From positions 1 through 64,000 of the forward strand of contig KZ538427.1 of the NCBI GenBank assembly GCA_000934665.2: a stretch of DNA of 64,000 bases, in the 5' to 3' direction. Both the position numbers and the translations under genes were made by a program. Positions within the stretch are counted from its first letter, which is position 1. Each line of letters starts with the position of its first letter. This document shows positions 1-64,000 of this stretch, piece by piece. This DNA comes from Catajapyx aquilonaris (taxonomy: Eukaryota). Below the pieces are notes generated by a model. The model had not been told where the DNA came from and searched no databases. It saw only the letters and a list, made by a program, of their open reading frames with translations.

Positions 1-724
1 ATTCCTAAGGAGATCGGACTGTTTTAAATGCCTTTTATATGCAAAAATGAGGCCTTGGGGGTCAGTTGCCCCCCACCGCACTAACTAAGAGTTAATATCA
101 CTCTTCATCAAACCGTAAAAGGGGAAAAAGAACTCAGGCCCTGGGGCAAGGCAATGGCTCAAAAACTCCGTCGTCAAAGGGTTAATATCCATCATAATCT
201 CAAAAGAGGATATTGAAATTAAATAAAACAAGTGAGCCGGAATATTCATGTCAACCTAGTGCTACAAATTATAATAATGGCAACAAATATTTCTAAGCAC
301 TGTATTTCCTCAAAAATATTAGTTGCTTCCGAATATAAGTAGTCAAATGTTAGCTTTGGCAGAATGCTTTGTACTTGATTCTAAGATGCACACTGTTTTT
401 CCCATATTTTTTAAAGACAAAATGACTCAAGTAAATATAGTCTTTTCCCTCGTGATTTGCACCAAGAATGTCCAACATGTATGCATAAAAATGGAATGTT
501 TGGTTAAGGTAGGCTACATGAAGTAGTTTGCATGCTGTAGCAATTTTCCTAAACAGCATCATTTCTCAAAATGTACTTGGGTTGTGATGCCCCTCTTGCA
601 CCAACCCCTTCAATAAAACTTGTATTGCAATTACTAAATCACCATGACACCACAAGAAAAGTCAAGGTATCATATTAATTAATCCACCCAAATCATGTTT
701 TCTGTTATCTTATATAACTTGTCA

Positions 725-1288
725 GGCAGTTTTCACACAAGGCCACCATGGCTGTGCCACCACATATTTGGTCATGCTTCTCTGGACACGCGATGCAGAT
801 TTGTGCGCCACCTGCCCCTTCCTTCAAAAATGTACACTTACATCACTTATAAAAGTTACCATATTCATTTTGTTCTGCAGTGGAGGCATCTTCTTTGTCC
901 AAAAAGAGGCCACCAATTCCTCCCAGCACTTCTTCAAATCCCTTCTCGAATAATTATCAGAGCTCATATTCCACAGGGCAGGCCTCGAATGAACTTTGAA
1001 TATCAGCATGTCTGTGTTGAAATCAGCCATTGCCAACCAAAAACTACCCTTCCCAACAGAGAAATGCATGTCTGGCTGCACAGGAGGTCGCGTCTCATGT
1101 GAAAGGCTTCATATGACTCAATGCAAACACGTGGCAATGCGGCCGATCTGGTCATGCCAGAAATCGCCTGGCTACCACCAGTATTTCTGGTCACATCAAG
1201 TACCGGGTATGCAGCCACCACCACGTGTGAAAGGCTACACTTGCAGCAATGCAAAGACATGGCCATGTTGGCCTGTGTGAAAGAGGCC
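725..1288 (-). mobile_element. Non-autonomous PIF/Harbinger derivative carrying a MADF (Myb/SANT-like) remnant
   Basis: Imperfect TIRs ggcagttttcacacaaggcc / ggcctgtgtgaaagaggcc flanked by tca / tta. Internal minus frame LIFKVHSRPALWNMSSDNYSRRDLKKCWEELV matches the MADF pattern of Harbinger ORF2. Confidence 0.65.
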
Positions 1289-1511
1289 TTATACTTCAAC
1301 ATGTACAAATAAGTTACAAGTACTGACTAGGGCCCTGGATTCTGCACACATCATACACACTCTACTACTTGAGAGAGAAACGGTAAGGCTGACCTGGTCA
1401 TGAATGCCCTACAGCAGGGCTATTCAATTGGCGGACGGTGGTCTGAATCCGGACCGTGAAGCAATTTTGTCCGAACTGCGACGATATACAGTTTGAAATA
1501 GTATTAGAAAT

Positions 1512-1956
1512 ACCGAAGCAGCAGTGGTGGAGTGGATATGGTGTCCGACTGCTAATCGGGAGGTCCTGGGCTCGAGTCCCGGAGGCCGGCGGTCCTGACC
1601 TAGGTTTTCTGTGGTTTTCCAAGGTCGCCCCAGGAAAATTACGGGATCGTACTGTAAAATAGGCCACAGCCGCTCCCCTCCTTTCCCTGCCCTCGAGGAG
1701 GTGCGGTGTCGGTGGGGTGCTTCTGGCCCGCGCCTAGTGGGGTGTCTCAGCTTGGCCCCCTGAGGGACTGCACACGGCCCCCACCACAAGACAATGCACT
1801 GCACCACTGTCCCTCCGTCTTATCCCTTCCCTGTCCCCCGCACCGGAGAGAACGAAAAAGCATAGAAAACGGAGGTGATCTCCCCCCCTGCATTGACCAC
1901 TAGGTCTCAAAGGGGTACCAAAAATAAAAATAAAAATAAATAAATAAATAAATCAC
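1512..1956 (+). mobile_element. tRNA-derived SINE (Ser-GCT-like head)
   Basis: A-box/B-box head with gactgctaatc anticodon arm, (AAAT)n tail, probable TSD attagaaat (1503-1511 / 1957-1965). Second copy at ~63072. Confidence 0.8.
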
Positions 1957-2295
1957 ATTAGAAATTACTAATTCATGATTTTTTGGAAAAAGTGCTACCA
2001 ATTTCTTGAAATACGCACCCATTCAAATCTCCCACATTCACCAACGCTCGTGTGACCTTGAACNAAAAAAAAAAAAAATCGCCCGCAGCCCTTTACGGCT
2101 TGTTCACCCTGTGCTTATGAAATGGGCCCCCCTCCGAAATATTTTCTAATATCTTAAGCACGCCAGTGCACATCACATTTCACCCTCTACTGCTCTATAA
2201 TTCACAATCTATAATGAACTTTTTTTTGTAACTTTCCTCTTTGCATGCCATATGTGTGGTTTTCCAACTGGAATCTGAATTGTTATGCTACTGAC

Positions 2296-5200
2296 CTGTC
2301 CATGATATTTGCAATAGTCAGCTGCATACGCATCCCTGGTGATTGACGGATTGGACACCTTGACTTGCAGTGTGGAAGTAAGGACACAGTTGCGGGTGGC
2401 CAGGTCCTTGTGGATGAACCGGTGGTTAGAAAGGTACTCCATGGCTAAGGCCACCTGGCTAGCCATCTGGATCACTTGGCCAGAATTCAGGCGTGGGGGG
2501 CGAGGACTGCCTGAGCTGTGGCGTGGATTATCTTTGCACGTGGCCAGCAGAAACTGCTTCAAATCTCCCTGAATAAAAGAAGGAAGCGATAACATGAGTG
2601 GCATGTTCTTACATTGCATACTTCTGCATATGGTAGAACTAGCTGAAACCCAATCCCTCCAGGGGTTACAAAACTAGCTCCTACCAGCAGAATCTGGCAA
2701 TGCCTGCCTGCAAGGGGCAGAACCCAGCTATTCAATTAGGACCAAGGGACTGTGTGACAATTAAAATATTTTAATGACTAACGATTGTCCTGCTGAGTTA
2801 CCCAAGGGAAGCCCCTCAATGCTAAAATTGAAAGGTATTGTTAGTAAGGTTTTGAAAGAGAATGCAGAAATTGGCAACAGATGTATCCATGTCACTGTCA
2901 CTTTTTGTCAAATTATTAAAAAATATTGCAAGAAAAGTGGAAAATCCACACAGAAACTGTGCTACCTTGCAGGAGAAAGATCTTCTTTTTCTCCAAAAGC
3001 TGCTGGTACAGTACCAGTACGCCATAATTATGTATGACCCGTCCTAACCCAGTAACATGTTTGAAGTTATTACAATAATGTCTAGAAACATTCACACTAG
3101 CATATGAAGAAAATACCAAGAAAACCCAAGCAAGCACACAGGGAGAACCCATGAAAACTATTTCCACATTAGAAACGTGCCTGATCTGGGAATCAATGCA
3201 GGACCTCGGAGGGGTGGGGCAAGAGCAGTACATTTAGGGAGGTAATCATTATGTTTTTTCTGTTCTTCTAACACTACTACATCATTTTTTGCCACACAAT
3301 TCTGGAGAAGGTATGTGTATTATAATGTATAAATTATAACTCACCCAGTCTGTATATTCCATCAACATGTAGTTTGGCTCGGCATCCCTGCACAGCCCCA
3401 GAAGACGAGTAATGTTCTCATGGTGCAGTTTGTTGTACATGTCCATTTCTCTCTTGAACTCAAAAAGGGCATTTTCCTCCTTGTTCTGCAGAGACTTGAC
3501 CATTACCATAGTCTCTGCCTCACCTTCCCTAAGTCCTCTTGCTTTGGCCAAAAATACTTCTCCCATCTCCCCCTTTCCTAGCAACATCACTGTCTGCAAA
3601 TCTCCACGGGAGAAAAGCAGCTTGTCATAGCTGGACCTGGAGCGCTTGGAATTGTGAGAATGTGATCCAGAGCTATGTGAGTGGGTTGTATCATCACTTT
3701 TCACACTGTCCTTGTAGTCTTTAAAAGGTGGGGCTGCAGAGCCTGTATTGTTGTCCTTCAGCTCCGTGTTCTCATGCTGAGCCTCTCCATTTTCTGCCTT
3801 GTTCACTGCCGGGAAATTGCAGTTTTAAATGGCATGCAGCAGTTATAAAAGTTTCACTCTGATATGGTCATAATGTAGAGTGGCACCAATTTTGGGAATG
3901 CTAAGATATTACATGTGCAAATTTAAAAAATGCTGATCAAAGAGGTACAATAAAGTTATCACATTCCAGTTACTAATGTACTTCGTGCTTCATTCCATTG
4001 CATAAATGGGGCATCTAATGCAAAAACTTTGGCTCTTCAGTGCAGAAGAATCTGAACTGAGAGACCACCAGCAATCTTTGGCAAAAGTAACCTTTTTTTC
4101 AGCAAGTTGTGAACCTGAGACAAGCAATGAGAGAAAATTGCGTTAAAAGTGCAGGTCCATTTGTTATCAACACACATTATTACTCGTTGTAATTCACAAG
4201 TTTTTTTCTATTGGACATTTTTTGAGGCTCTCACTTTTATAATGTGGCCACAAACTGAAAATGTGAAATGTCTGTATGCTTCAGTAGATCCCTGCTATTT
4301 TGCAACATTTTTCCTTCGCACAGTAAAGATGCAGAATCACAAGACAACACCAACTTACACAAAGTGCTTGTACCTTCAGTTCCTCCACTCTGTAGATATG
4401 CTTGCTTCCGACGTAGCTGGCGATAACGGCACCAGACCATAAGACCAATCACCAGCACCATGTAGCCTGCAGCAGCACTCAAAGTGATTGTCACTGTCTT
4501 GGTCATCATGCTAGAGTCATGCATTGCCTCTTCAATTCCATCCTCAGGTCTGTAATTTTCAGCACCTGAAGAAAAGTGAGTAATCGCAAAAATATTATTT
4601 TATTATTTTATTATATTATTATTATTATTTTACCCCGTGATAGAGCCAGTGGCTCTCTTAGGGGGGAAGGGGGAGGTTCCCTAGGGAGGGCGCTGTAATT
4701 TTTGAGTCATTCCTGACTTGTGAAATACACCAGGCCTTTTCTCCTGGCCCCGGGCAGATAGGGAGTGCAATTCTGCCCCGGCATGTCGGGTGAAAAGCGG
4801 AAAAAGACCCGGCCAAGCAGAGGTGACGGGGACGGGATTTGAACCCCGGCCTCCCGCTTGGCTGGCCAATGGCGTAACCGCTAGACCACCATGCCGCCCT
4901 CAAAAATATTATTAATCCTCCAGAATTTCTGACTTCTCCAGCAACTTTTTAAAATATGTGGTATGGCTCACTAGGTACCGTAATTATTATGCTTCTTGCT
5001 TTGTTGGTTTTGGCGATTTGGATAAAGCCAGAATTGTCAGCAGGCTGTCTATTTTTAAACAAGAATATTCAAGATATGGGTTATGTTGAGTGCAGTCCTG
5101 GTAGGGTCATGTGAGCCATATTACATGAGCATATCTGATGACAGGTTATGTCATTCTTATATTATATTATTTTGGATTTCACGATCAGTTTTATTGCAAG

Positions 5201-8200
5201 GAATGTCTGTCATATTTAGCTCATAATTGCGGTTTTCTGGCATCTCATTCTTCATGGCTACCTAGCTCTTACAGAGAAAGGTCAGGATGAATGATGATAA
5301 ATGATCATATTGTACAACTTTTAATATTACTGAATAAGAATCTTGTCAGGGTTATAAAGTGACAGAAAAATTAACAATTGTGTTCTATTTAAAGAATGAG
5401 CCATGCTTGCTCCTACTTGTCAAAAAAAAATAGGCAGTAAAACTGCAGAAAACTATTCTTCCTCTGGGTGAGATTAAAAGTAAGAAACAAGTCCATAGGT
5501 GGGGCTTGGTTCGTGTCATAGGGATGTGTGATAATTAAATTTAATTCAAAACATTCGTGCTTTGGGGCTGGGAAGAATGGGGCTGGCCAGAGCACTAACC
5601 GCATGGTGGCGTTAGTGGGCAATTGTGTGTAGCATTCTATCGATCATGAACTATTGCATGTAAAAGATGTGCTCTACGAGGTTTTTGTTTGATTTTTTAT
5701 TGGACTCGGGTGTGAGTGTGGGTAACACTTTATAGTGGTAATAGAGGCGGGATAGTACGTGTGTGGAAGTGCGAAGGCGGCGGTCGAGCTCAGAGTCCCG
5801 CAAAAGCTCCAAAAAAATAAGGAAGAAACCACCGATAGGGCGCCAATTTCGCCCGACCCTGACACGAGCGATGCCCCACACGTGCGCGGTGCCAGGATGC
5901 ACCAACACAAACACAACCACCGGGCATTCCTTTCCAAAAGATCCGGCATTAAACCTGAAGTGGAGGGTGGCAATTCGGAGGAAGGAGGAAGGAGAGGAGG
6001 TGACGGCAAGAAGCACGGAGTGCAAGAAGCATGGGATACACGATACCCATGCACGATACCCGCACGATACTATCTGGCTAATCTGGCTCTAAAGTGAAGC
6101 CAAATCACTTAGTCGAAGGCAATAGCGGCTACTTAGAAGTCTTGCCTACATTGCAAGGGTATTGCGGTTTCCCATAACATTTGGGAAGATTACGGTGTGA
6201 TGTTGCTGTTAATCCGTGATTCCGTCGTGAATTTCATCTGTAAGGCTAATTATTCCTGGAACATGTCAGTATAACGTTATACAGTAGCCGTTATTGGTCG
6301 CGGTCAGAGTCGCGCTCACGAATAGCTCTACGAGCCCTCCCTAAAATAGCAAATAACGCACAATTGCCCACTAGCGCCAACTGGTGATGTAGTTTGCGCC
6401 TGGCCAGCCCCATTAGGCAGATATCGCTTTTATGTACTGCTCCGACTCTCATACTCTGCCTAATTCTTCCCAGCCCCAAAGCACGAATGTTTTGAATTAA
6501 ATTTAATTATCACACATCCCTATGACACGAACCAAGCCCCACCTATGGACTTGTTTCTTACTTTTAATCTCACCCAGAGGAAGAATAGTTTTCTGCAGTT
6601 TTACTGCCTATTTTTATTTAATTATTTTCATCATCAGAATATAGTGAAAACCTGCTGATGCCCCCCCCCCCTTTCGTCCTAAAATGTTTCCCCCCTTCAA
6701 CCTCCTGTGGGGGGAAGGGAGCTCCAGACTGGGACCCCCCCTCCCAAGTATATCCGGTCTCGGTACAGAAAGGCAGCGAGAGCCACCAAACTGACACTTT
6801 CTAAATCGCCTTGTAGCTCAAAAAGTAAAGGTTTTTCTCAAAAAAAGGTAGGCAGGAGGGCACCCCCAGGGAACATTGCGGTTCTAATGAAGCATTGTAT
6901 GACCCTCTACGACGCACCGTTTAGGCTGTACCCTGGTCTAAGTAACAACACTTTTTTGAACTTTGACCCCGGCTAATGACCCCGGTAATGGCCCTAGTAG
7001 TTGTTTATCCAGCTAAAGTTTGAAACTGGAGTGAGCGGAGTGTAAATCTTGTTTCCGATTTTAAATCGATTAACCCGATCGCGAGTTATGAAGTTGGGAA
7101 ATTTGCATTGGGCTCGACCCGATAACCTACTATTTGTTTTTTGGCGGGCCGGGCGCCGCTTCGCGGCGCAACCGGCAGGGAGGAAGAATAGAATTAGATA
7201 TTTTTAATTAATTCATTAATTCCTTCATGGCATATCCCCCAGTGTGGGGTAACCATCTCATAAGATCAATACATATAAATCTTCTGGTGACTGGTCAGGT
7301 ACACACGGAGAGAATCAGTATCATATAACTGAGGTTTTTCCTATATCCTAATACACAGGCCATATATGGAAGTATGCCAGGGCCAACCTTTTGAGTTAGC
7401 TATAACCGAGGGTTGCTTTAGCCAAGGCTCTCATATGCAGAGGCAACTGTATTTAGCTGCATGTCCACTTACTTTTGACAACAAGCCTCACTTCTTCCCT
7501 TTTAAATCCTCCACTATTTCCAGCAGTGCAGCCATACTTCCCATTGTCATCCATGTGAACTTCAGTCACAAACAATGATCCATTTTCCATGACTATGAAC
7601 CTGCCAAATGAAAAGCATTAATTAGGGGAAAAGATTTTATGTTGCATTTCACATACCTTCGCTTATCAAATCCATTGAGAACACTGTTCTTATCCCATTG
7701 AATAGTTGGCTGAGGATCACCATAAGCTTTGCAGTCAATCATAATAGAGTAACCTTCATACGCTTCAGTTGGATTCTTTGGCCTTACATTGAACTTGGGT
7801 GCCACTGAAAATTTTTATCTGTCAATTCTTAGATCTCACTCTCTAAAACGTCTAAATTACCAATGACATCCACATCAATTGTGTTGTTGATAATTCCCTG
7901 TGAACTAGTAGCAATGCAGGTGTACTGCCCTTTATCTGCTTGCTTCACACCATTAAAAAACAGAGTTCCATTCACATCAGTTACATGCACTGGCAACTCG
8001 AACAATGCATTCCCTTCCTGAAAAAGCAATATGCATTACAATCTTGCACATGACAGAGCATTACAGGCACTCACTTTTGTCCACTTTATTACAGGAGGAG
8101 ATGAACCTTGTGCTTTGCAATGTATCTTTGAGTCAGAGCCCAACTCCAGCTTTCGGTTTACTGGTGGTGGCAGGAACTTCAGCTTCTCTGCAAATCATAA

Positions 8201-11200
8201 CACAATATTTACTTCAAGTAACAACACAAGTAGTACTTGCCCCTTCTGAAAGTAAAAAATAAAATATGCTTTACACTTGTTTACAGGCTAATCTTAAAGG
8301 TCTCTGAAGGTTAACATCTTGCAATGATCTTCTTACTGGAACCAGGTTTTAAAAATCTGAAAGCTGGAAGAGCTCCCCTCGACACCTTCAGACCCATGTC
8401 ATCACCAATCAACTCTAGAAGCCTGTTTACAGAATGGCCAGGTGTTTAAAAACTAGTCTAAATTAGTGCACAAGGCATCCATGACACATGACACATGATA
8501 TCATGCAGTTTTGTCAGGAATGTCACTTGAAATCACTGTACCCAGCTACAGCACAGAAATAACAAATTAGGCTGAATTCAAGTAAGAATCTTTGGCAAGC
8601 TACAAGGTAAAATCTCTACTCTCTCTCTTTCTTCTCCATCCAGTAAAAAATTCAAGCATGCACCACACATCAATTACCTTCCATTCACAGCTGGACTTTT
8701 AAATTCCTAAATAAAACTATTCGTCATTATCAGGCACTATTTCGACAGCTGAAACTCTGCAATAGTCTCTTGGTAAGTTTAGCAATGAAACCATGTCAAA
8801 ACAAACCTTTGACATAAAGATGTGCTGCCTTAGAGTATATGGGCTTGAATCCTGCAGTCTTCACTTCGCAGACATACTTCCCCTTATCCATCAGCTGCAC
8901 ATCATGTACTCTTAGGGTACCATTGTTCTCGTACACAAAGGTGTGCCAGCTATCATCCCGGATTAAGATCCCATCCTTCTGCCACCTTACTTTGGTTACT
9001 GGGTACTGCATTCCTTTGAAGTCACACCTAAACAAAGCAGTGTCGCCTTCATCCACCCAGGAAGTCACTGGATCCAACACTATGGAAGGTGGAGCTGAAA
9101 AATCAAAATAATATATTACTGCATTTCTGTGGTACACAATAAAAAGGTATAACCTGCTAGAGTAACAAGTCATTACGTGGTGGTGCATGACACACATTAT
9201 TTTGCTGCAGGAAAATAATATTGTTGCAAACATGCTTCCTGTCAACTCAAGCCTCTGATGTTGGTGACTTGCAAGTCTCATGGTTACAAATCTGTTATTA
9301 GATTGCATACACATTAATAATAGGTGTGTTCAAATGAAACAAAGTGAGGCAATATCTCAGGAGCTATTTGTCTCAGCTGAGTGGTATCTCTGAGTAGGCA
9401 CTAGCATGGCTAATTCTCATGCATAGTTAGTGCCTTTAGTGCTCAGGAGAGCATTTTATGCATGTCTCCCAGAACTATGGTCTTGTCCAAACATGCACGG
9501 CTTGCCATCATCCTTTTTCCTCATCAGGGAAGGAATTGCACCAGTGGACATTGTCCATTGGATGCAGAAGGTGCATGGGAATGTCTGTTTCAACCGCAAG
9601 ACTCTCTTCAAAAGGTGTAGGGAATTTCTGTCCAGACGCGTGTGCTTGGAGGACCTTTCGAGAGAACATTTCCTTAGTGGTTTTCTGCACCTATCAGTCC
9701 AACAAGGTGTTGTGGTTGAAGTAGGCAGTCCCACATGCCCTTGACATCCAATGAACAATGTCCACTGGTGAAGTTCCTTTCTTGATGAGGAAAAAGGATG
9801 ATAGAAAATTGTTCCTGCTTGGACCCACAGGGAGACTTGCATAAAATGCTCTCCTGCCCACTAAATGCATACTGATTACTAACTACTCTGCATGGAAATT
9901 AGCCATGCAAGTGCCTACTCAGCGATATCACTAGCACTTAGCTGAGACAAATAGCTCCGGAGATATTGCCTCACTTTAGGTTTCATTTGAACATATATTT
10001 GCAGCCTCAGAGAATAACAACATAGACTGATTTGGAACCCATACTGAACACACACACATTCAGATTGGTTACAGTGTGTTTTGCAATGCAGTATTACAGT
10101 ACTAACCTACTGTATTTAATATTCGTTAAAAATCAACTCTCTATATTGTTAATTGTCCTTCATAGATAGCAGCAGATTTTTGAAAACATTCCTGTACTGT
10201 TTGTTGTACTGTTAATTAAATAACAAATAATATTTGTTATTGTTTTGCAATATGCCTCAATTGCCTGTGTGTTATCTGACACTTCGGTTACCTGACCACT
10301 GTCTAGTAATTGAAACTCGACTGTCACGCAAAGTTGTGAAAGTTGTGGAATTTCTTGTGTGAAAAATATCTTCATGACACCCACACTAGCAATGCCACAG
10401 GTGTGTATTATACACTCACTTGATACTATAACTTCTACTTGTGCACTCTTGACCCCAGCCATGTTCTCTGCCACACAACTGTAGTTCCCAGCATCGTCCT
10501 CTCTGATTGCCTCTATTATGAGCCTGGTGTCATCCACTCGGATTGGCCCAGAGTCGGATATAATCTTTCCCCTGGGATCTTCCCACCACACACGTGGTGC
10601 AGGATGACCTGATGGTCTCAAGCAGGTGACCTGAAACTCATGATTCTCTGGGACAACGTGCAGATGGCTTGGCGAAAGGGGTGGTTCAAAGGAATCCTCA
10701 ACAATATCATGAATATCTGTAAGCAGAACATATGAGCATAAATACCCCATAGGATGACAGAGATTCTGCTACTTACATGCAATCTTCAAATTGGCCACAT
10801 AAGCACCGGACAGATCTTTGGGTGAGTTGGCCTCTGCTATGCCCACACACTTGTACATTCCTTCATCCAGCGAACGCACGCGATGAATATACAAGGTCCC
10901 ATTTGGGAAGACTGTCATCCTGCGCAAAGAAACAGGTGAGTTTTATTACTGACCAAAAAAAAGGGGGATGTTTACAAGTCAGAAACCAAGTCAAAAACCA
11001 CTGTCACTTCAGTCAACATCTGGATGCCTCAACTATGTGTGGCTCATGCACAACAACAAAAAAAGTTATTTAATGGATGGGCCATGTGGAATCTGTTTCT
11101 TCTGCTCCTCTGTTCCATCCAGAAGCAACAAGCCACAGTCACTGACAGACACACAACCTTCCTGATCCCATTTCCTGAAAATGCCGGCCTGTTTATTGTT

Positions 11201-14200
11201 CCAACTAAGACAAATCGGTCGTTATGCAAGAGACGGCCCGAGGACATATAAATATTTATAGGGTTGGCATCTTCAGGCCACCAAATCTCGAAACAGATTC
11301 CTGATTTCAGTGCCCCCTCCCCCCCTTCCCCACCCCCACTTTTTCACTCGATAATTCAGTCAAAATCATGAATTTTCTGCAGAGCCAAGGCTTCTTCACC
11401 AACACCAGGCGAAGAAGGCTCAGAGGGTACTTTCTCTTCTTTGGCTGCAAAGTCCCACTTGACATTCCATGTTCCTCCGGACACATCCTTCCCCTCCATC
11501 ATTCAAGATTCCCCTCACACTTCCCATTTCTGGATGGGGACTACAAGGGCCAAAGGATGAGCAGAGGGAGGGAGGAAGGAAGGCCGGTTTTATAGGTGAA
11601 ACCAGCGCGGTGATGGCTTCGATCGATTCCCGCTCATCTGAGCCAGACTTGGACAATTAGGACACATGTACCGCTTACGCATCTTCACAATAAGCCCTTT
11701 GCAGGTTCGAACCCTCTCAGTCTCCCGGGCACAGCTGACACACAAGTTGGGGCCCATTGCTTCCAAATGAAAGACGCGTCGTCACACTGTGACGGTCAAC
11801 AACAACAACAACAAAAAAGCGATGACTTGTTCATTTTCAATTTCCTCCCGCATCACTGATGAGACTTGATGAAGGGTCTCCCGATAGCAACCGTGGGCGT
11901 GGCACCGCCACATCCTAACAGCACCAAGCCCCGGGGCTGGAAATGATTGTCGACGTTAATGGCAATGAAGAATACCAGGGAAGCTCCCTAGTCTGTAAGT
12001 AATGAAAATCCCTGGCAGCAGAAGGGAAAAGGACAGTCTGTCCGGACTTCCTGACGGAATAATCTGGCTGTGCACGGCCTACAAGACCTGATAAATCGCA
12101 GAGTTTGGGGGGGCTCCAAGAAGAATGGGCCTACTACTCCTTCCTGGACTTTTCCTACTTTTTCTCCCCTTCTCCCAGAAGAGCTGGATCCCCCACGCCC
12201 ATCAGAACCCATAAGGGACGATGGCCAGAGATTGCCTCTTGTTTTTCTCCCCTCTCCTATGCCCACGCCTTTTCACTTCATCCAGTTCTGATTATTGATT
12301 GCTGCCTTACCTGGTTGAGTTCGTCAAAGGTCCTTCGTCTTGGAAATACCACTCCATCAGAGCTACGTTGTCAAAGGCGCAACCGAACCGTGCAGGATCC
12401 CCCTTCCTCACCAGAAGGTCTTCAGGCAGTTGAACAACGCGAGGTGTGTTATCACCTGGAATGATCCGGACAACTTTTTTTTTTTAACGGGTATCCGGCC
12501 GTCCCTACCCAAAGTCGATTTAAATTCAATCATGATTTGATTTGCTCCACCCCCCTGGAGGGAAGTGTGACAAATGAACACACATACCCCCTTCATTTCC
12601 TCGGATGAAGAGAGAAGGAGGGTGCGTGAAACGACCTCACATCCCTTCCGGGGATTGAACTCATAGCTCAACGTTTCGCATTGTTGTGTGCGACAATAGT
12701 TGCCACCATTTCCCCACGTGGAACCATTTTTTTGAAGCAGAAATGGGGGGAGGGAAATTGGCCCCGGATTAACTCCCTCCCCCCCTCCCCCCTAGTCCCT
12801 TCACTTGAAATATTTGTTCACGTCAAACTAGAATGACACGTACTGCGAATGATCAAGGGGAAATTTTCATCGCTGTCCACAGCACCAGCTTCGTTGTGAG
12901 CTCGACACGTGTAAACACCATTGTCGTCCGGTGTCACGGATGGTAAATGGACTCGTTTGTTGCGAAAAGACACGCGGCCGGACTTGAACAACCGCACACC
13001 GTTTCTGCAATGAAAGAAGAAAAAAAAGTAATAATGTAGTACACACACGAACATTTAAAAAATTTTATCGGCGATACGGTCAGGGGTGGGCGTGGCCACC
13101 TGACGAATGGCCACTTCTGATTCACAATCGAATCGAATACAATGATGGGTGTGACCAAATATTCGTGGTCAAGTCCAGCGCATTAATAACAACTCTCGCT
13201 CCTGTTATATTATTAACAGGCACATTTCACATGAGACGACAAAGAACGATGATTTTAAAGTGCAGTTAATGGATCCTTTGATAAGCAGACAATAACAAAA
13301 AGGCATATCTGCAACTTTCTGAGCAAAATATAAAAAAAGGTCAGCCTGGAGCAATATTTCAATGTGCATGGCCTGACATTCCTCTCACTGACTCGAGATG
13401 GAGCCAAATTCCATTGAACCGCACGAAGAGGACAAATGATCACCTTGACTTATTTCGGTTTAACTGCATGGTCACCCTAAACAAAAAAAGGAGACTCTAC
13501 ACCCCTGAATTTCCATCATCATTTAAATTGGTCAATATTTCTTTCTTCGCGACAGCTGTTATACAGTACACTCTATCTTCTGTCCGTGTTTTTATAACAC
13601 CCTCTCCCTGTCCAGCTTAAGTGATACAAATGAGATGCTGAAATATTTGTCCATTTCTAACAAGCTCGTCTGTAAAACACACATACCTGTACCATTCGTA
13701 GTGCAACTCTCCATTGCCATCCACCTTACACCTCAGCACCACATCAACACCCTCGTGAATCAAATCCACTTCATCCGGTGTCTGCAATTCCACCTTAGCC
13801 GCATCTCCTAACCCTGCAAAACAAACAATCAACCACCACTTTAAAAAATGCCGCCAACAAAAATTAACCCTTAATAAGAAACCAATTTGGTTCTTGAAAA
13901 TGTGTACACACCAAGATGCAAGTGTATCACAGCTTGTGCTAGTGTGGAGAAGAACCGTGAGGATAATAGCTCCCCACTTGACCTCGTCTGTGCCGCCTAT
14001 TCATGAGCCTCCAGCCCGCCGCAACAAATCATTCCTCAACAGCCATTCGCAATGCTGGACAACCCACCAGCAAAGAATGGACAAAAAAACAAGCCGTAGA
14101 GGAGTGGGTTAACAAAAAAAATGTGGTAATCGATTGCTGACGCCCTCATTTACATATGCAGGATTTACAGGTGACTATGATCGATTAACCAACTCGGACA

Positions 14201-17200
14201 CAAAGCGGGGCCGGCCGATTTTTATTTGTTTTACACGCCTGCATAAATTACGCGGTTGGAGCATCGGGTTCTTGTTAGGACATGGTGCAATCTTGGCGGG
14301 GATTCTTCAGGGGGTGTGGAAGCGTGGATAATTCAATTGAGCCTTGTTTCGTAGGAGTTCATTACGGCTAAGTTATGCTGACAACCTAATAATACGAGTA
14401 TTCCCTATTTTGTTATCGAAACCGTGAGTTGGTTTGACGTTCAGTGATACACCCTTCACTCCGATAGGCAGGCTTTGTGAAGTAATGTCTTTAAGTAAAA
14501 ATGGACTAATCTTCGAATCTTTCCTCGACACACCTACTGGATGTAATATTTTTAAGTCACGTTTTGTGTATGCGTTATAACTGATCTTCATTCCTGTTTT
14601 ACCCCTCTCCAATGAAGTTCTTGCTACAACCCAGAGACACGGTACATGGCACCTGACATGTTGTGTCAGTTACACCACGTTAGGTGAACAGAGAGTTACC
14701 GCTTGGCACGCTCATTTCAATTTACATCCGTCTCTCGAGAAGAAAAAAACAAATTCAAATTATTTATTATTTAACCAACACTACCAATCAAACTACCGAA
14801 TATTTTTTTTCTCCATTCGACATATGATTGAGCCCCGACTGCATCCGCTTGAAAAGACCTCCTCCGAACTCGTCTCCTTCACAGGCTCCTTTCAGCGCAC
14901 CGCCCACAAGATGAATCACCCACATGACGCGCATCATCAGGTACGGCATACCCCTTTGAAACCCCCCCTTCCCGTACACTGTCTGGAAGGAGGCTGCTTT
15001 ACCATGCCAATGCCGGCCCTGACCTCTCTGCCCCCGAGTCTGCGGGCAATCCCCGTGGAAAACCTGATCCTCGACGTGATTTAGAGGCCCTCTTTCCCTT
15101 CTCTGCAGGTGCCTCCAATTAATTTTCGTAGAGAGACAGAAAAAGCTACGGGTTTGAAACGTGAAAAAAAAGGGAAGGTAGAGGGCCAGGGGTTCTGTCA
15201 TGCCCAAACCCCTTCTCCAAGGAAGCACTACTGTTGCCTCGGCCTTGCTGCCACAAATCCTGCCCCTCTTTCTGCCTTCTCACCACCCACGAACGCTTGA
15301 TGAAAAATAAATAAGGGGCGTCGTCAGCATTTGGGGTCCCGATAGGTTCTGCGCCCACCACATCATGCCTTCTCTTCATTTCAGCTAATTTATTGTAGGG
15401 GTGCTGGAGGGGGTGACGTCACACATGTTTTTTCAAACCAATCAGTACTCAGCCAAATAACAGATGTCGCACTTGTCTCTAGGTAGTTTCCGCATTTGCC
15501 CACAGATGGCGCCAATATTTAGGCTTCAATTTTTTTTCCCTTCTTTCTGGTTTCCTCAATCACTGCTTCGGAGAGAACGCGAATTCCCAACAACGGCGCA
15601 CGCACGAATGAATAGACTCTATGAATAAATTTCACAGCCACTTTGGAATTTTATGACCGAGGTGGTGCCGGGTCAATAAAAACCCGGAGCCCTAGCAACA
15701 GAGTTCCCCCTCCACCACCAGATGAAACCGAAATACAACCGTTCTTCCGGGGTTATATACCCCCGGAGTTTGAAATCCTCCGGGTTGGGCCGTCCTCCCC
15801 CTTTTCAAGAGACTGACAGCAGACATTTCTGATTAATTAGCCTCCGCCGCACATCAAGGGCCTTGTTAACCTCCCATCATCCTATCCAGTAACAAAAGCC
15901 GAGCTTACGTCGCCGTTTAGAGTTCTGCCAGCCCTGTCTCAACCCACACAGCAAGGCGGGGTGCTAAAAGATCAACCAACAAGAATCCCTCGTTTATTTT
16001 CCAAACCGCACCGGCACTGAGTATAAGAGACGCCGGCTGAAGAAATAAGTCAGCAGTTCTAAAGTTGGGTCCCCCATTTTTTTTCAGGCCTTTCTTAGCT
16101 TGGCAGTCGTCTGCCACTTGTCAAGCTGCACATGCCGACCGGATGGTAGCTAAATGCTTCAGGAGATAGACTCTGACAGGCGCCTCCAGAATACAAAAAA
16201 AAAAGTAAACGGGGGAAAAATCAGCGCACGCTTTCTCACGCCTATTGTCCCTTTTGCTGAGAAAACCCCTTTTCCAGCATTTATGCTGGACACAAAAAAG
16301 TGTAGATTCAGCAGAAAAGCACAGGGTCGTGAACACTCGTTAATGGATTTCCGCGCTCCTTTTTTTTTCTTGGAGAGAGAGGGGGGGGGGGGGTCANGGG
16401 GTCAGACTCCTAGTTTCTTTCCTGCAGGCGACACTGATTTGCGACACCTGACCCCAGAATCTTATTAGGGCTTCCTACCAAAAGGGAAGGGCTTCCGGAA
16501 AGACGAAGAGGCGGAAAGAGGAGGAGGAGGAGATCAGTCTAACCTGACGCTTGCAATTCCGCGTGATAAAGTGCGTTAACATATGTCTCCAAGTCTAAGG
16601 CTCGTAAATATCCTTGGAGGGAAGGGCTGGAGCACCCGGTATAAATTCGTCTAGTGGTGGACGCTATAACGCGACAACTTTCAAATTAACATGTCTCGCA
16701 GACGCCATCAGCGGTGTTCTTTTTTTTTGTCAGAAAAAGAGCGCCTTTTTTTTGTAAGGGAGTAGGAATTATTCTGGGAAGCTATAAAGTTTTGTAATAA
16801 AGGGCGCTGGAATATTAGAACAAGAAACTAAACTAATAAAAAGGAGGCCTGCAGCCTGCGAATTTATAGAGACTGGAGCGGGGGTGGAGGGGGGCTTCCG
16901 TTTGGAGATCACGAAAAGTAGTAACCGAAGGGCATAAAGTTTCCATAGGTTCAAATGGAGCTCGTTTTTACGGGCATGTGTGCTTCATGGCTTTGGAGAT
17001 TGACATTGGGTCATGCGAGCTCGTTTTTTTTTTCTTTTTTCGGGGGGCCCAGGTCGGCTTCTGATAAAACCTAAAGGCACATCTTTTATGGCTCATAAAG
17101 GACTCCTTGCAGCTATTGCAAAGCCAGGGGGGCTACGGCTCCACGCACGTACCAAAGCATAAATTATACGCAGGAAATAAGTGTCGCAATGCACCCTAAA

Positions 17201-20200
17201 GTGGGCTAACGACAGGGTGGCCGACCCTTGACTTGTGACCTCTACCCAAAATTCCTGCACTCCTGGTACTGGCTCGTAAACACGTGACCGACCTGGGTTG
17301 GGCTCAACCAGACATTTATGGCTTTTCTAGAATATACGTTTTGTCAATTCAGGCCCATAACGTAGCTTCCACGTGCCTTCTCCGACAAGCCTCCCAATTG
17401 CTCTACATATTTATCCCTGGCAACCTAATCTACGCTGTTGCTCAGCACGTAAAGTAAGATGGCGGCCTAATGTGTTCCTGTCCGACAAACAGTATCGCGG
17501 AAATAAATAAGCCCGTCTGGAGAAGTTATTCTCGGCTTTCGAACCCCCCTTGGAAAAATAAAGTAAAACAGTTGGAGGGTCAAGAAAAGGCAGATATTTT
17601 GTCCTTGAGCAAACAGCCCTTTTCGGTAATGAGCCATAGCTTTATGCCCCTGTCTCTCTACTTTATCACTTTTGCAACCCCCAGCCTCTAAACTTGTTTA
17701 CTGACAATTCGTTAAAATTTATTGCAGCGAGTGATTAACACAATGGCTTCTTTTTTGCACGTTCAGCAAACATGGTTTGCGGGTTGGTGTTTCCCTCCAG
17801 TTCAGATTATGGCCGCATTAATGTTGTTTCCCTTTCAAAGCAGAACCACCGACTGTCAACCCTCGTACTGCCCCTACACATTCAAGTGCACACACGCACA
17901 CCATTTCCTAATGCACCTCGCTTCATGCACCTAAAAATTGCTCATCCTGAAACCTAGATAACCTAAGCGATCCTGGCGTCAGGCACAGTTGCCTGCTCAC
18001 CAGGCGCTACTATCTCGCATGTAAATATTGTGTGATGGACATTTCCCTCGATTACACGCGCTAATACATCTCGTTAATGAAATTAGCAGGTCAAGCTCTG
18101 GACCACCGCTTTTTCCCCATGGTGACAGAATAAACCACGGTCCCCAGCTTGGTAGGCTATCCTGCAAACAGAAAAGCGTCGCCTCTCTCTCTCTGTAGGT
18201 CCCCCTTCTCTATTTCTCCCCTCAGCTGAGCTCCCATTCTGAGTAACGAGCCTGTGTCTCCCCCACCTATTCCCTGCTCTGCCGGCGAGCCATTTAGCGT
18301 GATAGTAAAGCCCCGGCATGGCTTGGGAAACAGTGGAGGGGGGGTCGGAGGCATAAACTGAGTCATACATAGCCGGCTCCCGCTGCATATATCGACTGGA
18401 ATGGCACCCAGGGACGGGGAGAGAGCATGCTGGAAGTCCAAGAGTTTCTATGGAAAAAAAAAAGAGGGCCAGAGGGAGAGAAAACACCACCAGTTTCCTC
18501 CTGGCTTTTGCAAACAAAGGGCTCCCTTTTCTCTTTCGCAGCCTAGGTGCCCCACTGCTATGCCCCGGATCGCTTTTCCCGATCGCTATCGATGCCAGCT
18601 TGTTTACTTCAGCTACACCACGCGATACCTCGCTCCAGACTGCGAAACCGCTGAACCTCCATTCCGGCTGATAGTGGCTTCAAGTGCCCTTTGCGCTGAG
18701 ACCAAAACACGCGACTATGCCAAAGGACTGCTTCTTGATGGGAGCCTCTCTTCCATGGGAGCATCCAGTAACCATATTAGCGTCGTCTAATACCGGGACC
18801 TGAGTGGAGTACTGCAACTTTCATGTCCTGATGCGATGTTTTTCAGGGGAGATGCCCGTTTCTTAAGGGCCGTACTCTGAATTTTAACAGGGGGTCCAAC
18901 TTGTGGTGGAACAGTGCCGATTTATGTCGATTTTATGGGGNNNNNNNNNNNNNNNNNNNNNNAGTATTTGCATGTTCAGCGGCTAGCGGGTACACCGTTT
19001 TCATTAATCATTGATGCTGATAAAACATATATGATACGCTAGTGGGCGTTGGTTCATAAGTCATAATCATAAACCAGTAGTTTCCAAATCATTCGACATT
19101 GCTATCACCATCATAAATTCCAGGTTGCTAAATCCGCGTCTAAACATTTCGAATATAATATGATACATGCAGGCATATCTAGTGTGACCAAAGTAGTATA
19201 TATCTAGCAGTGTTGTCAACTGATATCAAAATAACTAATACGTACACGCAATTGTGAGCATGATTTGGGGGTGTGCCACTTTCCTGGCCATTACAATAGT
19301 GATAATGTGTGCGCTAAATGAATGTAACTGCCTCTTTTTTGCATAAAACATCCCGTCTGAAAGGAGATACCTCTGACAATTGCAGAAGCGAAATAAACGC
19401 GAATACTTGACGAACTTGGACGACGTACTTCAAATTACTTCATTTCCATAGGGGAACCTTCAAGTGAGGAGAATAACGAGGAAGCACCTGCCATTCTCTC
19501 ATTTCATGAATCAAGAATTATGCTGTCAGGTTCCGCCATTCAAATGTCATGGCATTTGCCTGAAACTATCCACTATAACGAGCACCTATTACCAACCTCA
19601 TCTTTCGTTGGAATGTGGAATACAGCAATAATCACGGACTACGGGCATAACATGGCGGAATGTAGTGCGAGAAACTTTGTCTCAATCCAGAATATGATGA
19701 CATGCCACGAGAGTGCTCCCCTTGCTACCTAGTAACACCCTCTATTCCCTAATTACAGTTTATTGCCCTTTTGAACTATAGTGGGCTGGGTGGCGTAAAC
19801 AGGCACTTCCCAAATGAAACCAGCGTCACTTCAGTCCTTAGGACGCAAACGCCACATAGCGAAGCGTGATTGCAGAAAGGGTTGGGTTGCCCACGCCTGC
19901 AGAGACCAGGAACGACAGAAAAATAGGAGTGCTGACACCCACACTATGCGCTTGTTGCAGAGCATTAGACTACACTCGGTTTTGCACTCTGTTTGAATAA
20001 TGTAACTGACATGTGGGGAGCGGACATTCAGCAGCAGCGACGAGTCATGTAGGGTGTCAAGGTGGGATAATGGATAGCTCTACTCTCACATTCAGTCCGA
20101 TTCTTCGATTCCACCACATATTTGCTTAAATCTTGGCGGGATCAGCCGAAATTAATTCCAGTCCGGATAGTCCTATAGTGGCTGTCAAGAGTTCCCAGAA

Positions 20201-23200
20201 TTATATTCGACCAACTGGTACAAGGTGCCAACCACAAAACCAACATGGGATGAAAGGCAAACCCAGACCCCAAAGTCCACGTTGAGCCCTGGCTAAAAGC
20301 ACACATCGTAAACGACGATAATAGGGATTAAAGATGTCAGATTAGGGACCCATCTAGCGGAGCGACCTTTAGCCTGAATCCTGTCCTATACCCGTACCAT
20401 ACCCACACACGTGTGGTAACGCGCACGTAGCCCGCGGGGGCGTGTCACTTTTGAATATGAGTGATGACGACACGGCTCAGCGATCCCTGGCTCAACAACC
20501 TAGGATTCCAATCCGGTTTTTGCGGCGGATTCGTTTCTAGCTTCATTTCGGCCCGCAATCAATCGTGCAGTTGTAGACGTGAGCGGGCATTTTTGTCCTG
20601 CCCAGCTTCCATTCGGTCCGCGTCGAGGCGCCACCAAAGAGGGTCCTTTGTCTTCTCCACTCGCAGCCATCCCCCCACGTTTCCTACCGCCAACGAAAGG
20701 CAAACAAACCAAACGACAGGGAATAATCACAAAGAGCCCGCTCTATTTGTTGACTCGGTCTGGAGGAAATTGTTAGAGCAAAGATTTGGCTAGAAGAGCC
20801 TGATGGCACTGGAACTGACTTGGAACGTTGTGCTCCATGCTTTCAATGTAACCGATTCCGGAGCCCACTAACTTCCTTCCCCTTTTATGCCACTTTTATA
20901 TAAGCCTTCCCCCAAAAACTGTACGGGCCAAAATGCGCCTCCGAGCTTCTTGCTTCTAGAAATGAATGCAAATTGTTGTTGTTTACGCAAACTCTGAAAC
21001 ACGCTGGCTGACGCAAACTATGCACAGGCGACAGATTGTAATTTTTAGCCAGCCGTGGGCAAATCAGCAACGGAAATTATATTGCGGGCACTTTCGCACA
21101 ACTATTGCCAACACAAATTCCAGTTCCGGACGCTGAACCTACATGAATGAGGATATTAACTCAGGTATTATGCTCCTGCGCAGCTCATTAGGCAAATACA
21201 GTTTCGCACTCGGAGTGATATTTTACCCCGCTCATTTTCATTACATGCCTACATGTTTTTATCTAATCAACCCGCATTACCCGCTTTTTAAAATTACAGC
21301 ACGTCCCAATTTTTTTTAAACAAGTCTCCGCATTTCTGAATATGGTATTTACAACGACTGAAGCATGTCCCCTAACAAGAAGGAAACCACACCGGTTTGA
21401 CAAATGGTGCCTACTAACGCTAACCTGACAGAGACAAAATAGGTCCCCGGATTTTTCCTTCTCCCTCTTTTCCCCTTATCTAGTGGACGTGAGTTCTGCT
21501 CATATAATCCGGTGCCATCATTCGCACACGGCTGCGTTTTCACCAAAGCATATCTGTGAATGCGAAGGAAGAGGGGAAATTGCAGCCTGGCGTCATACCG
21601 AAGCGAGTCCGTGAAGGATGGCATCAAGAATGCCATTCTGAAAGGAAAACCAAGGGGGGACCCCTCCTGCTTTTCAGAATGGTACCGCACAAAAGAGCAT
21701 AGCTTGGCATCTAGACGTAATCTTCAAAATCAACATGGGAGATAAGGATGAGATCACGTCATGCTGTTTCTGCTGTCCATTAAGTCATCAGGTTGCGTTT
21801 GTATTAATGTAACACCCGCGATTATAAAATAGTCAATATTATCATATGATCAGGCGGTAAGATAACCTTTTGTTTACATCCAGCCTTGTATGGAATGGAT
21901 GTCAGACGTCTAATCCGGAATGTTTTATTGCAGCTTATTACTCAATTTGGATTCTCTAATACAATTCGCCTAATTAAGGCCACAGTTCGAACAATATAGG
22001 GTAACACAAATTTTGTGTATTTTTTCTCTCCAAAATGAGGCAACATGGCATGGACATATTAGAATCCTTCACGATAAGGGAAAATCCTACATAAGCTGGC
22101 CGACCTGTTGGGCCGTTTTATCTCCAACCGACAGCTGAAATCTATCATTAATCCTGTACAGATGCGCCTTGTCGAAGTGAGTATATATTACAGACTGGCC
22201 CATACCACACGGATCGACTACCAATCGAGGGTTCGATTGTGACGGAAATGCAGCTTCAATCTGAACCCTCCCCCCCACTGCACTACAAGAACATACTTCC
22301 TTTTTTTCCCCCCCTTCCTCCCTGTCGGAAATCTGACGGAAAAACACTCGACCAAATGGAGTTCTCACGTTCCCCTGGATCAGCTGGCTATTGCCTCCAA
22401 ATGCTCTCATTTTGGATTTAACGAACCCTGGTGGGGATCGTGCGGGACCGCTTCGGACATGGAACAACCGACGATTCTAACCCAAATAAATTCCGAAGAA
22501 GTGGAGGGGGTTTGGGTTATATATATATAAAAAAACTCCCTTTTCCTATTCCACTATCCAATTTTCTGAATGCATTCCGCCTTCCCCCTTCCAGTTCATA
22601 ACAATGGCGAATATATGCATTGGAGCAGGAATTTTCAATGCTTGTAAATTTACTCGCACGGAGCTATACATCTTATCGAAGATAAGTGGGCTTGTTTCAA
22701 ACCTGGCGTTGTAAATCACAGTACAAAAAATATATAGTAGAACAAGGCTAGAAATTTGTCTGGGCGGACATTTTCTCGCTTTAATTGCCCACCTTGTCAG
22801 CAATGACCAATTGGCGAATGTACAAGTCGGCCTGGTTGTTCCAAACCTTTGTTGGCAACCATGTGTGCAATCTTGGACTTGACAGACACTCTCCCCTTAT
22901 GTCTGGCATATAGCTTTGGGAGAGCAAAAGGCCACATGCGGAGGGCCCCCCACAGAAAGATCCTAATGGCATTTTCGGAGATGGGTGAGTTGGAAGGGAC
23001 ACCAGTTGGTGCTGCAGCCATCTAGGATTGCTCTTGTCCCGTCTTTCTCCCCCTCTCAATTTGGATCCAGGAACGTGCGAGAACCTATCCCAGAGAGCAA
23101 TAAGGGGCCTGACCAAAATGGCCTGTTTCGTCTAGGGCCTGACATTCCCCAGTCAGAATTTGGCCCGCCGGTGCTTTGCACCTGCCACGCATTCAATTAC

Positions 23201-26200
23201 GCCCAAACGACGCTCTAAAACGGGGTCCAAACCATTTTTATGTTCCACCAGTTGACCTCTCCACTACATTCAAACCCTCTCTTTTTTCTCTCCCATTCAC
23301 GTGTAGAACCGCCTTCAAAAATAAAAATGTGACCTTGAATCACTCGACATTTATTTAAACTTGCATTCCTCTTGCGGAAGCATTTTTACGACCATCCAAT
23401 TACACTATAATGTCGAATCCTGTGGGAATAGTTCCAATAGTGTTCCCTCCACATGCTGTAAATTGAAGAATCCCGGTTATTACAGCACACGCCACGTACA
23501 ATAAAATGCACTCGTATAAAGTGGCAACCGCACAATCCGGTACTAAAACCCTTTTCCCTCCACAATATGGCGCCACATTTCACACTCACAGTCCTTTGCA
23601 AAAAACAAAAAAAAAAACAAAAAAAAAAAAAAACGCAAGGTTGGTATTATCATCTGCCCTGTACAGCATCTATTCTGAAACCCCCCCTCGAGACACAAGT
23701 TTTGGAAACTTGGGTTGGAAAAACTCGTTTGTCGCTCTAGGAGTCCTCGGATCTTATCTCTCCGGGGCCGCCATAACACAATCTCCTCAGAGACGTTTCG
23801 GGAATGAGAAGGGCCCGCCAGTGTATTGCTATCCTACTCTGCCAGGTGTATACCGCAGGGAGATGGAGACACCGGTTTTTGGAAGGTGGAATTTGACCTC
23901 AGTTCCCCAATATGGCTCCCCACTGGCCAAACCCCTTTCCTGTCAGCGACTGCTGTAATGAGGCCTTCTGTATATCCATCGACTCACCCCTTTCCAAGCC
24001 TGGATTATGTGATTAGGGCGGTGCACTGTACTGTCGCAGAGCCCGTCAAAAGTAGGCGGTTCACACGTCAAATGTAACTGCTTCAGTACCGGTACCGGGG
24101 CCGGAAACCTACAGTTTCTACGGGAAAGTGCAGCAATGTGACCAACAAATTGCTGAGTAGCACATGTACCGGCTCGTACATTTCCCATCCAGATCATTGC
24201 CTCCCACATTCCAACAGAGGCGTCCCACGACCTTGAGCGAATTCAATCTCAGCAACTTCATCAACTTCATAAAGGAGGATGAGAGTACACCGGCACATTC
24301 TCATTATGTTATGGTCTGATACCATCAGGTGGCGGTATATTGGGCCAACAGGTATGGAAATCTGCACCAATTGAGACCTTTTTTCGACTGGCGGTATTAC
24401 CTGGCGATAATCATAATCATCGCCCATTAGTGCGTGTAGTTTGTATAATTACGGGTGCTCCTGCCTGAGTCATTAAGAAAATTCGTGGAAATCAGACCGG
24501 AGGTTGGCATCTTGTTTTCCAAGCCGGGGTTATTACAGGCGTGACCCTCTCATGCGTAAAGGACCCGCGCACCTTTTCTAATTGCCTTTTCATCCACTGC
24601 CAGTCCAATGTCACGCTCTCGTCGCATTTTGTGACATGCCCGATTCCATCAGGCCCCCAAAATGTTTTGCGGGTCTTTGTGGTTTCTTCAGCTGGAGGCC
24701 ATGAGATGAGGCAGAGGAGGAGGAGGAGGGAAGTGGCTGTCATGCTCCCTCCTTCGCCTTGTTTGCAAAGCTGATGGCTGGCCAGTTCCCCCAGACAGCA
24801 ATCATTAAACTGTTCCGCCCTATCACCCAAGATTTATAAGCGAGTCCGGCAAATTACGCCCATAAAACCGGTAGACGGCATTTTTCTCCCCCACCCCCTT
24901 CCCTCTCCTCTTCCCCCTTCCCTCTCTGGAGCACCTGGCTATTACGAGATTATCAAGCTTACCAGCCCCACTATACGTGCAGCTAATACACTCGCCAACT
25001 AGATATTTAGTGCAGTGCAACACTGCGCCCACACGGCGCTCCATTTTTTTTATACATACCCTGCACCCTGTAAGTGTATACGAAAACGTCTGGCCCAAGT
25101 TGCTGAGATTTATGAGAATCAAACTGGCAGTCATTAAACAATAAACGATTAATCCTGCCAGCAATAAAAATGCTTATAAGTTTGGAACGTTCATCAGATT
25201 AAAATGATTGATTCCTTCATTACTTTTTTGATTATTGATTAAACTCCTGGCCCCCTTTACAAGCCTACAAAAGGGGGTTGGCATAAGCGACTTTCCTAAG
25301 AAAAACTCTGTCCCCTGTCATCTTCCACCCACTAAAAGTTCGGTGGGGCTATGAAAGCATTTACGACAGTCATCTGGTACAATAAAGCGCTATGTACATT
25401 GTCAACTTCGACCATCACTTTCCTACCTCCAGGAAACTTGAAAGCACCGCCGCGCCGCCATTACAATCATCCAGATTCATTTCAGTAAGTCACATTGGGG
25501 GGGGGGGGGGGGGGGGGNGGGGCAGTAAACACGTGTCTAGAGGGACTAAAGCCATATTTAACGGCGCCACTAACTTTCCCCCTTTCCATCATCGTGCTGC
25601 ATGAGATTGACCACAAGGGTGGTAAGCCTATCTATCAGGCAATACCCAGCTCCTAATAGCAATCTGGTGCACGCTAGTGGGCTTTGGCCACTTTGCTTTT
25701 ACGGGGGGGGGCGTCTACCTCACGCAAGGGGACAATGTGTGTGTGTGGGTGAAAAGGGGGGGGGGGGGATCTGACCTAAAACCAGAAAATGCCAATTTAT
25801 AATAAATACACCTGCCACATTTTTAGATAATTAAATCATCCCCCCCCCCCCTCCGGAGACTACCAAAAATCTGAGTAAACAAATACACCTCCAGCGTATT
25901 GTAATGACATATCATTATCCACTTTCCAGCTCCGATTATGAAAAGTTGTTGGACCGCGTATACAGAGAGAAAAAAACCAACAACAAAAAAAGATGGGGGG
26001 GCTGCCTGATCAAATTACCGGGAAACCCGGTCCTTAAGCAAATATTACCCCCTAATTATAAATTCCTGCATGTTCGCAGGCTCTTTTTCTTTCACCAGCC
26101 AAAGAAATTATTATGCACTGGGCGTTCCTCAGAATGTATAGCATGAGACGTCCCATGCGCTTAGTCACACAGGTTTCGACTCCTTTTTTATATATATATA

Positions 26201-29200
26201 TATATATGTCTGATAATTAGAGCGATATGTGCTAACTACCTCTTGCCCAGATTTGAATCGACTGAATTGACTGACTAGTCTCAATAATTGAGACCTGTTA
26301 TAAATATAACTGCCAACATGTTGGGTTCTGAAATCCACAGTTTCCTTCTCTCATTAGCCTCCGTCACCTCGGGGATATTTTTCCCCGACAACCATTTGAT
26401 GGCAAAGGTCAACTTCGTTCCGCCTACGCGCTTCTGGTTACAGGATGTGACCATACTTTGGAATGCAACTTCCTCCAACGGCTTGTACTTCGATACTCTT
26501 AAGACGTTTCTTCATGCTAAAAGTGCGCATGAGTGGTATTACAGGGAATTGAACCCGATGCATCGTGTTCGAATAGCTTCATTTGAAAGTAAATAAGCGC
26601 ACAAAGGACCAAGTTCGGACCATCTGCGTTTCATTACTGGGGGTACCCTCCCCTGTCATTTATAGGGCATCCTCCGACAACTCACCCTGATTTTCCCAGC
26701 TTCACATTTTCGACCCAGACGACTACCCCGGTTCTCTTTTCGGGGAAGGCCTGCTCTATCGATTCGCACTTCCTCTTTTCCCCAAAATTCCGCATTCCGC
26801 CAGGAGCAACGCAGCCCCCCCTCTCCTGCCGAACCCCCCCCCCTACCACCTCNCCCCCTACCACCTCCCGAAAACTTCGCCTGATGTTACCGTCCGTGTG
26901 AACTTATTTGTAATTCATGCCAGCATTGATCTTGCTCCGGGTATGCCCAGAGAACCAGTCGACTAACATAAGTATAGTGCTCATCCTATACTATATAGTG
27001 ATACTAGCTCCCTGCGGTGGAGCACTCACTACAAGTGCTCATTTCAAGATGCTAATCATGTGCATATTGCAGTTGAGGTTATTATAAGCGACACTTAACT
27101 GGCAGCATTGAATGCTCAAACTTTCCAATCTCCAATAATGCTCTTCACGATTTAGCTGACATGTGAAAGTCACCCAAATGAGGGTAATCTAAACTGGACA
27201 AACTCCCTTTCACTTGCATGCTGCGACTTGGTCCATAGGATGTTATTTTGCATATCAAATGTTCCTCTGCCCAAGTTGGAGATCCGAAACCTCAAGGATG
27301 AGTTGATGGATTAGTCACTCCTGCGCCGCATTCAAACCAAGAGGGTAACAACTTCTCCTAAATGATTCAAACTCCAAGCCAGACTCGGTACAATATTTTG
27401 GTATTCCTTTAAGGAGCAAGCCGCCGTCTTTGTTTACATCTCCAGGAGTGAATAACCCATCAACCCACCCCTAAACCAAAACCCAAACGAGTCACGCATA
27501 CATATATACCAACTTCGCGAGTATTTGCAAGCATCTTATCTTCCAAAGTTATTGCCTTTGGGTTTGGATAGGGGGATTGTAGCCGACTTAAGAAGGCTGA
27601 GCCGGGGCTATATACTCATACTGCTGAATGGCAAAATGTCGCTCCCATTGAGCCTCCATTCCCATTCACTCATCTCGACGGAACGGCATGACTGTAGCTA
27701 AATTCAACATCTTAAAATAGACCAATTCAGCTACAAACTCGCTAAGATGGCACCATTAAAATATTTCTTTCGGGGGCTCCCCACATTTGGCGTCGGACCA
27801 ATAAGTGGTGACGGCGTGAAACCGCGCGAACCCACTTCCGTCACTGTTTCCGATGGGCCCCATTCCAAAACGGCTTCACATTTCCACCAATTGACAAGCA
27901 CCCTCCCCTGTTAGCTCTACCTCACAGATGGCGGGAAACATCTCACCAATTATTTGCATACGGTAACGCTTTCTGGCTTCTACATCTACGGAAAACGGTC
28001 TGCACGCGTTTGCATGACAATATTAGGGCCCCACACTCTAAACACGCATGGAAAGGGGGGGAAACCCTGCAGGTGAGGATGCTTATCTTAAAGAGAAAAA
28101 AAATTGAAGAAGCTCACTGCATAGAGCATGTCAATCCGCCAAGAAGAAGGAATGCAACCTGTTTGATCACTATAGCATGGTTATTAATCAAGTTGGGGAA
28201 GAAAAGGAGCTGAATAAGAGAAAGGTACGGGACACGCAACGAGAATACCTCCCAAGTGGTCTGATTTACTGGACTTTTTAAAGTGTACTAAAAAATGGGA
28301 AAAAAGACGATGTCGGGTCAAAACCCACAATAAGGGCCTAAAAAATCATTCAGGGAGACGAACCGTGCTTGGCATGGCCACAACAAAGGACAGTACCGGT
28401 GCTGTGTCAAGGATGGACCGTCTATGGGTCGATGTGAGGACGTGTTCGACATGTCAACAAATCGGCCATTGTCTTCCGCTCGCTTTTGACATAGTTTGCA
28501 CGTTATTTATAAGCAGGTGAGCGTCGTGCCACATTTGTATTCAGATATTATCTCTGAAACATTAGATAGCGAGCTTCAAAATAATTTCGGGCGTATCCAA
28601 TATGGACTCTGAGAATCAACTCGATCATAGAAATACAGCTTGACAGAATTACTAATCCGTGTGCATAAAGTGACACATAAAAAACCTGGTTTGTCCCGAT
28701 TCCTATGCTAATATCTACAAAGCCGTCTTGTTTGCCCAAGATGCCAGATAAACAAACTCCCTGTTCCAATGGTCTGCCCTCCAACAATATAAACGGCCGC
28801 CATAAATAAGCACAATAAGCTGAAAAAGTTACGTCAAGATGTAAAATGTGTAGAGTATAACCGCAAGGCTTTCCTTAAATAAATAAAAAGATCAGGTGGG
28901 AGGGTGTTATGGCAGCTGAATATTCCCGTTGAATTTTTTTTAAGTAAAATAATCAAGAGTGGAGAGGCCGGTAATCAAGAGTAATTAGTAGGCTGGCATG
29001 GTCTAACACGACTCTTCAAATCTGAAAACAAGTTGGCAAAACCAATAGACACCGCCGCGTGGGTATAATCGCCGTCCTTTTTTGCATTCTAATAAGAGGC
29101 GATAATCCATAAATTATAGAGTAAGAAGGATTCGGGCACGCCCCTTACGTCTGCAGACTTGATGATTTCTTGCCCCAGAATGGAAACAACAAAAAAAATT

Positions 29201-32200
29201 GTGGGGGTGGGCTGAGGGGTGTAAACGGGCAAGGAATACACAATGTGGCTTCAGGGGGGTTTAAGAAAAAAGGAGAAGATAACAAGAGTATGGTGAACTG
29301 AGCAGAGTTTTCCAAACGGAAAGAGCAGGTGCTGAACCAGCCTAAAAACACTCGAGTGCTAATCAATTTGGAACGCACTTCTAACCATGAGCTCCTGGAA
29401 TAATCCGCTATGAACCCGTGCCAGAAGCGAGCCGCATTCAAACACAAGCATTAAAAACATAACTACGCATCAACAGCAGGATTTGCTGATGACACCATGG
29501 TTCATATTTTCTCCCCCGTCAATATTTTTACAACCCGGCATAACTTGAACCATTCTGACAAGTAATCACGCAGTTATTTATCTGCGGCCATGACAGCGAT
29601 GCAATCTGCATCTGCAACCGTCGCCGCTACTGGAAACCCTGTAATTTATGGGAAGCGACCTACTCTAAGCCCCGTAATGGCCGTATGAAAAGCATTCGTT
29701 ATGCGTCTGATTGTGGCTGGGAATTGGCCGAAATGTTGAAATTAGGCATAATCTCGGAAGCCGGCGATGAATAACTCCGGTGGGAGAACACGCCATAACC
29801 CACTTGGATCAGTGCCATTCATCTCATTTACGGTCGCGACTCCTATAGCTATACTGCCTACCGCATATTTGGGATAGAATCGCTCCTAACAAATCATTCT
29901 CCAAGTTACACTCTATATACACAGCCATATTAAACGCGCCTAGAAAAAACCCCGCGTTTTACCTGCAATTTTTCATGCGACGAGCCAGTTAGTTCCATAA
30001 GCAATAACAATATTATTAATAAGTTATTATTATCATTCAGTCTGGCACATGATCCTGAAGAACCGTGTCCCCTCCTCAAAAATCCCTATCCTGATCCCTG
30101 CACTGGAGAGAGATAAAATGCGAAATCAAAATTCGTAAGAAAATATGGCGGTATTCCNNNNNNCCCAAAGGCTCCAGCACGGGGTATCAAATAAATAAAT
30201 AAATAAATAAGTAAATAAATAAATAAATAAATAAAAATATTCCTGAAGAACCTGTGACGTCTTTATGTGTTGTCGAGAGTACCGACCGCCGGAAGTGCAC
30301 ATTGGTACTGTGTCCTGCGGCCGGACCTCACGGTACAGATTCTCCGACACCCACAGCTAAAGCCAGCTTTTTGTTCTGGAAAATAGGTCCGGAGGCAGCT
30401 AGCAGCATCCGGGGAAAAAAAAGTCGGATTACACTCCCCCCCACAGGGGCTTCGGTTATTGGAAACGTGGAGCGAATAATCATGTACCATTATCCGCGGA
30501 ATAGTTTGGGAGGCGAGGCCCCATAAAATCTCTCCCCATCAGCCGGTTCGGTTCCGAATGGACCATTTTGGACTTGGGAAGAAGTGAGGGGGGGACGAAT
30601 GGTGGTGGTGGGGAAGAAGAAGAAGAAGAAGAAGAAGAACCGAAGGCATCTTTCTTCATCTGCGAGGCCTCCTTCCAAAATGAAGCCTCTTTTCTTCCCA
30701 TCCTGGGGCAGCCGGGTAAAATTCCCCATCTAAGGAAGATTCGCTTCCACGATCTTTTTGTCACTGCTGACTGCAGCTTTCAGCGCAAAAGTTGCTGGCC
30801 CGAGGATTAGAGGAAAAGACGCTCAACTTTTTTTTCCCCACCGTTCTTCAGCCGCTCCAGCTCATCCAATAAAGTGCCATGCTTTTTTCCGCCTCCTTTC
30901 TCTTAACTCGGGACAATTTGAGCAACTATAGCAGCGCGACCGGAATTTTGATTCCATAACGTCGTAAAAACTGGCTGTCGACTCTCAAAAAATTGCTGGA
31001 TAATGCAATATACAAGGGGCGGTACCTACTAATATTTCAACAGCCAATTAACTCTAGTTACCTCACGCCCCTTTTGTTACGCGACACTTGTCAACTCCAG
31101 TTTATGAAAGGTGTGAAGTGAAACGTGGTGAACCGAACAAGGGACCCTTACGACTATAAAACCGTGTTGGATGTCAGTCAGTTGCGATGTTATGGACTCC
31201 GGAGCAAAAGCACTGGAAAACAAGACGCCGGGGTCGTGGCTGCCCTGTAATTCCTCGACCAGTCACGTTTTACCCCTCATCAAATTATACGAGAAAACGT
31301 TCACGAACTTTCCATTTTGCGTTCACAAACTCTCCCCCCTTACCCCCACAAATAGCTTTGGCGGCACGTCACTTGGTAATTGGGACCAGAAATTAGCCAT
31401 TTTTGTCGTTCGAAATAACTTTTTCACGACATGTACATTTCGCATAAGATCCATATGGCATGCCTAGACGCCCTACTTTTTGTCCGATAAGACCGGGCTT
31501 TTTTGGGGATCTGAAAATTTTTTGGGCGTGCCAATCAAGGGGGTACCTAAATTGCATGGTCGTGCAGACGGGGCAGATAGATGGCAATTCCGGTCAACCT
31601 GGTGGAGCCCTGATAAACATCGAACATCGGGAATATTTTCTGCTAATTTGCCCGACACACTCCGGGGAGCTGGAAACAAACAAGTCCGGCCCCTAAAGGC
31701 GAATCCTATAAAACGCGCCTTTTTATGAACCGAATCGTTCCGAGAACCAAAATCACATCGGGCTTAGTTTTACGCTCACATTCTAGATTTGATTACACAA
31801 AGATAATGAGCTCATTAGGAATAAGCACTGCCTCTTTTTTAATGGCATGTGCATTAAATGTGAGTATAGCTACCAGGTTATGTCTTGTTGACATTTCCAG
31901 CCTTTTTTGTGTGTGAAGAGAGCTACGAGCCATCAGAGCCACCAAAGAAATATTCTTAAAACGAGTCCCAACTTTCCCTGACAGCATTCATGTCTCTAGG
32001 GCCTTCCTCCTCTCTTCCATCTTCTTAGCTCCGTGTTGATGCTAATGCAATTTAGGCCTGGGCCCGGGGCCTCCCGACTTTATTAGCCACCCCCGATGAC
32101 AATCTAGACAGTCTCTTTTATCCTCCTGAGGGCGACGGACCAGAAGAGACGTACGAAAAAAATATACAGAAGACACGTGGGTATGACACACGCCACCCCC

Positions 32201-35200
32201 ATCATCCATCCGCAGCTATTTAAACGAGCCCAAGTGGAGTGTAGATTCATAAAACCCAGGCGCCCAGTCGTAATTCAGGATTAATTTCGCTCAATGAGGC
32301 ACCCCCCATTTCCAATTGAAAGCCCTGGCAATAAATCCAGAGGGACGGTCGTAATAATGCAAAATGACATGTCGGCGATTCCCCAGTGCAGCGGTACCCG
32401 GCACCAACCCCCACCCAAATTCGCGGCCAAAATCACAAGAGCTGGCGATTGCCAGGCATGCGGTCCATCTTGCTGGCTTCAAGGACCATTTGCCATCGAC
32501 AGGCTCTGGATGTGGGAAGGGATGATGATGGCTTTACGTCGCCGACAATTTTCGACCCTGCTGATTTTTTTCCCCCCCCAGCCCCGAGAGCATCGTAGAG
32601 AGGGATTTGGGAAAAGCTAGACGACCCCGCTGCTATGGACCCTTCTCTATAAAAAAGTAGACGTGAGAATGACTCCTGATATCATCCACGCCACTTTCAT
32701 ATCCTCATTCAAAATCTCTTTTCATTCCAATTAGCTATTACAGGAATCGACTTGCCAGATTTGAAAAGCCAGTCAAAATTGGTTAATATCCTAATCTACA
32801 TCCCTACGGCTCTTTCGTTCTCTCTTGATTATTTTTTTTGGAGAAGAGAAGTCAACCAGCATGTAGTCGGCAGGGTCGATGAACCAATATTAGGCTTGGA
32901 GCAGTAACGACAACATCCCATTGGCAATGTATCCTATCTGTCAAATATTACAGCGGACAATGGTTTCTTCTTATATCTTGTGAATGCCACTATACCTACG
33001 GCCCTTTCCACAAGTGCAGAGTATGTACCGCATATAGTGGTACTCACAGGATGTAATAAAGAACCAGTGCGGTCTTCAATAATATTTGACCGATAATACT
33101 TACTGACTGAGATAGGCATTATTATTCGCAAAATCCCGTGGCGTTATGATCGTTTTGCTTTTTAGTGTTGTCGCCGTCATTTTTGTTGCTCTGCGCCTAT
33201 GCTTTGCTCCTGACGGTACACTTCAGTATCTTTCAATAACTATCAAACATAATATAGCTACCAATATCTTATCATCATTGACTCATCAAGGTTACAAAAC
33301 AGCTAAGCTATAATTAATTCGGTAATCTATTGCAGATGGTTCAGTAAACCCTAGCCGACCCAATAAAAATGCAGGAAAGTATTATGCCGCTCCTGAATTG
33401 GTAAAACCATTCTTTTTTTAAAACAGCCGCTTCTTGTCCCAGAAACACTAGAAGCAACAGCCAACCATAGTTTATTTACTGATTCTTGCCACTCCCTTTT
33501 CAACAAACCAAACACAATAAATTTGACCAACTTTGGCCCCCGAAAAGAAGTTAACTTCTTCAAGCTTCAACTCCTTTCGCCTAGCTCCCCCCCCCCCCTA
33601 AATAATTCCCCTTCTCCCTGCTTAGGATTAAACAAATAACAAAATGAATTACCGGGCCTGTGTGACCTATAAATTGCAGGGTAGGAGTGGAAAATGGAAC
33701 GAGGGTTGAAAATAAGGGGAACGAAGAGGGGAGGAAGAAGGAAGAGAAAAACCTTGGTCTTGACTAGGGAACCATTAGGCAGGCAACCAGTTTACAGGTA
33801 GCCCACAGGTTTCAGGGCTGCTGTGGTTTTAGGGGAGGATGGGGGGATAAGTGAGTTTGTTTTCTGCCCTATCTATCCTCCCACCAAGCCCTGCGAAAGC
33901 TTCCCGTGTTATCATGGATGAGATGCCCTCCTCTCGCGCCGCCATTAGTAGGCACAAGGGTTTGCCAACTACATACGTGCCAAGAGTTTCTATCGTCCGC
34001 TTTGCATGCCCGGGGATTAATGTGGGTGATGTACGGTCCCTTAGGTGCTACACGGGGTAATTGGTGATGACACCGTGTTAGCGACGCTGTCCAAACAGGT
34101 GGATGCACAACCCCTGCCCTTGTTTGTATGTGCCATCTATATTCAGGTCACTCAAAAAAAAAAAATGAGCATATATGTTTGCTATAGCTGTTCCTCACCA
34201 AGTAGTGCGCTATTCTGACAAGTCAATCCTCAAATATTCTTCTCGACCCTCTTTCTGGCATGAAAGTGACGGCCAGAGTTCGGATTAAGACCTGACTGAC
34301 ATGCTCTCCTAAAGGTGGAGGGATTCTCAAGGGGAAAAAAAACGGAAGGAAAAAAAAAACCGTCAGTTTGCCTAAGGGGTGAGCTTATCGTGACAACTTC
34401 GTCAAACAGCCGTCGGTAAAAGGGCGTTACTATCTGGGGGTCAAAGAGAGGCTTCTAAAAAGGACCAAACTCAGCTCCAGCGCCGATAATTTATGCCAGG
34501 TTCTATCACTCTAGGAGCTTATCGTGGGCATGGCAGCGTATCCGAGTCGGGCCTTTTGCTTGAAAGGTCCCCGCCACTTACCGACCACAGATATGATGGA
34601 AAGCTCCTTATTGACACGAGATAAGCATGTCAATCTGTTGCCGGACAACATGTTCACTGGAAAAGTGAAAGTATATAAAACGATCATTGTTCGATGCCGT
34701 TTTTTTAACTAAGTATTGCGTTACTTGGCATTATCCTATTCTATCAATAATTCTGTATGGCGATGGGGGAAAACCTCTGACTTATTGAACACGCCTTGTG
34801 TACAAAAAGTCTTCGCCCGATTCTGGTTTCAAGGGGGAGAGTCCTGGAGGCATGTATACTGTACACACCAGAGAAGCGTTTGCACATGTTGTGTCCCGTT
34901 GGCGAGGTAAACATAAAGAGGGTGCGGTTTGTTTGCTTTCGGCCTCCACTTTGAGCAGACCCATTTGGACAATGTTTCGGGCTCAGACTTATAACAAGTC
35001 ATTGGTACCAACTGTGTCCATTAGCAGGGCAAAAATTCAGGTCCCTACCGAGCTCGTCAAAATGCCTCGATCAGAACCGAGCGAATCATAACTCAGATTG
35101 TGCGACACTAAACCCCACATCGGATGGGCAAATTTTCGGGACCGTATCACCTCGCGTAATTATCCGGCAGAAGCGCCACAATAACGTTCCCTTGGTAATT

Positions 35201-36691
35201 AGCCCCACTGTCGTCCATTTCGGCGCACTGGCTTTTCCCCATCGCCATATACCGACTGGTTTCGGGGCAGGGTATAAAGTATTCGTCCTGGGTACATAAA
35301 TCGGTCCCCCCAACCATTTCCAACTCCCTATACGCTACACCCTCTCTGGAAAACCCAGGACCCCCTACCAAGACCCGAAATTGCCGCTGGACTGCGATGG
35401 TGCCAAATCGAAAGGTTCCTCCGACTCTCTTTGTGTGGTCCATTTTTCTAGGAGAACTGGGATAGTAGTAAGTATAGTTCGACATGTTTGGTTTAAGTGC
35501 CAGACACATGACCGTTGGCTGTACGGTGACCACATGGCCCTCTTCCATCACTAAGCTGCTATAGTGTACACTGCAGCTGCCAATCGATGGCGCCTGGAAA
35601 TGTTGCAGGCGGCAGATATATTACGGCACCATCTTAGATTAGGAATAATCAAAAGAGATGCACGCAAGAGTGGCTCCCAAAGAGCGCCAGTGTCCCTTTG
35701 TGCCTAGGAAAACTTGCTGGAGGCCATGCCACCATCTCAATTTGCTTGGTGGGGACAAAGGCGACCCTTTTTGTTTCCCATGGACCCCCACCTCCCCACC
35801 CTTCTTTTTTGGGGGGAGATGGGTTGGGACTGGAGGGGAGGGTGCCATGGCCAAAACTCTCCTTCAGCTTTTCCGAGCCTTCTCCCTGAGGCTTATCAGA
35901 TTCACCCTGTTTCAAAACCATTGAGAGGGCTTGTCGTCGTGCTGGTCTTTACCCCCCTCCCAAGACCCACCAGGCGAATTACTATATCCCTTTTGACCCA
36001 TTCAGAAGCCGTCGCCTGTGTCCCCCTCCTTTTCTTCAAAGAAGGCGGATTAGGACTACAACCATGTCCACCTCGATTGGGGTGGGGGGTAGGGGGGTGT
36101 TGTATATGATGTTTCCACTTGGAAGGACTTCTTCGGCTGCCATAACCGGAGGTTTCAATGTAGGCGCCTCCCTTTTAGGGTTCCTTGGCCCCTTCTATTA
36201 TTGCCGGTAGATTGGTCGTCAGGTATGTCTTGCTTCTGAGGGTGCTTCACACGGTAATGAAATCCATATCTCACTAGTTTTCCCACCGAATCTGCGCACT
36301 TTGAGAAATTAGGTCTGCAAAAAAAAAAAAAAAAACCCCGTCCTACATCTCTTCGTTCCTTTTCTTTGCGTCTCCTAAACGAGTCCCCTAGGACCGATAA
36401 TGTCCCATCCACTATGATTCCTCCCTTTAAATCACGACCTAGTTCGGCGCCAGTAGCACTTGCAGGCACAAAACGCTACTTCATGACTGCCATAAGAAAG
36501 CCATTAGTTCTCGCGGGGAGCCTACGGCCATAATTGCAGCGGCTATGAAATACGCTCTTCGTTCAGCCTGCGCCATATATGGAGGAAGCTGCAAAGGACG
36601 TCTATGGTTCATCTAAACCTTTAATTATTATCGATGAGGGGCCGTTTAATGATGCAATCCGAATTGCAATTTAACCCCTTTTGCACTTAGT

Positions 36692-36755
<64 letters not shown>

Positions 36756-39051
36756 CCTCCCTCCCTCTCCAGGGCCGCAGTTTCCCATTTCATGGCGGCT
36801 CCAGATGCCGCTTGCTCATTTCGCCACTCAACTTTTCTCTTTTGGAGGAAATACACTATGAAACGAGGGAAACCGTCTCGCTTTTATCAAATCTTTAGCG
36901 CACTTGAGTGCTGAGGGCACACATTTAATGGACCGGTAGCTTGCACCAATATTGGTTATTCAGGCGCTCAGAGTGGAACAGAACAACAACTCTCATAAGT
37001 ACACTTGGGAAAAATGATCTACATGTCCACATTGCAGGTGTGGCGCATCCTACTCTCTGCTGCATATTACTAATAACTTCCATGATATTTCCGGCCACAG
37101 GTTTGACCATTAGCAGATACTGTAGTGCTTCGCTAATACCTAGCCATGAGACGTGATCTGTTGCAATTTCAATGCAATCTAGTAGCCAGAAACATTTACC
37201 TATCCTGGCATATCATAGGGGCAAAATGAAGAAAAGGAGTCGTACACCACAACAACATCCTGAGGTGCCCATATACCAATGGAGATCATGAAGTCAAGCT
37301 AACTCAGAAGGTGTGTTAGTTGGTAGCCCCAATGGTGGTTACTCATCCAGTATGTATGCTGTGTTGCAATTGGTCACTTGAGTGGATAAGCATTATGGAT
37401 GCATATTAAGTACTGGCAGTTTGCATGGTATAAGTTATTATTTCTTCCTATTCAGCAAAAAAGAAGTTGGTAAGTCCGAATTTCTCCAAAAATCTTCTGT
37501 AACAGCTTACAAAATGGCCACTAGTCCATCTCAAAATTGACTTTTTCTCAGATTTTGACATCACACTTAACAAATTTCAAATTTGAACAAAGGAATGTCT
37601 GCAGTCATCAAACAATAAGTTTGGAATCCCTTGGCATTTGATTTAAAAAAACCAAATGGGTTGCAATGTTGTGCAACATGCTACACACACTATCAGGATT
37701 TTTTTGTTTTTTTAAACTGGTGATTGAGCAGGCACTAAAATTCTTCATACCAAATTACTTGGAAAGTAAAAGCATATGGTTTGATACCTGCAGATCCATG
37801 GCACTTTATCCCCTGCCAAACGAAAATTAATCCCATTATTTTATACCCACATTATTCCTGCATATTGTTAGGCATTATAATCGAGTACTTGTGCAGTACA
37901 TAATATTATGTCACCACTTTTCACACCCTCACAACTCATGATCTCCCTTCATGTGTGTACACCTCCACAGTAAATATGTTGGTTTCTTCTAAGGCCTGGT
38001 TGTACCACCACAGGTACAGTTGGAAATCATGAGTTTGATATTGTTATTAATTGTTGGGGTTAATGGACCCATTATGAACACAAACCTAATATTTCAGGTA
38101 AACTTTCGATGTCACCGGATCCAAGAGAGCTGAGACTCTAAAACATGGTTTCAATAATGAAATCAATCACATGTCCCGAAATTATTGCTGAACAGCTTAT
38201 ACAAACTTTCTGAAATCACCTCTGCAAGTGATACCGAAGTCCCTAAATTTTTCTCTGAACTATCAGAATACAACAGGCCACACGACTCGAGCAGATATTC
38301 ATTACACAGATGCATGCATCAAGGGAGACTCTTTGCAGTAAGTTCCAGTACTTACAAAGCACATTGATGGAAGCAGCAAGACTGGTCAGGGAGAATCCAG
38401 AAGATACGTTCATAGCAATGCAAGTGAACTCTCCAGCATCTCTCTCCTTGTCCACCCGGGTGATCCTCAGGTCGCTACCCACCTGGTGACGCCTGGTAGT
38501 GTTAGGAAGTGACTTGCCATTCAACTGCCAATAATAGGTGATGAAGGAGCTGTTGGACACCATACACTCCAGAGTCACACTTTTGCCTGAGACCACCACC
38601 GCATTCTGGGGCTGTTTGCTAAAGTAGAAGTTGTCGTGTGTCTGCCCTCCCACCTCACCTGTGTGATTAAACAATATGTAGATTAGATTAATTAACATCA
38701 TTGGTTGGCACACATTAATAATGGAGATGTGGTGACTCATATGTCTCCCCCCTTCCCCCTTACACACACCCGTTTCCCCCGGTATTATCCGGCCATTCAG
38801 ACTTTTATCGAACCAGAAGGGAGAAGAGGAAGCTGCTTCCCCAAATCGATACTTAAAAAAAAAGAGAAGTCATATGTGCCCTCGGATGTCAAATTTGAAC
38901 AAAGCGCGGGACCACTACTAAAGCTAGGTAATAGTATAAATGCCAAGAGAAAAGACTCACCGGCGACATAGAGGATGGCAAGCACGAGGGGCAGAAGCAT
39001 GGGGACAGCTCCGCAACCGGCGCCCATCATACCACGCCCTCCGAGGTCCAT
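2296..39051 (-). CDS. PTK7: Inactive tyrosine-protein kinase 7 / off-track-like receptor (7 Ig + TM + pseudokinase), 3' exon(s) outside the window
   Basis: GT-AG exons with mutually consistent phases: 39051-38961 (signal peptide MDLGG...LAILYVA), 38658-38356, 13813-13687, 13004-12844, 12455-12311, 10919-10777, 10716-10420, 9094-8807, 8187-8075, 8017-7861, 7804-7657, 7600-7473, 4565-4374 (TM ...AAAGYMVLVIGLMVWCRYR), 3805-3345 (GKGEMGEVF, VMVKSL), 2568-2296 (HKDLATRN, KVSNP in place of DFG). Total 3027 nt = 1009 open codons. The kinase C-lobe exon is not seen in 1-2295. Confidence 0.93.
4600..4900 (-). mobile_element. tRNA-derived SINE in PTK7 intron
   Basis: Minus-strand head tggtctagcgg / ggttcaaatcc, (AAT)n tail, 13-bp TSD caaaaatattatt (4587-4599 / 4901-4913). 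Confidence 0.85.
5426..6615. repeat. Foldback/hairpin element with ~155-165 bp near-perfect inverted arms, interrupted by the THAP element
   Basis: 5426-5578 is the reverse complement of 6463-6615. The arm continues past the insert (attaggcaga 6411 / tctgcctaat 6455). Confidence 0.85.
5579..6410 (+). mobile_element. THAP-domain non-autonomous DNA transposon (ISL2EU/PIF-Harbinger-like)
   Basis: TIRs ggggctggccag...gggcaattgtg / cacaattgccc...ctggccagcccc with AT on both flanks. THAP motif from ATG 5871: CAVPGC..HSFPKD..W..CKKH. No transposase catalytic domain. Confidence 0.7.
6660..7180 (+). mobile_element. Possible Helitron/Helentron (DINE-like) fragment
   Basis: CpG-rich island in a CpG-poor intron, ending in the GC hairpin gcgccgc-ttc-gcggcgc (7152-7169). 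The aaatcg...cgcgagttatga motif is reminiscent of DINE-type elements. Confidence 0.35.
9322..9995. mobile_element. Mariner-derived foldback element with HTH transposase remnant
   Basis: ~250-bp imperfect inverted arms (9327-9575 / 9740-9993) starting tgttcaaatgaaac. Plus frame FLIREGIAPVDIVHWMQKVHGNVCFNRKTLFKRCREFLSRRVCLEDLSR resembles the mariner N-terminal HTH. Confidence 0.75.
18941..18962. other. Assembly gap (22 N)
   Basis: Run of n. A smaller run lies at 30158-30163, and isolated n occur in homopolymers. Confidence 1.
36696..36769. repeat. (CT)n microsatellite
   Basis: Directly visible dinucleotide run followed by (CCCT)n. Confidence 0.95.
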
Positions 39052-39477
39052 CTCACGACTGACTGCGAGAGCCGGCAAGAGAATCGGCTCGATGCCCGAA
39101 CCCGCCACCCACTCCACCTCGCCTGATTATCCCCACCACCACCGAGCACCCCCTCCTGTTGTAAACTCAACAAGCCGCCAAAATCGGAGGGAAGTCGAGC
39201 CAGCCATCTAGCGGAGATAGCTTGATAATACTGCAGTGGCGCAGTCTGTCGTAGATCCTCCTAATGTCATACTACAGGCATTCCAAAGATACTGTCCCAG
39301 AACACCACTTTATTTGCATCATATATGGTTAATTTTGCTTTTGCCTAAAGCAGTAAAGGGACCCTCAACTTGCATAAGAGGTGATCTGCTCTGTCCGAAT
39401 ATATCTCAGCCATTTTCATGCATATTATTTGATATTATTTTGATATTATTTATCACAGTTTAGTTTTCATTGCCAGA

Positions 39478-39851
39478 AAAAAAACAATCATCATATCTTA
39501 GAGAACAATAGCAACACATAGATCCCCTTTAAAAAAACAATCATCATATCTTAGAGAACAATAGCAACACATAGATCCCCTTTTAAAAAAACAATCATCA
39601 TATCTTAGAGAACAATAGCAACACATAGATCCCCTTTTAAAAAAACAATCATCATATCTTAGAGAACAATAGCAACACATAGATCCCCTTTAAAAAAACA
39701 ATCATCATATCTTAGAGAACAATAGCAACACATAGATCCCCTTTAAAAAAACAATCATCATATCTTAGAGAACAATAGCAACACATAGATCCCCTTTAAA
39801 AAAACAATCATCATATCTTAGAGAACAATAGCAACACATAGATCCCCTTTT
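39478..39851. repeat. Minisatellite, 7 x 53-54 bp
   Basis: Unit aaaaaaacaatcatcatatcttagagaacaatagcaacacatagatcccctt(t)t. Copies differ only in T-run length. Confidence 0.95.
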
Positions 39852-39960
39852 CCAGCAACTCATAGCTTAGAGAGTGCTTCTCTAACAAGATTGGTATGGG
39901 GAAATCTGTAATTGGCATATTATGTACCGGTATGTATCACTCATAGCAGGAGTGGCAGAC

Positions 39961-40110
39961 GTATCATCAGCAGTTCAGAAAGAATTGTCCCAGTCATCCT
40001 GATGTGTGTGCTGCCCGCTCGACACACACCATGTAACTTACATGGTGTGTGTCGAGCGGCCAGCCCACACGTCAGGATTACTGGGACAATTCTTTCTGAA
40101 CTGATGATAC
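39961..40110. mobile_element. 150-bp palindromic MITE-like hairpin
   Basis: gtatcatcag...ccatgtaa-c-ttacatgg...ctgatgatac, with arms ~75 bp and few mismatches. Confidence 0.8.
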
Positions 40111-40124
40111 AAGCAGTCAATACC

Positions 40125-41987
40125 TTAGATACCGGTATTGCTGGTATGCAACTTCTTGTGCCTCATTAAATATCTTTTCTGAGTATAGCTCTTATTACAC
40201 TCATTGCAGCCAAATGGTCTGTCTCCAGTATGCAAAAGTGTATGCCTTTGCAAACTGCTTTTTGAAGCAAACTTTTTTTCACACACAGGACAAATGACAA
40301 ACGGTTTTATATCTGTGTGCTGGGTTTGACGATGGAGATTGTAACTGCTGCGGTGACCGAACTTCGTTCCACATGTTTCACAAACATGTAGCTTCAGTCC
40401 TGTATGAGTATTCCAATGCGAATGTAATTCGCGCTTCCTTCCAAACATTCTGTTGCACAATGGGCAGCAGTGAGGTTTGAGCTTCAAATGTACGATTTTG
40501 GTATGCTCACGTAATCCAGCAGCCGATGTGAATACTTTCTCACATGTGCCACAAATACGTGGCTTTGCTTTGCTGTCGAGTTGAAACTTGCTCTCACCAC
40601 CTACAGCACTGTTTGTCGGAAGTCCTGGCCACATTATCTCATCCTCTTCATCCTCTTCCTCACTCAAATGAATCGAGTCCTCAACTTCTGCTGGACTGAT
40701 TATCTTCCCAGCATTGACTCCACCTTGAGTAGCCACACTTTCAGTTGACACATAACCAAGTTCCACTTGGTCATCAGTTGACAATCCATCAGAGCTTATA
40801 GGGGAGCCTGAAAATATATAGCATAGCTGTAAGGTCAAGAATGCACAAATTGTGGACACTTGTTTTCCTGAAGGAGGAAATAATGTTACAAAATGAGGTG
40901 AGAAGTCTAAAGGCCGAGGGCCATCTATTTTTTCAGGCACTAAGATTTTTGGTAGAAAAGGTGCTTATTAGTGTGAATGAAAAATAGTGAAAGACACATG
41001 ACTGCAAAAAGACAAAAATCAATGGAGACCCAAGGGTCAAAATACGCCACAATTACAATTCGTATACAATAATACAATAATTGTATTACAATTTTGCAAA
41101 TGAAATAATTAAACTTCAGAGAGATGACAGAGTTATATGTATAGGAATTTTAATCTTAACTTTTCAAAGCAATGGTAAAATTAATCATAATTCATAGAAG
41201 TGCACGTTGCTTAAACCTTAAATACAACTACCCATATGTTTAAATATCTGCATCTTCCACCTTCCAATCTCTTTCTGCCACATTTTAGAGTTATATATAT
41301 ATATATATATATATTTTTGTAATTACCCCGTAATGACCGTTTAAGGGTCTTGAGGGGAGTGGATTACCACCATGTTTTTCAATTTTCTTCTTCGATCTCC
41401 GTGCAAGGATTTGTTCAGGATATAGGGAAGGGAAAGGGATTGTTGGGGAGGGGACAGTTTGTGCAGGTGCATTGTCCAGTCTTTGGGCCATGTGCAGTCC
41501 CCCAGGAGGTTAGGTTGCCAGACACCTCCTTTGGTGCAGGTCAGAGACCCTCCCGACGCAGGTGAAAGGAAGTTCCCCAGGCGGGGATCGAACCTGGGGC
41601 CTTTCACTCAGCAAGCCGAGACGTTACCATCTCGGCCACCACACCTCCCCGAGTTATAATATATTTATAACATTGATCATTCAAAAATTTAACCCATGCC
41701 CCTCACTGTATTGTCCCTTTCGGTCCCTCTTTTGCAATTCTGACTTCCATTTTTCTCATTCATACTACTATGCACTTCTTCCTCAAAAATCTTAGTGCTT
41801 GGAGCAAAATAGACATTATACAGACTGCTGTACAAAACGCCTTACCTTCTCTTTCCTCCGATAATTCCTCCACCTGACAGTCCTCGAAGTTGCCCTCCGG
41901 ACATACGGTCTTCCGTCTCACGTCGTCTATCTCCTCCATCTGATAATTCGAGCATCCGGCCATCTCTTCCGAAGCAGGGAAATCCAT
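40125..41987 (-). CDS. C2H2 zinc-finger protein, 274 aa, acidic N-terminus plus 5 tandem fingers
   Basis: Exon 1 41987-41846 (MDFPASEEM...EERE-G, donor gtaagg, phase 1) joins exon 2 40807-40125 (acceptor ttttcag, G|GC-TCC) in frame. Five C-x2-C-x12-H-x3/4-H repeats with TGLKL/TDIKP/TGDRP linkers. Confidence 0.85.
41296..41650 (-). mobile_element. tRNA-derived SINE in ZNF intron 1
   Basis: Minus-strand head tggccgagatgg / ggttcgatcc, (TA)n tail, short TSD gagttata. Confidence 0.8.
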
Positions 41988-44136
41988 ATTCTAAGCCGGG
42001 GCAAGAGCTTGCCGGGGACAGGAACTCTTCGCCCAAACTGGCAGGAAGTTAGTGAGGATCGAGGGATTCGAAACGACAGGAAGCTAAAATAATAACGCTT
42101 GGATAGAGGCGGATAAAATTAGCTGACTAAAGTTTAACAGTCATCTGCGAGAGGCAACTCACACTGTGTTCCACTCTCAACCAAAGATGCCCTCAACTTG
42201 AAATGGAACGCGTTCCGGTGGCTGTGGAATAATCTGTTTAGAGGATAGTGCTGCCATCTTCTGAGCGTCTCTAGCATTACTGCCGCCCTACCGTATCAAT
42301 GCAACACCGTATTGTACATATGCGTCATATGCGGTCATATGCGTTTGAAAGAAAAAATGTTAATATTTAGGTGCAGCAGTGATTAATGCTCTAAATTATG
42401 ATACTAAAGGCCGGTTGCATCAACTCAAGGAGGAAATGATCATCCCCAATATTATGTCAGATTATGTATAGCCTACCAGTGTATTATGAAACCATACACT
42501 GCACTGGTCTGGATTCCCAATAATGGCATACCTTGTTCCAGACACATTCATAGTGTTTTCCCTGAACATGGTAAGTAAAGCTGTTATTATTTGTAAAATA
42601 TCTTGTCCATATTTTTGGAGTACGCTTAAGCCAAAATCTACGTGGTTCGGGCCTATCTGGTAGCAAAGGGGTTAATGCTCAGTTTAATGTGCTTGCCAGA
42701 CTATCTGCACCATAAAGGTAATAACCAATTAACCACCCATATCATTCATTTGCAAGTGCTGCAAAAATATGCAAAATATAGTTGCTTGTGAGACAATAAA
42801 CCTGTTTCAGCATTGTATCATTTTGGTGGTCATTGAGGACTACAGTGGTTCCTCTTACTTCGAACTGATTTCGTTCCAGGAGGTCGCTCAAGCCCGGAAT
42901 TGTTTGTAGTCCGAATTAATTTTTTCCATGAGAAATAATGGAAAGTGAATTAATCTGTCCCCAGACCACAAACAATACTTATTTCGATCAACTTAAACAG
43001 CAAATACACATAAAGTAAAAATAACACAATTCCCTAAAGGCCTATATTAAAACATGAAAACAAAATATATGTAAAGCAAAAAAAAAGCACTGAAAACACG
43101 CAAACGTAACGCAAAAGATGCTTTCACAGTGAGAGACGGCTTCGGCACATGACATATGGCACTTACGCAGCAAGGACATTATAAAATTGCACACACAGTA
43201 CAAACTTAGAAGCATTGTTGGACTACCAAGCAAGTCTCAGCTTTCAAACTATGGAACATTTGAAGTTAGGGTCATTTTGAAAGAGGTTCCACAAACAGGA
43301 AATAATGAAAAATGACCCCACTTTGACAGCCCAAGTGAAAACCAAATATCTTCGAAAATCATGTAAAAGGAGATAAATGCACCATTGCACTCCTCTTTGC
43401 AAGCCAAACCTTTTTGGCACAAAGCCCGTAATTGCAGGAGCAACCCTTGCAAAGTTTTGGCCAATTGAAATCGTGCACTTTCATATACGATAATGGAAAC
43501 AAATAACTTCAAATGCGAATAGTATCTTGAAATGACAAAAAGCCGAGATACAGGGTTTTCTCTTGGGCCGTCAGACTTTGTCTGGCTGACCCCCTGGGGT
43601 GTACCAGTCCTCTGGTTGACCTAGTTTTATGCCATCTTGCCAAAGAATGCGCAGAAATATGGTAGTTTTTTTTTGGTTTTGAATACATATCCAGTGTTCT
43701 TCTACCCCTTGATTGGGAAAAAGAGCAGTTTAAAAAACACATTCCTGCAGATATTGCATTCAGCGCAGAAGTCAGCAATGCTTGCTTTGATATTTTCATA
43801 TCGACAGTGACTTCCAGGTTACCCTGTTGTCATGCACAACTCTCATAATACATTCAGTTCCTTTATTCAATTTTTGTCACACTATTGATTACTTAACCCT
43901 TAACTACGTAGGTGGAGCCTGAGAGGCTCCAAGCACTATTTAAACGCATGTAACTTTTTCATTGAATTTTATTTTCCCCTGTCCTTCTGTGACTTTGTCA
44001 GATAAACCTTCCTAAGCATGGAAAGGAAAGAAAATTTTTTTTAGTCCCTATTCTTTGGGTTAAAAAAATTCATAACGAGGAACAGGTCCCTCCTGGAACC
44101 GCTCAGGCTCTATATCTCGTAGGTGAAGGCTGAGCG
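41762..44136. repeat. Left arm of ~2.4-kb inverted segmental duplication
   Basis: Reverse complement of 48330-51012. Paired near-identical ORFs in the track, e.g. 43042- / 49518+, 42484- / 50093+, 41760- / 50787+. Confidence 0.97.
42841..43000 (+). mobile_element. Tc1/pogo (Tigger-like) MITE left end, mirrored near 49755-49913
   Basis: TA-CAGTGGTTCCTC terminus followed by ttcgaac...cgttccag...ccatgagaaataatgg. Confidence 0.45.
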
Positions 44137-44367
44137 GCTCAAGCATGATGTAACCTTTTAATTAAAATTTTTTCCCTGTCGGAATATGCTGGCTCAGCGT
44201 GTGATTTTTACGTTTTCGGAAGCCTAATGATCTGAACTGCACTTTTTGTATGTGAAACGTCCAATATAACAATTTAGTTGATAAGCAGAAATTTAAATAT
44301 ACCGTTGGAGCCTCTCAGGCTCCACCTACGTAGTTAAAGGTGTTTCGCCCACCTACGTAGTTAAGGG
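43897..44367. mobile_element. piggyBac-like non-autonomous element (471 bp)
   Basis: TTAA on both sides (43893-96, 44368-71). 19-bp TIR cccttaactacgtaggtgg / ccacctacgtagttaaggg plus subterminal repeats. Half copy at 48339-48573. Confidence 0.85.
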
Positions 44368-44371
44368 TTAA

Positions 44372-44680
44372 CAGAATACTTCATGCATTGCAGTCGTTAT
44401 GGTTAACCAAGTCTACGCACACATTGTTCATCATGAAATAACCAGCCCTTCAGTCCAGTCGCACTATGATTGATAATGTAACAGAATATTTCATGCATTG
44501 CAGTCGTTATGGTTAATCCAGTCCACACACAAATCATTCGTCATGAAATAATCAGCCCCTTCAGTCGAATCCCACTATTATTGATTACTTAACATAATAT
44601 TTCATGTATTGCAGTCGTTATGGTTAACCAAGTCCACGCACAAATTGTTCGTCATGAAATAACCAACCCTTCAGTCCAAT
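44372..44680 (-). repeat. Three ~110-bp tandem copies of the SLX1 stop-codon region
   Basis: ttcatg(c/t)attgcagtcgttatggttaa...tcatgaaataa(c/t)ca(g/a)cccttcagtc recurs at ~44380, ~44490 and ~44600. Confidence 0.85.
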
Positions 44681-45753
44681 CAGTGTCCATACGTCCATTT
44701 TCAACATCAAGTTCTCTGTAACCACCTTTTTTCTTCATAATCAAGTCACCCCACAGCATCTCTGCCATGCAAGTAGGACAATTTCCCAATACTGGAATTA
44801 AGTATGAAGTATTCTTGACAAATTGCTTTGCCAGGCATATTATGTGGGATTTAAAATTACATGTTGGTTGGATACACTCAATTTTTTCTTCAGGGTTAAT
44901 ACTCAGGTGGCATAAACCACAAATAAAAGATATATCCCCATGACCACCAGCAGCTGGTAAAATCTTCTTTCTCTTCACAGTTCCTTGTGCAATGGGCATG
45001 TGAATTGGGGGCTGCATATTCACCTGAAATTGAGTTAACTATAAAACACTGTTCTCTGTGGTTAAGATAAGAAAAAAAAATAGTCCTGTTGGTTCTGAAA
45101 CCTACCGGAAATTCAAGGGCGTATTCTGGTTTAAGCCATCGGATAGTAAGGGGCATCTGAAACCAAGGGCCTACACGCAGCATTTCAGTGAGAACCCGAA
45201 AGCAGAATTTGAATCGAGTTTCTGAAGTGCGTTTCTTCGCCACATGCTGTAGTCGTCTGGACCTGTGAGGATGTTGCCACGCCCATTCAAACTGAAAAGA
45301 AATGCTACTTGGTCACACAGAAATCATCCTTGATACCACGTTAACCTACCCGCAGTGCTGATATTTCATTGGGGAAACCATGAACAATCAGAACCATTTC
45401 CCTGCAGCAGACATGGACATGATTTCATTAATACAAAATTCACAATTACAGCAGTTGGTATGTAGCCTATAGTGCTGACCAAAAAACAACCGGTGAAATA
45501 TGCATCAATTCGATGATTCTATGCATTGCGCATTATCACTGTGAACAAATCCAGCCATTATTTACCATGGTCCTTTGTTGCTAGTCCTGCAGGCTCCCCC
45601 CGCCTTCCGGCCCTTGTTGTGCTGCTTGATCCGCCGGTTGGGATCCACCGTGAACCCGATGTACGTACGGCCCTTGTACTTGGGATTGGTGCAGTACAGC
45701 AGGTACACCCCTCGGAAGTCCTCCACGTCCACCGAGGGGGCAGGGCCAGACAT
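44652..45753 (-). CDS. SLX1: Structure-specific endonuclease subunit SLX1 (GIY-YIG + C-terminal RING/PHD-like finger), 265 aa
   Basis: Exons 45753-45566, 45401-45350, 45291-45106, 45023-44652 (798 nt, in frame). Motifs [50 protein letters not shown]-x2-C...HIICLA...[11 protein letters not shown]...WGDLI. Confidence 0.95.
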
Positions 45754-46554
45754 TGCTTGCTATTTGGGAGCTGGGAGGTCGTGTCAGTCGTATCTCGTGT
45801 GGTGGTCTACCAGTATTGATCGTAGTCTCGCACACCGATGGGGGTGATCGGGCGACAAACTGACAAAGGAATGACGGGATCAGGGGATGACATCATCCGG
45901 CTGCCCAGCATCCGGTGAAAAAATCAGTCCGCGCATCACAGTTATAACCACAGAGTAGTTATAACTAGACTGTTGAAACTCCTCACAAGCTATATAACAG
46001 CCTTGCGAATCGGATCTTCAGGAGATTCCGCATTGTCCGTACGGGAGTGGGTTGACAATATTCTCGCATACGTCTCGAGATAAATTGTACGTTCGTAACT
46101 TAATTTACACCAAACGTGGGCCTAATACTAAATTTAAAAATGGCAAATAAGCTGCGTTGGAGAAAGCTGTTCCCGGTGGGGCACACATAACCGTTTTTTC
46201 AGCTTTAATAGCTACAATGACATTCAGCAATGCCAACCGAACATTGGATGTCAACTACTGTGATGCCAACTGTCCTGCAACATTTGGCAAATATTTTCGA
46301 GAAATAAAAACAATGAATGAAAAGTCTGCTGCAGAGTGTTTGCCGGGTTTGCCTGTCAATAAATGCATGAAATATATCCTAAATCCTTGCCTAAATCACA
46401 ATCTGCAAAATGTGACGCACCGATACACCCAGATGCACCCACCTTGAATACTTGATTAACTTATGGCTGTTTTATTGAGGGCTCTGAATTTATATAAATA
46501 TACTCTTATACTCTTATTACCACCTGTTACCACCAAGTTACCACTTACTTATTA

Positions 46555-47171
46555 ATAATATAATCATAATAATAATCCTGGGTAGTGCTTGACCTCATCT
46601 GAGGTATGCAGCACACACCTTTATTTATTACATCAAGTACATTTGAGCCTTGACTTGATGAGCCTTGATACTTGACCTCGCGGAATGACTTGCTCGGCGC
46701 CAAGTAGCGGCTAGCTCGTCATGACGAGGTCAGAAATTGAGACTTGACCTCGCGCAATGACTTGCTCGGCGCCAAGTAGCGGCTAGCTCGTCATGACGAG
46801 GTCAGGAGAATATTTGACAGCCGCGAGGTCCCGCGACGTGGCGGCTATCCTGAGGCGAGCTCGCCAGCTTCTGGCGACCTAGCGGCAAGCTCGCGGCTAT
46901 GTTAAATTTTGGTAAGGGTTTTTACGTAGCGCCCGGGCCCACGGGCAGGATGACAGGAAGGGATGTGTAAGGTGCAGTGCAATGTCTTAAGTGGCCATTT
47001 TTAGTGAACTCCCCCGGGTGGTATATAGTCTGCGGAAATACCACCCGAGACGAAGCCAGATAAGGTGACCCTGAACTCTGCATGAGATGAAGGGGGTGTC
47101 CCCGGGTTGGAATCGAACCCGGGACCTTAACATCCGTGGACGCATACGTTACCGCAGCACGTTGCCTCCCC
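46555..47171 (-). mobile_element. Composite SINE with an internal hairpin-repeat segment
   Basis: 14-bp TSD ccacttacttatta (46541-46554 / 47172-47185). tRNA-like head at ~47100-47171 (ggttcgattcc on minus). Internal 72-bp tandem pair at 46671-46805. Confidence 0.7.
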
Positions 47172-47727
47172 CCACTTACTTATTATTAGGCAAAGATATA
47201 TGTTTGAGGGATACATAAAAGCATTTAGTTAGCATACTTGAAACTGCATGTTAATTTTCGTCAGCTTGGGGCAATATCGCAGAAAGGGGCCCCCGCATCA
47301 ATACGATTTAAGTGTAGCTGCAAACCCTTGCATGAATTCCCCTGAACTGTCAGGCCCCAATAACTCGTCCTTTGTATGAGCTTCTCTCCCAATGGCAAAC
47401 AGGTCAGTGTCAAACTTTCCATCTCCAAAGCCTCCCTCGATCCCTTCCAGCTCACATGGAGTTTACCACTTATCCATCTTCTCTGGAACACAACGGGTCA
47501 TAAACCTGGTTCCTCTGCGCCTGATATGCATGGCATTGTCAGTCACCAGGTGGGCCATCTCCTGATCAAACCCATGCAAGGGGATGCAACAAAGCATAGC
47601 CATAGTTTAAAAGCCAGTCCTGTTACATAGGAATCCAGCACACTCCAGGACCACATAATTATATCTGTTGTGTATTATAAGAATAAAGAGGCTAGAACTT
47701 TTCCTGCATCTTTATCCCAGTCAACTT

Positions 47728-48009
47728 TTTTTTTTTTTAAATTTACCCCGTGAATGACCTGTTAGGTCTTTAGGGGGTGGTGGATTACCACCATTGGTAT
47801 TTTGGAGCGTGTTAAGATAAAATCTTATTAGTGTACTCCAGGGTTGGTAGGAGGGGATGTGCAAAGTGCATGTGCGCTGTCGTTAATTGGTCATTTTGTG
47901 AACTCCCCCGGGTGGCTTAGTCTATCGGAAATTGCCACCCGAAACGAAGCCAGAGATGGCCCAACTCTGCACGAAAGAAGGTGGGAACCCCGGGTGGGGA
48001 TTGAACCCA
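47728..48009 (-). mobile_element. 5'-truncated SINE (same body as 46990-47120)
   Basis: Poly-T (reverse poly-A) end. 14-bp TSD atcccagtcaactt (47714-47727 / 48010-48023). Confidence 0.8.
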
Positions 48010-48011
48010 AT

Positions 48012-48338
48012 CCCAGTCAACTTAGTGACGTCCCAGAGACGTCCACGTTTAGTCCGTTGTGGACGTATTGGACGTCTCCAGAATGGGACGTCATTGGACC
48101 AAGACGTCCAGAAGACATGCACAAGATGACGAACGACCTTATAAAGGGACCAATTTACAATGAAAAGACATCCGGTGGACATCTTGTTCATGTGATATGT
48201 GGACTTTAAAGATGTCCATTGGACAACACTCCAGGTCATGCCGGGGATATCAAGGGGGTGTAGGGGGTCATAATAAGATGCCCGGAAGATGTCAGTAATG
48301 TTACTTTAGGACGTCTTTTAGACTTCTCTCGCTCAGGG
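48012..48338. mobile_element. GACGTC-repeat element with CCCAG...CAGGG ends (foldback-type, family uncertain)
   Basis: Repeated (g)gacgtc(c)/gatgtc motifs at roughly regular spacing. Starts cccagtc and ends gctcaggg, directly against the duplication arm. Confidence 0.5.
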
Positions 48339-51012
48339 TTCACCTACGAGATATAGAGCCTGAGCGGTTCCAGGAGGGACCTATTATACTCGTTACGAAT
48401 TTTTTTAAACCAAAGAATATAGGGACTAAAAAAATTTTTCTTTCCTTTCCATGCTTAGGAAGGTTTTTCTGACAAAGTCACGGAAGGACAGGGGAAAATA
48501 AAATTCAATGAAAAAGTTACATGCGTTTAAATAGTGCTTGGAGCCTCTCAGGCTCCACCTACGTAGTTAAGGGTTAAGTAATCAATAATAGTGTGACAAA
48601 AATTGAATAAAGGAACTGAATGTATTATGAGAGTTGTGCATGACAACAGGGTAACCTGGAAGTCACTGTCGATATGAAAATATCAAAGCAAGCATTGCTG
48701 ACTTCTGCGCTGAATGCAATATCTGCAGGAATATGTTTTTTAAACTGCTCTTTTTCCCAATCAAGGGGTAGAAGAACACTGGATATGTATTCAAAACCAA
48801 AAAAAACTACCATATTTCTGTGCATTCTTTGGCAAGATGGCATAAAACTAGGTCAACCAGAGGACTGGTACACCCCAGGGAGTCAGCCAGACAAAGTCTG
48901 ACGGCCCAAGAGAAAACCCTGTATCTCGACTTTTTGTCATTTCGAGATACTATTCGCACTTGAAGTTATTTGTTTGATTGTTTCCATTATCGTATATGAA
49001 AGTGCACGATTTCAATTGGCCAAAACTTTGCAAGGGTTGCTCCTGCAATTACGGGCTTTGTGCCAAAAAGGTTTGGCTTGCAAAGAGGAGTGCAATGGTG
49101 CATTTATCTCCTTTTACATGATTTTCGAAGATACTTGGTTTTCACTTGGGCTGTCAAAGTGGGGTCATTTTTCATTATTTCCTGTTTGTGGAACCTCTTT
49201 CAAAATGACCCTAACTTGGGGCGACACGGTGGCTGAGTGGTTAGCGCCACAGCCTTCCACCTCTAAGGTCCCGAGTTCGATCCCCGGGTCGGACGGAGGA
49301 TATTTATGTGGATAGAGTTTCGATGGGTTCTCTCCGTGTTCGCGTGGGTTTTCTCGGGGGTCTCCTGTTTCCTCCCACTATCAAAATCCATCACATTACA
49401 GGCAAATGATTAACGTCGGATATTCAAAAGATGATCCCCTAAGAGGCCCAAGGGGCCTATCACGGGGTATCCATTATGACCCTAACTTCAAATGTTCCAT
49501 AGTTTGAAAGCTGAGACTTGCTTGGTAGTCCAACGATGCTTCTAAGTTTGTACTGTGTGTGCAATTTTATAATGTCCTTGCTGCGTAAGTGCCATATGTC
49601 ATGTGCCGAAGCCGTCTCTCACTGTGAAAGCATCTTTTGCGTTACGTTTGCGTGTTTTCAGTGCTTTTTTTTTTTTGCTTTACATATATTTTGTTTTCAT
49701 GTTTTAATATAGGCCTTTAGGGAATTGTGTTATTTTTACTTTATGTGTATTTGCTGTTTAAGTTGATCGAAATAAGTATTGTTTGTGGTCTGGGGACAGA
49801 TTAATTCACTTTCCATTATTTCTCATGGAAAAAATTAATTCGGACTACAAACAATTCCGGGCTTGAGCGACCTCCTGGAACGAAATCAGTTCGAAGTAAG
49901 AGGAACCACTGTAGTCCTCAATGACCACCAAAATGATACAATGCTGAAACAGGTTTATTGTCTCACAAGCAACTATATTTTGCATATTTTTGCAGCACTT
50001 GCAAATGAATGATATGGGTGGTTAATTGGTTATTACCTTGTATGGTGCAGATAGTCTCGAAAGCACAGTCATTAAACTGAGATTTAACCCCTTTGCTACC
50101 AGATAGGCCCGAACCACGTAGATTTTGGCTTACGCGTACTCCGAAAATATGGACAAGATATTTTACAAATAATAACAGCTATACTTACCATGTTCAGGGA
50201 AAACACTATGAATGTGTCTGGAACAAGGTATGCCATTATTGGAAATCCAGACCAGTGCAGTGTATGGTTTCATAATACACTGTACCTTGACTGTACTGGT
50301 AGGCTATACATAATCTGACATAATATTGGGGATGATCAATTCCTGTTTGAGTTGATGCAACCGGCCTCAAGTATCATAATTTAAAGCATTAATCACTGCT
50401 GCACCTAAATATTAAACATTTTCTTTCAAACGCATATGACGCATATGTACAATACGGTGTTGCATTGATACGGTAGGGCGGCAGTAATGCTAGAGACGCT
50501 CAGAAGATGGCAGCACTATTTTCTAAACAGAATATTTCACAGCCACCGGAACGCGTTCCATTTCAAGTTGAGAGCATCTTGGGTTGAGAGTGGAACACAG
50601 TGTGAGTTGCCTCTCGCAGATTATTGTTAAACTTAAGTCAGCTAATTTTATCCGCCTCTATCCAAGCGTTATTATTTTAGCTTCCTGTCGTTTCGAATCC
50701 CTCACCAAGCTCTTGCCCTCACTAACTTCCTGCCAGTTTGGGCGAAGAGTTCCTGTCCCCGGCATACTCTTGCCCCGGCTTAGAATATGGATTCCCCTGC
50801 TTCGGAAGACATGGCCGGATGCTCGAATTATCAGATGGAGGAGATAGACGACGTGAGACGGAAGACCGTATGTCCGGAGGGCAACTTCGAGGACTGTCAG
50901 GTGGAGGAATTATCGGAGGAAAGAGAAGGTAAGGCGTTTTGTACAGCAGTCTGTATAATGTCTATTTTGCTCCAAGCACTAAGATTTTTGAGGAAGAAGT
51001 GCATAGTAGTAT
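48330..51012. repeat. Right arm of the inverted duplication (contains an extra SINE)
   Basis: Reverse complement of 41762-44136 apart from scattered substitutions, small indels and the 49218-49475 insertion. Confidence 0.97.
49218..49475 (+). mobile_element. Full-length young tRNA-derived SINE
   Basis: tggctgagtgg / gagttcgatcc boxes. 13-bp TSD atgaccctaactt (49205-49217 / 49476-49488). Empty site in the left arm at ~43263-43275. Confidence 0.92.
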
Positions 51013-52586
51013 CAAGAGCATGAACCGCAGCAGCCCAGTGCTTCCTTCTGCCTCTCCAAATGTGTCAATTGGTCCACACTAAAGCTGCTTGTCTTGCCTG
51101 ATTGCCCATTGTCCTATCAATGTGCATCTAATGGGCCATAATCTTAAGAATATTTGCACGCAAAAATAGTTGTGACGCGTCCGAATTGATTTCGAGCAGG
51201 GAGTCGCGTCCGAATTCACATCAGCCTTCCAAGCATGCTCAGAAGCCTGGTTTGAATCCTTATGTTCCTTTCATTACATTTCAATTGCTCTTTCTGTACA
51301 TACCGGGTTCAGTACACCTTCTGTCAGTCATGTCTGATCGTAGCCAGAGCCAGTCTAGTCTTGTGGAGGAAAAGATCATACCAGGTGAGCTACACTGTGA
51401 ACCGCAAAACCATTAAAAGAGCGCTTTGGAATGCTCTGCGGTTGTTTTTTAGCTCTTTTAATGGTGTGCGGTTTACGGTGTACATTATAATGGACACAGA
51501 GTCTCAGTACAGTAACTCTCATGTGTGTACTCAGGGAGCCGGGATGAGCTGAAATGTGGACAACCAAGTGAGACTTGCCCGCCACGTGAAAAGGTCTAAA
51601 TTAATTTAAATTATTCCTTCAGGTACGTCCCATGGTTTCCGCTGCGATAGGCCTGCGGTGTTGAAGGCTGCGACAGATGCGGTCAAGGCAGGAGGAAGCC
51701 AAGGCTCCAAGACTGGATCGTTCGTCCCGTCACCTAAAAGTGTCAAGTTCAGAGTCGTGCCTGCTGGGCCTACATGCGAACGACGGGAGAGGCCAAGCAT
51801 GTACTACCCTTCTGTCAAGCTTAATGATGGACGAGAGGTGTACTATGTAAGCAATGCAGGTACAGCATTGGTGGTATTTTAGGGTCACTTATTTCACCCA
51901 TTTTATTATAGAAGCCAATACGTCCAGTGAAAGTGCTGTTTATGAAGTACCAGAATCACAAAAGGATCCCGAAGTTTTTGCTGACAACTCGGAAGTAAGT
52001 GTCAAGGTAATTTTCGACAAGGACATTTATTAGGACTGTCCCTGAATTGAAGAGAGGTGATTGGAAGTTTACGACAATGAGATCAATGTAAACATAGAAA
52101 TACCGTATTACTTCTGCGCTAACTTTGCAGTTAGAGCAACAGAAACTAATTAAATTCATGCTTCTGAAAGAAAAGAAAAAAGTGTCCGTGATGGTACAGT
52201 ATGACAAAAAATCGAATACGAGATTGGTATAACCAAGAATCATTATTATTTTATAAGTAATAATAATAAAATAAGTAATCCCTGGTATAACCGCCGTGCA
52301 ATTAACTACATAATTCGTCATGTAAATGCCCTGACAGTTATTCTGTTCAAGTAGCAAACTCCAGCTTCACTCATCATTATCAGTGCCGGTTTCACCAAGC
52401 CCGGTTTTTATGAAAACCGGGCTTGGTGAAACCGGCCCTATGTCAGCTTAAGTATAATAAGTCTCCTCTGCAATACCTGAATAATGTATATAAATTATCT
52501 ACCACATTTCCTTTCAGGAAAATGGCTCCACTCAAATGAAGCAAGATTGTCTCCAGGAAGAAGTTGACCACGGAGCCCAAAAGTGA
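50787..52586 (+). CDS. Putative multi-exon gene of unknown function (147 aa from ATG 51330, or 195 aa if it uses the duplicated zinc-finger exon 1)
   Basis: Exons 50787-50928 (duplicate of ZNF exon 1, phase 1), 51328-51384, 51623-51859, 51912-51994, 52518-52586 (TGA). All boundaries are GT-AG, phases 1/1/1/0 match and there are no internal stops; ATTAAA at ~52647. No domain recognised. Confidence 0.55.
52385..52436. repeat. 52-bp palindrome (minimal Harbinger-like MITE)
   Basis: gccggtttcaccaagcccggtttt-tatg-aaaaccgggcttggtgaaaccggc. Confidence 0.8.
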
Positions 52587-53369
52587 AGAATAAGTCTTCA
52601 CAACTTGTCTTGCTTAAATCATGCTGCAATTTTATATCATGGCACCATTAAAGGTGTGGCACAATACAGTTTTAATTTAGTACATATTTTGTGTTAGCTT
52701 GTGGCTCCCGTCATTCCTGACTACCCCTTTATATGGAAATGTTGTGATGGTGCTGTTGTTGTTGCACATTGTAAATCAATTTTTTAACCAAAATCTCATT
52801 GCAACTCTCATGTACACATAAATGAAACTCAAAGTTGGCTAACAACTGAAGTAAGGACATACCTTATAGGTACAACTAGTACTACATGTTTTTCTAAAAA
52901 ATCTTGAGCCTGCATGGATGCTTACAAAATACAGTTACTTTTAAGGGAAAGCATATTTGGGCATACCACAGCAACTTGCCAGCAACTAGAAAATCAATTC
53001 GATTACCTCGCACTTGTAACAAGTGTTTTTTCTCTTTCAAGTGGTTGCCAGAATGAACAAGCACTAGTTTTAACATCCACTTCCTCTTGAACAGTACCGT
53101 TGGCTTTTATAACACCGCATGACTTATGCTTGGTCAACGACTTACAATGATCAACAACAAATGCAACTAATTTGTATGTCCATCAATCGTCACTAAGAAA
53201 AACTTACAATCGTCTGATCACAGTTGGTGCTAAAACTGGTTTTAGCAAGTGAGGAGAACCCTGTTGATGCTCACACAAAGCAAGTCCTAATAAAACGCAT
53301 GTGTGGGCTTCCTTCTCTGTTGAAAGTCATGATCAAAATTTTCATGTTTATTATGACTATTAGGTATAT

Positions 53370-53486
53370 AGTCTGGTGACCCGGGGTAGCTTGCCCCCTG
53401 GGGTAACTGGTTGTTTACTGCTATCCTCTTACATATGCTGCCATGGTGATTGCCCCCGGGATAGCTTACCCTGGGTCACTAGACTA
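53370..53486. mobile_element. Short MITE
   Basis: Inverted ends agtctggtgacccgggg / ccctgggtcactagact. Confidence 0.55.

Positions 53487-64000: not shown

Follow-up and report, generated by a model that had tools for sequence, protein, structure and literature searches.

An in-frame chimeric transcript from the duplicated 5′ end of a zinc-finger gene in Catajapyx aquilonaris

An in-frame chimeric transcript exists in a 64,000-nt stretch of the Catajapyx aquilonaris genome (contig KZ538427.1, positions 1 to 64,000; referred to here as the window). It was found in one contig of one run that we infer to be RNA, and it joins a copy of the first coding exon of a C2H2 zinc-finger gene (ZNF) to a downstream exon. 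A first-pass annotation made from the letters of the window had proposed that the copied exon 1 splices in frame onto downstream exons, and the contig, with its GT..AG intron, bears this out. With modest confidence, we interpret the locus as a young partial duplication with recruitment, the product of which is most likely a recent, little-constrained chimera.

The transcript was recovered from X5, a single public run from the same organism, with a sample and study other than those of the DNA runs. Record 31 of X5 is a 580-nt contig with a depth of 6.45 and is identical to exon 1 in the right arm of an inverted repeat, where the copy lies. Its pieces, 50681-50926 (letters 25-270) and 51621-51846 (letters 271-496), abut with 0 other letters and 0 gaps, and the GT..AG skip between them is equivalent to the junction 50928|51623. 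The intron removed in the contig is 50929-51622 on the plus strand (GT at 50929-30, AG at 51621-22) and spans both the end of the right arm at 51018 and the segment 51328-51384, which had been annotated as the second exon of the fusion. The acceptor proposed for that exon (ag at 51326-27) is present, but the proposed junction 50928-51328 is not the one that the contig uses. Since the skipped exon is 57 nt long, the frame is kept despite its loss. Within 50681-50928, the contig matches the right arm at all seven mismatch places that distinguish the arms and at a 10-nt indel. At 50765, 50766, 50794, and 50810, the X5 letters are those of the window, with a depth of 0 out of 6.45 for any other letter. 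A graph misjoin would be unexpected because the two sides of the junction have no 30-mer in common. No other copy of the tail, the part that follows exon 1, was found in the 64-kb window at the DNA or the peptide level.

Several features suggest that X5 is RNA. Depth was present in 20 of 30 bins, whereas every DNA run had depth in 30 of 30. Of the eight X5 pieces listed, six fall on exons of ZNF, SLX1, or the chimera, and the other two fall on a high-copy repeat. The 5′-UTR intron of the copy (50602-50680, plus strand; gtgagt ... ttttag) appears to have been removed. The contig begins 24 nt before this intron and its letter 25 corresponds to 50681, while the depth of 0.33 over the 467 nt of bin 50141-50607 equals 24 nt at the depth of the contig (0.33 x 467 = 24 x 6.45). 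The exon that carries ATG 50787 (50681-50928, plus strand) is covered by record 31, again with no other letters and no gaps. The start site probably lies within the copied promoter.

The inverted repeat measures 2.4-2.7 kb, and its arms, 41755-44136 and 48330-51018, lie on either side of the SLX1 gene. The left arm contains the SLX1-ZNF intergenic sequence and runs through the ZNF upstream region, the 5′-UTR intron, and exon 1 into intron 1, of which it includes about 90 nt; the right arm is the inverted copy of this segment. SLX1 (44342-45885, minus strand; Pfam SLX1_C, 1.6e-17) lies in the unique center between the arms and has X5 contigs on three exons. Ten of 12 inverted pairs join 41759-44068 to 48402-51015. 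By blastn, 41755-43275 corresponds to 51018-49476 with 95.0% identity over 1556 columns (gaps counted), and 43263-44136 corresponds to 49217-48330 with 96.4% identity over 889 columns. In a global alignment of the arms, 50 of 2369 aligned columns are mismatched (2.1%) and 14 gap runs occur; one tract of about 540 aligned columns has a single difference. The presence in the right arm of the ZNF upstream region, the 5′-UTR intron, the 142-nt exon 1, and its gtaagg donor was confirmed by alignment, as was the annotated arm end 84 bp into the intron: mismatches begin at 51013, 84 nt in, and similarity stops at 51018 (90 nt). A SINE-like insertion of 271 nt (49218-49488), flanked by a 13-bp target-site duplication, is found in the right arm only, and the corresponding left-arm site is empty. 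A second copy of this element lies at 57367-57627 (93%). With the SINE in one arm and an empty site in the other, the two arms are distinct loci that have evolved separately, and the insertion is later than the duplication.

These data bear on the possibility that the right arm is an assembly artefact, for instance from the joining of two haplotypes or of an inversion polymorphism, and that there is no chimeric locus. Among the contigs listed, no DNA contig bridges an arm boundary. The DNA contigs of sample S1 stop at 51012 and are unable to phase the arms because, over 50197-51012 and 41762-42562, they mix letters from the two arms (X2 record 15, X3 record 18). However, X5 is an independent sample in which right-arm letters are spliced to the 51623 exon, and splicing in cis needs the right arm beside the tail. 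In addition, the arms differ by the clean SINE insertion with its target duplication as well as by the 14 gap runs, an 816-nt contig (X1 record 7) is identical to the right arm, and no N runs are found near the arms (none between 30164 and 58528). We consider an artefact highly improbable.

The original exon 1 of ZNF is located at 41846-41987 on the minus strand (142 nt, phase 1, 47 codons plus 1 nt). Exon 2 (40125-40807, minus strand; acceptor ag at 40809-40808) encodes five C2H2 fingers and the stop codon, and the complete ZNF protein would measure 274 aa. The paralogy is partial: the arms end 84-90 nt inside intron 1, and the finger exon was not copied. The copied exon 1 extends from ATG 50787 for 142 nt up to 50928, with the gtaagg donor at 50929. 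Compared to the original (41987-41846, minus strand), exactly two differences were counted, and these are the amino-acid changes F3S and E8D that had been noticed previously. Pfam fingers were found only in 40128-40805; exon 1, the exon that begins at 51623 (exon B), and the last exon matched no families. Judged from its sequence, the chimeric product would have no C2H2 finger domains and would fall outside the C2H2 zinc-finger proteins. X5 had no cover at the original exon 1 (bin 41735-42201), which was not counted as evidence. Protein homologue searches with the exon 1 peptide and with the ZNF non-finger region returned six and 12 candidates, respectively, none of which scored. A metagenome scan with the non-finger region gave 341 pattern matches and one locus (L001). 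This locus was rejected, as it aligns over one short word-rich stretch only and has no DNA similarity to the window; from its aligned letters, we read it as a bacterial ribosomal-protein-like stretch that matched by chance.

ZNF is probably the parent of the copied exon. Two observations support this polarity: the exon-2 ORF has no in-frame M before residue 111, and exon 1 has a clear coding signal, with codon usage in the true frame scoring -4.04, compared to -4.45 and -4.15. The reverse is that exon 1 and the tail form the old gene, from which ZNF would have acquired its promoter and first exon as a copy. The structure is symmetrical in this regard, since in each arm exon 1 splices, in phase 1, to a downstream exon that is unique. 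However, ZNF is left with no other start, as there is no M before residue 111 and no candidate first exon was found in the non-duplicated part of its intron, whereas the tail has a candidate start. Exon 1 and ZNF exon 2 also share a clear coding signal that the tail does not have. We consider this reversed polarity quite unlikely.

With ZNF as the probable parent, the reading frame was followed into the downstream sequence. The ORF is continuous from ATG 50787 to 51846 across the junction. In the form used in X5, exon B is 51623-51846 (plus strand), and the contig leaves the genome at 51846, before a GTAAGC donor. This exon had been annotated as ending at 51859, but the 13-nt extension (51847-51859, plus strand; donor gtacag at 51860) is absent from the contig. 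Candidate exon C (51912-52006, plus strand) keeps the frame only if the donor at 51860 is used; from the donor at 51847, the frame reaches TAA 51996. The candidate last coding exon (52518-52586, plus strand) ends in TGA, and two X5 contigs there represent two alleles at 52546 and 52551. The full annotated chain (50787-50928, 51328-51384, 51623-51859, 51912-52006, and 52518-52586) is open to TGA 52586 as claimed, but its 600 nt encode 199 aa rather than 195, and the part after exon 1 counts 152 aa rather than 148. Beyond 51846, the 3′ half of the ORF has three readings, giving 180, 150, or 144 aa, the last of which would come from a splice to 52518, and the X5 pieces listed stop at letter 496 of 580. 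One of the three frames of exon B is open, and this is the frame set by exon 1. A given frame was stop-free in 4.4% of random 224-nt pieces of the window. A 74-codon open frame in the needed phase, a 4.4% event in random sequence, is a point in favor of a coding role for exon B.

That exon B's one open frame is the needed one, at a 4.4% chance, would also be expected if the tail were an established small coding gene with its own promoter and first exon (ATG 51330-51384), to which the duplication added a second promoter and N-terminus. The segment 51328-51384 (plus strand) is a candidate for this first exon, since it contains ATG 51330, 18 open codons, and a strong donor (gtgagc at 51385) and has the phase of exon 1 (phase 1). 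At genes with alternative first exons, an upstream first exon splices past a downstream one to the first shared acceptor. Because first exons have no acceptor, a transcript from upstream would skip 51328-51384 and enter at 51623, and this skipping of an internal first exon is the textbook splicing prediction. The two X5 contigs on the last coding exon are also consistent with an established gene. On the other hand, 11.6% of shuffled sequences contain a comparable candidate first exon, and the sole X5 contig at 51328-51384 joins across it. Unlike ordinary alternative first exons, the upstream one here is a recent copy from another gene, and the downstream one is a candidate only. The tail itself also argues against an established gene, as it has no credible homologue among 1.84 billion proteins and no Pfam family, the codon usage of its exons B and C scores no higher in the reading frame than in the other frames, and all six variants listed are non-synonymous. 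We regard an established tail gene as possible but doubtful.

The searches for relatives of the tail covered proteins, an atlas, Pfam families, and metagenomes. One match among 1.84 billion proteins (E 7e-5), a 3275-aa PKD_5-repeat protein, was rejected as a repeat-inflated chance match, and an atlas search with the tail provided no usable match. The exon B peptide gave 49 candidates against longer proteins, none of which scored, and a metagenome scan with exon B gave 593 pattern matches and no relatives. Pfam returned no family for the tail in a scan that was run exon by exon and that could miss a family needing several exons together. The annotation of an unrecognized tail without fingers held. 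The missing homologues are weak evidence because the protein libraries, in which the exon 1 peptide and the ZNF non-finger region also drew blanks, seem to be without C. aquilonaris and species close to it. For exon B, a single-sequence AlphaFold2 model (mean pLDDT 42.2) was too poor for a fold search. Exon B contains a short K-x-V-x-F motif, which resembles phosphatase-1 docking motifs but is too short to be meaningful. Rfam had 0 matches in 40000-54000, and ARAGORN found 0 tRNA genes.

Codon usage was scored with a model trained on 878 codons from this window only, and a coding signal was detected in six of six known coding pieces. Exon B scored -4.25 in frame, compared to -4.22 and -4.44, a value below 86% of open non-coding pieces. 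The non-synonymous fraction expected at random for the tail-exon variants is 77.5%, compared to the six of six observed among those listed. In these tests, of which the codon-usage and variant tests are small, the predicted tail shows no sign of an established coding gene. Constraint on the chimera is probably weak. Of the newborn chimeric gene proposed in the first-pass annotation, the spliced transcript was found, but signs of protein-level constraint were not, given the variants and the lack of a codon-usage signal.

In the young partial duplication with recruitment that we favor, about 2.4 kb from the 5′ end of a C2H2 ZNF gene with two coding exons would have been duplicated in inverted orientation. 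The copied segment comprises the upstream region, the 5′-UTR exon and intron, and the first coding exon, together with the first 84-90 nt of intron 1. It lies on the far side of SLX1, with an unrelated exon 0.6 kb downstream. The copied promoter probably still works, and its transcript would lose the copied 5′-UTR intron. Because its own partner was lost, the copied donor at 50929 would pair with the next strong downstream acceptor, 51622. The two exons share phase 1, so that the stretch of 47 acidic ZNF codons continues in frame into at least 75 further codons without fingers. The downstream exons may be recruited sequence or a very young orphan unit, rather than an established protein-coding gene. 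A bolder reading is a gene caught at birth, in which the fusion is translated and under selection, the tail exons have no coding history, and parent and child are outward-facing twins in a 9-kb palindrome around SLX1 with arms that are still exchanging sequence, as the tract of about 540 aligned columns with one difference would indicate. We consider this unlikely; if it were true, F3S and E8D in exon 1 would be the first adaptive steps.

Partial gene duplicates with recruitment are a class defined by Katju (2012, PMC3449122), with examples such as Hun from Ballchen in Drosophila and fog-2 from ftr-1 in C. elegans. As in that review's account of the class, part of one parent was copied here and the frame was completed by sequence from the new neighborhood. 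In the class, this sequence has no other donor; here, none was found in the 64-kb window. In contrast to that account, only 47 codons and the promoter were kept, the recruited part amounts to at least 75 codons, and the copy is an inverted one close to its parent. The review's warning that polarity needs an outgroup applies equally here (PMC3449122). In the D. simulans complex, Hun is described as a young chimeric gene on the X chromosome (Arguello et al. 2006, PMC1463047). Like the Catajapyx chimera, it is a young DNA-level partial duplication in which the coding region took up flanking sequence and the transcript acquired a new structure. Most of the parental coding sequence was kept in Hun, which gained about 33 residues by recruitment and a newly evolved 5′ UTR, whereas in Catajapyx the promoter and 5′ UTR of the parent were copied as well and recruited sequence makes up the larger share. 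Hun is backed by expression and selection data, and the Catajapyx chimera by one contig (PMC1463047). A 2014 study reported that a copied gene 5′ end commonly recruits formerly non-coding sequence as its 3′ end, with 143 and 96 cases (PMC4069613). Those cases are described as tandem and mostly polymorphic, in contrast to the inverted repeat found here, which surrounds a third gene, SLX1, and has outward-facing twin promoters.

Partial duplicates that recruit adjoining sequence are known by the hundred in flies and worms, according to these sources (PMC4069613, PMC3449122). The chimera is unsurprising in kind and belongs to a well-known route for new genes to start. A young chimera whose parent, copy, breakpoints, and spliced transcript all lie in one short stretch is a useful test case. 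From such chimeras it can be learned how the copy of a promoter and exon 1 comes to be joined to new downstream exons, and with what frequency the frame is open before selection acts.

The right arm (48330-51018) of an inverted repeat around the SLX1 gene was found to hold a copy of the 5' end of ZNF, a C2H2 zinc-finger gene whose original exon 1 lies on the minus strand in the left arm (41755-44136). As the first-pass annotation had described, the copy includes the ZNF upstream region, the 79-nt 5'-UTR intron (50602-50680), the ATG at 50787 and the 142-nt exon 1 to 50928 with its donor intact, and exactly two letters differ from the original, giving F3S and E8D. The exon 1 difference of 1.4% (2/142 nt) is not distinct from the arm-wide 2.1% and, therefore, indicates no special conservation or acceleration of the exon. 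Similarity between the arms stops 84-90 nt within intron 1. Shortly upstream of the 5'-UTR intron, both arms carry aagatggcagc (50504-50514; 42264-42254), which resembles a YY1-type core promoter motif.

Five public sequencing runs overlap this region: four DNA runs from one sample and a fifth, X5, from a different sample and study, whose kind is unrecorded. The runs were mapped onto 39400-53400 in 30 bins. X5 had depth in 20 of the 30 bins, compared to all 30 for the DNA runs, and of its eight listed pieces, six fell on exons of ZNF, SLX1 or the copy and two on a high-copy repeat. From this partial coverage and the exonic placement of 6/8 pieces, we infer that X5 is RNA. One X5 contig, record 31 (580 nt, depth 6.45), consists in part of two pieces, 50681-50926 and 51621-51846, that abut in the contig and each match the window letter for letter and without gaps. 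AG can be placed on either side of the join, which is therefore equivalent to 50928|51623, and the skipped stretch has GT at its start and AG at its end. The first piece begins at the 5'-UTR acceptor and covers every one of the seven mismatches, as well as the 10-nt indel, by which the arms differ there; X5 also agrees with the window at 50765, 50766, 50794 and 50810. Because all of these match the right arm, the RNA originated from the copy. The first 24 letters of the contig probably lie just upstream of the 5'-UTR intron, as if it had been removed, since the summed depth of bin 50141-50607 (0.33 x 467) equals 24 x 6.45.

Thus, the core of the proposed newborn chimeric gene, a copied exon 1 spliced in frame to downstream sequence, was borne out, but the predicted junction 50928-51328 was not, and a working gene is unsupported. 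The contig bypasses the proposed exon at 51328-51384, which is 57 nt long, so the frame is kept. It leaves exon B (51623-51846) immediately before GTAAGC and not at the proposed donor at 51860. The originally predicted five-exon chain is indeed open to the TGA at 52586, but encodes 199 aa rather than 195. Three readings remain for the route after 51846, the final 84 of the 580 letters being unplaced among the record 31 pieces listed: the donor at 51847 joined to 51912 (candidate exon C, 51912-52006) gives 150 aa with a stop at 51996, the same donor joined to 52518 gives 144 aa ending at the predicted TGA, and the donor at 51860 gives 180 aa. The candidate last exon (52518-52586) is covered by two X5 contigs, which represent two alleles at 52546 and 52551.

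Of 12 inverted pairs detected in the window, 10 belong to this large inverted repeat, with blastn matching 41755-43275 to 51018-49476 and 43263-44136 to 49217-48330. Global alignment of the arms gave 2.1% mismatches (50 of 2369 aligned columns) and 14 gap runs. The divergence is patchy: it reaches 3-6% in 4/5 of the 200-column blocks over 41955-42723, near the promoter, and falls to one mismatch in 539 aligned columns between 42724-43262 and 49431-50030. This near-identical tract suggests, from the alignment, that the arms have undergone gene conversion or have recently exchanged sequence, and it is conceivable that recombination between them could invert the SLX1 centre. The biggest gap corresponds to a SINE-like element of 271 nt in the right arm (49218-49488); a 13-bp target-site duplication brackets it, and the corresponding site in the left arm is empty. 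Each arm is thus a distinct locus that has had its own history. Neither arm has an N run nearby, and an assembly artefact, in which the right arm would not exist as such, is very improbable. The inner arm ends (44100-44140, 48330-48366) lie within a short hairpin-like high-copy repeat with DNA depth in the thousands, and a repeated element may have been where the inner breakpoint arose. Just beyond the left arm end is a very high-copy element (41268-41734, core about 41500-41660; summed DNA contig depth above 100,000) that looks tRNA-like, yet ARAGORN made no tRNA call there.

Another explanation is that a small gene already existed downstream and the duplication supplied it with an alternative promoter. 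In favor of this, the tail, comprising everything after exon 1, has its own first exon candidate (ATG 51330, strong donor, phase 1), and such a candidate arises in 11.6% of shuffles. Exon B is open in one of three frames, namely the one dictated by exon 1; among random 224-nt pieces of the window, 4.4% are open in any one given frame. On the opposing side, the six variants listed within the model's tail exons, in a table with 23 further rows, all change amino acids, compared to a random expectation of 77.5%. Trained on 878 codons from neighbouring genes, a codon-usage model ranked the true frame top for exon 1 and for 6/6 coding pieces held out from training, but for neither exon B nor exon C; 86% of open non-coding pieces scored higher than exon B. 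The tail showed no Pfam families, no match to longer proteins, and no relatives in a protein atlas or in metagenome contigs. Its single match among 1.84 billion representative proteins, 33 residues of a 3275-aa PKD-repeat protein, was repeat-inflated and was rejected. ZNF's own unique parts likewise gave no match in the same protein libraries, so these libraries seem to lack the organism's relatives, which makes the absence of tail homologues weak evidence. A single-sequence structure model of exon B had a pLDDT of 42. We consider a pre-existing gene unlikely, at perhaps a minority share of the probability. Two short hairpin-forming inverted repeats in the tail-unit introns (51391-51482 and 52382-52439; 88% and 93% complementary) look like miniature transposable elements.

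ZNF is probably the parent of the duplication, because no other start is available to it and its coding signal is shared by exon 1 but absent from the tail. Its exon 1 runs from the ATG at 41987 to 41846 (142 nt, donor gtaagg) and its finger exon starts at 40807 (acceptor 40809-40808; stop 40125-40127), both on the minus strand. The predicted product has 274 aa and five C2H2 fingers, with a Gly codon formed at the phase-1 junction. No in-frame M precedes residue 111 of the open frame in exon 2, and no alternative first exon candidates were found in the unique part of the ZNF intron. The reverse polarity, with the right-arm locus as the source, is correspondingly doubtful. Introns in this eukaryotic window are short, and its other minus-strand features are an Ig-domain exon (38246-38869), the SLX1 endonuclease gene (SLX1_C, E 1.6e-17) and an F-box/LRR gene (55729-56944). 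Tandem arrays occur at 39425-39857 (period about 53 nt; a 113-nt unit in seven copies in register) and, inside or beside the SLX1 3' end, at 44336-44667 (period about 110 nt, three copies). A long AAC/GTT-type triplet run (57557-57866), whose open frames on the two strands encode poly-N and poly-L, adjoins a second SINE copy (57367-57627).

In the reading we favor, a young local inverted partial duplication would have placed a working promoter, together with a first exon of phase 1, at a new site. The orphaned donor would then pair with the next strong acceptor, the frame across the new junction being open by happenstance. This matches the class "partial duplication with recruitment" of Katju (2012; PMC3449122); the closest examples are Hun (PMC1463047) and the cases of recruited sequence described by Rogers et al. 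(2014; PMC4069613). The kind of event is thus already known, and the chimeric locus is directly open to testing.
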